The translations under genes and the position numbers were made by a program. A stretch of DNA of 49,993 nt from Candidatus Woesebacteria bacterium RIFCSPHIGHO2_01_FULL_39_23 (GTDB lineage: Bacteria > Patescibacteriota > Microgenomatia > UBA8517). Every line of letters begins with the position of its first letter. Within the stretch, counting starts at the first letter, position 1. The notes beneath the pieces are model-generated. The model searched no databases. It saw only the letters and a program-made list of their open reading frames with translations, and was not told where the DNA came from. The stretch covers positions 1 to 49,993 of the forward strand of contig MGGH01000005.1 of NCBI GenBank assembly GCA_001792305.1. The letters run 5' to 3'. Positions 1 through 49,993 of the stretch are shown here, in pieces.

Positions 1-226
1 GCACTATTTGAGGTTGGTTTTCCGAATCTTTTAGTTTCAGTCATTAAGTGCGGGTTCCAATGTGGAATTCTCTCTAGCAAAAAGTGACTTGCAAATGACA
101 ATGGAATCGATATTAACGGATTGGGTATTTTAGCTGCGATTGCAGATGCTACGGCCACATGTGGAGTCTCAAGCATAAGTCAAGTGTTTAAGTTGTAGCA
201 ACTAGTGTATACTTTTTGATAAAAGT

Positions 227-829
227 ATGTCAATTTTATTACTACTTTTTTCGTTTGTTGGTATTATAGTTTTTTTGTTCTTTTTGTGGCGAGGTCTTCG
301 TGAAGATTATAAAGTCAACGAAATTTTCTCTTTCGGCTTCCATGTAATTATTTTCATGATTATCGGCCTTTTGGTCTCTCTAATTTTTTATAAAACTGCT
401 TGGTTTTGGCTTTCATATGTAGGAGCAATTATAGGGTTTGTTATAGGATTAAATCGAGCAAAAATTAAATTTTTAGATGGACTTGAAACCGCCGTTTTGT
501 CTTTTTTTTATTTATTTGAAGTGGTTTTAGTCGGTTTTTTTCTAAACCTTTATAGTCCCTTGTCTTTTGCAATTATGGTTTTCGTTCTTTGGCTATTACT
601 ACTTTTTTACTTTTTAAGAGGTAAATATAAATCTTTTGGCTGGTACAAATCGGGCAGAATAGGGTTTTCAAGCCTCGCTGTTCTGATTATTTTTTTTGCT
701 TCAAGAGTACCTGTTGCTATATTTTTCCCCGATATGATATCCTTCTTAGGTAAATTTGACGCCATACCATCGCTTTTAGTCTGTTTGTTTTTTATTTTTA
801 TATTGATAAGATTGAGCAAAGGATTATGA
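227..829 (+). CDS. Integral membrane protein, unknown function
   Basis: 200-aa ORF with about six hydrophobic helices. ATGA stop/start overlap with the next gene at 826-829. No catalytic motif recognised. Confidence 0.6.
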   Translation: MSILLLLFSFVGIIVFLFFLWRGLREDYKVNEIFSFGFHVIIFMIIGLLVSLIFYKTAWFWLSYVGAIIGFVIGLNRAKIKFLDGLETAVLSFFYLFEVVLVGFFLNLYSPLSFAIMVFVLWLLLLFYFLRGKYKSFGWYKSGRIGFSSLAVLIIFFASRVPVAIFFPDMISFLGKFDAIPSLLVCLFFIFILIRLSKGL

Positions 830-1236
830 AGAGAAGGATTTTAAAGAAGGCCAAAGTAGTTAAAGCAAAAGAAGCTGTAGTATTTCCCAAGACTCTATTG
901 ATTCCTGTTGCTAATTTTCTAAACGGTCAGCTTAAAAATTTGTACAAAAGAAAGAAAGATATCGAGAAAGAAGATCCTTTTTCCCAAGACAGCAGGGTAA
1001 CCGATAATGCTGCACCTGATACCGAAGCAGACGAACAATTCGGGCATGCTAGGACCTCGGCAATTAAACAGCAGATAATTAGAAACATTATTCAGACAAG
1101 GAAGGCTCTTTCAAGAGTTAAAATTGGTAAATACGGAATCTGCGAAAACTGCGGTAGGATGATTGATACAGATCGCTTGATGATTTACCCCGAAGCCACT
1201 ATTTGTGTTAATTGTGAAAGAAAAAGAGAGAAGTAG
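826..1236 (+). CDS. DksA/TraR-family C4-type zinc-finger protein
   Basis: C-terminal CENCG...(17 aa)...CVNCERK four-Cys finger preceded by a coiled-coil-like region, typical of the DksA/TraR family. Confidence 0.8.
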   Translation: MKRRILKKAKVVKAKEAVVFPKTLLIPVANFLNGQLKNLYKRKKDIEKEDPFSQDSRVTDNAAPDTEADEQFGHARTSAIKQQIIRNIIQTRKALSRVKIGKYGICENCGRMIDTDRLMIYPEATICVNCERKREK

Positions 1237-1951
1237 TTTCTTGGCAACTCCTAAAGTAGTATTTGAAGATAATCATTTACTTGTTTTAGATAAGCCCGCA
1301 GGGTGGGTGGTCAACGTTGCTAAAACAACAATAGGACTGCAGGTTCTGCAAAGCTGGCTAGCACAAAACTATAATTATCCTCTAGCTAAAAGCCGGGAGA
1401 ATAGGTCGGGTATCGTGCATAGACTTGATAAGGAAACCAGTGGAATACTTGTTGTCGCAAAGAGAAAAGAAGCATATGACAATCTACAGAAACAGTTTAG
1501 AGAAAGAGTGGTGGAGAAAACTTATATCGCTTTAGTTCATGGGAAAGTCAGTCCTGAAAAAGGGATTATCGATGCACCTGTAGGAAGATTGCCTTGGAGA
1601 CGCGACCGATTTGGCGTGCTCCCCGGAGGAAGATCTGCGAAGACAAGTTATAAAGTGATTGCATATTACTTATTAGATGATGCATGCTACACATTGCTTG
1701 AACTTTATCCAAAAACAGGGCGAACTCATCAGATAAGGATACACATGAAGTATATCAATCACCCGGTTGTGGGAGATGCTTTTTACGCTGGTCGAAAAAC
1801 TGCAAGAAAAGACAGAACATGGTGTCCAAGGCTATTTCTGCATGCAAATAAATTAGGCTTTTTCCACCCCTTTACATTTAAGAAGTTGACATTTGAATCG
1901 AAATTAACCCAAGATCTTCAAGGCGTTCTTGGTCTTTTTAATGTAAAATGA
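1205..1951 (+). CDS. RluA-family pseudouridine synthase (no S4 domain)
   Basis: HRLDKETSGILVVAK catalytic-Asp motif and the GRTHQIRIH motif. Start is uncertain: GTG at 1205 overlaps the upstream gene, and the in-frame TTG at 1241 just after the upstream stop is an alternative. Confidence 0.85.
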   Translation: MLIVKEKERSSFLATPKVVFEDNHLLVLDKPAGWVVNVAKTTIGLQVLQSWLAQNYNYPLAKSRENRSGIVHRLDKETSGILVVAKRKEAYDNLQKQFRERVVEKTYIALVHGKVSPEKGIIDAPVGRLPWRRDRFGVLPGGRSAKTSYKVIAYYLLDDACYTLLELYPKTGRTHQIRIHMKYINHPVVGDAFYAGRKTARKDRTWCPRLFLHANKLGFFHPFTFKKLTFESKLTQDLQGVLGLFNVK

Positions 1952-1970
1952 GTATGAGCCTTAAAAAACA

Positions 1971-3644
1971 ATGAATTTTTTTCAGATATCTGCTTTTTTG
2001 GTAGCAGCATCACTCGGCGCAGGAATTGCAAAGCTAATGAAGCAACCCGTAATCGTGGGTTATCTAATGGCAGGTATTGCAATTACTACTTTGGGACTCA
2101 TTGACCCAGGCGACAAAGAAGGTATTCAAGGTTTAGGACAAATAGGGGTTACGCTTCTTTTATTTTTGGTTGGTATTGAAATGAATTTAAGAGAGCTTCC
2201 CGTTGTGGGTAAAACCTCGATTTACACGGGTATCGGGCAAATATTTTTTACTTCAATTTTAGGGTTTTTATTTTCCAAGTTTTTAGGGTTTCAAACTCTT
2301 CATTCTTTATATCTGGCGATTGCTCTTACTTTTTCTTCAACAATTGTGATCGTAAAGCTTCTCTCAGAAAAAAAGGACCTGGGTAGCTTATACGGAAAAA
2401 TTTCCGTTGGTTTTCTTTTGGTTCAAGATTTTGTTGCGGTGATGATTCTTGTGGTTTTATCGGGTATGCGCTTTGGAGAACTTGACTTTCCTTCTATGGT
2501 TTTTGTTTTGGTAAACGCATTGGTTTTTTTTGCTATTATTTTATCTCTATCAAGAAAAGTTTTACCCTTTATTTTTGACCGGTTTTTAGGGAATTCTCCT
2601 GAGCTTTTATTTGTTTCGAGTCTGGCTTGGGCATTGGGGATTGCAAGTTTAGTGCGGGCAATGGGCTTTAGCTTTGAAGTGGGTGGTTTTCTGGCTGGTC
2701 TTGCTCTTTCAAACCTACCTGAACACTTAGAAGTAGCAAGTAAGGTTAGACCCCTCCGAGACTTTTTTTTGGCAATTTTCTTTATTTATTTGGGTAGTAG
2801 TTTGGGTGTAAGTTTCTCTTTAGAAATAGTTTTACCTGTATTAGCCTTTTCTTTATTTGTACTTACTATAAAACCAGCCGTTATTATGGGTATAATAGGA
2901 TTTTTAGGGTATAAAAAGAGAACAGCTTTTCTTCCCTCCCTTTTAAGCTCTCAAATATCGGAGTTTTCGCTTATTATTGTAGCTCTGGGTCAAAGTTTGG
3001 GCCATCTTGAAAATAGTCATGTGTCCATAGTAGTTATTACAGGAATAATAACAATAACTATTTCAACTTATTTAGTAAAACACTCTGAGAAAATTTATAA
3101 GAAATTTGAAGACCACCTAGGAATATTTGAAAAAGTCGTTACCAAAGAGCCTGATTTGGAGTTTTCCGGGGAACTTAAGGATCACGTTGTAATTTTTGGC
3201 TGTCATAGAACTGGTAAGATTTTAACTGAATATTTTTTAAAAAATAAAATTAGCTTTATCGTGGTTGATTTTAATCCTAAAGTATACGAAGAGTTGACAA
3301 GTAGGAAAATCCCTGTTCTATTCGGGGATATGGCTGATACCGATATATTGGAAAGAGCACAACTTGAAAAATCAAGGGTCCTAATTTCAACAGTACCTGA
3401 TTTTTTAGATAATGTGGAATTACTTGAACATATAAAGAAGTTTTCAAGAAAGCCGCTGACAATAATTTCTTCAAAAACCAAAACCGAGGCAATAAGGCTT
3501 TATGAGTTAGGTTCGGATATGGTCTTAGTACCAGAGGTTGTTACAGGCAGATACATTAAAAGAATTTTGAGTTTGACAAAACTTAAGGCGTTTGGGATTA
3601 GAAAGATTGGTAGAGCAAATTTTGTGGATCTAAGTAAAGAATGA
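1971..3644 (+). CDS. CPA2-type cation:proton antiporter with C-terminal TrkA-N/RCK domain
   Basis: About 12 TM helices with Kef/NapA-like organisation. The C-terminal VVIFGCHRTGK Rossmann-like motif is typical of RCK domains. Confidence 0.85.
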   Translation: MNFFQISAFLVAASLGAGIAKLMKQPVIVGYLMAGIAITTLGLIDPGDKEGIQGLGQIGVTLLLFLVGIEMNLRELPVVGKTSIYTGIGQIFFTSILGFLFSKFLGFQTLHSLYLAIALTFSSTIVIVKLLSEKKDLGSLYGKISVGFLLVQDFVAVMILVVLSGMRFGELDFPSMVFVLVNALVFFAIILSLSRKVLPFIFDRFLGNSPELLFVSSLAWALGIASLVRAMGFSFEVGGFLAGLALSNLPEHLEVASKVRPLRDFFLAIFFIYLGSSLGVSFSLEIVLPVLAFSLFVLTIKPAVIMGIIGFLGYKKRTAFLPSLLSSQISEFSLIIVALGQSLGHLENSHVSIVVITGIITITISTYLVKHSEKIYKKFEDHLGIFEKVVTKEPDLEFSGELKDHVVIFGCHRTGKILTEYFLKNKISFIVVDFNPKVYEELTSRKIPVLFGDMADTDILERAQLEKSRVLISTVPDFLDNVELLEHIKKFSRKPLTIISSKTKTEAIRLYELGSDMVLVPEVVTGRYIKRILSLTKLKAFGIRKIGRANFVDLSKE

Positions 3645-4534
3645 GAAAGAAACCTGCCCGCTTAGTATTTTCTGTCGGAATTTTTATTAGTGTTACTTTA
3701 ATTTTAAGTTTTGTTCTCTCCAAGTCTTACTGGAATGGGGAAACTAATTTTACTATTGTGTCTGGGGGAGAAAGCGGCGATGTTTTTATTTACACTATCT
3801 CTCCAATCACTCCAGCGATAATTGTGGTAAAAGTGCCTCAAGACACCGAAGTGGATGTTTCCCGCGGTTTCGGGAAACTTAAGATTAAAAATCTATGGAA
3901 ACTTAGCAAAAATGAGAAAATTGGCGGATTATTATTACAGGAAACATTAACTAAATCTTTTAAAATACCCGTTGAGGCGTTTGTTCATGAGAAGGGAGTG
4001 GGATTGTTGTCAACAAACTTACTTACCAGGCTATCAATACTTTTTTCTGGCTTTGAAACAAACCTAACTACAGGGGATAAACTTAGACTATTTTTTTATG
4101 GATTTCGCGTGTCAAGGGAGAATCGCACAGTGATTGATCTTGGACAATACTCGGCATTTCTAGTTAAAAGTAAACTCAAAGACGGTGATGAAGGATATAT
4201 TATAAGTGAGGACAATCTGCCTCCTAAGCTAATAGGAATTTATACGGATCCTGTAATTAGTCGGCAGAACCTCAATGCAGTAGTAAAGTCCAGTGGAAAC
4301 TTGAAAATTAAGGCTCGGATACTTGGAAAAGTTCTTGAGATATTAGGCCCGAAACTTGCGTCTTTTTCGGATATAGTGAACGATGATTTAGAAGAAAAGT
4401 CTTGTATTGTTTTAGCTAAAGACAGCTATACGCGAAAAAAAATAGCAAGGGTGTTTGGCTGCGAACAAAAAAATGGTGAACCTACAGGTAACTTTGATGT
4501 TGAAGTGATTGTGGGGAAAAACTTATTCCTGTAA
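3641..4534 (+). CDS. Membrane-anchored hypothetical protein (possible LytR_C-like C-terminal domain)
   Basis: 297-aa ORF with one N-terminal TM helix. ATGA overlap with the upstream gene. The domain call rests on weak pattern resemblance only. Confidence 0.55.
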   Translation: MRKKPARLVFSVGIFISVTLILSFVLSKSYWNGETNFTIVSGGESGDVFIYTISPITPAIIVVKVPQDTEVDVSRGFGKLKIKNLWKLSKNEKIGGLLLQETLTKSFKIPVEAFVHEKGVGLLSTNLLTRLSILFSGFETNLTTGDKLRLFFYGFRVSRENRTVIDLGQYSAFLVKSKLKDGDEGYIISEDNLPPKLIGIYTDPVISRQNLNAVVKSSGNLKIKARILGKVLEILGPKLASFSDIVNDDLEEKSCIVLAKDSYTRKKIARVFGCEQKNGEPTGNFDVEVIVGKNLFL

Positions 4535-5233
4535 CTCTTCACTGTATGGTGTTTCATGACGTTTAACTAAATGGGGTGGGGTATAGGCAATGTAAGAGAG
4601 CTTTTCCTGTGGAAACGACGGAATATTTTCCATTCCTTTTCCTCGGGAAATTTCCCTAATAAAAACTCTAATATCTCCGCTACTTATTGACTTGACTAAT
4701 ACTTTATATTCATAACCCCGTTTTATAAAATTAATTAGTCTCATTGATATATCATCTGTTAGTCTTCCGATGTATTTATTATCGGCAGTGGAAACAGACA
4801 CGCGATGAGTGTAGCAGAGGAGTTTGACTTCATCGCCAGCATCAAGATAATTGACAACTTTTTCGTCGCCAGTGTGAAGCAATTTTACAATTCTGGTTTT
4901 TCCTGATTCTTCCAAAAAGTCGTCGACATTCCCTGTGATTGCCTTATCTTTAGTGTCTGTTGAGAAAGACTTCCATTTAGTAAGACACTTTTTGGCTATT
5001 GAGTTAACAGGATCAATTTTAAGTACTTTTTTACTGGTTGCGATTGCTGGTTCTTTTTTTCCGGTTTCGGCAAAGGCGCGAGCAAGTCTGTTAAGTGCTT
5101 CAACATCGCGAGCGTTATTTTTGAGGATTTTTTTATTTATTTCTATTGCTTTTTTCCAACTACCTTTAAAGGCAGCAGAAATAGCCAGTTGGGCAAGCTC
5201 GTCGTTCATTTTTGGGTTTAATACCGACTGCAT
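4523..5233 (-). CDS. TPR-repeat protein with C-terminal beta-rich domain (HIRAN-like?)
   Basis: The N-terminal 100 aa have a TPR-like A/L/N pattern (EALNRLARAFAETGK). The C-terminal domain assignment is tentative. Convergent 12-nt overlap with the previous gene. Confidence 0.55.
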   Translation of the reverse strand: MQSVLNPKMNDELAQLAISAAFKGSWKKAIEINKKILKNNARDVEALNRLARAFAETGKKEPAIATSKKVLKIDPVNSIAKKCLTKWKSFSTDTKDKAITGNVDDFLEESGKTRIVKLLHTGDEKVVNYLDAGDEVKLLCYTHRVSVSTADNKYIGRLTDDISMRLINFIKRGYEYKVLVKSISSGDIRVFIREISRGKGMENIPSFPQEKLSYIAYTPPHLVKRHETPYSEELQE

Positions 5234-5312
5234 AACAGTATAGTTATGAAAAGGTGATTGTCAAGATGAAACCGCTATTCTTCAGGGGTTTGGTGAGGTA
5301 TAATATTAACGC

Positions 5313-6056
5313 ATGTCAGGACATTCGCACTACGCAACCATTCACCGTCAAAAAGAGTTAAAAGACGCCAAGAAGGGAAATGTTTTCTCCAAATTAGCTC
5401 GGGCCATCTCCATTGCTGTTAAAGCAGGCGGTGGACCAGACCCGGATTCCAATTTCAAACTTCGAATGGTTATTGATAAAGCTAAAGCCCAGAATATGCC
5501 CAAAGTTAATGTCGAGAGAGCAATTGCCTCAGGAGTTGGGGGAGAAAAACTTGAAGAGGTGGTGTATGAAGGCTTTGGGCCTCTTGGAATTGCTGTAATG
5601 GTGGAGGCAGCAACTGATAACAGGAATCGTACTGGCCAAGAAATTAAAAACCTGTTTGAGCGGGGAGGAGGAAATATGGGCGGTCCAGGCGCGGTGGCTT
5701 ACAATTTTGAACAAAAAGCTTTAATTGAGATTAAAAAGAGTAAGAACTCTGAACAACAAATCTTAAGTATTATTGATCTTGGAGTCGATGAAGTAGAGGA
5801 GACGAATGAATCCATCGAGGTTTATGTTAATCCTAATGACTATTCAAGCAAGCTGGCAATGATTCATGAAAAGGGGTTTGAAGTGTTGTTATCGGAAATT
5901 ACCCAAAAACCTAAAAATTTCAGAGAAATTGGTAATATTGATGACGCTAAAAGAATATTATCCTTTTTGGATAATATTTCAAGTCATGACGATGTTTTGA
6001 GGGTTCATTCAAACGTCGATATTCCGGATTTAATACTAAGGCAACTAAATCCTTAA
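5313..6056 (+). CDS. YebC/PmpR-family transcriptional regulator
   Basis: N-terminus MSGHSHYATIHRQKELKDAKKGNVFSKLARAI... is the hallmark YebC signature. TATAAT lies at 5299-5304, 8 nt before the ATG, and there is no SD. Confidence 0.92.
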   Translation: MSGHSHYATIHRQKELKDAKKGNVFSKLARAISIAVKAGGGPDPDSNFKLRMVIDKAKAQNMPKVNVERAIASGVGGEKLEEVVYEGFGPLGIAVMVEAATDNRNRTGQEIKNLFERGGGNMGGPGAVAYNFEQKALIEIKKSKNSEQQILSIIDLGVDEVEETNESIEVYVNPNDYSSKLAMIHEKGFEVLLSEITQKPKNFREIGNIDDAKRILSFLDNISSHDDVLRVHSNVDIPDLILRQLNP

Positions 6057-6067
6057 ATAGACCCTCC

Positions 6068-6838
6068 ATGACTAAAAGAAAAAAATTTGTATTCACATCA
6101 GTTTTATTAACACTTGGTTTTTTAGTTGTCCAGTTTTTGGAAGATCAACATAGACTACTTGGGATTTCTCTTTTGTCTCTATTATCTATTTTGCTTTTTG
6201 TTTGGTCTTTAAGGGAAGGGTTAGGGAAAAACACGACGCTTTTATCTTTGATACTTCCACCGATGTTCACTGTAGGGGTCGGGTTATTTTGGTTTTTACT
6301 TCCTACCGTGATATACACTCGCGTACCGGTGCTGGTTTTTTACGCAATAGGAATATATGCAATCTGTCTAACAAATAACATTTTTACCGTTGCAGCTATA
6401 AGAACTATAGCCTTAGCCCGCGCTGCCAAAAGTGTTGGTTTTGTTCTCACATTAATAACCTCATTTCTTATTTTCGACGCAATATTTTCGGTTAGAACAG
6501 ACATTGTTACTCATATACTTTTAATAGTCTTTGTGTCATTTCTACTTTTTTTCCAAGGTTTTTGGGAAAGCGATTTAAATAAGTCATTTAGTCGGCAAGT
6601 TTTTACCCAGTCCTTGGTCTCGTCACTACTCGTTGGACAGATTGCGGCCCTTTTGTATTTCTGGCCTGTTACGGTAGTGGTTGGTTCAGTTTTTCTGACA
6701 GCTTCAATTTATATTTTTTTAGGGTTGGGGCAAGCCTACATTGAGGGCAGACTTTTTAAAGATACTGTTAAAGATTATATAATATTGGGTGTATTAGTCT
6801 TTGTTGCAATGCTTTTTGTCACTCACTGGGGAGGATGA
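6068..6838 (+). CDS. Integral membrane protein, unknown function
   Basis: 256-aa ORF with 7-8 hydrophobic helices. Confidence 0.6.
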   Translation: MTKRKKFVFTSVLLTLGFLVVQFLEDQHRLLGISLLSLLSILLFVWSLREGLGKNTTLLSLILPPMFTVGVGLFWFLLPTVIYTRVPVLVFYAIGIYAICLTNNIFTVAAIRTIALARAAKSVGFVLTLITSFLIFDAIFSVRTDIVTHILLIVFVSFLLFFQGFWESDLNKSFSRQVFTQSLVSSLLVGQIAALLYFWPVTVVVGSVFLTASIYIFLGLGQAYIEGRLFKDTVKDYIILGVLVFVAMLFVTHWGG

Positions 6839-6854
6839 CATAAGCGCGGGGAAG

Positions 6855-7397
6855 AGGGGAGAGACAAAAGGTACAAAACCTATTTTAAAAATAATCTTTC
6901 ACGAATTACTATGGTTTATTTTCACGACACTTAAATATTATAGGCCACATAAAACCCGAAACAAATTCATTTGATATGTTATGATATATTCAACAGGCAC
7001 AATTGTGGATAAGTGTAACAACTACCGACACCCCATGGGTTAATAAGGTTAATAATCCCTTTAAATTGTAAGCACACATCTTTGTGGGAGCAAATATATG
7101 ATTTGGGTTAGTTAGGATTTTTTAGTACTCAAAGAGATCGCCCATCTTTAAAGGGGAGTTCTATATAAAGTCGCACAATAATACTTTTGCGACGCATGTT
7201 GGATATCCAAGGGGGAAGTACTTTTTACGTGGTTTACGCCGTAAAGATAAAAGTTTTATTTACTTCTTGGTAATGCTAGAGGTTAAAGCTTATTTTCTTA
7301 ATTCCCGTTTTAACAATTTTGTTTTTAGTAAAGCATAACCCTAACATATGCCGAAGTTATACACTTGAAACCGATTGTGATTACAAGTCTCTCCCCT
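6855..7397. repeat. 11-bp inverted-repeat pair flanking about 520 bp
   Basis: AGGGGAGAGAC at 6855-6865 is the exact reverse complement of GTCTCTCCCCT at 7387-7397. Confidence 0.8.
7004..7012 (-). promoter_or_regulatory. Perfect DnaA-box 9-mer (TTATCCACA on the minus strand)
   Basis: TGTGGATAA is read directly. It is embedded in the palindrome CACAATTGTG (6998-7007). It is the only perfect box in the interval. Confidence 0.3.
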
Positions 7398-7568
7398 TTT
7401 GGGGGTTTCTCTATAGAGAAGTGATAAGAGATGATTAATTAATGAGTATCTATATATCCAGTGCCCTGAAGGGGCCTTAGAAATGAAATGGTGAAGGCAA
7501 AAAGCAATGAGATTAGTAAGAGTGTACGAGTGAGCTGATATGTCCACACACATATTTGTCGCACAATA
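7170..7568 (+). repeat. 11-nt direct repeat GTCGCACAATA (7170-7180 and 7558-7568)
   Basis: Exact match read from the sequence. The second copy abuts the -35 hexamer of the recombinase promoter. Confidence 0.75.
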
Positions 7569-7595
7569 TTGACACTTGGGCAAGCTTGGTATAAA
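7569..7595 (+). promoter_or_regulatory. Sigma-70-like promoter of the recombinase gene
   Basis: TTGACA (7569-7574), then a 15-nt spacer, then TATAAA (7590-7595) preceded by TGg (extended -10). The ATG lies 31 nt downstream. Confidence 0.45.
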
Positions 7596-7626
7596 CTGAA
7601 TTATTGATTTATTGAGTTACTAGAAG

Positions 7627-8583
7627 ATGTCTGCCCAAAATGAACTTCAAAAGAAAATAGAAGAATTTTTGGAATATTTGGAAATAGAAAAGGGCTCTTC
7701 CCCTCTAACGATTCGAAACTATAGGCATTATCTAAATCGATTTACCCAATGGCTTACAAATAACAAATATTCTCTTTCGATAAATGAAATAAACCCGGAG
7801 ATAATTCGTCACTATAGAGTTTACTTATCACGACTGCCTTCGCATCCGGGACTACATGGGAGTCTGGGTGGTAATTTATCTAGGCGCACCCAGGGATACC
7901 ACATAATAGCTCTTAGGTCTTTTTTGCGCTGGTTAACGAAGCTTGATATTAAAGTAATGGCTCCCGATAAAATTGATCTGCCAAAAGTAGAAGACCGGAA
8001 AGTAAAATTTTTGTCGGGCGACCAGGTAGATAGGCTTCTTAACGCTCCGAGTTTGTCAACTTTAAACGGTAAACGCGATAAAGCAATATTGGAATTGCTG
8101 TTTTCTACCGGTCTTCGTGTGTCGGAGCTGGTTATGCTTAATCGTGACAAAGTAGATCTTGATAGGCGTGAGTTTGGCATTGTTGGCAAAGGGGGACGGG
8201 CTAGAGTAGTGTTTTTGTCTACACGAGCGGCAGAGTGGCTAAATAAGTATTTGGAGGCGAGACATGATCACCTTTATCCCCTCTTTATCCGGCATAAAGG
8301 GAAGACAGATCCAACAATAACAGACGAGAAGGTTCGTCTTACTCCCCGATCGATTCAAAGAATGGTTAAAAAATATGTAAAAAAAATTAAACTTCCTGTA
8401 GAAGCTACACCACACGTCCTCCGTCATAGTTTTGCAACCGACCTACTTATGGCAGGAGCAGACATTCGTTCGGTCCAAGAGATGCTCGGGCATAAAAACA
8501 TATCAACAACCCAAATTTATACCCATGTAACTAATAAACAACTCAGGGAAATTCATGAGACATTCCATGGTCGTGGGAGGTAG
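7627..8583 (+). CDS. xerC: XerC/XerD-type tyrosine site-specific recombinase
   Basis: N-terminal SAM-like core-binding domain (FLEYLEIEKGSSPLTIRNYRHYL). The catalytic residues lie in ...LRHSFATDLLMAGADIRSVQEMLGHKNISTTQIYTHV. Confidence 0.85.
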   Translation: MSAQNELQKKIEEFLEYLEIEKGSSPLTIRNYRHYLNRFTQWLTNNKYSLSINEINPEIIRHYRVYLSRLPSHPGLHGSLGGNLSRRTQGYHIIALRSFLRWLTKLDIKVMAPDKIDLPKVEDRKVKFLSGDQVDRLLNAPSLSTLNGKRDKAILELLFSTGLRVSELVMLNRDKVDLDRREFGIVGKGGRARVVFLSTRAAEWLNKYLEARHDHLYPLFIRHKGKTDPTITDEKVRLTPRSIQRMVKKYVKKIKLPVEATPHVLRHSFATDLLMAGADIRSVQEMLGHKNISTTQIYTHVTNKQLREIHETFHGRGR

Positions 8584-8604
8584 ATTTGTATTTTAAGTGA
8601 TACC

Positions 8605-11226
8605 TTACTTTGGAGCTTCTTCTTCCATTTCAACAGCTTTTTCTAAGGTTGTCACAGCTGCAACACTATCCCCCTTCTTGGTAAACCTCATGAGTATTAC
8701 TCCCTGAGTTGCTCTTCCGAGCTGTGGGATATTTTTTGCTGGAAGCTTTATCACTTGACCGTATTTACTCGTTATTACCATTTGATCGACGATTTGGTCA
8801 ATGAGATCTGCTGAAACAAGATTTCCTGTTTTACTATTTACTATCGCTGCTTTCACTCCTTTTCCACCCCTTCTTTGTTGTGGGAATAAATTGATTCTAG
8901 TGCGCTTGCCCAAGCCGTTTTGTGAGATCGTCAAAATATCTCTGTAAACTTTTTTGCGCTTGTCCGCTGGAATAATTATTTTTTCAGGAAAAACTTCCAT
9001 TGCTATCACTTCATCGCCGCTTGCAAGTTTTATTCCTCGAACTCCAGTGGTAGCTCTGCCCATTGGTCGCACATTATTTTCGGAGAAGCGTATTGATTTA
9101 CCCATTTTGGAGAGAAGCATTACGTTATCATGTCCTGTGGTACTTCGTACGGAGATTAACTTATCTCCTTCAGTAAGCTTGATTGCAATAAGCCCATTTG
9201 TGCGTAAGTTATTATAAGCTTCAAGAGCTGTTTTTTTGATAACACCCTTAACGGTAGCCATTATAAGATACTTTTTAGACTCTCCGTTCATTGGAAAAAT
9301 GGATCTTATTTGTTCATCACGCTCCAGATTAATAAAGTTTACTAAAGCTTGTCCCTTTGACTGTCTTGACGTTTCTGGAATTTCCCAAACTTTATTTCCA
9401 AAAACCCTTCCTCGGTCAGTGAAAAATAGCAAGGTGTCGTGTGTGCTTGCTGAAGCAAAAAGCTCAATTTCATCTTCTTCTTTTGTAGTCATTCCAACAA
9501 CCCCTTTCCCTCCCCTTCTTTGAGCTTTATAAGTGCTCCTTGGAACCCTTTTGATGTAGCCAGTTCTAGTTACAGTAATTAGGACGTCTTCTTTGGCAAC
9601 CAAATCTTCCTCTTTAAGCTCCCCTAGTTTTTGCTTGTAAATTCGGGTTTTTCGGGAATCAGCGAATTTTTCTTTCAAGTCCGTTAGTTCATCGATTGCA
9701 ATATCTAACACTTTTTGTGGGTTATTTAATATATTTAACAATTTGTCGATGAGTTTTTTGACTTCTTCCCACTCGTCTTCTACTTTTTGGCGCTCAAGAG
9801 CTGCAAGACGCCTAAGTTGCATATCGAGGATTGCATTACTTTGAATTTCAGTCAAACCGAATTTATTCATCAACGCATTTTTAGCGTCCTCTTGGGTTTT
9901 ACTCTGTCTTATTGTTTTAATTACAGCATCGAGATTATCAAGGGCGATTTTCAAACCCTCCAAAATATGAGCTCTTTTTTTAGCAGCTGTCAAATCAAAA
10001 ATAGTTCTTCTAGTGATTACTTTCTGCCTGTGTTTTATGTATTCAACGAGAATTTGCTTCAGGTTGACAAGATGCGGAGTGCCATCAACTAGGGCGACAA
10101 AATTTGCAGGAAAAGTGGTCTGGAGCTTTGTGTGCTTATAGAGGTTATTGAGGACCGACTTGGGTTTTGAGTCTCGTTTAAGATCAACCGCTACTCTCAT
10201 TCCATCCTTGTCGGACTCATCCCTAAGGCCCGATATTCCCGTGATTTTTTTGTCTTTTACAAGCTCTGCAATTTTGACTACAAGTTCGGCTTTGTTCACT
10301 TGGTAAGGAATTTCTGAAATTATTATTTGGGTTTTACCCTTTGCACCTTCTATAATTTCTGCTATTCCGCGAACTACTATTTTCCCCCTACCCGATGCAT
10401 AAACTTCAGTCAAGCTTTTTGCGTCGTATATGGCACCGCCTGTTGGAAAATCTGGACCTGGTAATATTTCGGTAAGTTCGTCAACTGTGATGTCGCTTTC
10501 AAACCCCACTTCGGAAGTTGAAAGGTCTTTTTCTTCAATTTTCTTTTCAACACCCTCGGCAATCAAGTTTATTTTTTTAATAAAAAAGTCAGTCTTTTCG
10601 CGCCTTTTTTGCTCTATCTCGACGACCCTACCTTTTTTGATTGTGGTAACTATTGCGCTTACTACTTCACCCAGGTTGTGTGTGGGAATTTTAGTAGCCA
10701 TTCCAACGGCTATTCCTTCTGAACCCATCAGCAGTAGGTTTGGAATAAGGGACGGTAGATACTTTGGCTCTTTAAGGGTTGCATCAAAGTTATCAGCAAA
10801 GTCGACGGTATCTTTGTCGATATCTTTTAAAATTGTCTCGGAGATACTTGAGAGTCTGGCTTCCGTGTACCTCATGGCAGCCGGCGGGTCTCCGTCAACC
10901 GATCCGAAATTTCCCTGGCCCTGTACTAGAGGATATCTGAGAGTAAAGTCCTGAGCCATCCTGACAAGCGCGTCATAAATTGCCATATCACCATGGGGGT
11001 GATATTTTCCAAGCACTTCACCGACTACTTTTGCTGTTTTGGTAAATGCGGATGTGTGTGTGAGCCCCATTGTATGCATCGCGAAAAGAATTCTTCGGTG
11101 CACGGGTTTAAGTCCGTCGCGTATGTCAGGCAGGGCTCTTGCGACAATTACGCTCATGGCGTAATTCAAATAACTTTTTTGGACTTCTTTGCTAATTTCT
11201 GTTGGAAGAACTTTGTTTCCGGGCAT
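8605..11226 (-). CDS. gyrA: DNA gyrase subunit A
   Basis: [10 protein letters not shown] active-site Tyr motif, [17 protein letters not shown], and C-terminal beta-pinwheel repeats. 873 aa. Confidence 0.97.
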
Positions 11227-11230
11227 AAAA

Positions 11231-11258
11231 AAGGCTTAACAAGCCTTGCTTCATTATA
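11231..11258 (-). promoter_or_regulatory. gyrA -10 box plus 5-prime-terminal stem-loop
   Basis: On the minus strand: TATAAT (11258-11253), 5 nt, then hairpin AAGGCTT-gtt-AAGCCTT (11247-11231), then UUUU and the ATG. No SD. Confidence 0.4.
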
Positions 11259-11297
11259 GTATTTTGAAGTTGTGGCTGCAACAAGAAGATATAGATT

Positions 11298-11435
11298 TTA
11301 CTTGCCTTGTGATGCAGTTACCATTTTAACCTGAGGGTTTCCTCGGTTAATCATTGTCAAAAGTGGCAGTAATATCATGATGGCTGCAAACAAAGCGAGT
11401 GCAAATATTTGATACCCTAGAGTCTTTTTTTCCAA
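11298..11435 (-). CDS. Small single-TM peptide (45 aa), unannotated in the ORF track
   Basis: TTG start 7 nt after a strong SD (GAGGGGGTGA). Translation is LEKKTLGYQIFALALFAAIMILLPLLTMINRGNPQVKMVTASQGK. It sits between the beta-propeller gene and gyrA on the same strand. Confidence 0.45.
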   Translation of the reverse strand: MEKKTLGYQIFALALFAAIMILLPLLTMINRGNPQVKMVTASQGK

Positions 11436-11487
11436 GATAACTCACCCCCTCATTACATTCTAAATGGAATTATTAAATCTTTCAAGG

Positions 11488-13458
11488 TTATAATTCTTCC
11501 GAGTTTATTTTTTGCCAATCAATCTCATTGTATACAGAAATATTGTTACTTCCCAGTATATAGAGATAATCATTGATATACACTGCTCTGACTATATCTG
11601 TTTCCCCAAAGACTGTAACTAAATTGATTTGGCTGTTTTGGTAAGAGAAAATATATGCGCTTTTGCCCCCTGGCAGGAAAAATATTTTATGAACAGGATC
11701 GACTAAAAACGCATGATGACTGTCTGAAACTTGGGTCCAAAACTCATCTAGAACATATTTCGAGATCTCTATAGGGGCGTCTGTTTTTGAAACGTCAAAA
11801 AGCGAAAGTTTCACTTGGTTTTGTTCGCTTCCTACGCCCAGGATCAAATTTTGACTAAGGGGGTGAAGATACGATGAAAATCCGGGAATTTTTAGCTCGC
11901 CGGCCTTTTGGGGGTTAGTCGGATTGCTTAAATCTATAGTGTAGAAAGGATCAGTCTGCCGGAAGGTTACGGCGTAGCCGATATTACCCACAAATCTTAC
12001 AGAATAAATCCTTTCACCCAAACCCAGACTCAAAACACTTCCTACAATCTGTTGGTTTTGGTCTAAAACATAAATATCGTTTTCAGACTCAGCTGAAACA
12101 ATGAAGTTTGACGAAATTGTCGTTGCAACTCGCAAATGTTCGTTGTATTCATCTAACGAAAATTGATTTAAAAGGGAACCCGGGACTACTCCCACAAGAG
12201 AACTTTCTAAGTTGTCTGTATTTATTTTAACAATGGCGGTTTGAGATAATTCTCTTTTATGCTCCGTAGAGTAGTTATCTAGTCTATTTGTTAGTTCTGT
12301 TTCAACCTTGCGCCTTTGTTCATCTGCTAAAGTAAGCTGGTAATTTGAAAGTATACTTTCAAGCTCCACCAGCTTTGCTTGATTACTAATCTCAAGATTA
12401 GTCAAATCCTTAAGCTTTGTTAAAGTTGCATGGTCAAATAGGTCCTGGGCTTTTGAGGTAATAAAACCGTAGAAAAATTCCACAAAATCAGTGGCTAGCT
12501 GGTAGGTAATGTAAATGTTATTTTGCGACATATAAAAAACTGAGTTACTTGATGAGCCAATGAACGTGGCGTTTTGCAAATAGTCACCATTTTTGGGATC
12601 AATTACCAAGACTGTAAACAAAGAGTCGGTATTTGACTTGACTGTCGGGTAATATATATCAACACAGTCGATGACCATCTCACGACCATTGGCCTCAATT
12701 ATAGGTTTAGGACAAGGACTGGACCTGTCTAAAAAGGCACGGGTAACCAAGAATACTTTGCCGTCTTTTAAACGTGCCGTTTCGATAGAAACATTATCTT
12801 TTAGGTTTAGTTTCCAAATTTCTTTTGGTTTGTCAGGTTCAGTTGTGTCGAGTCCTTTAACCGTATTCGAACCGAATGTTACCAGGGTGTTGCCAGTAAG
12901 AAGCATGCTACCACCTCCCTGTATCTCTGTTAATTTTGAGAGATTTTCTGGAGGAAAAGCTTTAATAATGTTTACCATTGTCTTGTTGGGGTCATGGAAC
13001 GTGTCTTTAAATGAGTAAATATAGTTTTGGTTGGGAACATAATAAATTTGTTTGCCGTCGGTTTTGACCATGTCAGGCTCGTCAATGCCGGGAACTTGGA
13101 TGTTTGTTTCGGAGTATCTTTCAAGCACGGGTTGTTTAAGATCGGATCCTATCCCAGGTGCTCCAATACCAATCTCACTACCATCAAGACCAAAAGTTTG
13201 AATGTTTCGGCCAAAGGCGGCTCCAAGTAAACTATCACTTTCACTCTGAAGTATATATTTGCCCACTTCCTCTTCAGATTCGAACTTTTTAATGACAATG
13301 CTCTGGGAGCTGGTATTGGTAGCAAGCTCTTTATTGTCTGGTCTTAGATTTGTGGGCTTTTTGATTTTGAGGAAAAGTAGAGTTATTAGGCCTATCAAAA
13401 AGATGGAAATGATTCCGGCTAGAGCTAAAAAAAACAGGCGTTTATTGGAAGGCCACAT
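11488..13458 (-). CDS. Secreted or membrane-anchored beta-propeller-domain protein
   Basis: N-terminal TM/signal anchor. The C-terminal block RFVGNIGYAVTFRQTDPFYTIDLSNPTNPQKAGELKIPGFSSYLHP matches my recollection of the bacterial/archaeal Beta_propel family signature. Confidence 0.7.
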   Translation of the reverse strand: MWPSNKRLFFLALAGIISIFLIGLITLLFLKIKKPTNLRPDNKELATNTSSQSIVIKKFESEEEVGKYILQSESDSLLGAAFGRNIQTFGLDGSEIGIGAPGIGSDLKQPVLERYSETNIQVPGIDEPDMVKTDGKQIYYVPNQNYIYSFKDTFHDPNKTMVNIIKAFPPENLSKLTEIQGGGSMLLTGNTLVTFGSNTVKGLDTTEPDKPKEIWKLNLKDNVSIETARLKDGKVFLVTRAFLDRSSPCPKPIIEANGREMVIDCVDIYYPTVKSNTDSLFTVLVIDPKNGDYLQNATFIGSSSNSVFYMSQNNIYITYQLATDFVEFFYGFITSKAQDLFDHATLTKLKDLTNLEISNQAKLVELESILSNYQLTLADEQRRKVETELTNRLDNYSTEHKRELSQTAIVKINTDNLESSLVGVVPGSLLNQFSLDEYNEHLRVATTISSNFIVSAESENDIYVLDQNQQIVGSVLSLGLGERIYSVRFVGNIGYAVTFRQTDPFYTIDLSNPTNPQKAGELKIPGFSSYLHPLSQNLILGVGSEQNQVKLSLFDVSKTDAPIEISKYVLDEFWTQVSDSHHAFLVDPVHKIFFLPGGKSAYIFSYQNSQINLVTVFGETDIVRAVYINDYLYILGSNNISVYNEIDWQKINSEEL

Positions 13459-13483
13459 TATAAATAATATACTACATTATTAT

Positions 13484-14236
13484 ATGAAAGTAATACTGGC
13501 TGTAATAATTTTGGGATTTTTAGCCATTTTTTATTTTGATCTGTTACAGAGGGAATCTCCAAAAGAGGTAGAAAGAGTTGCAGAAGTTTTTGAAAAAAGT
13601 ACCAGCACAAACTTTTCCATGTCGGGTTTTACTGTGACTGGTTTTACTTTGAATCCAAATAGCTTTGTGAATCTAATCTCAAACTTTGAAAATAAAATTT
13701 CGTCAACGGAAATACTTGAAAAAGAAAAATGTTCTTACTTGGTTAACGGCGGGTTTTATGGCGAGGAAAATGTTCCTATAGGGCTTTTTAAAACAGCAGA
13801 TGGATATTTGAGTGAGTTCAAAAATAATAGACTTTTTAACGGGTTAGTCGTGTCTTTTGAAAACGGGAAATTAGATATCTTAGAAAAAATTGATAATCGA
13901 GAAATTTCTTTTGGTTTCCAAACAGGACCCGTTTTGTTTCGAGGTGGGGAAAAAGTTAACCTAGACCTCCCTGTGGATAAGAAAGCCAGACGTATTGTTT
14001 TTGTACAAACACTTGATGGTAAAGACCTTTTTTTGGCTTTCTATGACCCCCAGTCTTTTTTTTCCGGACCCACACTAGTCGATTTGCCAAGCTTAATTGA
14101 AAAATATGAAGATGAGTTTGGACTTGAGATAACAGACGCCATAAATCTAGATGGTGGCACGGCATCCGTTTATTTTGACGGAGAAACTCATTTAAAGGAA
14201 CTTAAACCCGTGGGTAGCTTTTTATGTATAAATTGA
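13484..14236 (+). CDS. Phosphodiester glycosidase-family protein (DUF2233-like), membrane-anchored
   Basis: YLVNGGFY and INLDGGTAS motifs. I prefer the ATG at 13484 (MKVILAVIILGF..., a TM anchor) over the ORF-track start at 13259, which would overlap the divergent gene by 200 nt. Confidence 0.7.
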   Translation: MKVILAVIILGFLAIFYFDLLQRESPKEVERVAEVFEKSTSTNFSMSGFTVTGFTLNPNSFVNLISNFENKISSTEILEKEKCSYLVNGGFYGEENVPIGLFKTADGYLSEFKNNRLFNGLVVSFENGKLDILEKIDNREISFGFQTGPVLFRGGEKVNLDLPVDKKARRIVFVQTLDGKDLFLAFYDPQSFFSGPTLVDLPSLIEKYEDEFGLEITDAINLDGGTASVYFDGETHLKELKPVGSFLCIN

Positions 14237-14252
14237 AATACAGTGATACTCT

Positions 14253-14345
14253 CACGGGCTAAAGCCCGTGGCATCTTTATATCCGCCTTGTGCCTTCGGC
14301 ACTATTTCTATTTCTATCGCTTTATCCCCGGCTTGAAAGCCTGGG
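14253..14345. terminator. Three hairpins between convergent genes
   Basis: CACGGGC-taaa-GCCCGTG (14253-14270). GTGCC-ttcg-GGCAC followed by a T-rich run (14290-14302). CCCGGCT...AGCCtGGG (14327-14345). Confidence 0.5.
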
Positions 14346-14361
14346 ATTTCGCTGTCTTGGA

Positions 14362-16377
14362 TTAAGCTAAAAATGGAGCAAGAAGCAGTGCTACGATATT
14401 TGCTACTTTGATCATAGGGTTTATTGCAGGGCCGGCGGTGTCTTTGTAAGGATCTCCAACAGTGTCTCCAGTTACGGCTGCCTGGTGTGCGACACTTCCC
14501 TTTCCACCCAAGGCACCTGCCTCAATATATTTCTTGGCATTATCCCAGGCTGCTCCCCCTGTAGTCATTGAAATTGCCACGAAAAGACCCGTTATAATTA
14601 TTCCCATGAGTAAACCACCCAGAGCCTTACTTCCAAGCAGTAGTCCCACAAGGATTGGTGCTAATACCGGAAGCAGTGCAGGTACTACCATTTCCTTTAT
14701 TGCTGCTTTTGTGACGATATCTACACAAGCTCTGTAGTCTGGCTTGGATGTGCCCTCCATAATTCCTTTGATTTCACGAAACTGCCTTCTAATTTCAGTG
14801 ACGATGGATTGAGCTGCTTTTCCTACCGCTTCCAATGCAAAAGCCGCAAAAAGATAGGGAAGTGAGGCTCCAATGAAAAGTCCAACTAAAACCTCTGGGT
14901 CAGAAATAGAAAAATTTATAGGACTAGCTAAGCCGCCCTCTAGTGTTAGCTCCTCGACATATGAGGCGAAAAGGACCAAAGCAGCAAGTCCTGCTGAAGC
15001 GATTGCGTAAGCTTTTGTGACTGCTTTTGTAGTATTACCAACTGCGTCTAATGCATCTGTTACCTTTCTTACCTTGTCTGGTTGGTTGGACATCTCAGCA
15101 ATTCCACCCGCGTTATCAGTAATCGGTCCGAAAGCGTCAATTGCAACAACTATGCCGGTTAAAGAAAGCATTGAGACAGCTGTGATAGCGACACCGTATA
15201 GCCCGGCAAGGTTGTATGTGAATAGAATAGATCCTCCAATGAGTAAGATTGGAGCAAATGTTGAGCGCATCGAAAGAGCTAAGCCTGCAATAATGTTTGT
15301 TCCATGACCGGATTCGGAAGCCAATGCAAGGTTTTTTACTGGAGGACTATTTTTACCGGTGAAGTACTCTGTTATAGCAACCATTCCGACCGTGATAACA
15401 ATCCCTGTAAGAAAGGAAAGAAAAATTGCCATTGTGCCAACACCTGGGAAGACTGGGGGAAAATAATTTAGTAGGAACCAAAAAGCGATAGTCGAAAATA
15501 GGGTTGCAACAGACAGGCCTTTGTATAGAGCAGGCATGATTTTTTTGCTCTTGGGAAGCCGAACAAAAAATGTGCCGATTATTGAGCCAATTAAACTGAC
15601 AGAACCTATTACTAAAGGATAAAGAGTACTAGCACCTTCCGGAAAGACGAGTTGGGCGAGTAGAATTGCAGATACTGTGGTTACGACATACGTCTCAAAA
15701 AGATCTGCTGCCATTCCTGCATCATCGCCTACATTGTCCCCGACCAGGTCCGCTATGACACCGGGGTTTCTGGGGTCGTCCTCTGGAATTCCTTTTTCAA
15801 TTTTACCCACCATGTCCGTTCCTACATCCGCTCCTTTTGTATATATTCCTCCACCGAGTCTGGCAAAAACTGAAATTAGAGATCCTCCAAACCCCAAGGA
15901 AACAAGGGGTAAAATTGGATCAAAACTGTAAATTTTAGACAGAGCTAAAGTTAGACTTATGGAAAAAAGTGCCAGAGAGGCAACCAAAAGACCAGTGACG
16001 GCGCCCCCTTTAAAGGCGACAGAGAGAGCCTGGGAGAGACCATGTTTGGCGGCTTGGGTGGTTCGAGAATTACTTCTGACCGCCACATTCATCCCAACGA
16101 AGCCGGTGCATGCGGAAGCAAGAGCTCCAAGCGCAAATCCTAACGCAGACGGTAAACCCAAAGAAAGCCACAATAATACTAGTAAAAAGGCAGCAACTAT
16201 AAATACTGTTTTATATTGCCTTTTTAAATAAGCTCCCGCTCCTTCGGAGATAGCCTCCGAGATTTCGAGCATTTTCTTATCTCCCGCGTCAAAACTTAAA
16301 ATATTGCGAATAAGATAAATACTATAAAATATTGTAACTAGTGAGGTTCCAAAAGACAGTTTAATAATTGTTTCCAT
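14362..16377 (-). CDS. hppA: Membrane-bound ion-translocating pyrophosphatase
   Basis: 671 aa with about 15 TM helices. Signatures [33 protein letters not shown] and [14 protein letters not shown] are present. Confidence 0.95.
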
Positions 16378-16386
16378 ATTTGAAAT

Positions 16387-18336
<1,950 letters not shown>

Positions 18337-18343
18337 TCAATTA

Positions 18344-18372
18344 GCAAGCTTTATGCTTGCCTGTTTATTATA
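18344..18372 (-). promoter_or_regulatory. gyrB -10 box plus 5-prime-terminal stem-loop
   Basis: On the minus strand: TATAAT (18372-18367), 6 nt, then hairpin GCAAGC-ataaa-GCTTGC (18360-18344), then 13 nt of AU-rich sequence to the ATG. No SD. Confidence 0.4.
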
Positions 18373-18393
18373 CCCAAAATACTTTAATTTGCA

Positions 18394-18416
18394 TCCCCAA
18401 AATAGCATTTTGGGGG
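18394..18416 (-). terminator. Hairpin downstream of holB
   Basis: TCCCCAAAAT-agc-ATTTTGGGG(G), a 9-10 bp stem, lies between the holB stop and the gyrB promoter. Confidence 0.45.
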
Positions 18417-18473
18417 ATCATATTCAAGCTTACGAAGGTTGCAACCCTGAGTAAGATGAGTATATAACAGATT

Positions 18474-19076
18474 TCAAGAGTTCGCGATGAGATTTGTAAG
18501 CTGGAGGTTTATATTTGCGTTTGATTTTATCCTAGAGAGGGCAGTAGCAGATCGGCTTAAAAGTTTGATTATGTTAATGTTTTTATGTAATTCTTGGTGA
18601 AGATACAGGCATAAATTCCCCAAAAATTTAATTGCTTCTTCTCTTGTTTTAAGGTTTGTTGCTATTTCGAATTTTTCGCTCAAAGCTCCCTCTTTAAAAG
18701 TCTTTAAAACGTTTAAGTATTCACTTGTAACTTGTAAGGTATAATTTTTGATATTAAAAACCAGGCACCTTGAAACTATTGTAGGCAAAATGTTGGTCAA
18801 TGACTCGGTCGTGATTATAAATTGGAGGCTACTTTGAGGCTCCTCGAGTGTTTTAAGGAGAGCATTTTGTGCTTCTTCAGAAGCCAAGTGAAATGACTCT
18901 AAAACAAAAACAACAGGATTCACACTTTTGAGTTTTGTAAAATTATTGAGATTTCTCACATCTTCAATTTTGTTTAAAGTAAGTCTTATTACTTCGGCGT
19001 TTTTCGGGGTTGACAGCTCCTGGATAAATTTTTCTGACTTCAAGGAATCTTGGCTAACCACAAGATACGCATGCAT
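18474..19076 (-). CDS. holB: DNA polymerase III delta-prime-like subunit, short form (200 aa)
   Basis: AQNALLKTLEEPQSSLQFIITTE...LPTIVSRC sensor motif. No P-loop is visible, and it is much shorter than the roughly 330-aa canonical proteins. Confidence 0.75.
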   Translation of the reverse strand: MHAYLVVSQDSLKSEKFIQELSTPKNAEVIRLTLNKIEDVRNLNNFTKLKSVNPVVFVLESFHLASEEAQNALLKTLEEPQSSLQFIITTESLTNILPTIVSRCLVFNIKNYTLQVTSEYLNVLKTFKEGALSEKFEIATNLKTREEAIKFLGNLCLYLHQELHKNINIIKLLSRSATALSRIKSNANINLQLTNLIANS

Positions 19077-19082
19077 GGGTAG

Positions 19083-21452
19083 TTAAGGAGCAAGCTCCCT
19101 CCATAACCCGCCTCGTTTAAGGAGTGCTTTAGGCATTCTAATTACGTATCCTGGCTTAAAGTTAAAAAGTTCTGCTGGTTCTGTAGTGTTTCTTGCAACA
19201 AGGTCTCTTGCAAGATTTACTTGTCCCCAAGAAATTACAGATCCGTTTGCAACTAGCTGGGATGGTCCTGCAGAAACTACGAACTGGTTACCTACAAATA
19301 TACCGTTAACTGTCTGGGTCGGTGGATTGAGAGATGGATTTTGTATATTAATGGTTCCGTTAACCACAGCCATGAAAAACTGAGAAGCTGGAGTTGGCAT
19401 GTCTATATTGCCGTTAATGGTTAAGTTTCCGTTAACAAAAAGTACTGCGTTTTGGTTAACAGCTAGAGTCAAACTTTCAATAGTAAAATCTCCTGTATAT
19501 GTATACCATTCATAACCATCGAAGCTGCATGATACACAGGATAGATTTCCGTTTACAGGCGTTGTTGGATTTTGTGGCGTAACTCCTACTGGGATTTTGT
19601 TAAAAAAGTAACTGTAATCGTGCCTAGTTGCAGAACTGTAGGGCGTCGAGCTGTTCACAAGCCAATTTTCCTCCAGATTATCTCTTACAAGTCTGCCATT
19701 ACCCATACCGAAGTTGGGTGCGGTCGCTGAATTATAAAGAGTAATCCCGGGATAAAGTGAAGAGTTGTCATTTAACTCACGGACTAAATAAGGATCACAC
19801 CCTGGTGGCGTACAGGCGAAAGGAATCATTGAGCTAATACTACCGTTTGCAAAAACATTCCCTCCAACAGTCTGCCACCATGGACCAGGAAGTATTACTG
19901 TCACTGTGCCGTCAGGATCTGCTACTCCAGTACTTGAGCAAGATATATTACCAAATGAAGGTGTTAGGTATGCGGTTACTAAAATGGTTGTATTTCCGAC
20001 ACCTACACCCTCTACTCCTGTAGCAGTAATAGTTCTACCTAAAATGTCGGAGAAATCCGTGTTGTCAGTATAGATATAACTGGGAGACACTGCAGCATCT
20101 CCATTCATTCTAGCTATGGAATTATTTTGTGATTGAAATAAAACTTGATCAATAGTGGCTCCTCCAGTTGGTTTTACTGTCGCATAAACATCCCTAACTT
20201 CGCCTATTTGTAGATTATTTGTATCGGTTACTGCTGTAACTTCACATCCAGCCGGGGGGGGTTGAGCTGAGACTGTAATTACATCATTCCCCACAATACC
20301 ATTTACTGTTTCTGACCCTTGGTTGCAGTCCACCCAAGCTCTGCAATCTGTTACACTTGTTGCGGTTACTGGGTCCCACTCGGGGCACCAAGGATTGCCT
20401 GAACACCGTGCCTCTGAAGGACCTGATATGGAGATTACGGTAACATAGTAATCTTCGGCTGATGGAAAAGTAATGTTATCGGTAATAAGCCCAGAACCAG
20501 TAATTTGGCCATTAGATTGAGTCCATAGCGCGTTAGCTGCCGCTGCAGTTGACTTATAAAAAATGCGTGTCTGGCCTCGTCCAGATCCTGCGCAGTCGGC
20601 TGTGAAGTTTTCTGGAACTTCCGCATTAACTGTACCAGGCGTAGTTTGGCTTATTCTACAAGTAACATCCGGTTTTGCCCAAAAAGATATCCCTTCTGCT
20701 AACCATCTATCCCACTGGTCAACAGCATAATATGGTTGACTGCATAACCAACCATTAGGCTTAATACAACCCACACTTCTTCCAGATTTATCTCGTGTTG
20801 TTTGGGTATACCAAAATGGTCCATATCTTGGGTTAAGACCACCTGTATAATTACCTTGACCCACTCCATTTCTCCATGCCCCCGAGTCATAAGCATCACA
20901 TGCTGCAGCACCGTCGGGTTTCGACCAACCAATCATACCTATATCTGCGTTACGATATTCATTTAAAACTGCCCCTTCGCTTCTGCAAGTTGGTCCGTCA
21001 GTGTTGATTGGTATACCGATCGTAAAAATATCAACATTTGTATAGGGTCCACCTTCCGTACACTGATGAGAGGAATTTTGTATAAAATTGTAATAACGAC
21101 CATAAGTCGCTGTTTCGTCCGGGCTGTTGTTTCGGTTTTGATCGAGAGTGATACGACCGTTGTAGATTCTAGTTTGTGTTGTGCAATCTGGACCTTGTTG
21201 TCCACCGGTACATGGACATCCATCTTGACAGCTGCTTCTATCGCAACTACCTACTTCACATGTTCCATCGACGCACACATTATCTGCGTAACAATATTTA
21301 CAGAATGAACCGCCACAACTCTCATCACAATAAAGTATGTTCTGTTGACAATCGCTGTCACTAGTGCATTGGGCGCCAAAGGCAACGGTCGGAATTTTCA
21401 AAAATGTCCAAACAATCACTGAAGTAAAAATCACTAAGAAATTTTTTTTCAT
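19083..21452 (-). CDS. Large secreted Cys-rich surface protein (Ig-like domain plus predicted beta-helix C-terminus)
   Basis: Signal peptide MKKNFLVIFTSVIVWTFLKIPTVAFGAQ. The N-terminal 60 aa hold about 16 Cys. The mid region resembles a Big_2-like fold (VTAVTDTNNLQIGEVRDVYATVKP...GVGNTTILVTAYL). The C-terminus has repeated NG-x-hydrophobic beta-helix-like strands (VLFVNGNLTINGNIDM, VVNGTINIQN). Composition is G/T/N/S-rich and K/E-poor, unlike the neighbouring genes. Confidence 0.8.
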   Translation of the reverse strand: MKKNFLVIFTSVIVWTFLKIPTVAFGAQCTSDSDCQQNILYCDESCGGSFCKYCYADNVCVDGTCEVGSCDRSSCQDGCPCTGGQQGPDCTTQTRIYNGRITLDQNRNNSPDETATYGRYYNFIQNSSHQCTEGGPYTNVDIFTIGIPINTDGPTCRSEGAVLNEYRNADIGMIGWSKPDGAAACDAYDSGAWRNGVGQGNYTGGLNPRYGPFWYTQTTRDKSGRSVGCIKPNGWLCSQPYYAVDQWDRWLAEGISFWAKPDVTCRISQTTPGTVNAEVPENFTADCAGSGRGQTRIFYKSTAAAANALWTQSNGQITGSGLITDNITFPSAEDYYVTVISISGPSEARCSGNPWCPEWDPVTATSVTDCRAWVDCNQGSETVNGIVGNDVITVSAQPPPAGCEVTAVTDTNNLQIGEVRDVYATVKPTGGATIDQVLFQSQNNSIARMNGDAAVSPSYIYTDNTDFSDILGRTITATGVEGVGVGNTTILVTAYLTPSFGNISCSSTGVADPDGTVTVILPGPWWQTVGGNVFANGSISSMIPFACTPPGCDPYLVRELNDNSSLYPGITLYNSATAPNFGMGNGRLVRDNLEENWLVNSSTPYSSATRHDYSYFFNKIPVGVTPQNPTTPVNGNLSCVSCSFDGYEWYTYTGDFTIESLTLAVNQNAVLFVNGNLTINGNIDMPTPASQFFMAVVNGTINIQNPSLNPPTQTVNGIFVGNQFVVSAGPSQLVANGSVISWGQVNLARDLVARNTTEPAELFNFKPGYVIRMPKALLKRGGLWRELAP
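20254..20261 (-). repeat. C8 homopolymer inside the Cys-rich protein CDS
   Basis: The coding strand reads CAA CCC CCC CCG (QPPP, about codons 398-400). It is one of only two G/C runs of 8 nt that I found in the window. Confidence 0.9.
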
Positions 21453-21459
21453 GTTAGTA

Positions 21460-22068
21460 TTAGTAAACCGTTACTGCCAGTTGATCGGTGAACAACTCGC
21501 CGTTCCTGATATCAAGCCATAGCGTGACACGTCTGTTTAAGAAAGACGGGACTGCGGTTTCCTGTATCAACTTACCTTGAGTTTTTGGCGGATAAAAGAT
21601 TCCGTCCGGATCAGCCTTAAGCTCAACTACCCCGTAATCAGTTTGGATTTTGATACGGCCTCCACCATGGTCCCATTCCTGTACCGTGCCATAAAGAAAT
21701 AGTTGTGTCTCATTGGTATCATCTGCCACTTGGTTTGCGTAGAAACCCAAAACTTGTTCTGATGTTTCTCTGTTAACCATCCCTGGATATGTTTCAGTAT
21801 AGAGTACCTGTGTTTCAGAATCATTGCTGGCCTGAAGTGGTTTTAATGGAAGCAGTTTATTTTCAGATGTGGAGTTTCCATTGGTGACAGTTTGGCTAGT
21901 GTTAGACGATTTACTTTTTCTTAAGACCAAAAAATAATAAACAGTTATTGTGTATATTATGAGAAGAGCAATTATAATAAAAGCAATAGTAAGACGCTTT
22001 CCAGAAAAACGGTTTTGGTTTTGATCGAAAGGAATTTTATTCACAACCATTGGATACTGATCTATCAT
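21460..22068 (-). CDS. Single-pass membrane protein, unknown function (first gene of the Cys-rich protein operon)
   Basis: I prefer the ATG at 22068, which has AGGAG 10 nt upstream. It has one TM helix (LTIAFIIIALLIIYTITVYYFLVL), a Ser/Thr/Asn linker and a small beta-rich ectodomain. The ORF-track TTG at 22119 coincides with a -35 hexamer. Confidence 0.65.
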   Translation of the reverse strand: MIDQYPMVVNKIPFDQNQNRFSGKRLTIAFIIIALLIIYTITVYYFLVLRKSKSSNTSQTVTNGNSTSENKLLPLKPLQASNDSETQVLYTETYPGMVNRETSEQVLGFYANQVADDTNETQLFLYGTVQEWDHGGGRIKIQTDYGVVELKADPDGIFYPPKTQGKLIQETAVPSFLNRRVTLWLDIRNGELFTDQLAVTVY

Positions 22069-22090
22069 CGAAAAACTACTCCTGACTTTA

Positions 22091-22119
22091 AGAATAGAAG
22101 GTAAGTAAGAAGAGGTCAA
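22091..22119 (-). promoter_or_regulatory. Promoter of the membrane / Cys-rich protein / holB operon
   Basis: On the minus strand: TTGACC (22119-22114), 17 nt, then TATTCT (22096-22091). SD AGGAG and the ATG follow. Confidence 0.4.
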
Positions 22120-22128
22120 GATTTAACA

Positions 22129-22157
22129 TTGATTTAGTTGTTCAAGTTTGTCAATAT
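22129..22157 (+). promoter_or_regulatory. Promoter of the pil operon (leaderless configuration)
   Basis: TTGATT (22129-22134), 17 nt, CAATAT (22152-22157), then 6 nt to the pilB ATG at 22164. No SD. Confidence 0.4.
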
Positions 22158-22163
22158 GAATAT

Positions 22164-23900
22164 ATGCCTGCAAAACGAACGCAAAATAAAGACAATGAAG
22201 AAGCGTCTTCTTTAATAGATGTATTAGTAACTCAAGGAGTACTTACGCGTGAACGTGGCGATCAGATAAAACTCGCCGAAGTCCAGTCCGGTAAATCTCA
22301 GGAAGAGATTTTAAAAGACCAAAATATAGTCACAGATGAGGAGCTAACAAAAGCAAAAGCTTCTTACTATAACGTTCCTTATATTGACCTGTCGTCAAGC
22401 CCGGTTAACCCCGATGCGTTATCTATTCTTCCAAAAGAAGTCGCCGAGCGATTTTTAGTTTTCCCTCTTAATATTGACCGCACTCAAAAAGTGCTTGTCA
22501 TAGCGATGGCAGACCCATTGGACCTGACCGCTATCGAGTTTGTTGAACAAAAAACTGGTATGCGTGTTAAGCCTTTAACCGCGGAGAAGTCAAAAATCAT
22601 CGAATTCATTTCATTTAGATATTCTACTTCTTTGTCACAACAAGTAACGGCGGCTCTCAAAGAAGTCGCCCCTGAAGAATCCAAATTTAGAACACTTGAC
22701 CTGTCGGCACAGACTGGTGTAATTCGTCAAGAGAAGACAAGTGAAATAGTGAGCCATATCCTTGAATTTTCGGTAAAATCGCGCGCATCGGATATTCACA
22801 TCGAGCCTCAGGAGAAATCGACTAGAGTACGCTATCGAATAGATGGAATTTTACAAGAGAAGCTTACAGTACCCCGTGCTCTTCATGACGCAATTATCTC
22901 GAGGATAAAAATCCTTGCTGGAATGAAAATTGATGAAAAAAGAATTCCACAAGACGGAAGGTTTAACTTTAAGACCACGGAGGAAGAGGTAGACTTAAGG
23001 GTCTCAAGTGTCCCGACTTCATGGGGCGAGAAAGTGGTTATGAGATTACTCAAGAAAACCGGTGGTATACCTGACCTTCCTATGCTTGGGCTTCGTGGTC
23101 GGGCTCTTAAAAATTTGGAAGACGCAATCCTTAGGCCTCATGGAATTATCACCATTTGCGGGCCAACAGGATCAGGGAAAACGACGACTCTATACTCGAT
23201 TATTTCAAAAATTAATACGTCGAAGATAAACATAATGACTCTTGAGGATCCAATTGAATATAAAATCCCAGGTGTTAACCAAATCCAGATTAACCCTGCA
23301 GTGGGCTTAACTTTTGCATCGGGGCTGCGGTCCTTTTTAAGGCAAGATCCGAATGTCATTTTAGTCGGCGAGATTCGTGATCAGGAAACAGCTGATCTTG
23401 CAATTCAAGCCTCGCTTACTGGTCATCTAGTATTCTCGACCTTACACACAAATGACGCCTCAGGTGCCTTGCCTAGACTTCTTGATATGCACGCAGAGCC
23501 GTTTTTACTTGCTTCGTCAATGACTTGCATTGCGGCTCAGAGAGTGCTTCGAAGAATTGACGAAAAAAATAAGGAGGAATATATCCCAGAACCAAAAATT
23601 TTGGATGACATGAGGCTGGTTTTGGGCTCTCTTTTCCCTGAGAGTCGGGAAATTAAGCTTTATCGAGGGAGACCTACGAGCGAAAACAATAACTCTGGCT
23701 ACATGGGTAGAATTGCTATATTTGAGGTTTTGCCAGTTTCTGAGAAAATTAGTAGACTGATATTAGAGAGAAAACCTGCTTCGGATGTTGAAGCTGTTGC
23801 AAAAGATGAAGGAATGATTACCTTAAAGCAGGATGGGTACTTGAAAGTCTTGGAAGGAGTAACAACAATAGAAGAGGTCCTTAGAGTGGGTCAGGAATAA
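22164..23900 (+). CDS. pilB: Type IV pilus assembly ATPase PilB (GspE family)
   Basis: N-terminal GSPII_E_N-like domain, Walker A GPTGSGKTTT, Walker B ILVGEIRD, His box GHLVFSTLHTND. Confidence 0.92.
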   Translation: MPAKRTQNKDNEEASSLIDVLVTQGVLTRERGDQIKLAEVQSGKSQEEILKDQNIVTDEELTKAKASYYNVPYIDLSSSPVNPDALSILPKEVAERFLVFPLNIDRTQKVLVIAMADPLDLTAIEFVEQKTGMRVKPLTAEKSKIIEFISFRYSTSLSQQVTAALKEVAPEESKFRTLDLSAQTGVIRQEKTSEIVSHILEFSVKSRASDIHIEPQEKSTRVRYRIDGILQEKLTVPRALHDAIISRIKILAGMKIDEKRIPQDGRFNFKTTEEEVDLRVSSVPTSWGEKVVMRLLKKTGGIPDLPMLGLRGRALKNLEDAILRPHGIITICGPTGSGKTTTLYSIISKINTSKINIMTLEDPIEYKIPGVNQIQINPAVGLTFASGLRSFLRQDPNVILVGEIRDQETADLAIQASLTGHLVFSTLHTNDASGALPRLLDMHAEPFLLASSMTCIAAQRVLRRIDEKNKEEYIPEPKILDDMRLVLGSLFPESREIKLYRGRPTSENNNSGYMGRIAIFEVLPVSEKISRLILERKPASDVEAVAKDEGMITLKQDGYLKVLEGVTTIEEVLRVGQE

Positions 23901-23904
23901 ATTC

Positions 23905-24969
23905 ATGAATATTAATGAGCTTTTACAATTGACGGTCGACCGAAAAGCGTCGGATCTTCATCTTGTTGTCGGCACACCACCTTCGATAAGGGTGGACGGT
24001 GTTCTTTACTCTATTTCAGGAGAAGGGGTGTTGACCCCTGAAGTTGTCGATGAACACCTTAAAAAGATCCTTTCAGCTGAGCAGCTGGGGAGACTCTCTG
24101 TAAATAAAGAAATTGACTTCTCACTTCATTTTTCAGAAAAAGCGAGATTTCGCGCTAATGCTTACACACAAAGAGGAAAGTCGTCCGTTGCCTTTAGGAT
24201 GATCCCGCTTGAAGTACCAGTAATAGATAAACTTGGCCTTCCCAAAATTCTTCACAGTTTTACAAATCTTAGACAGGGTCTGATACTCGTAACAGGCCCT
24301 ACTGGTCACGGGAAGTCTACTACACTCGCCGCTATAATAGATGAGATCAATACAAATAGGGCAGTCCATGTTATTACAATAGAAGACCCTATTGAGTTTA
24401 TTTTCCGTCCTAAGCAAGCAATCATAAGCCAACGCGAGATGCACAACGATACTCATTCCTGGGCAACAGCTCTTCGGTCGGCTCTGAGGGAAGATCCCGA
24501 CGTTGTGTTGATTGGGGAAATGAGAGATTATGAGACAATCGCCTCAGCACTTACTGTGGCAGAAACGGGGCACCTGGTATTTGCGACGTTACACACAAAC
24601 TCCGCCGCACAAACAATCGATCGTGTAGTGGATGTATTTCCCGAGGACCAGCAAGACCAGGTAAAATTGCAGTTATCAAATGTGCTCGAGGCCGTTTTTT
24701 CAATGAGGCTTATTCCAGCTATTGCCGGAGGCAGGTTTCCCGCCTACGAAATTATGCTTGCGACTACTGCCATAAAAACTGCGATTCGTGAAGGAAAAAC
24801 TCATCAAATTGACTCTATTATCCAGACTTCCCAAGAAGTCGGAATGCTCAACCTTGAGTACACGCTTGCACGACTTGTGCGCGATGGTAAGGTCACAATG
24901 GAAATGGCACTGTCCTATAGCCTCCGACCAGAAGAGTTACAACGCCAAGTAAAGCCAGATAAAATCTGA
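23905..24969 (+). CDS. pilT: Type IV pilus retraction ATPase PilT
   Basis: 354 aa. ASDLHL, GPTGHGKSTT, LIGEMRD and GHLVFATLHTNSA motifs are present. Confidence 0.92.
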   Translation: MNINELLQLTVDRKASDLHLVVGTPPSIRVDGVLYSISGEGVLTPEVVDEHLKKILSAEQLGRLSVNKEIDFSLHFSEKARFRANAYTQRGKSSVAFRMIPLEVPVIDKLGLPKILHSFTNLRQGLILVTGPTGHGKSTTLAAIIDEINTNRAVHVITIEDPIEFIFRPKQAIISQREMHNDTHSWATALRSALREDPDVVLIGEMRDYETIASALTVAETGHLVFATLHTNSAAQTIDRVVDVFPEDQQDQVKLQLSNVLEAVFSMRLIPAIAGGRFPAYEIMLATTAIKTAIREGKTHQIDSIIQTSQEVGMLNLEYTLARLVRDGKVTMEMALSYSLRPEELQRQVKPDKI

Positions 24970-24976
24970 ATTTTAA

Positions 24977-26182
24977 ATGAAGAAATTCCGCTACAAAGCG
25001 AAAGACACTAACGGTAAGACTGTTATGGGATTTGTGGAAGCGGCTAGCGACATGGCTGCCGCAAAATTACTTCGGAATCGAGGCTTCATTGTTATTGACC
25101 TTAAGCCTTCTTACGAAAACCTATTTTCAATTTTTTCAAGATTTACTAAAAGAGTAACGTCTGGGGACGTTACAAATTTTACCAGGCAGATGTCTACGAT
25201 GATTAACGCAGGGCTACCCATTACAGAATCCTTAGTGATTTTGCGGACACAATCCAAGCCTTCGTTTTCAAGTCTTGTTACTCAAATACTTGCCGATGTG
25301 GAAGGGGGAGAGTCGCTTTCGAATTCTCTTTCAAAATTTCCCAAAGTTTTTTCTCCTACCTATATCGCCTTGGTAAAAGCAGGTGAAACCGGTGGTGTGT
25401 TGGATAAAATTTTACTTCGTTTGGCAGATAATATGGAAAGATCCCAAGAATTCAAAGGCAAGGTAAAAAGCGCTCTGGTTTATCCCATTATCATTGTTAT
25501 TGGCATGCTTGTAGTATCGGCAATAATGATGATATTTGTAATTCCCAGAATGACTGATCTCTACACTCAATTTGACGCTGAGTTACCCTTTACAACGAAA
25601 ATATTAATAAGCACATCTAATTTTTCTCAAAAGTTCTGGCCTCTGATTCTGCTGTCAGTGGTTGTAGGTATCTTTTTAATAAAGGCTTACGCAAAAACCA
25701 AATCAGGACGAAACAAAATTGACAGCCTGCTTCTTAATATCCCACTTATTGGGTCATTGAATAGACAGGTGATATTAACAGAGCTCACTCGAACGTTATC
25801 TCTTATGGTAGGCTCAGGCGTAGCAATTCTTGATGGCCTGAAGATCACCAGAGATGTAATTCGAAACAGTGTGATAGCCGAGGCAATGGATGATGTTAGC
25901 TTGAATGTGGCCAAAGGATTTCCTATTGCCTACTCTTTTGCAAAACATGCGGAAGCCTTTCCTTTTATTCTTCCTCAAATGATTGCCGTTGGGGAAGAAA
26001 CCGGTAAAATGGATGAAGTTCTCTCAAAAGTGAGTCATGTGTTTGAGACCGAAAGCGAGCAAAAGCTAAAAGCGTTAACCGCTGCAATAGAGCCTATTAT
26101 TATGATTTTTTTGGGAATAGGAGTCGGGTTTCTGGTTATTTCTGTAATAATGCCGATTTATAACTTGACAACTACTTTGTAA
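24977..26182 (+). CDS. pilC: Type IV pilus platform protein PilC (GspF family)
   Basis: 401 aa. Two T2SSF repeats and three TM segments. Confidence 0.92.
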   Translation: MKKFRYKAKDTNGKTVMGFVEAASDMAAAKLLRNRGFIVIDLKPSYENLFSIFSRFTKRVTSGDVTNFTRQMSTMINAGLPITESLVILRTQSKPSFSSLVTQILADVEGGESLSNSLSKFPKVFSPTYIALVKAGETGGVLDKILLRLADNMERSQEFKGKVKSALVYPIIIVIGMLVVSAIMMIFVIPRMTDLYTQFDAELPFTTKILISTSNFSQKFWPLILLSVVVGIFLIKAYAKTKSGRNKIDSLLLNIPLIGSLNRQVILTELTRTLSLMVGSGVAILDGLKITRDVIRNSVIAEAMDDVSLNVAKGFPIAYSFAKHAEAFPFILPQMIAVGEETGKMDEVLSKVSHVFETESEQKLKALTAAIEPIIMIFLGIGVGFLVISVIMPIYNLTTTL

Positions 26183-26210
26183 TAATTACATACTAGATTT
26201 GTAATCATAT

Positions 26211-26218
26211 GGGGGGGG
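26211..26218 (+). repeat. G8 homopolymer in the major-pilin 5-prime region
   Basis: GGGGGGGG is read directly. It forms part of the only SD-like element (GGGGGGGGTGA) upstream of the pilin gene. Confidence 0.9.
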
Positions 26219-26237
26219 TGAAAAAATTCTGTCCAAT

Positions 26238-26813
26238 TTGAAAATTAAAAAAAGCCAGTCTGCCGGCAGGCAGGGTTTTACACTTGTAGAGCTTTTGATT
26301 GTTATTGCAGTTCTCGGTATATTGGCCGTAGTAGTGCTGATTGCAATAAATCCTGTTGAGCAGTTTCGAAGAACCAGAGATGCTGGTCGTGCTTCGACAG
26401 TAGCCCAGCTTGGGCATGCTTTGGAGGCATTTGCAGCAGCCAGAAACGGTGTTTATCCTACCGATAGTGCTGTTGCAACCGATACCTGTACTGACACGAC
26501 TGCACCATTTGCTTATAACTCAAGCCCATCATGGATAACAGAGTGTTTGGTAGACGCTGGGGAAATACAAATTGTTCCTGCAGCCCCGGTGGGATCGCAA
26601 AATTGCCCTGCTGGTGCAGACCAAAACGATTGGTGTCTTGACGCGGACGGTGGAGCAGCAGTGGTATATACAGAAGCTGAAGCGCTTACAAATACTCAAC
26701 AGTGTGGTACTGAAACCGCATATTTTGCATATAATACATCTGAGGGAAGAGGTGGATTGTGGTGCGATAACAATCAACCTGTTGTTAATGAAACAGGCCA
26801 ATTTATTAACTAA
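26238..26813 (+). CDS. Type IV pilin (probable major pilin)
   Basis: Class III signal MKIKKSQSAGRQG/FTLVELLIVIAVLGILA with Glu5. First pilin after pilC. The C-terminal globular part has 6 Cys. Start is uncertain: TTG at 26238, or the in-frame ATT at 26226, which is better spaced from the SD. Confidence 0.85.
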   Translation: MKIKKSQSAGRQGFTLVELLIVIAVLGILAVVVLIAINPVEQFRRTRDAGRASTVAQLGHALEAFAAARNGVYPTDSAVATDTCTDTTAPFAYNSSPSWITECLVDAGEIQIVPAAPVGSQNCPAGADQNDWCLDADGGAAVVYTEAEALTNTQQCGTETAYFAYNTSEGRGGLWCDNNQPVVNETGQFIN

Positions 26814-26817
26814 TTTA

Positions 26818-26870
26818 AACGCCAGAACTTCAGGAGTTGGGTGATTTTGTAGATTAATTGTTCTGGCGTT
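26818..26870 (+). terminator. Long-loop hairpin after the major pilin gene (partial terminator or processing site)
   Basis: AACGCCAGAAC (26818-26828) pairs with GTTCTGGCGTT (26860-26870), an 11-bp perfect stem with a 31-nt loop. Confidence 0.45.
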
Positions 26871-26887
26871 GATTATGTCGAGAATAA

Positions 26888-27673
26888 ATGTTAACTGGAA
26901 TATTAGTTTTTGTATGCGGGCTAATAATTGGCTCATTTATTAGCGCTTATACATACAGAACACCAAGGAATTTATCTGTTATAAAGGGGCGATCCATATG
27001 CCCCAAGTGCAAGACAAAAATTAGTTGGTATGACAATGTGCCTATCGTTTCTTACTTTTTTCTAAAGGGTCGCTGCAGAAATTGTAATAAAAAGATTTCC
27101 GCCCGCTATCCCCTGATAGAGTTTTCAACAGCAATAATATTTCTTGTTAGCTTTTTTGCTCAAGGTTTGATAAGAGCTAATGTTCCCTGGTTAATGCTTA
27201 TTCCCGATTATATTTTTTTACCTTTTGTTATCTTTCTTGTATCAATCTTTATCTCTATCTTTGTAATCGATACTGAACAACAAATTATTCCCGACGAGTT
27301 GATATTTATAGCTTTATGTGTAGCGTTTTTAATATTAATTCTCTCCGGGTACCCAAAATTTTATGAGAATTTATTGGCTTCTTTAGCGTCCGCACTATTT
27401 TTACTGCTTTTGCATATTTTGACTCGGGGAGCTGGAATGGGTTTGGGAGACGTGAAATTGGCAATACTAATCGGTTTACTATTGGGTATAAATTTAGGTG
27501 TACTTTCGATATTTTTGAGTTTTATATTGGGTGGGGCAGTAGCTTTGTTTTTATTAATATTAAAGAAAGCTCACCTTGGCCAAAGAATTGCCTTTGGACC
27601 TTTTATGATTGCATCTTATTTTATAGTTATGTTTTTTGGTGATAAAATAGTGTCAAGTGTTTTCCCTTTCTAA
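26888..27673 (+). CDS. pilD: Prepilin peptidase / N-methyltransferase PilD (A24 family)
   Basis: CPKC...CRNC zinc motif. The catalytic Asp contexts are IIPDE and GMGLGDVKL. About 7-8 TM helices. Confidence 0.92.
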   Translation: MLTGILVFVCGLIIGSFISAYTYRTPRNLSVIKGRSICPKCKTKISWYDNVPIVSYFFLKGRCRNCNKKISARYPLIEFSTAIIFLVSFFAQGLIRANVPWLMLIPDYIFLPFVIFLVSIFISIFVIDTEQQIIPDELIFIALCVAFLILILSGYPKFYENLLASLASALFLLLLHILTRGAGMGLGDVKLAILIGLLLGINLGVLSIFLSFILGGAVALFLLILKKAHLGQRIAFGPFMIASYFIVMFFGDKIVSSVFPF

Positions 27674-28196
27674 AAAACAATACTACGTAATAATATCCAC
27701 ATTTTTAGTTGTAATTTTTTTGACTACTATCAACCTCAGGGTATCTCTTCGAAAGGGCCGCGACGCACAAAGAAAGCTGGATGTTAGAAATATTAGTAGA
27801 TTGCTTGAAAATTTCAGAGAAGAATATAGTTATTTTCCCGAGTCAATTGATGGTGGGATAAGGGGCTGTAAAACCGGCAAAATAGATGAACTTGGAGACC
27901 CGATATTTCGAGCTTGTAACTGGGGAAATGATAATTTTGCAGGCGTTCCCCTACCCTCGGATCCACATAGCAACTTAGGTGTAAGTTACTACTATTTATC
28001 AAGCGGAACTCATTACCAAATTTACGCCGCACTCGAGGGAACAACTGAGGCTGAGTACAATCCTCGTATTATCACACGAAATCTTTACTGCGGAAACAAA
28101 ATCTGTAATTTCGGCTTGGGTTATAAAGAAACTCCCCTTGATAAATCGATCGAAGAATATGAAAAAGATATTGAAAAAGTGAATGGTGACTTGTGA
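27657..28196 (+). CDS. Pilin-like protein with non-canonical N-terminus (no G/F cleavage site, no Glu5)
   Basis: GTG start overlaps the pilD end by 17 nt. An N-terminal TM helix is followed by KGRDAQRKLDVRNISRLLENF, which parallels the ARD(A/T)QRKSD... helix of the neighbouring pilins. The YYYLSSGTHYQIYAALE block parallels YYYTSPAGNLTYSVCAALEE of the 28733 pilin. Confidence 0.55.
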   Translation: MFSLSKKQYYVIISTFLVVIFLTTINLRVSLRKGRDAQRKLDVRNISRLLENFREEYSYFPESIDGGIRGCKTGKIDELGDPIFRACNWGNDNFAGVPLPSDPHSNLGVSYYYLSSGTHYQIYAALEGTTEAEYNPRIITRNLYCGNKICNFGLGYKETPLDKSIEEYEKDIEKVNGDL

Positions 28197-28226
28197 CTGG
28201 CGGTTAGTGTATATTAAAAATTAGCG

Positions 28227-28739
28227 ATGTCTCTGCCAGTCACCAAACATCAGTTATCAATTACTAGGTCTGGTTTCACTCTTATTGAATTATTGATTGT
28301 GATTGCTATACTGGGCGTGTTGGGTGCAGCAGTGATGTTTACGTTTCGCGGGGCAAGATCCAGTGCCAGAGACACACAAAGAAAAAGCGACATAAAGCAA
28401 TATCAGACAGCCGTGGAACAGTATGCAAATAGAAATAATAGCCTTTATCCCCTGAGAGACGCAACAAATGTACGCGTTTCTACAACTCTGTGTGCCGATT
28501 TGGGTTTAGCGGTATGTCCTGAGGAGCCACAAAGTGCAAATTTTTATTTTTATCGCTCTGATGGTGGCGTAAGTACAGGAGCAGCAGGTGCAGCAACGTT
28601 TTATTTATGGGTAAGATTGGAAAAGCCCCCTACGCCCGTGACTTATTTTGTGTCTTGTTCTGATGGTAGAGTTGGTTGTACAACAAGTAATCCTACAGGA
28701 TGGACCAATGCTTGTCCGGCGCCATTAACAGCATGTTAG
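28227..28739 (+). CDS. Type IV pilin-like protein
   Basis: Class III signal ...SITRSG/FTLIELLIVIAILGVLG. Cys-rich C-terminus. Confidence 0.85.
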   Translation: MSLPVTKHQLSITRSGFTLIELLIVIAILGVLGAAVMFTFRGARSSARDTQRKSDIKQYQTAVEQYANRNNSLYPLRDATNVRVSTTLCADLGLAVCPEEPQSANFYFYRSDGGVSTGAAGAATFYLWVRLEKPPTPVTYFVSCSDGRVGCTTSNPTGWTNACPAPLTAC

Positions 28740-29197
28740 GAACATACAACGAACAGAAAAGCAGTGCTGGGTTTACCTTGATCGAATTGTTGGTTACGAT
28801 TGCGATAATTGGAATAATAACCGCGATTTCGCTGTTTGCTTTACAAAATGCCAGAATACAGGGAAGAGATGCCCAAAGGAAATCAAACCTGGAGACAATT
28901 AGGTCTGCGGTTGAGTTTTACCGAGCTGATTGCGATACGTATCCTCCTAACATGCCAAACGTTAGTTTACCTTGGACAGCGCCAGCTTTATGTGGTGGCA
29001 ACACTTATATTCAATCCAGGCCGGGTGATCCACAGAACCCAACTAGGCTTTATTATTACACCAGTCCTGCAGGTAACCTTACCTATTCTGTTTGTGCTGC
29101 TCTCGAGGAAGCCCCGGCAATTTGTTCAGGTACAGGCTGTGGGACGAATAACTGCGGGTCTGCTGGTCGCTGTAATTACTGCGTATCTAGCCCCTAG
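28733..29197 (+). CDS. Type IV pilin-like protein
   Basis: I prefer the ATG at 28733 (ATGTTAG overlap with the upstream stop). Signal MLGTYNEQKSSAG/FTLIELLVTIAIIGIIT. Very Cys-rich C-terminus. Confidence 0.85.
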   Translation: MLGTYNEQKSSAGFTLIELLVTIAIIGIITAISLFALQNARIQGRDAQRKSNLETIRSAVEFYRADCDTYPPNMPNVSLPWTAPALCGGNTYIQSRPGDPQNPTRLYYYTSPAGNLTYSVCAALEEAPAICSGTGCGTNNCGSAGRCNYCVSSP

Positions 29198-29216
29198 TGT
29201 GATATATTGAATAATA

Positions 29217-29735
29217 ATGACCAAGCCTGTCCGGGAATCTAAAGGCTTTACAATTGTTGAGATTTTAGTTGTAACAGTAGTTTTGGGAATTATCTTTTTA
29301 GTAGGAACCGCAAGTTACAGAGACTTTTCACGAAGGCAAGTTTTGGAGTCTGCTGTAAGGCAGGTTAGATCGGACTTGAACCTTGCCCGAGAATGGGCAT
29401 CATCTGGTAGGAAACCTGACGACCCATTATGTACTGGGGTAAGCGAGAGTTTGAGCGCTTATATTTTTGAACGAACCGGCGGTGTAGGAAATGGTTGTAT
29501 CGGTGCATGGAGAAATAATTACAGGATTAATGCATCCTGTACTGGGGGTGACGTTTTAGACATAAAAGTGGCAAATTTACCTCAAAGTTTATGCTTAAAT
29601 AACTTTACTGACATTGAGTTTCGAACAAACGCAACCTATACCCCCCATTCAAGCGGCGTTGATATAAGGGTAAATGACTTGGTTACTGGAAGAGAAGTAG
29701 TTATAAGTGTCGATGAATCGGGGGCGATAAGATGA
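29217..29735 (+). CDS. Minor pilin-like protein (GspH/FimT-like position)
   Basis: Signal MTKPVRESKG/FTIVEILVVTVVLG. Confidence 0.8.
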   Translation: MTKPVRESKGFTIVEILVVTVVLGIIFLVGTASYRDFSRRQVLESAVRQVRSDLNLAREWASSGRKPDDPLCTGVSESLSAYIFERTGGVGNGCIGAWRNNYRINASCTGGDVLDIKVANLPQSLCLNNFTDIEFRTNATYTPHSSGVDIRVNDLVTGREVVISVDESGAIR

Positions 29736-30181
29736 AAAAAACTTGTAAAGGCCAATCTTTATTCGAAATAGTTGTTGCAGTGGGTGTTATTGCTCTTATT
29801 ATGGTCGTTGTGGTGTCACTGTCCACCTCTTCTGTAAAAACTTCGACTTTTGCTAGGGATAAGACCGAGGCAAACAAGTTGGCCGGGGAAGCAATTGAGT
29901 GGCTTCGAGGGCAAAGAGACGAAAGCTGGACCACCTTTAATTCGAACACGGATACTTCACCACGCTGCTTTGATAGTCTTGATTGGTCATCGACTGCCAC
30001 TTGTGGTGCTTCGGAATTTATAGTTAACACCCGCTTCTTAAGAGAAGGTAGCTTCACAAAAACCGTAGAGGGTGTTAGTTTAATAATTGACGCGACTATA
30101 ACAATAACATGGACTGAACCTGGAGGCACGCATGATATTGTTGTCACAACTATTTTTGTTCAGGAGGGTGTACAAAATTAA
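29732..30181 (+). CDS. Minor pilin-like protein (PilV-like position)
   Basis: Signal MKKTCKG/QSLFEIVVAVGVIAL with Glu at +5. ATGA overlap with the upstream gene. Confidence 0.7.
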   Translation: MKKTCKGQSLFEIVVAVGVIALIMVVVVSLSTSSVKTSTFARDKTEANKLAGEAIEWLRGQRDESWTTFNSNTDTSPRCFDSLDWSSTATCGASEFIVNTRFLREGSFTKTVEGVSLIIDATITITWTEPGGTHDIVVTTIFVQEGVQN

Positions 30182-30183
30182 TT

Positions 30184-30678
30184 ATGAAACGTGTAAAAAA
30201 GGCTGGATTTACTCTAATTGAAATGCTCGTCGTAATTGGCGTTTTTGCAGTTCTTGCTATAATTGCGACTCAATCTGTAATGCTGTCTGTGCGTGGCACT
30301 CGAAAGGCGGAGGCTACTGGTAAATTGCGTGGGAACTTGGAGTATGCTTTGGGTGTCATGGAAAGAAGATTGCGAATGGCGACAGGTTTTGATTGTTCTG
30401 GAAACCCTGATCAGGTTGACTTCAATGACGAGTTAGACGGAGCCGTTAATTATAGGTGTGACATTACAGGTAATGACGATAACATTTATTACCAAGGGTT
30501 TTCGGGAGGGCTTCTTAATACTGATGAAATTGACTTAACTGCCTGCACAATAACATGTGATGTCCCCATTAATCCTCGAGAAGTAACTGTTACTATAAGT
30601 GCTCAGGAGCAAAACGTGTCAGGAGCCGAAAGTGCAAGAATTGATTTATCGACGAATATAACCTTGCGGAATTTTTGA
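30184..30678 (+). CDS. Minor pilin-like protein (PilW-like position)
   Basis: Signal MKRVKKAG/FTLIEMLVVIGVFAVLA. Confidence 0.8.
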   Translation: MKRVKKAGFTLIEMLVVIGVFAVLAIIATQSVMLSVRGTRKAEATGKLRGNLEYALGVMERRLRMATGFDCSGNPDQVDFNDELDGAVNYRCDITGNDDNIYYQGFSGGLLNTDEIDLTACTITCDVPINPREVTVTISAQEQNVSGAESARIDLSTNITLRNF

Positions 30679-30726
30679 TTTAGCTGTTGAAAGGAATTTC
30701 TTTTTGTTGCTAGAATGGAGAATGCT

Positions 30727-31656
30727 ATGAAAAGAAAACAGGTTTCTGGTCAAGCAATATTATTGGTTGTTTTAACGTTGGCTGTAGTTTTAACTCTTAT
30801 TCTTTCTGTTGTTTCAAGAAGCATAACAGATGTAAAAGTAACTTCTGTAGAAGAAGAGTCTGTTCGAGCTTTTTCAGCTGCAGAAGCCGGGATAGAGAGA
30901 CACTTGACAGATTATTCTTACACGTTTAGCCCTTTTACCATTAATGATGTTGAGGTCACAGGAAATATTACACCAAAATATGAGAATCAAAGTGAAATGA
31001 ACTACCCGGAAAAATTAAAAGAGGGAGAAGTTGCAACAGTTTGGTTTGTTGACCACGATGATAATGGTAATCTTACCTGTGGAGCTGGATCAACATGTTA
31101 TGCTGCTTCAAATGCAAATAATGCCAATTTGAGGTTATGTTGGGGTGAGACTGGAGGCATCGACGCGGCAGCAGAGATAAGTATTTATTACGCTTTTACT
31201 CCAGGTAATTATAGTGATATAAGAGTGGCACGTTACGCCGTGGATTCGAGTGCGGGAAGGAGAGCAATAAACAATTTTAAACCTAACCAGAGAGGATTAG
31301 GTGGCTGTACATCTGTGGGAAGCGAGGGGATTGGTTATAGAAGAAGAGTGACAATAGATTTAGACGACTCGGGATCAGAAAGATTTAACATCCCCGATAA
31401 CGTTATTAGGTCACCAAATGGACTTCTGTTTGCAAGAATACGGTTTTTTTATAATGGTAGCGTCGGCGTACCATTTGGCGTAACTTTGCCTTCAGGTGGG
31501 GGAAACAATGTTTTCGCCTCTCAAGCAAGGCTAATACAGTCTAGTGGCAAGTTCGGTGAGGCTGAAAGAAAGGTAGAAATTACTGCGTTATATCCGGATT
31601 TACCGCCAATATTTGATTATTCGCTGTTTGCATTAGGTGGAGGAGTTAGTCAATGA
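30727..31656 (+). CDS. PilX-like minor pilin or pilus-tip protein
   Basis: I prefer the ATG at 30727 (GGAGA 5 nt upstream); the ORF-track start is 30715. N-terminus KRKQVSG/QAILLVVLTLAVVLTLILSV without Glu5, followed by the EESVRAFSAAEAGIE helix typical of PilX_N. Confidence 0.65.
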   Translation: MKRKQVSGQAILLVVLTLAVVLTLILSVVSRSITDVKVTSVEEESVRAFSAAEAGIERHLTDYSYTFSPFTINDVEVTGNITPKYENQSEMNYPEKLKEGEVATVWFVDHDDNGNLTCGAGSTCYAASNANNANLRLCWGETGGIDAAAEISIYYAFTPGNYSDIRVARYAVDSSAGRRAINNFKPNQRGLGGCTSVGSEGIGYRRRVTIDLDDSGSERFNIPDNVIRSPNGLLFARIRFFYNGSVGVPFGVTLPSGGGNNVFASQARLIQSSGKFGEAERKVEITALYPDLPPIFDYSLFALGGGVSQ

Positions 31657-32669
31657 GTGTAGGAATAGACGTTGGCACAAGGACCATTAAAGTTGTGGAG
31701 CTTAGCAAATCCGGCGATAAATATAAACTAAAAGCATCCGGTGTTATTGGTTATACGGGTGTAGATCCGGATAAATTAAACGATGAAAAAGATTTTGTAC
31801 CTATAGTTGAGGCACTTAAAAAACTTTATAAAGAGGCAAAGATATATGACAAGAAAGTTTCAATATCCCTTCCTGAATTCCAGGTCTTTACCCGAACTGT
31901 AAGTTTGCCTCAACTAACTGATCAGGAAGTGTCTTCTGCTATAAAATGGGAAGCTGAGCAATATGTCCCCATACCTCTTTCGGAGGCTATCCTACAACAC
32001 CAAATTCTGGAGAGGAGAGATAATAACACGCCCCCGGATGTCCTGGTGTTGCTTGTTGCTGCTCAAAAAAGCTTGGTTGAAAAGTATGTGAAGATTGTAA
32101 GTATGGCAGGGCTTAATTGTGTGGGAGTAGAAACTGAGCTTTTGTCTATAGTTAGAAGTCTTGCGCCGTCAGATCAGACAGTTTTGATTGCGGATATCGG
32201 GGCTAAGGGAACTGATCTTGCCATATCGAAAAATGGAATGCTGGTTTTCTCAAGATCGATTCCGACGGCGGGTGATGCTTTTACCAGAGCTGTTGCACAA
32301 TCTCTGGGCATAAATGCTACGCAAGCAGAGCAGTATAAAAGGACTTACGGAATGAGTAAAGATCAGCTTGAGGGTAAGGTAAAACAAGCTCTTGACCCAA
32401 TTGTCAGGATTGTAGGAGAAGAAATTAAAAAAGCCATGCATTTTTATCAGTCTGAAGATAAAGGTGAGTCACCAGGTACATTAATTCTTACAGGTGGTGT
32501 TACCGGAATGCCAGATATAGTGCCTACTTTGAGTAAGATTCTTGGGATAGAAGTAATTATTGGCAATCCTTTTTCCAAAGTTGAAGTGGATCCTAAAATT
32601 GCCCAATCGCTTCAAGGGTATTACCCTTTATATCCTGTTGCCGTCGGACTTGCACTAAGAGGTGATTAA
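31653..32669 (+). CDS. pilM: Type IV pilus assembly protein PilM (actin-like ATPase fold)
   Basis: GIDVGTRTIKVVEL phosphate-1-like motif. 338 aa. Position upstream of pilN/pilO. Confidence 0.88.
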   Translation: MSVGIDVGTRTIKVVELSKSGDKYKLKASGVIGYTGVDPDKLNDEKDFVPIVEALKKLYKEAKIYDKKVSISLPEFQVFTRTVSLPQLTDQEVSSAIKWEAEQYVPIPLSEAILQHQILERRDNNTPPDVLVLLVAAQKSLVEKYVKIVSMAGLNCVGVETELLSIVRSLAPSDQTVLIADIGAKGTDLAISKNGMLVFSRSIPTAGDAFTRAVAQSLGINATQAEQYKRTYGMSKDQLEGKVKQALDPIVRIVGEEIKKAMHFYQSEDKGESPGTLILTGGVTGMPDIVPTLSKILGIEVIIGNPFSKVEVDPKIAQSLQGYYPLYPVAVGLALRGD

Positions 32670-32670
32670 A

Positions 32671-33198
32671 ATGCCCCAGAATATAAACCTTCTACCCCAA
32701 TCACGAACTTTAAATACTCAAGTTGCATTGACAGCAACAAGATTAACAAGACTGACAATTGTGGTATTCATTTCATTTTTAATTTTCGGAGGATTAAGTA
32801 TAGGATTTCTATTTTTAGGCACAAATGATCTCCAAAAAGTTCAAGAGCAAAATGACAATTTGAAATTGAATATTAAATCTCTACAAGAAGCTGAACAAAA
32901 TCTTATTCTTGTGCGTGACAGGGTGGGAAAGATAAAAACAATAATTTCAGAGAGAAGTTTTGAAGATAAGCTTGCCAAAATTCAAAATCTAATGAAAAGA
33001 TTGCCCGTTGGACAGGAGCCAAAAACCTTGGAGATTGATATTACTAGGTCGAGAGTAAGTTTAAATTTTGAAACATCAGAAAGTTTGGCAAATTTCCTGA
33101 GAGTATTAATCGAGAATGATGATTACGGTCAGATTGAGCTTAATACATTGCAATTTGATATAAATGGTGAATATGAAGTAGAGCTTGTATTGGTTTAA
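32671..33198 (+). CDS. pilN: PilN-like pilus assembly protein
   Basis: I prefer the ATG at 32671 (AGAGGTGA SD 5 nt upstream). The N-terminal INLLP motif, a single TM helix and a coiled coil are present. Confidence 0.75.
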   Translation: MPQNINLLPQSRTLNTQVALTATRLTRLTIVVFISFLIFGGLSIGFLFLGTNDLQKVQEQNDNLKLNIKSLQEAEQNLILVRDRVGKIKTIISERSFEDKLAKIQNLMKRLPVGQEPKTLEIDITRSRVSLNFETSESLANFLRVLIENDDYGQIELNTLQFDINGEYEVELVLV

Positions 33199-33200
33199 AA

Positions 33201-33926
33201 ATGAGAAAACAGTTTCCTAGTCTAAAATTTCCTTCAGGCACTACTTCAACAATGGAAGACTTAAAAATTGTATCCCTCCCTTTATTTGCTTTACTTGGAG
33301 TGTTACTCTTTGTGGGTATCATGGCAAGTACTTTGTTTAATAAAGTAAATGAAGTTCGTGATAGACTTCAAAAAATCACCATAGATAATAATACTCTAAA
33401 ACAGAAAATTGAAATCTTACAACAAAAAAATGAAGAGAGCTTTACCAGTGATAACAAATTAACCTGGGCATTACCAGAAAAAAGTAGCAGCGTATACGTA
33501 ATTTCGCAAATAAAAAAGAAAGCTGCGGATAACCTAATTATAATTTCGGAAATAACAATTTCTGAACCAAGAATCCAGGGAGAACTATCGCAGAGTACGG
33601 TAACAACGAAAATAGAAGGTAAATTAGATTCAATTTTTGCCTTTTTGGAGTCACTTTACGAAGTTACCCCACTGATTAAAGTTAACAATATCCAAACAGA
33701 AGAAGAAGATATGGCAGGGTCTGATTTGGTCAGAATGTCGGTTGAACTTACAAGTTATTACTCACCTTATCCGATAAACATACCTGCGCTTAGCCAACCT
33801 TTGAATTCCCTTTCAGCTCAAGAGGAAGAGGTAGTAAGAGATATCTCCAACCTTGAATCTCCAATTATTCCTCAAAAATTGGACCCCCAAACTCCAATTG
33901 AAAGAGTTGACCCTTTTAGTCTTTAA
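33201..33926 (+). CDS. pilO: PilO-like pilus assembly protein
   Basis: Single TM helix, a coiled coil (RLQKITIDNNTLKQKIEILQQKNEE) and a C-terminal alpha/beta domain. The call is made mainly from position after pilM-pilN. Confidence 0.6.
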   Translation: MRKQFPSLKFPSGTTSTMEDLKIVSLPLFALLGVLLFVGIMASTLFNKVNEVRDRLQKITIDNNTLKQKIEILQQKNEESFTSDNKLTWALPEKSSSVYVISQIKKKAADNLIIISEITISEPRIQGELSQSTVTTKIEGKLDSIFAFLESLYEVTPLIKVNNIQTEEEDMAGSDLVRMSVELTSYYSPYPINIPALSQPLNSLSAQEEEVVRDISNLESPIIPQKLDPQTPIERVDPFSL

Positions 33927-34153
33927 AGTTTGTCAACCTCAACGCTTACAGATTTGTTTTCAATAATTGCCCTTGCCTTAGCTAGATTTCTGATAGCTTT
34001 TATTGTTTTTCCTTCTTTCCCAATAATGATTCCGAATAATTTGGGGTCGATACGTATTGTATAAATATATTTTGACTCCTCTGTTGTTTCATCAATAGAA
34101 AAGTCTTTGCTTGATGTTATTCCCTCGACAATGTATGTAAGTAAATCTTTCAA
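33923..34153 (-). CDS. KH-domain RNA-binding protein (YlqC/UPF0109-like)
   Basis: GIIIGKEGKTIKAIRNLAKA GXXG-type KH motif. Located downstream of rpsP as in many bacteria. 4-nt convergent overlap with pilO. Confidence 0.85.
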   Translation of the reverse strand: MKDLLTYIVEGITSSKDFSIDETTEESKYIYTIRIDPKLFGIIIGKEGKTIKAIRNLAKARAIIENKSVSVEVDKL

Positions 34154-34377
34154 TTTTTGGCCTCCAACAGCCTTTTAACAGCCGGAGTTACTTCGGCTCC
34201 TTTTTTTTGCCAAGCCAAAATTGAATTTTTGTTAATTTTAATTAAATTCGGTCTGGGGTGCCAGAAACCCAAGACTTCTACGACGCTACCTTTGGGTTTT
34301 GTAGAATCTTCGGCGACCACAACTCTATATACCGGATCGTTTCTTTTTCCAATTCTTGTCAATCTAATTTTTAGCAT
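34150..34377 (-). CDS. rpsP: 30S ribosomal protein S16
   Basis: MLKIRLTRIGKRNDPVYRVVVAE... is the canonical S16 N-terminus. Confidence 0.95.
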   Translation of the reverse strand: MLKIRLTRIGKRNDPVYRVVVAEDSTKPKGSVVEVLGFWHPRPNLIKINKNSILAWQKKGAEVTPAVKRLLEAKN

Positions 34378-34391
34378 AATTGTTCTTAAGT

Positions 34392-35066
34392 TTAGCTTTT
34401 GTGATTAAATTTTACAAGCGCATGCTCGGCAGCAACTTGCTCCGCTTGTGATTTACTTTTGCCCTCCCCTGTCGCAATTGACTTTCCTTTGACATTCACT
34501 GATACTAGGAAATTTTTATCGTGATCCGGTCCGCTCTCAAGCACGACTTCATATACTGGAGCCGGTAACCCTTGTGCCTGGATAATTTCCTGAAGGCTGC
34601 TTTTTGCGTCTTTTAAAGGCCGCAAAAGAATTTCGTTAATGTCAGACAAAAGCTGTTCTTCTATAAAATTTCGAGTAGTGGCTAGCCCACTATCAATGTA
34701 GATCGCACCTAGTAGCGCTTCGACGGTATCAGCAAGTAGTGACTTGTTCTTTCTTCCTCCACCAGCTTCCTCGCCTTTAGATAAAAAAAGCTCGTCTCCA
34801 AGGTCTAGTCTTTCGGCAAATTTAGACAGATTTTCGGTATTGACTAAGTTTGCTCGAAGTGTTGTCAGAAACCCTTCTTCTTTGTCTGGAAGTAAGTGGT
34901 AAAGATAAGAGGACACAACAAATTCCAGAACAGCGTCGCCCAAAAATTCAAGGCGTTCATTACTTTCACGGCTTTTACCGTTCTCATTCAACCACGATCG
35001 ATGTGTCATTGCCTGATCAAATAGCCTTTTGTTTTTAAATATTTTTTTAATTTCGCCTAAATTCAT
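34392..35066 (-). CDS. rnc: Ribonuclease III
   Basis: NERLEFLGDAVLEF signature plus a C-terminal dsRBD (GPDHDKNF...GEGKSKSQAEQVAA). Confidence 0.95.
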   Translation of the reverse strand: MNLGEIKKIFKNKRLFDQAMTHRSWLNENGKSRESNERLEFLGDAVLEFVVSSYLYHLLPDKEEGFLTTLRANLVNTENLSKFAERLDLGDELFLSKGEEAGGGRKNKSLLADTVEALLGAIYIDSGLATTRNFIEEQLLSDINEILLRPLKDAKSSLQEIIQAQGLPAPVYEVVLESGPDHDKNFLVSVNVKGKSIATGEGKSKSQAEQVAAEHALVKFNHKS

Positions 35067-35069
35067 ACA

Positions 35070-35312
35070 CTAAAATTCTTCTAAAGAGGATAGCTCTTCA
35101 ATAATTTTACCAACGCTATCGTCGTGGGACACTTCAATGTTTTCGGTAAACTTTCCCACTTCTGTTAATTTTTCCAAAAACTCGGTAATATCAGATGCAG
35201 ACATATGTAGATCTTCAGATAATGAATCTTCCAGGTTAATGTCCTCCGGTTCTAGTCCTAAAAATTCGGCCAGTGTTTTTTTGACTAAACTTTCAGTTTG
35301 ATTGTTTTGCAT
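35070..35312 (-). CDS. Acyl-carrier-protein-like protein with degenerate phosphopantetheine site
   Basis: 80 aa and acidic. It aligns by eye with ACP (VKKTLAEFLGLEPEDI...EDLHMSASDITEFLEKL versus EDLGADSLDTVELVMAL). The DSL Ser position reads S-A-S. Position is upstream of rnc, as acpP/acpA is in Firmicutes. Confidence 0.6.
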   Translation of the reverse strand: MQNNQTESLVKKTLAEFLGLEPEDINLEDSLSEDLHMSASDITEFLEKLTEVGKFTENIEVSHDDSVGKIIEELSSLEEF

Positions 35313-35658
35313 CTTGATTCTTTAATATAGTGCCTAGTACACCGTTAATAAACGATGGCGAAGATTCGCCGCCATATTCCTTTGAGAGCTCTACTGCTTC
35401 GTCTATTATAACTTTAACAGGAGCAGTATTTTTGTTTATCTCATAAATAGCTAAGCGAAGAACTGCCAGGTCAATCTTATTTAGTCGTGCAAGTGGCCAT
35501 TGAGGGGCGGCATTTTGGATGAGTTGGTCAATCTGCTCTGTGTTTTTCAAAATGTCTTTTGTGGCAAGAGATGCCGATTGACTAAAAAATGAATTTGCAA
35601 ACAGCTCTTTTATAATTTTCCTTCTCTTTTCATGTCTTGGATCTTGTGCTGATTTCAT
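35293..35658 (-). CDS. nusB: Transcription antitermination factor NusB (short)
   Basis: 121 aa. RHEKRRKIIKELF at the N-terminus and LAVLRLAIYEI...IIDEAVELSKEYGGESSPSFINGVLG are present. Confidence 0.85.
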   Translation of the reverse strand: MKSAQDPRHEKRRKIIKELFANSFFSQSASLATKDILKNTEQIDQLIQNAAPQWPLARLNKIDLAVLRLAIYEINKNTAPVKVIIDEAVELSKEYGGESSPSFINGVLGTILKNQDAKQSN

Positions 35659-35707
35659 GATTTAAAGGTTACAAGATTACAGGGTAAGAGTGAATAGTCA
35701 AAAAAAT

Positions 35708-35869
35708 TTATTTTTTGTAATATCCGCAATTGGGGCATGCTGTATGAGGAAATCTTAACTTACCACATTTAACACAGGCAGACATATTTGGAACAGTTAC
35801 ACGAAAGTTCTTACTCCTTCGCCTATTGCTTCTGCCTCTTGTGTGTTTTTTCTTAGGTACGGGTGTCAC
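35708..35869 (-). CDS. rpmF: 50S ribosomal protein L32 (not in the ORF track; 53 aa, GTG start)
   Basis: Minus-strand translation is VTPVPKKKHTRGRSNRRRSKNFRVTVPNMSACVKCGKLRFPHTACPNCGYYKK. It has the L32 N-terminal PKKK-x-S/T-x-RR pattern and a CxxC...CxxC zinc knuckle. Confidence 0.88.
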   Translation of the reverse strand: MTPVPKKKHTRGRSNRRRSKNFRVTVPNMSACVKCGKLRFPHTACPNCGYYKK

Positions 35870-35890
35870 GTTTATATTTTAGCTTAAGCG

Positions 35891-37915
35891 TTAATTCATT
35901 GCAATGTCAGCAAGGTTGAGGTATTTGGTTATTTTTTTAAACATCTTAGGCTTTTTGTAAATCATTTGCGCGGCTTCTTTGGTGTCTTTAATCAAATTAA
36001 TATCCCCCCAACTTGCAATTTTAAGTTCCCCAAACCCATGCTGTTTAACACCCACAATTTCCCCCGGTCCCCTTATCTTGAGGTCAAGTTCGGCAAGCTC
36101 AAATCCGGACATTGAGCGTTCCATTGCTTTTAGTCTTTTAATGCTATTCCCGGAAATGGTTTTTGTAAAAAGGAGACAGTAGGACTGTTTATCTCCCCTA
36201 CCCACCCTGCCGCGTAACTGATGAAGTTGAGCTAAGCCAAATCTTTCGGATCCTTCAATTAGCATTACTGTTGCATTAGCTACATCTATTCCCACTTCGA
36301 CCACCGGCGTGGATACTAGAATGTCTATCTTCCCGTTTCGGAATAATTCAACAACCTTAAGTTTTTGGGTAGATATTAATTTTCCATGAAGAAGACCAAG
36401 GGTAAGGTTTGGGAAAACACTTTTGAGGGATTCGTATTCCGCAGTGGCTGCACGAATTTGTTGCATTGACTCAACAACACTTTCTTCAATTAAAGGACAT
36501 ATTACAAACGCTTGAATTTTTTCAAGTTTAATTAATTTTTCTATCCACACATACGCGGCTTGCCTTTTGATTTCAGGAACTATCCAGGTTTTTATCCTTT
36601 TACGGCCTTTAGGAAGCTCCTTTAAGGTTGAAAGATCCAGGTCCCCATAGACTGTGAGAGCAACGGTACGGGGTATGGGAGTCGCCGTCATTGTGAGTAC
36701 GTGTGGACTCTTTTTTTCTTTTTTAGACCTTTTAACTAAATGTGCTCGTTGTTCCACTCCGAACCTGTGTTGTTCATCTATGACAACTAGAGCTACGTTA
36801 TCAAGAATGACTTTTTTGTGAATTAGAGCGTGTGTGCCGACAAAAATATCAGTTTTACCAAGTGCCTTTTTTTGGGTTTCTGAGGTAATTAAAGATACTC
36901 GAATTTTGTATTTTCCAAAAAGATTGTTGAGTGTGTCGAAGTGTTGCTGCGCGAGAATTTGTGTTGGTGCCATGATGACTGTTTGTTTTTCGTTGATGAA
37001 AGATATAAAAGCTGCAATTGCTGCCACGACCGTTTTTCCGGAACCCACATCACCTTCTAATAATCTGTTCATTGGATAATTTTTTTCAAGGTCGGTCAGT
37101 ATTTCTTCAGCCGATTGTGTTTGAGATGGGGTAAGTGTAAAGGGGAGACTGTGAGTAAAATCTTTTATAATTTTTTTATCGACGATAAGTCTATAGGACG
37201 GCTTTGTGTTCTGCCAGTCATTTTTACGTATCAAGCTTTTAAAGTGAAGAAAAAGAAACTCGTTAAATGCTAATCTTTTTTTTGCAGAGGCGGCCTCACT
37301 TAGGCTTTCCGGAAAGTGCACCTTTTTATATGATGAGACAAGATCTTCTAAAGCATATTTACCCAAAATATCTCTCTCTAGAAATTCTTCTAAACTATCG
37401 CAAATTAAATCTAGAGCGGTGTGAATCTTGCTGCGAAGCCATTTCGACGATATACCCTTTGTTTCGGGGTAGACTGGCACTAGCCTTGCAGTATGAATTA
37501 GATAACGATTGTCTTTTATGATTTCATATTCAGGTGATGAAATAACAAGCTTATTACCTACTCTTTCAACAATACCTGAAAGGCAGACTTTACTTCCTTT
37601 GGGAATATTTCTGGGAATAAACCTTTGATTAAACCAAATTACGTTACAAACCCCAGTTTCGTCCGAAACAACGGCTTTTTGTACTACAAATCGTCTTCGG
37701 GTGTATTCGTTTTTAATTGAGTCGACATCGACGATAACACTTGCGGTTTCATTTGCTTTAAGACCCTTTATTTTTTTGATATTGGTAAAGTCTTTGTAAC
37801 GCCTTGGAATGTGGTTTATTAAGTCTTCAATGGTCTCAATCCGAAGCTTTTTAAGTTTTGCAAAGTATGATTGCCCGACAGTTGGGATATTGTAGACTGC
37901 GTCCGTCAATTTCAT
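35891..37915 (-). CDS. recG: ATP-dependent DNA helicase RecG
   Basis: Wedge/OB N-terminal domain, Walker A GDVGSGKT, DEQHRFG, and helicase C motifs (QLRGRVGRG). TTGCAA-16-TATAAG (37949-37922) ends 6 nt before the ATG. Confidence 0.95.
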   Translation of the reverse strand: MKLTDAVYNIPTVGQSYFAKLKKLRIETIEDLINHIPRRYKDFTNIKKIKGLKANETASVIVDVDSIKNEYTRRRFVVQKAVVSDETGVCNVIWFNQRFIPRNIPKGSKVCLSGIVERVGNKLVISSPEYEIIKDNRYLIHTARLVPVYPETKGISSKWLRSKIHTALDLICDSLEEFLERDILGKYALEDLVSSYKKVHFPESLSEAASAKKRLAFNEFLFLHFKSLIRKNDWQNTKPSYRLIVDKKIIKDFTHSLPFTLTPSQTQSAEEILTDLEKNYPMNRLLEGDVGSGKTVVAAIAAFISFINEKQTVIMAPTQILAQQHFDTLNNLFGKYKIRVSLITSETQKKALGKTDIFVGTHALIHKKVILDNVALVVIDEQHRFGVEQRAHLVKRSKKEKKSPHVLTMTATPIPRTVALTVYGDLDLSTLKELPKGRKRIKTWIVPEIKRQAAYVWIEKLIKLEKIQAFVICPLIEESVVESMQQIRAATAEYESLKSVFPNLTLGLLHGKLISTQKLKVVELFRNGKIDILVSTPVVEVGIDVANATVMLIEGSERFGLAQLHQLRGRVGRGDKQSYCLLFTKTISGNSIKRLKAMERSMSGFELAELDLKIRGPGEIVGVKQHGFGELKIASWGDINLIKDTKEAAQMIYKKPKMFKKITKYLNLADIAMN

Positions 37916-37978
37916 ATCTCACTTATACCCATTTTACTTTAATTTGCAAATAAAAACAGCAAAATGGGAGATCAAAAT

Positions 37979-38009
37979 CACTAACGAGAATTGCAAATTC
38001 GAGTTAGTG
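37979..38009 (-). terminator. Hairpin after tyrS and its coupled small ORF
   Basis: CACTAAC-gag-AATT-gca-AATT-cga-GTTAGTG: 12 bp with a 2x2 internal loop, followed on the minus strand by AUUUUGAU. Confidence 0.4.
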
Positions 38010-38013
38010 GAGT

Positions 38014-38115
38014 TTACAAATATCCAAGAAAGGGAAGGAAGGTGGTAAGTAAAAGTGCAAGACTTGCAATGACTGTCAAGATCATAAAAAACTTTTTTGA
38101 TTTTGTTCCACTCAT
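38014..38115 (-). CDS. Possible 33-aa hydrophobic peptide translationally coupled to tyrS
   Basis: ATGA overlap with the tyrS stop (38112-38115). Translation is MSGTKSKKFFMILTVIASLALLLTTFLPFLGYL. There is no independent support. Confidence 0.3.
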   Translation of the reverse strand: MSGTKSKKFFMILTVIASLALLLTTFLPFLGYL

Positions 38116-39290
38116 TGACTGTATTTTACTTTAGCGAATTTTCTTTTGCCGATTTTAAGGTGTACCCAATCGGTTATATCGATTTCTTGTCGGGGATTAT
38201 TGATTGTTTTACCCGATACCACGATCGCGCCTTGCTTTATTAACCGTTTGGCTTCGGAGTTACTTTTGACAAGTTGTGTCGAGCTGATAAGTTCCAAGAG
38301 TGGGAGTTTTTTAGAAGGTAAAAAATGCTCTGGGATTGATGATGGAAGTTCTCTTTGTGAGAAGACTTTATCAAAATTTTCTTGCGCTTTTTGCGCTTCC
38401 ATTTTTCCCCAAACCAATCTGACTATTTCAATGGCGAGCCTTTTCTTTTGAAGAAACGGATTTTGTCTAATCTTCTCTGATAACCCTTCCGGTTTCTCCT
38501 CTGTCAATAATTCAAAAGCTAACTCAATTACTTGATCTGGGATTGACATTATTCCTCCGTAAAACTCTTCGGGGCCTGAAGATAAAAATAATGCATTGCC
38601 GCTGGTCTTACCGACTTTGTTACCCTCTTTATCTACAAGAAGTTTTGTTGCCAACACATAACCCTCCTTACCTTTCATGGCTTTCATGAGGGATCTTCCG
38701 GCCATCATATTGAACAATTGATCGTTTCCTCCGATCTCGAGGTCGACGTCCATTGCTACAAAGTCGTAACCCTGCGCCACAGGATATAAAAACTCATGCA
38801 AGAAAATTGGTTTACCAACCTTGATTCTTGCTTGGAACATATCTCGTTCTATCATTTGTTGAACTGTAAAGTTCGAGGTAATGTCTATTAGATCTTTGAA
38901 GGAAATTTTGTCATTCCACTCTGAGTTAAACTTAATCTCGACTGGATTATCTCCGTCAAAGGTTAAAAGATTTTTGATTTGGTTTTTCCAATTTTTTGCA
39001 TTTTCCAAAACCTTTTCCCTGGTTAGTTGTTTTCTTACTGCCAATTTGTCTGTCGGATCCCCTATCATTCCAGTAAAATCCCCGACTAGGAAAATTACCT
39101 TGTGGCCAAGCTTCTGAAACTGTCTTAATTTCATAACACCCACAAGGTTTCCAAGATGAAGAGATGGCATTGAAGGATCAAAACCTTGATAAAGAGTAAT
39201 TCTCTTCTCTTTCATCAGTTTTGCTAGCCTCGCTTTTGATGGCAATACCTCCTCAACGCCGCGAGTTAAGAGGTCATCAATTTTATTCAT
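38112..39290 (-). CDS. tyrS: Tyrosyl-tRNA synthetase
   Basis: Class I HIGH-type motif (PSLHLGNLV), KMSKS-equivalent KVGKTSG, and a C-terminal S4 domain. Confidence 0.95.
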   Translation of the reverse strand: MNKIDDLLTRGVEEVLPSKARLAKLMKEKRITLYQGFDPSMPSLHLGNLVGVMKLRQFQKLGHKVIFLVGDFTGMIGDPTDKLAVRKQLTREKVLENAKNWKNQIKNLLTFDGDNPVEIKFNSEWNDKISFKDLIDITSNFTVQQMIERDMFQARIKVGKPIFLHEFLYPVAQGYDFVAMDVDLEIGGNDQLFNMMAGRSLMKAMKGKEGYVLATKLLVDKEGNKVGKTSGNALFLSSGPEEFYGGIMSIPDQVIELAFELLTEEKPEGLSEKIRQNPFLQKKRLAIEIVRLVWGKMEAQKAQENFDKVFSQRELPSSIPEHFLPSKKLPLLELISSTQLVKSNSEAKRLIKQGAIVVSGKTINNPRQEIDITDWVHLKIGKRKFAKVKYSQ

Positions 39291-39304
39291 AAACAGAGTT
39301 TATG

Positions 39305-39363
39305 GACAAGCTTTGCTTATCCATATTACTTTTGATTCTAAACCTTAAAGATATAATCGTCAA
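39305..39363 (-). promoter_or_regulatory. tyrS promoter plus 5-prime-terminal stem-loop
   Basis: On the minus strand: TTGACG (39363-39358), 17 nt, TAGAAT (39340-39335), about 10 nt, then hairpin ATGGAtAAGC-aaa-GCTTgTCCAT, then 11 nt to the ATG. No SD. Confidence 0.45.
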
Positions 39364-39401
39364 AATTTGTTATTGATTAAGCCATTTTGTAAAATTATTC
39401 A

Positions 39402-41999
39402 ATGGTTAGATGGAAAAAAGTGAAAAGGTATAAGTATCAACAACACCTGTTAGATTATAAAGGTAAAACTAAATCTACAAAGCTTTTAACTATTGCGAAG
39501 TTTATATTCTTAAGTGTAGTTGTTGGCTTGGTTGGTTTTTTTGTGATTATTACAGTATTTTCCTTTACTTTACCCCCACCTGATCAAATCGTACGAAGGA
39601 TTGGTTTTTCGACTAAAATACTTGATAGAAACGGTAAGATACTATATGACATTTTTACCGATCAGAAAAGGACAAAAGTTAACCTAGATCAAGTTTCTGA
39701 CTGGGCTAAAAAAGCCACCATTTCAATTGAAGACAAAAATTTCTATCAACATCAAGGTTTTGATCCGACTGGTTATGCCAGGGCAATTTTTAACATAATT
39801 TTCCGTGGCAAACTTCAGGGTGGCTCGACACTGACTCAGCAACTTGTTAAAAATGTGCTTCTATCTCCCGAAAGAACAATTTTACGCAAAATTAAAGAAT
39901 TCGTCCTAACTGTGCAGGTTGAGCAGAGATATTCAAAAGATGAGATCTTGGAGCTTTATTTGAATGAGATGCCCTATGGTGGTACAGCATTTGGCATAGA
40001 AGCGGCCGCAGAAACATATTTTGGCAAAAGCGCTAGAGATTTAAACCTTGCTGAAGCAGCGATTCTAGCTGGGCTTCCTCAAAGGCCTTCCTATTATTCT
40101 CCCTACACAGGAGAAAGTGGCGCTTATGTTAGTAGAGCCGAATCGGTTCTTCGAAGGCTTAAAGAAGACGGTCATATAAGAGTTGACCAAGAGGAAGAGG
40201 CCAAAAAAAGTCTTTCGGAGGTAAAGATAAATCCAAGGAGTGCATCATTTAAAGCTCCTCACTTTGTGCAATACGTACAGAGAGAATTGGAAGATAGATT
40301 TGGAGAGTCGGTTGTTGAGTCGGGAGGGTTAAAGGTTACAACTACATTAGACTTAAGTTTACAAGAAGCAGCTCAACAGGTGGTTGCCGAAGAGATAGAA
40401 AAAGTTGAGAGTTTAAATATAACCAACGGAGCAGCAATTGTGTCTGACCCACAGACAGGCGAAATTCTGGCTATGGTTGGATCTAAAGATTTCTCTGCTT
40501 CGGATTACGATGGACAAGTTAATGTAACTTTGTCCCTTCGCCAACCTGGATCTGCAATTAAGCCTGTTACATACGTGACTGGTCTTAAAAAAGGTTATAC
40601 GGCGTCGACGTTGATTATGGACGTGCCCACTACTTTTCCGGGTGGAGTAAATCAACCCGACTATAATCCAGTAAATTATGACGGTAAATATAGAGGTCCT
40701 GTGCAAGTGCGATACGCTCTGGCAAATTCTATTAATATGCCAGCTGTTAAAATGCTTGCTATGGTGGGTATTAAAAATGTTCTTGAGACTGCATATGACT
40801 TGGGAATATCAACTCTTGAGCCTACAAACGACACGCTAAGTCGCGTGGGTTTGTCCCTTACTTTGGGTGGAGGCGAAGTTAAATTACTTGAGTTGACCAA
40901 CGCTTATAACGCTTTTGTAAATGAAGGTAGAAGAACAGATCCTGTTACAATACTAAAAGTTGAAGATGGCACCGGAAAAATATTGGAAGAAAATGATCCT
41001 AAAACTGGTCGACAAGTGATGTCTCCCGAGGAAGCATATATAATCGCCGATATTTTATCCGATAATGATGCACGTTCAGCTATATTTGGCACAAATTCAC
41101 TTCTTAATATTGCCGGCCGGAAGATAGCTGTTAAAACCGGTACGACTAATGATAAAAGAGACAATTGGACTCTAGGTGGAAACCCTTCGGTAATGGTTGG
41201 AGTTTGGGTTGGTAACAATGACAACAGCCATATGAAGCAAGTAGCCTCAGGCGTGTCTGGGGCTTCGCCTATTTGGAGAAGAATACTTCTTAATGCTTTG
41301 GAGGCTAAGCAAAATAAGACGACAGACGCGCCAAGCTCAATTGTGACTGTTAGTGTGGATATCTTATCTGGATACCGGGCTCATGACGGTTTTCCCTCGA
41401 GGACTGAAATATTTATAAAGGGAACGGAACCGGTTGATGACCAAGTTCACGTTAAGCTCAAAGTCTGTAAGGCTGACGGAAAGCTTGCAACGCCATCAGA
41501 CATTGCAAGGGGGGACTTCGAAGAAAAAGAATTTTATATATTTAAAGAGGAAGATCCGACTGCTGCCCCAGGACAGCCAAATAGGTGGCAGGAAGGAATA
41601 CTTAATTGGTTAAATACTCAACCGGATCCTAAGTACCATCCACCGAGTGACTATTGCGGGATTGAAAATCCTGTAAACGTAGATTTTATGAGTCCTCATG
41701 ACTTAGATTCAAATTTACCTGGGACTTTCAAAATGAAAGTAACCGCTGACTCAAGTTATAAAATTACTTTAGTAGAATTCGAAGTGGATGGATTTAAAGT
41801 AAGAAGCTTTGACGGTCTGCCTTTTGAATATGATTTAACCCTAGAAAAAGGTACCCACGAACTAAGAGCTCTCGCCCGCGACGAAAAAGGGAATGTGTCT
41901 GACAGAAAGATTAAAGTAGGAGTTGGGGTTCCTTGGGATGCCACAGCTACACCATCTCCTACGTCTAATCTTTCCCCATCTCCCACGCCAACTACCTAA
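39402..41999 (+). CDS. Class A penicillin-binding protein (transglycosylase/transpeptidase) with C-terminal Ig-like domain and Pro/Ser/Thr tail
   Basis: GT51 motifs EDKNFYQHQGFD and GGSTLTQQLVKN. Transpeptidase motifs SAIKP, SIN and KTGTT. TTGTTA-17-TAAAAT (39367-39395) ends 6 nt before the ATG. Confidence 0.92.
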   Translation: MVRWKKVKRYKYQQHLLDYKGKTKSTKLLTIAKFIFLSVVVGLVGFFVIITVFSFTLPPPDQIVRRIGFSTKILDRNGKILYDIFTDQKRTKVNLDQVSDWAKKATISIEDKNFYQHQGFDPTGYARAIFNIIFRGKLQGGSTLTQQLVKNVLLSPERTILRKIKEFVLTVQVEQRYSKDEILELYLNEMPYGGTAFGIEAAAETYFGKSARDLNLAEAAILAGLPQRPSYYSPYTGESGAYVSRAESVLRRLKEDGHIRVDQEEEAKKSLSEVKINPRSASFKAPHFVQYVQRELEDRFGESVVESGGLKVTTTLDLSLQEAAQQVVAEEIEKVESLNITNGAAIVSDPQTGEILAMVGSKDFSASDYDGQVNVTLSLRQPGSAIKPVTYVTGLKKGYTASTLIMDVPTTFPGGVNQPDYNPVNYDGKYRGPVQVRYALANSINMPAVKMLAMVGIKNVLETAYDLGISTLEPTNDTLSRVGLSLTLGGGEVKLLELTNAYNAFVNEGRRTDPVTILKVEDGTGKILEENDPKTGRQVMSPEEAYIIADILSDNDARSAIFGTNSLLNIAGRKIAVKTGTTNDKRDNWTLGGNPSVMVGVWVGNNDNSHMKQVASGVSGASPIWRRILLNALEAKQNKTTDAPSSIVTVSVDILSGYRAHDGFPSRTEIFIKGTEPVDDQVHVKLKVCKADGKLATPSDIARGDFEEKEFYIFKEEDPTAAPGQPNRWQEGILNWLNTQPDPKYHPPSDYCGIENPVNVDFMSPHDLDSNLPGTFKMKVTADSSYKITLVEFEVDGFKVRSFDGLPFEYDLTLEKGTHELRALARDEKGNVSDRKIKVGVGVPWDATATPSPTSNLSPSPTPTT

Positions 42000-43955
42000 T
42001 TATTCTTTTATAATGGCTCTAAACCTTTGTTTAATTAAATGAAGTAAAGACTTTCGAGATTTTTCGACTTCCTTATCGGTTAATGTTTTACTTGGATGCT
42101 GATACCAGATTCTAAATGTGTAATAACCTTCATATGTGTCAATCAATTGTACATCAGCTACATATTTAGTATTTTTAATTAACGATAAAACATCTCCAAC
42201 TTTTGTATTAGTGCGGACTGACAAGGTTATGTCTTCTATTTGAGGTGGAAAATTTGGCCAAAGTTGAGCAGTTGGGTTTTGGGCCTTTCCAAGGAGCAAA
42301 TCAAGATCTATTTCGCAGTAAAAGATATTTCCAAATTCCCCTCCAAGACCAAAAATTGTTTTTTCCAGCGAGATACTATATGTGTTAATAAGTTTGGGAT
42401 TGTTGATTTGTTGATTGTCAAAAGTTAAGTTCTCAATATTAGTTTTGGTTAGAAGCGATTCCAACAGTCCTTTGAATTTGGCAAATACTTCACTGTCTTT
42501 ACTCCAGGAAATGAGCCCGAGTTTCCTTTTTTCTTCGTAGTGAGTTTTTTGCTTGAAATAGATCTTACCGATTTCAAAAAATTGGGCTGCCGTGCCTCTT
42601 TCGTTAATTACTTTTTGGGTAACTTCGAGCAAGTTAGCTAAAAGTGTAGTTCTTAATATTTCTGTGTCTTGAGAGGGTCGATTTACGATTTTGACAGGAG
42701 ATGCATTGGGATGTTCCATATTTTTATTAAACTCCTGGTATTTCTCGTTTACGAATGACGAAGTAATTATCTCATCTAACCCAACTTCCGTAGCGGCTAA
42801 CTTTAGCTCTTGTTCTTGACTTATGTATTCAGGTGTTACATAAGAGGGAATTTCCAAGGAAAGCGTTCTGGTTGGGATGTTGTCGTAACCTTCAATCCTT
42901 AATATCTCTTCGATTAAATCTTCCTCTAAAGTGACGTCTGTTCGAAATGTTGGGCAAATTACTTCCAAACCGTTATTACTTTCTTTTTTAATTTTGAAAC
43001 TCAGCCTATTTAGGATATTTTTAACTTTGTTAGTGTCGAGTTTTAACCCGCCAAGAGTTTCAAGATAATCATAATTTAAATTAACCGTCCAGGGCTTAAC
43101 CGGTTTTGGATAATAGTCAAAAACATGTGGATCTATTTGTCCCCAGTTATTTTTATCAACTAAGTATAGAAACCTGTAAACTCCTTTCTCGACAATGTTG
43201 GGGTCAAGTTCTTTTTCATGTCTTAATCCGGCGTCCGTTAATAAATTGTGTCTGTAGATTGTGCGTCTGATGTTTGCTCTGTCGTAGCTGGCGGCTTCAA
43301 GGAGTACGTTTTTTGTACTTTCGGAAATTGAGTGGTACTTTTCCCCAATTGAGCCAGCAATGGAGAGGACCTCCCTTTTATTTGCCCAGACCAAATCTTC
43401 TTTGTTTAGGGTTACAGTTTTACCTAGAAATGTTGTGACTTTCTCATTTTCGACTGCTTTTCGTATTTCAAGGTGGTTGCCTATTTTGTCTAAATCGAAC
43501 GCATGCATTGGCTGCCCCGTTTCAAGCATTACAAAATTTGTCAGATCCACGATGTTATTTATCGAGTCAATGCCGTATGCCTGAATGGGCTTCTTGAGCC
43601 AATCAGGAGACTGTTTTATTTGTACATTTTTAATTACAACCATCATGGCTCTGTTGACAAAAGAAGAATTAATTTGCAAGCTAACCTCTTTTAAATTACT
43701 TTTTTTTAGTAGAGATTTATAACTTTCAGGTAGCTTAACTGGTGTGTCAAATAATGCGGATACTTCTCTGGCAATTCCGATTAGGCAGTAGCAGTCTGCT
43801 CTATTTCCTCTAAGTTCCAAATCAACCACATCGTCACCGTTTACTTTTTCCGTTTTGTCTAGCATGTGACCAGCTAATGTTAACGCTTCGGTTAAAACAG
43901 ATGTCTTGCTTGGCAATTTTACATACTTATTAAGCCATTTAAGTGGTATTTTCAT
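42000..43955 (-). CDS. pheT: Phenylalanyl-tRNA synthetase beta subunit (short form; appears to lack the OB tRNA-binding insert)
   Basis: MKIPLKWLNKYV start, with B3/4, B5 and a C-terminal FDX-ACB-like domain. It follows pheS. Confidence 0.93.
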   Translation of the reverse strand: MKIPLKWLNKYVKLPSKTSVLTEALTLAGHMLDKTEKVNGDDVVDLELRGNRADCYCLIGIAREVSALFDTPVKLPESYKSLLKKSNLKEVSLQINSSFVNRAMMVVIKNVQIKQSPDWLKKPIQAYGIDSINNIVDLTNFVMLETGQPMHAFDLDKIGNHLEIRKAVENEKVTTFLGKTVTLNKEDLVWANKREVLSIAGSIGEKYHSISESTKNVLLEAASYDRANIRRTIYRHNLLTDAGLRHEKELDPNIVEKGVYRFLYLVDKNNWGQIDPHVFDYYPKPVKPWTVNLNYDYLETLGGLKLDTNKVKNILNRLSFKIKKESNNGLEVICPTFRTDVTLEEDLIEEILRIEGYDNIPTRTLSLEIPSYVTPEYISQEQELKLAATEVGLDEIITSSFVNEKYQEFNKNMEHPNASPVKIVNRPSQDTEILRTTLLANLLEVTQKVINERGTAAQFFEIGKIYFKQKTHYEEKRKLGLISWSKDSEVFAKFKGLLESLLTKTNIENLTFDNQQINNPKLINTYSISLEKTIFGLGGEFGNIFYCEIDLDLLLGKAQNPTAQLWPNFPPQIEDITLSVRTNTKVGDVLSLIKNTKYVADVQLIDTYEGYYTFRIWYQHPSKTLTDKEVEKSRKSLLHLIKQRFRAIIKE

Positions 43956-43958
43956 AAT

Positions 43959-44951
43959 TTAATATTTAATATCGCCGTTATACAAACTTCTAATATCTTT
44001 AATTTTAAATTTGTCCATGACAATCCTGTCTAGGCCCATCCCAAATGCGAACCCCGTTATCTTTTTTGGGCTATGGCCAAAATTCTTTAATATATTCGGA
44101 TGAATCATTCCGCAGCCTAAGATTTCTAGCCATCCTCGTCCCTTGCAGACAGCACAGCCTAATTGTTTGCAAAATGGGCAATCGACATCCAGACCTCCGC
44201 CAGGCTCAACTTCAGGATAATACTTACATCTAAATCTGATCTTTCTATGCTTTCCAAAAAAAGATTTCACAAAATAGTAAAGAGTTCCTTTAAGATCAGC
44301 CATTGAAATACCCTTTTGCAATGCGACTCCTTGAAATTGGTAAAACATTACATTGTTGCTTGCGTTGACCTTTTCATATCTGAATGATTTGCCGGCAACA
44401 GCAATTCGGAAAGGTGGCTTCAGGTTTTCAAGAGCTCGAGATTCTACTGATGAAGTATGGCTTCGAAGCAGTACCTCGGGTTCTTCTATATAAAGAACAT
44501 CCTGAAGGCTTCTTGCCGGGTGGTCTTTGGGTAAATTTAATTTCTCGAAGTTATATTGGTCGGTTTCAATTTCAGGACCTTCCATAATTGAAAAGCCCAA
44601 ATGTTTAAATATTTCAAACATTTCGTTTATGACAATGGTAGTTGGGTGAAGATGTCCGAGTTTGGGTTTAATTCCCGGAATTGTTGGGTCGAAACTGGTT
44701 TTTGTTTTAGGTTTAGAATTTGCGAGCTTATTCTCTATAACGATTTTGATAGTTTGTTTAGTTTCGTTTATCAGTCTGCCTATTTCTTTTCGCTCTTCTA
44801 TTGGAACCTTTTCAATAGATTTTAGGAGCTCATTAATTTTTCCTTTTCTACCAAGATATTCTATTCTGATCGACTCAAGCTCGTGGGTATCGGTGACATC
44901 AGTAATTCTTCCTATTGCAAGATTTTTAATATTAATTATCTCTTCACGCAC
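43959..44951 (-). CDS. pheS: Phenylalanyl-tRNA synthetase alpha subunit
   Basis: GTG start. Class II motifs include HPARSLQDVLY and GFAFGMGLDRIVM. Confidence 0.95.
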   Translation of the reverse strand: MREEIINIKNLAIGRITDVTDTHELESIRIEYLGRKGKINELLKSIEKVPIEERKEIGRLINETKQTIKIVIENKLANSKPKTKTSFDPTIPGIKPKLGHLHPTTIVINEMFEIFKHLGFSIMEGPEIETDQYNFEKLNLPKDHPARSLQDVLYIEEPEVLLRSHTSSVESRALENLKPPFRIAVAGKSFRYEKVNASNNVMFYQFQGVALQKGISMADLKGTLYYFVKSFFGKHRKIRFRCKYYPEVEPGGGLDVDCPFCKQLGCAVCKGRGWLEILGCGMIHPNILKNFGHSPKKITGFAFGMGLDRIVMDKFKIKDIRSLYNGDIKY

Positions 44952-44969
44952 TCTTGAAGTTATTTTATA

Positions 44970-45017
44970 CCAATTTTACTGCTATTTGAACAGTAAAATA
45001 GTAAAATTGGGGATCAT
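44970..45017 (-). promoter_or_regulatory. Alternative-pairing element and 11-codon mini-ORF between rplT and pheS
   Basis: On the minus strand, CCAATTTTACT (45010-45000), ATTTTACTG (44999-44991) and CAGTAAAATTGG (44981-44970) are present. The third segment can pair with either of the first two. A mini-ORF encoding MIPNFTILLFK* lies at 45017-44982. Confidence 0.35.
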
Positions 45018-45023
45018 AAACTC

Positions 45024-45386
45024 TCACGAGAGTTTAGAACTCGAGTTAGAGGAGTATACTCTAGAGACAATTTCTTTAAAAGTATCAGGGTCGGCCACTG
45101 CAATGTCGGCTAAGATTTTGCGGTCGAGGGCGATTTTATTGCTTTTTAGACCTGCGATAAACTTGGAGTAGCTAATCCCGTTTTGTCGGACAGCTGCATT
45201 AAGACGTGTGATCCAAAGTTTTCTTAAATCTCGCTTTCTTAATCTTCTACCAATATATGAATATTGGCCAGCGTGAAGCACTGCTTCTTTGGCGGCGCCA
45301 AATCTTCTTCTTTTGGCATGCTTGAAGCCCTTTGCCATCTCTCTTATTTTTTTATGTTTAGTCTCTATACTTTTAACTCTTGTCAT
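45024..45386 (-). CDS. rplT: 50S ribosomal protein L20
   Basis: [27 protein letters not shown]... is typical of L20. Confidence 0.96.
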
Positions 45387-45387
45387 G

Positions 45388-45582
45388 TTAAAAACCTAGT
45401 GCCTTTTTAATTTTTTTGGCATAAAAACCCTTTATTTCAACAACCCTTTTAAGATTTTTAAGTCTGCTTTTTGACTTACCCGCTTTAAGGTGTCTTCGGA
45501 AAGACTGTCTCCGCAAGACTTTTCCTTTAGGCGTGATTTTAAAGCGTCTAGCTATCGATTTTCTTGTTTTCTGTTTCGGCAT
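45388..45582 (-). CDS. rpmI: 50S ribosomal protein L35
   Basis: [25 protein letters not shown]... is typical of L35. Confidence 0.95.
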
Positions 45583-46114
45583 TTTTTATTTCGCCCCTTT
45601 TCTTTTTTACAGGTGAAATTATAGCAGATAAGTGACGCCCTAACATTTTTGGCTCCATATCTACAACGATTCTTTCTTTAAATCCATTTATTAATTTTTC
45701 AATAAGCTTGTAGCCAAAATTCGTTTTAGCCATGTATCTACCTTTGAAAACTACAGCTATTTTTACTTTGTGCCCAAGGTCGAGAAATTCCCTTACACGG
45801 TTTTTCCTTACTTCAAAATCCGCATCCCCTATAAAAGGTGAAAAGCGTATTTCTTTAAGTTCAGCAGGTTTTGCTTTCTTGCTTTCCTTTTTAAATTTTT
45901 TTTCTTGGCTGTACTTAAATTTTCCAAAATCCACAATTTTGACAACAGGAGGTTTTGCACCTGGTGCAATTTCAACTAGGTCAAGTTTCTCATCTTTTGC
46001 CTTAACTAATGCATCGGAGATAGAAACAATTCCTATTTGTTTTCCACTTGACCCAATAAGCCTTACACTGCTCGCTCTAATATTCTCGTTAAGTTTCCAA
46101 AAAGGTTTGTTCAA
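45548..46114 (-). CDS. infC: Translation initiation factor IF-3
   Basis: NENIRASSVRLIGSSGKQIGIVS...LDLVEI N-domain and a C-domain. There is no ATG start: TTG at 46114, or the in-frame ATT at 46129. The 3-prime end overlaps rpmI by 35 nt. Confidence 0.93.
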   Translation of the reverse strand: MNKPFWKLNENIRASSVRLIGSSGKQIGIVSISDALVKAKDEKLDLVEIAPGAKPPVVKIVDFGKFKYSQEKKFKKESKKAKPAELKEIRFSPFIGDADFEVRKNRVREFLDLGHKVKIAVVFKGRYMAKTNFGYKLIEKLINGFKERIVVDMEPKMLGRHLSAIISPVKKKRGEIKNAETENKKIDS

Positions 46115-46163
46115 AGCTTGATATGAAATGTAACTCTATTGTATTTTACACAAGAAAGCAGCC

Positions 46164-48032
46164 TTAATCAACTATCTTATTTTCAATTTTATTCTTTATT
46201 TCAGAAATTGCCTCGGCCAAGGAATATTGACCCAGGTCTTTGCCATTTCGAAGACGCACGGCAACTTGGTTTTTGCTTTCTTCTTTGTCACCAACTATTA
46301 ACATGTATGGTACTTTTTCTTTTTCGGCGTCACGGATTTTTGACTGCAGTGTTTCATTTCTATCATCTAATTCAGTCCTGATTCCCCTGTTCCCTAACTT
46401 TTTATATACATCTTGTGCATACCTTAAGTTTCTGTCTGTAATCGGAAGAACTTTGGCCTGAACAGGCGCAAGCCAAATAGGGAAAGCCCCCGCAAAGTGT
46501 TCAATAAGTACTCCAAAAAATCTCTCCATAGATCCCAATATTGTTCTATGAATCATAACAGCCTGTTTCTTTTCGCCTTTTTTGTCTACATATTGAACAT
46601 CAAATCCCCTTCCCAGATTTTTAAGATATTTCCATAAATTTTCTTTTGTTTTGAATTTGTCTTTAAAAGTTTTCATTGCCCAAAATTCCTCCAAATCTTC
46701 TTTTGTGCTTTCGGCATATGATGGCTGGTTGAAGTCAAATTGTATAGTACCTAGCTGCCACTCTCGGCCAAGTGAGTCTTTTACTTTAGAATCAATTTTA
46801 GGTCCGTAAAAAACTCCTTCACCCTCATCAATTTTGTATGACAAACTCTCGAGTTCTGCCGCCTTTTTGAGCGAATTTTCAGCAAAATTCCACATCTCAA
46901 GTGTACCCAGATACTTTTCAGGTCTTGTGGCTATATAAACTTGATAATCTGTGAAACCGAAAACTTCATACATTTTTCTGGTGAGTTTAATAACCCCTCT
47001 TACCTCATCAATTACCTGCCCTGGTGTACAGAATATATGAGAATCATCTTGAGTGAAACCCCTAACGCGTATCATTCCGTGTAACGTTCCAGCTCGTTCG
47101 TAGCGGTAAACAGTACCCAACTCACCCATTCGAAAGGGTAATTCGCGATAGCTTCGTGGTCTGTCTTTATAAATTTGAATATGATTAGGACAATTCATAG
47201 GTTTAAGTTGTTCGTCCACTAGGTAATCAGGTGCACTTTCACCTTCGATGTATTGATGAAGCATCGCTGGAAACATTGAATTAATATACTTATTGTAATG
47301 TCGTGAGGTTACAAACATATCCATACTGGCAATATGCGGGGTATAGACTAACTTATAATTTTCATTGGAATGTTCCTTTTTCCAATAAGACTCCACAATG
47401 TTTCTTACGGTGGACAGTTTTGGGTGCCACAGTATTAATCCGGGGCCAGTTAACTGATTTATTGAAAAAAGATCGAGTTCTTTTCCAAGCTTACGATGAT
47501 CTCTTTTTTTGGATTCTTCAAGTTGTTTCAAGTAGTCGTTTAGCTCTTTCTCAGTAGGCCAGCAGGTGCCGTAGATGCGGGTAAGCATTTTGTTTTTTTC
47601 GCTGCCGCGCCAGTAGGCCCCGGCTACCGAAAGCAGCTTGAAATGGGTGAGTTCCTTTGAGGGGTTTTCAACGTGGCCCATTTTGCAAAGATCAAGGAAG
47701 TCACCCGGATTATTGGTCATGAGTTTTTTGCCGCCTTTGGCGAATTCCGTTGCCATCTCTACTTTATATTTGTTGTCCCGAAAGACCCTTTTAGCTTCTG
47801 CAAGAGAGACTTCATTGAACGTAAATTTTTCCCAGGTTGGCAAAATTTGTCGCATTTTTGCTTCGATCTTGGGAAGTTCCTCTTCAGAGATTTTCCATTT
47901 ACCCATATCAAAGTCCTGATAAAATCCGTTTTCAATTGCAGGCCCTATAGCATTGAGAGCACCTGGGTAGAGCAGCTTCACAGAATGCGCCAACAAATGT
48001 GCGCAAGAATGTCTTAAGTTATCTAAATTCAT
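46164..48032 (-). CDS. thrS: Threonyl-tRNA synthetase (no N-terminal TGS domain)
   Basis: It starts at the editing/SAD domain (RHSCAHLLAH), followed by the class II catalytic core and a C-terminal anticodon-binding domain. Confidence 0.95.
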   Translation of the reverse strand: MNLDNLRHSCAHLLAHSVKLLYPGALNAIGPAIENGFYQDFDMGKWKISEEELPKIEAKMRQILPTWEKFTFNEVSLAEAKRVFRDNKYKVEMATEFAKGGKKLMTNNPGDFLDLCKMGHVENPSKELTHFKLLSVAGAYWRGSEKNKMLTRIYGTCWPTEKELNDYLKQLEESKKRDHRKLGKELDLFSINQLTGPGLILWHPKLSTVRNIVESYWKKEHSNENYKLVYTPHIASMDMFVTSRHYNKYINSMFPAMLHQYIEGESAPDYLVDEQLKPMNCPNHIQIYKDRPRSYRELPFRMGELGTVYRYERAGTLHGMIRVRGFTQDDSHIFCTPGQVIDEVRGVIKLTRKMYEVFGFTDYQVYIATRPEKYLGTLEMWNFAENSLKKAAELESLSYKIDEGEGVFYGPKIDSKVKDSLGREWQLGTIQFDFNQPSYAESTKEDLEEFWAMKTFKDKFKTKENLWKYLKNLGRGFDVQYVDKKGEKKQAVMIHRTILGSMERFFGVLIEHFAGAFPIWLAPVQAKVLPITDRNLRYAQDVYKKLGNRGIRTELDDRNETLQSKIRDAEKEKVPYMLIVGDKEESKNQVAVRLRNGKDLGQYSLAEAISEIKNKIENKIVD

Positions 48033-48046
48033 ACTTTTATAATACT

Positions 48047-48071
48047 AAAAAACCTCCCTGTTGAGGAGGTA
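48047..48071 (-). terminator. Intrinsic terminator immediately upstream of the thrS ATG
   Basis: On the minus strand: ACCUCC-ucaacag-GGAGGU followed by a U5 run, ending 14 nt before the thrS start codon. Confidence 0.6.
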
Positions 48072-48095
48072 TAAAAAACCACTAATCTACCTCCC

Positions 48096-48134
48096 CTATT
48101 GGGTTAAAGTAGTAGTGGTTGTTACAAAGTTCAT
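48096..48134 (-). CDS. Candidate thrS leader peptide MNFVTTTTTLTQ
   Basis: ATG AAC TTT GTA ACA ACC ACT ACT ACT TTA ACC CAA TAG, with the ATG 12 nt downstream of a -10 box. Six of the 12 codons are Thr. Confidence 0.5.
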   Translation of the reverse strand: MNFVTTTTTLTQ

Positions 48135-48146
48135 AGTGTTGTATGT

Positions 48147-48175
48147 ATGATATTGCCTGAAACACTTTTTGTCAA
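48147..48175 (-). promoter_or_regulatory. Sigma-70-like promoter of the thrS leader
   Basis: On the minus strand: TTGACA (48175-48170), exactly 17 nt, then TATCAT (48152-48147). Confidence 0.6.
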
Positions 48176-48195
48176 ATATATAGTTGTAGTTTATT

Positions 48196-48213
48196 CTTCG
48201 GGAATTCCCGAAG
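48196..48213. terminator. Perfect 18-nt palindrome downstream of the tRNA genes
   Basis: CTTCGGG-AATT-CCCGAAG lies between tRNA-Ala and the thrS promoter. Confidence 0.5.
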
Positions 48214-48331
48214 CTACTAATAAAGCTAATTCCATAAGAGGAACTATTTTTTCGTTATCTCCAAAAACTTCTACGACACGATTCAACTAAATTCTGTACT
48301 TCCCGCTCACCGGCAATTGTCACAAATCTTG

Positions 48332-48404
48332 TGGACCCGGGGGGATTTGAACCCCCAACCCCTTGACTGCCAGCCAAGTGCTCTAGCCATTGAGCTACAG
48401 GCCC
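48332..48404 (-). tRNA. tRNA-Ala (anticodon GGC)
   Basis: A 73-nt cloverleaf folded by hand: acceptor GGGCCUG/CGGGUCC with the G3:U70 Ala identity pair, anticodon loop CU-GGC-AG, and T-arm GGGGG-UUCAAAU-CCCCC. The CCA end is not encoded. Confidence 0.93.
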
Positions 48405-48414
48405 TTGTGTAGAC

Positions 48415-48489
48415 TGGTGGGCGGTGAGGGATTCGAACCCCCGACTTTTTACACGTCAAGTAAACACTCTGCCACTGAGTTAACCGCCC
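48415..48489 (-). tRNA. tRNA-Val (anticodon GAC), CCA encoded
   Basis: A 75-nt cloverleaf: acceptor GGGCGGU/ACCGCCC, anticodon stem UUUAC/GUAAA with loop UU-GAC-GU, T-loop UUCGAAU, and 3-prime ACCA. Confidence 0.93.
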
Positions 48490-48499
48490 AATGGCATAA

Positions 48500-48528
48500 A
48501 TTTTACTAAATCGTAGAGAGATAATCAA
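48500..48528 (-). promoter_or_regulatory. Promoter of the tRNA-Val/tRNA-Ala pair
   Basis: On the minus strand: TTGATT (48528-48523), 17 nt, TAAAAT (48505-48500), about 10 nt before the tRNA-Val 5-prime end. Confidence 0.45.
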
Positions 48529-48534
48529 TCGAAG

Positions 48535-49164
48535 CTAGCCTGCCGACCTCTGGCTGTAGTGTTCTCCCGATAAAAAGAACTTGCTTCCTTGAGATTTATA
48601 AAGACTCCAGAAGTTCTTTTTATTTGCACGTTTATTTACTGCGTGAAGCCAAACTGCAGCTTTTTCGACTTTTTTCCTGAAACTTTTCAAAAACTCGATT
48701 AACTTTTCAAAAAAAACCACATGATATACTCCAGGCTCGACAGGAACTTGCATGGTGGCTATTTTAAGCTCTTTTGATAAACCTTCAGTAGTTGTAGCCA
48801 AATTTTCAACTTCCTGTTTTAGTACATGAAGTTGTATCTGAAGCTCTCTACCTTTTTTCTCAAGTAGTATTTTTTCTTCTTCGATAAGGGTACGCTCGAG
48901 GTGAACTTGGCTTGCCAGTCTTTCTTGCTCCTGCCTTTTTCCCGACAACACTTGCGAAAATTCCAAAGACTCGCCCGGTATAATTTCTCCGGAGTATTTT
49001 TTGCCGTAACCTTGTCCAAATACTTGGTCCATAAAATCAGAAGACATGCCCCCCAAAAGGTCCTTTTTAAATGAATTCACACTCCCAGTTCCTATGTCTT
49101 TTAAGCTCTCAAGCACATTACGGCTCGCAATTTTTTTGTTGTTTGGTTTGTTTTGGAAATTCAT
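48535..49164 (-). CDS. Hypothetical coiled-coil protein (possibly a Patescibacteria-restricted DUF family)
   Basis: 209-aa ORF with a central heptad-rich segment (EQERLASQVHLERTLIEEEKILLEKKGRELQIQLHVLKQEVENL). I could not assign a function. Confidence 0.6.
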   Translation of the reverse strand: MNFQNKPNNKKIASRNVLESLKDIGTGSVNSFKKDLLGGMSSDFMDQVFGQGYGKKYSGEIIPGESLEFSQVLSGKRQEQERLASQVHLERTLIEEEKILLEKKGRELQIQLHVLKQEVENLATTTEGLSKELKIATMQVPVEPGVYHVVFFEKLIEFLKSFRKKVEKAAVWLHAVNKRANKKNFWSLYKSQGSKFFLSGEHYSQRSAG

Positions 49165-49193
49165 ACAAATATCCTATAACATTTGGTGGAATT

Positions 49194-49993
49194 TTACAAC
49201 AAGGAACTTAATTTTTCAAGTGCCTTTCTCTTTTTGAGAATTTGTATTATACCGGTTAACTGCTTCTCTTCAGGTTTGTCCACTACTTCAGGATTAACGG
49301 ATTTAAAAAACTCTTTAGCCTCGCTGGAGTCAATTTTTATGTCTTCTTTTAGTGCAATTTCAGATAGAATAAAATCGAGTATTATTGAGCTTTTAACAGA
49401 CTCCAGATATTCATTTCTTAAACTTTCAGCCGTTTTTCCGATTGACTGTAGGTATCCCTCAAGAGTAAGCCCCAGTTTTTCAAGGCGAGAAAGAAGTGCG
49501 GAAAGTTTAATGTTTACTTCTTCTTCAAGGAGAACTCTGGGGACTTGTATGTCTTTGTATTTTTCAAGGAGAATTCTTATAACCTGCGACTCTTTTTGTT
49601 CGCGGGTAGGTTCTTTCTTTGTTCTGTCTTTCCCGGGTACCCAAATATCTGCCTTTTTACTGTTCCTTATCAGATCTTTATAATCTCCTAATTGTATTTC
49701 TGGCGCTTCGCATGTTACAGCCTTTACTTCAATGACGCTGTCTTTTTTACCAACTACTTCAAATTTGGGGTACATAACTACCTTGATGTTGTGCTCTTTT
49801 ATTACACTGTAAAAAGCATTTGGAAGGATATTGGAGAGCGCTTGGCTCAAGAGTTTGTCTTCGGAAAGATTTTTTCGGACAATATGTTTTGGTGCTTTTC
49901 CTTTCCTAAATCCCGGAACCTCAAGTTCTTTGGATTCTTTTTCAACAAGTTTATCGATCTCGGACTCAATCAGACTTTGCGGAATCGTAAAAT
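49194..49993 (-). CDS. tig: Trigger factor, short form without PPIase domain (5-prime end outside the window)
   Basis: The reading frame stays open to the window edge. The ribosome-binding signature VPGFRKGKAP lies upstream of the ORF-track start, which is an internal TTG Leu codon. The N-domain runs directly into C-domain-like helices. Confidence 0.88.
   Translation of the reverse strand, partial: FTIPQSLIESEIDKLVEKESKELEVPGFRKGKAPKHIVRKNLSEDKLLSQALSNILPNAFYSVIKEHNIKVVMYPKFEVVGKKDSVIEVKAVTCEAPEIQLGDYKDLIRNSKKADIWVPGKDRTKKEPTREQKESQVIRILLEKYKDIQVPRVLLEEEVNIKLSALLSRLEKLGLTLEGYLQSIGKTAESLRNEYLESVKSSIILDFILSEIALKEDIKIDSSEAKEFFKSVNPEVVDKPEEKQLTGIIQILKKRKALEKLSSLL

Follow-up and report, generated by a model that had tools for sequence, protein, structure and literature searches.

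A candidate threonine leader-peptide attenuator in front of thrS in a Microgenomates bacterium

Two modes of control are usually illustrated with the threonyl-tRNA synthetase gene, thrS: the ThrRS operator of Escherichia coli and the T-box of Firmicutes. How the same gene might be controlled in bacteria of the Candidate Phyla Radiation (CPR) is the question raised by a 49,993-nt stretch of DNA (the window) from the Microgenomates member “Ca. Woesebacteria” bacterium RIFCSPHIGHO2_01_FULL_39_23, in which a short ORF rich in Thr codons and a terminator-like hairpin directly precede thrS. A preliminary description of this region had listed a promoter, a leader ORF, alternative hairpins and a terminator, and had read them together as an attenuator. 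All of these elements are indeed present on the minus strand, directly upstream of thrS and with coordinates exact to the base (Table 1). We consider the region to be a classical ribosome-mediated (leader-peptide) transcription attenuator, with a probability of about 0.85, and we infer this function from several kinds of observation: the sequence elements themselves, the hierarchy of helix energies, a switch reproduced in silico, the conservation and Thr specificity of the element in relatives, and the co-variation of antiterminator and terminator.

Within the CPR, the host is Gottesmanbacteria-like. The product of thrS has the domains tRNA_SAD, tRNA-synt_2b (the class II core) and HGTP_anticodon (anticodon binding), according to Pfam. 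The gene is the first of a cluster with the order thrS-infC-rpmI-rplT-pheS-pheT, and control by the attenuator probably extends over the whole thrS-infC-rpmI-rplT-pheST cluster. Genes for tRNA-Val and tRNA-Ala lie directly upstream of the leader and thrS. Half of the 12 sense codons of the leader ORF specify Thr, five of them consecutively and a sixth as codon 11 (48102-48104). As Thr accounts for 6.1% of the codons in the window, a run of five is expected with a probability of ~1e-6 per position, and across both strands of the 50-kb window no other mini-ORF with an amino-acid run lies beside a terminator. Six independent assemblies of the same strain from metagenomes have an identical leader sequence, apart from a single difference in the 371 nt compared, a G-to-A change in the promoter spacer (48163) of one assembly. 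The leader is therefore not an assembly artefact; coming from one strain, the six assemblies are uninformative on substitutions.

Table 1. Features of the thrS leader region, with positions in the window
Feature	Positions	Strand	Remarks
-35 hexamer TTGACA	48170..48175	-	Candidate leader promoter; consensus match
-10 hexamer TATCAT	48147..48152	-	17-nt spacer from TTGACA; ends 12 nt before leader ATG
Leader peptide ORF MNFVTTTTTLTQ*	48096..48134	-	12 codons plus TAG; ATG at 48134, stop at 48098-48096
Five consecutive Thr codons (ACA ACC ACU ACU ACU)	48108..48122	-	Codons 5-9; proposed ribosome stalling site
Region 1	48106..48120	-	5' arm of 1:2 hairpin, overlapping the Thr codons; in MFE and centroid folds
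Region 2	48077..48096	-	Partner of region 1, or of region 3 via 48096-48088
U6 run	48073..48078	-	At the end of and just past the 1:2 hairpin; first two U paired in the hairpin
Region 3 (UACCUCCUC)	48063..48071	-	3' strand of antiterminator and 5' arm of terminator
Region 4 (GGGAGGU, 48058-48052) and U5 (48051-48047)	48047..48058	-	Intrinsic terminator with region 3
thrS	46164..48032	-	622 aa; ATG at 48032; gene proposed to be regulated

The candidate promoter matches the consensus at 11 of 12 positions and is the top promoter-like match in the 6 kb scanned. Because its -10 hexamer ends so close to the leader ATG, the predicted 5' untranslated region would be only ~5 to 6 nt long. Both promoter boxes are conserved in the Woesebacteria homologue L048, and the sequence further upstream is unrelated. 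Similar promoters end 6 to 13 nt before most of the related leader ATGs, and in most related leaders the -10 ends 6 to 9 nt before the ATG, which would make their mRNAs leaderless or almost leaderless; 18 of the 26 leaders have AAN as their second codon. The leader ORF in the window lacks a Shine-Dalgarno sequence and would thus have to be translated in an SD-independent or near-leaderless manner, which is plausible for this genome, where Shine-Dalgarno sequences are rare.

Three mutually exclusive helices can form in the leader. Within the Thr codons, the segment AACCACUA (48120-48113) finds its partner in UAGUGGUU (48084-48077); the two belong to the longer hairpin between regions 1 and 2 (48120-48106 with 48096-48077), and region 2 begins with the G of the leader stop codon. 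In the antiterminator, GGGGAGGUA (48096-48088) pairs with UACCUCCUC over 9 bp including one G-U, while the terminator joins ACCUCCU (48070-48064) to GGGAGGU across the loop CAACA and is followed by U5, leaving 14 nt, unstructured in the folds, between the U5 and the thrS ATG. No other terminator-like site in this stretch is as clean. The helix energies are -19.1 (1:2), -12.4 (2:3) and -9.4 (3:4) kcal/mol, the order required of an attenuator, with the antiterminator more stable than the terminator. The minimum free energy fold of the leader consists of the 1:2 hairpin and the terminator. The leader folds better than all of 200 dinucleotide shuffles (z = -3.1), and 97% of shuffles give a weaker 2:3 duplex. 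Where the 1:2 hairpin ends, the U6 run is probably a pause site for RNA polymerase, or a first terminator if the leader is untranslated; a U run behind the 1:2 hairpin is also present in L048, L016, L024, L025 and L054.

Folding of the leader under constraints that mimic ribosome footprints yielded the switch that the proposed attenuation geometry calls for. The terminator had a pair probability of 0.92 whether the ribosome was absent or positioned at the stop codon, in agreement with the earlier proposal that termination is favoured in these two cases. For each of Thr codons 5 to 9 placed in the A site, the terminator dropped to at most 0.012 and the antiterminator rose to ~0.98.

From these elements we infer a course of events that would run from the start of transcription and translation of the leader, through polymerase pausing and a response to the charging of tRNA(Thr), to premature termination. 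Transcription would start ~6 to 7 nt past TATCAT and give an RNA with almost no 5' untranslated region, the first feature of which is the MNFVTTTTTLTQ ORF. With Thr-tRNA(Thr) in good supply, the ribosome would reach the TAG, its footprint would cover the start of region 2, and region 3 would be left to pair with region 4, upon which RNA polymerase would terminate at the U tract, 14 nt ahead of thrS. If the RNA is not translated, the Thr codons of region 1 would pair with region 2, and the terminator would again form; the U6 run would probably delay the polymerase long enough for a ribosome to arrive, or end transcription at this point. Under a shortage of charged tRNA(Thr), a ribosome stalled on Thr codons 5 to 9 would mask region 1 and set region 2 free to form the 9-bp antiterminator with region 3, so that no terminator is made and thrS is transcribed. 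The additional ThrRS would restore charging, closing a feedback loop.

The preliminary description had asked for Thr-run mini-ORFs with terminators in related genomes, and these were found: of 108 related thrS loci, about 25 have such an ORF, homologous or analogous to the one in the window and in each case on the strand of thrS, among them one that precedes thrC-thrS, and some loci carry Thr leaders in tandem. A run of at least four Thr is encoded by 25 of 6304 ATG mini-ORFs from 63 related sequences (830 kb, both strands searched); every one of the 25 has the orientation of thrS, and nearly all are upstream of it. Within 400 nt upstream of thrS, a Thr-dense mini-ORF with a terminator occurs in 15 of 108 unique loci; the best of the other amino acids reaches 2 of 108 under the same definition, and the opposite strand gives 0. 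An intrinsic terminator stands behind the leader stop codon in 19 of the 20 leader loci examined. The combination of an in-frame ATG, a Thr run and a stop positioned precisely where region 2 begins is found again in subfamilies of divergent sequence. The leader peptide is unconserved beyond the Thr run and the helix-forming nucleotides. An exact-pattern scan of the genome contigs with the conserved core GGGAGGTAGANNAGTGGTTT returned only the L048 contig and chance matches.

The alternative helices are kept in these relatives across differing terminator sequences. Alignment of 18 leaders with MAFFT followed by RNAalifold recovered just five terminator pairs, the short helices being out of register, and for this reason shuffle tests and a comparison of cognate with noncognate duplexes were used instead. 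The terminator cores vary by subfamily (CCUCC, CCCUCC, CCCGC, CUCCCC), and region 2 tracks them: over 19 loci, the mean energy of the duplex between regions 2 and 3 was -17.5 kcal/mol for cognate pairs and -12.35 kcal/mol for noncognate pairs, and none of 20000 permutations reached the cognate mean. Across leaders, the 2:3 duplex had a mean z of -3.0 and the 1:2 duplex one of -2.3. In the constraint-folding test, 15 of the 19 leaders, which represent roughly eight subfamilies and are not fully independent, lost the terminator upon a Thr stall and kept it when the ribosome stood at the stop codon, compared with an expectation of 1.4 from dinucleotide shuffles of the inter-region; the remaining four did not switch in this simple form of the test. 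Between the window and L048, all changes in the Thr run fall on wobble positions, which, like the AAN second codons and the shared frame and stop position, indirectly favours translation of the leader. The two leaders are 79% identical at the nucleotide level and the two thrS coding sequences only 60%, suggesting that the attenuator may move between lineages as a cassette.

Could the hairpin in front of thrS be an ordinary terminator that closes a small transcription unit or stops read-through from the tRNA-Val and tRNA-Ala genes, with thrS transcribed leaderless from a promoter of its own and the Thr-run ORF devoid of any regulatory role? A -10-like hexamer, TATTAT, does lie at 48044-48039, 6 nt before the thrS ATG, where it could drive thrS transcription that is leaderless and independent of the attenuator; such hexamers are enriched 5 to 13 nt before start codons in the window, the window and L048 hardly differ in the stretch from terminator to ATG, and the tRNA genes are directly upstream. 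The -35 region of this promoter is poor (3/6), however, and there is no extended -10, while the 11/12 promoter sits between the tRNAs and the leader with only the leader and thrS to transcribe. Nor would an ordinary terminator explain why Thr-specific and strand-specific mini-ORFs stand upstream of thrS in many lineages, why antiterminator complementarity tracks each terminator, or why the U tract at L054 ends just 7 nt before the next gene, thrC. We regard this explanation as quite unlikely. A small unit of another kind, encoding a functional small peptide or a small RNA that is next to thrS by coincidence, would suit the strong promoter and strong terminator that delimit an RNA of ~95 nt. 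It is extremely unlikely given that the peptide is conserved in relatives only in its Thr run and helix nucleotides, that the unit lies on the same strand as, and nearly always upstream of, thrS or thrC, and that a stand-alone gene needs no antiterminator overlapping its own terminator. We also rejected a reading of the opposite strand, in which the Thr run becomes a Val run within a plus-strand ORF (48061-48150); there is no downstream gene on the plus strand, and no opposite-strand mini-ORF with a terminator was found across the relatives.

A different matter is whether the attenuator is real but its sensor is not the ribosome, in which case uncharged tRNA(Thr), as in a T-box, or ThrRS, as at the E. 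coli operator, would be sensed directly and the ORF would be incidental. E. coli thrS is autoregulated by ThrRS (mentioned in PMC2965389), and in several of the nearest relatives by ThrRS the same position is taken by a T-box-like leader that has a specifier hairpin with ACC and a UGGRACC bulge. The window leader itself bears none of these marks. A cmscan of positions 44000-49993 at E ≤ 10 returned the two tRNAs (tRNA-Ala and tRNA-Val) and noise, with no T-box, Thr_leader, Phe_leader or other family to explain the leader. On reading the leader and its folds, we found no UGGNACC motif, no specifier hairpin and no 7-nt loop resembling an NGU anticodon of the E. coli-type operator; the loops are AAUA and CAACA, neither of which is like the anticodon loop of tRNA(Thr). 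Together with the ATG, Thr run and stop position shared by divergent subfamilies, this makes direct sensing by tRNA or ThrRS very unlikely for the window leader.

Read as a leader-peptide attenuator, the region has a close functional counterpart in the pheST (pheM) attenuator of E. coli, which sits in the same conserved thrS-infC-rpmI-rplT-pheST cluster. Both precede an aminoacyl-tRNA synthetase gene, carry codons for the amino acid that the enzyme charges, and use a 1:2 / 2:3 / 3:4 helix scheme ending in an intrinsic terminator. Unlike pheST, the attenuator in the window stands before thrS and has Thr rather than Phe codons, the rplT-pheS spacer of 72 nt holds no such ORF and thus no Phe leader precedes pheS, sequence similarity is lacking, Rfam Phe_leader (RF01859) giving no match, and the leader mRNA would be nearly leaderless without a Shine-Dalgarno sequence. 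The thrL element of Proteobacteria (Thr_leader, RF00506) controls the biosynthetic thrABC operon and contains Ile codons as well. With the window leader, as proposed here, it shares a Thr-rich peptide, the sensing of charged tRNA(Thr) by ribosome stalling and the choice between terminator and antiterminator; here, the controlled gene encodes a synthetase and the run consists purely of five Thr codons. Judging by the lack of a match at E ≤ 10, the thrS leader is an analogue of Thr_leader and not a detectable homologue.

The pheST attenuator has been cited as a precedent (PMC1262725), and classical attenuators are known or predicted for pheST, for trpS and leuS in Streptomyces and for hisS paralogues in Bacillus (PMC1262725, PMC2965389), the feature common to the actinobacterial and Bacillus cases being a short ORF with cognate codons upstream of the synthetase gene. 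The earlier remark that no Thr leader peptide before thrS was known to its author needs qualification, as a Thr-dependent leader peptide named “thrL”, the only earlier suggestion that we found, has already been proposed upstream of thrS in Streptomyces lividans, where attenuators were predicted for alaS, thrS, trpS and leuS and the leaders are leaderless (PMC8079986). The S. lividans peptide (MKRVRPFLETTPGFVPAR) has only two Thr codons, and its authors found no U-rich terminator (PMC8079986), whereas in the window the Thr codons number five in a row, the terminator is canonical, the antiterminator well supported and the element conserved across many CPR lineages; the evidence for the S. lividans proposal is therefore the weaker. 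The T-box of Firmicutes thrS has the same logic and target, in that low charging of tRNA(Thr) leads to antitermination and more ThrRS. The proposed sensor in the window is the translating ribosome and not direct binding of tRNA. A T-box is defined by a specifier codon in Stem I and by a 7-nt UGGN-ACC bulge in the antiterminator that pairs with the 3' end of the tRNA (PMC7583486), and the window leader has neither of these features of RF00230.

Such features do occur elsewhere among the related thrS loci. A divergent T-box-like leader, composed of a hairpin with an ACC specifier and a 7-nt UGGRACC bulge, is present at the orthologous position before thrS at about 18 other loci, some of which belong to the closest ThrRS relatives of the window. 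Most of these closest relatives (65 to 79% identity) lack a Thr leader and have either the T-box-like leader or nothing detectable, which indicates that the element is not stably inherited; Thr leader, T-box-like leader and neither are all found among ThrRS proteins that are at least 73% identical. Neither a T-box nor a Thr_leader emerged from Rfam searches of the related loci, whether run at the gathering threshold or at E ≤ 5, and a 221-nt stretch of L077 had no Rfam match. No tRNA(Thr) gene, which was sought for its discriminator base as a test of the UGGR bulge, is present in any of 60 loci. A tRNA-Val(GAC) gene is syntenic in most of the 60.

At orthologous genes, leader peptides are known to have taken the place of a T-box (PMC2965389). 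It is tempting to assume, at somewhat less than even odds, that thrS in Microgenomates (CPR/Patescibacteria) is under two interchangeable and rapidly turning over attenuators, one being the near-leaderless Thr leader peptide and the other an undescribed class of T-box. In the same tentative reading, that class would combine an intrinsic terminator with a canonical discriminator bulge (UGGR-ACC) and a specifier hairpin that is ultrashort and carries ACC in the loop. Among translational T-boxes, cases with an ultrashort Stem I have been described, whereas a long Stem I is generally required in transcriptional ones (PMC7583486). Both attenuators appear to monitor mainly the tRNA(Thr) that reads ACY codons.

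The mechanism proposed for the window leader is a textbook one, apparently not yet described for thrS in such a form or for CPR bacteria, and our literature search found no publication joining CPR or Patescibacteria with leader peptides, attenuation or T-boxes. A Thr-leader attenuator before thrS would be a third solution for the control of the same gene, in a host from an uncultivated radiation whose gene regulation is almost unknown. As attenuation of this kind needs a ribosome close behind RNA polymerase, it would imply that transcription and translation are coupled in these organisms of reduced genome. The alternation with a T-box-like leader would offer a compact natural system for the replacement of tRNA-sensing by ribosome-sensing attenuators and vice versa, and the leaders, being short and modular, are amenable to direct tests in E. 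coli or in the PURE system without cultivation of their hosts. If the two-attenuator reading is true, it would provide the first evidence of coupling-dependent attenuation in CPR bacteria and would widen the known range of T-box designs.

Every coordinate in the preliminary description proved exact when the minus strand upstream of thrS was re-read. The 622-aa ORF shows three domains of a threonyl-tRNA synthetase (ThrRS), namely tRNA_SAD, the class II core, and HGTP anticodon binding, and is followed, in order, by infC, rpmI, rplT, pheS, and pheT. The sequence TTGACA-17-TATCAT, from which leader transcription would start, is the top promoter match within the 6 kb scanned. Threonine accounts for 6.1% of the codons in window genes, so that the chance of five consecutive Thr codons, as in the predicted leader ORF, is ~1e-6 per position. 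A scan of both strands over all 50 kb of the window showed a mini-ORF carrying an amino-acid run ahead of a terminator-like site here and nowhere else. Folding of the leader surpasses that of dinucleotide shuffles by 3.1 SD. Six metagenome assemblies, independent but of the same strain, all carry the leader unaltered, the sole change in the 371 nt compared being one promoter-spacer base in one assembly.

Features of the thrS leader in the window, and copies of the second, T-box-like leader in related thrS loci (L handles; coordinates within each locus sequence)
Feature	Coordinates	Strand	Remarks
tRNA-Val(GAC)	48489-48415	minus	
tRNA-Ala(GGC)	48404-48331	minus	
Promoter-like site	TTGACA 48175-48170; TATCAT 48152-48147	minus	17-nt spacer; 11/12 matches
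Leader ORF, MNFVTTTTTLTQ and stop	48134-48096	minus	ATG 12 nt past TATCAT; ATG AAC TTT GTA ACA ACC ACT ACT ACT TTA ACC CAA TAG
Long hairpin, then U6	U6 48078-48073	minus	ahead of second hairpin
Second hairpin, ACCUCCU-CAACA-GGGAGGU, then U5	48070-48047	minus	
thrS	48032-46164	minus	622 aa; ATG 14 nt past U5 tract
Helix 1:2	48120-48106 with 48096-48077	minus	-19.1 kcal/mol (helix alone)
Helix 2:3, antiterminator	48096-48088 with 48071-48063	minus	-12.4 kcal/mol (helix alone)
Helix 3:4, terminator	48070-48064 with 48058-48052	minus	-9.4 kcal/mol (helix alone)
Second leader copies	L001:2135-2279, L003:2323-2462, L004:2351-2479, L007:1011-1156		in alignment of T-box-like leaders
Second leader copies	L008:2314-2463, L014:2329-2467, L073:1332-1468, L077:1355-1474, about 10 more		in alignment of T-box-like leaders

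The energies of the three helices formed by leader regions 1 to 4 fall in the order that a trp-type attenuator requires. The nascent RNA, taken as far as the U tract, was folded by partition function with ribosome footprints, and also in an MFE version; this gave a terminator pair probability of 0.92 and an antiterminator probability of 0.00 for the ribosome-free RNA, and the same values with a ribosome at the TAG codon. For each of Thr codons 5 to 9 in the A site, the terminator was lost (≤0.012) and the antiterminator formed (~0.98), as anticipated in the preliminary description. The first base of region 2 is the G of the leader stop codon, and a terminating ribosome would therefore physically cover the antiterminator strand. 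The U6 run ending the 1:2 hairpin probably acts as a polymerase pause that synchronizes transcription with the ribosome, or as a first terminator if the leader is untranslated.

A search of relatives for Thr-run mini-ORFs ahead of thrS had been suggested, and among the loci gathered (62 from species-representative genomes and 80 from metagenomes) such ORFs recur in Roizman-, Woese-, and Gottesmanbacteria as well as in other Patescibacteria. They include MNLVTTTTTVAL, MNKYILINTTTTFSC, MKNNIVITTTTDSC, MKKEIKFTTTTIS, MKLIALNSTTTTIRQ, MKQSSLQTTTTTNP, MFCHRCTTTTTTTIPAGV, MINAKILNCTTTTPK, MKIQNVIVCTCTTPV, and MKNSLCQTTTVTTSGWSGF. At least four consecutive Thr codons occur in 25 of 6304 ATG mini-ORFs (830 kb, both strands), and all 25 lie on the thrS strand, nearly all of them upstream of thrS. 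When only the 400 nt ahead of thrS are considered, 15 of 108 unique loci have a Thr-dense mini-ORF with a terminator after it; the next best amino acid reaches 2, and the opposite strand yields zero such combinations.

The architecture is shared: region 1 consists of the Thr codons, the stop codon stands 0 to 3 nt ahead of region 2, and region 2 has two complementary partners throughout, the Thr codons and the terminator 5' arm. Of 20 leaders, 19 have a canonical terminator 3' of the stop codon, and under constraint folding 15 of 19 lost the terminator on a Thr stall and kept it with a ribosome at the stop codon, while shuffles predict 1.4. Terminator cores vary by subfamily (CCUCC, CCCUCC, CCCGC, CUCCCC) and region 2 changes accordingly; cognate 2:3 duplexes average -17.5 kcal/mol versus -12.35 kcal/mol for non-cognate ones, the cognate mean being reached in 0 of 20,000 permutations. 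The leader of L054 lies ahead of threonine synthase (thrC), with thrS next, that of L019 ahead of a 752-aa ThrRS with an N-terminal fusion to a YbaK-type tRNA_edit domain (L019:324-2582), and several loci have two tandem Thr leaders, all of which fits Thr specificity.

The tandem leaders, each with its own terminator, are found at L010:597-834, L025:621-870, L060:515-782, and L006:307-546. In the first three they precede a ~250-aa unknown protein and a creatininase-family protein, both ahead of thrS, and in L006 a 105-aa ORF of unknown family and then thrS; these genes may have a threonine-related role. At L017:2372-2460 and L123:1364-1450 the ORFs are intact (MKNNISLLTTTTFS, MKINFIATTTTTFSC) while the terminator hairpin is gone and the U run is left, so that these look like decayed or remodelled attenuators. 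The tRNA-Val(GAC) gene is syntenic upstream of thrS in most of the clade (the window, L016:2187-2261, L033:2246-2322, L056:2247-2321). In L016, L017, and L019 the leader ATG follows a tRNA 3' end by 7 to 14 nt with no promoter between, and the leader would therefore be co-transcribed and freed by tRNA processing. In rplT-pheS intervals, L001:5222-5344 gives a weak Rfam Phe_leader match (34 bits, E 0.03, under the gathering score) with a mini-ORF, MTTQRYFSFYFFTSPSGESLGA (4 Phe, 2 Tyr), then a GC hairpin and U run; this could be a pheM-like attenuator of a Gottesmanbacteria genome. The rplT-pheS spacer of the window (72 nt, 44952-45023) holds no counterpart. L006:4018-4065 has a mini-ORF with (ACT)5, MNENSTTTTTFQSYF, and a hairpin after it lacking a U tract.

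A Shine-Dalgarno-like motif, leniently defined, precedes only 9 of 44 window genes, and -10-like hexamers are enriched 5 to 13 nt ahead of start codons (e.g., 5295-5312, 11459-11487, 44952-44975), a pattern pointing to many mRNAs in this genome with a very short leader or none. The lack of such a motif before the leader ORF and thrS is thus normal here, and the GGAGG strings inside the attenuator are structural. In most related leaders the ATG comes 6 to 9 nt after the end of a TTGACA-16/17-TATAAT-like promoter, and in the window 12 nt, a distance implying probable leaderless or near-leaderless leader mRNAs; the second codon is AAN in 18 of 26 leaders versus 16 of 44 window genes. Elsewhere in the window, a TATAAT, a hairpin (AAGGCUU-GUU-AAGCCUU), and UUUU abut the gyrA ATG (11231-11262, minus strand; gyrA 8605-11226).

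Taken together, the energies, the in silico switch, and the comparative data support the interpretation first offered, classical ribosome-mediated attenuation of thrS responding to Thr-tRNA charging, to which we assign a probability of about 85%. The hairpin could instead be an ordinary terminator, with thrS expressed from a separate weak promoter: a TATTAT (48039-48044, minus strand), conserved in L048, stands 6 nt before the thrS ATG. Its -35 (TCCTCA) matches at only 3 of 6 positions, however, and the comparative data would be left unexplained; the site may be an additional basal promoter, from which leaderless thrS mRNA would be made independently of the attenuator. For sensing of tRNA or of ThrRS by the leader, the motifs needed are missing, neither a specifier hairpin nor UGGNACC being found in the window leader, and this reading is therefore not supported; a stand-alone peptide or sRNA gene is not supported either, because conservation is limited to the Thr run and helix-forming bases.

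ThrRS relatives assign the window to the Microgenomates, within the Candidate Phyla Radiation (CPR), nearest to “Candidatus Gottesmanbacteria”. The closest leader is that of a Woesebacteria genome (L048:2338-2482), 79% identical to 48033-48175 (-35 box through to the thrS ATG), with Thr-run differences confined to wobble positions; 5' of the -35 box the similarity ceases. The thrS genes share 60% nucleotide and 53% amino acid identity, and ThrRS relatives nearer than L048 carry other leaders. This pattern points to either very strong constraint or lateral transfer of an attenuator cassette.

Where ThrRS is 65 to 79% identical to that of the window, the Thr leader is absent in most cases; the homologous attenuator of L074 contains just two Thr codons (MEVKNKSIFTTASLR), and no obvious leader was seen in L069, L070, and L075/L076. 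A different conserved leader is present in L001, L003, L004/L071, L007, L008, L073, L077/L078, and ~10 further loci. Alignment of 15 copies with RNAalifold revealed a hairpin with a co-varying 4-bp stem, whose loop (ACUCACCAAC) holds the Thr codon ACC and then A, an invariant AAUUAAG, two co-varying helices flanking a 7-nt bulge (UGGAACC or UGGGACC), and an intrinsic terminator at the end, with compensatory changes in 13 of 14 predicted pairs. The T-box discriminator is defined by a 7-nt bulge, UGGN plus ACC, next to helix A1 (PMC7583486). Searches with the Rfam T-box model missed these leaders whatever threshold was tried; they may be transcriptional T-boxes with an ultrashort Stem I. Among the 108 unique loci, ~25 have the Thr leader, ~18 the T-box-like leader, and ~65 neither, so orthologous thrS genes in this clade appear to have a ribosome-sensed leader, a tRNA-sensed one, or none. 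T-box and leader-peptide switches at one gene are a documented pattern (PMC2965389). A plausible further reading, which we rate a little below even odds, is that two Thr sensors replace each other rapidly across the lineage, one of them a new T-box variant acting on transcription.

The window element works like the attenuators of E. coli pheST (pheM) and of the thr operon (thrL), although it is not a detectable member of Rfam Phe_leader or Thr_leader. Ahead of synthetase genes, attenuators were earlier predicted in Streptomyces (trpS and leuS; PMC1262725) and in Bacillus (hisS paralogues; PMC2965389), and in S. lividans they were proposed from RNA-seq for alaS, trpS, leuS, and thrS (PMC8079986). 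The preliminary statement that no Thr leader peptide was known before thrS must accordingly be narrowed: thrL has been proposed there, with two Thr codons only and no U-rich terminator seen by the authors (PMC8079986). Among the papers searched, none connected CPR or Patescibacteria to leader-peptide attenuation or T-boxes. The element would represent a well-formed attenuator of thrS that is based on a Thr leader peptide and is conserved in a phylum for which such regulation had not been described.
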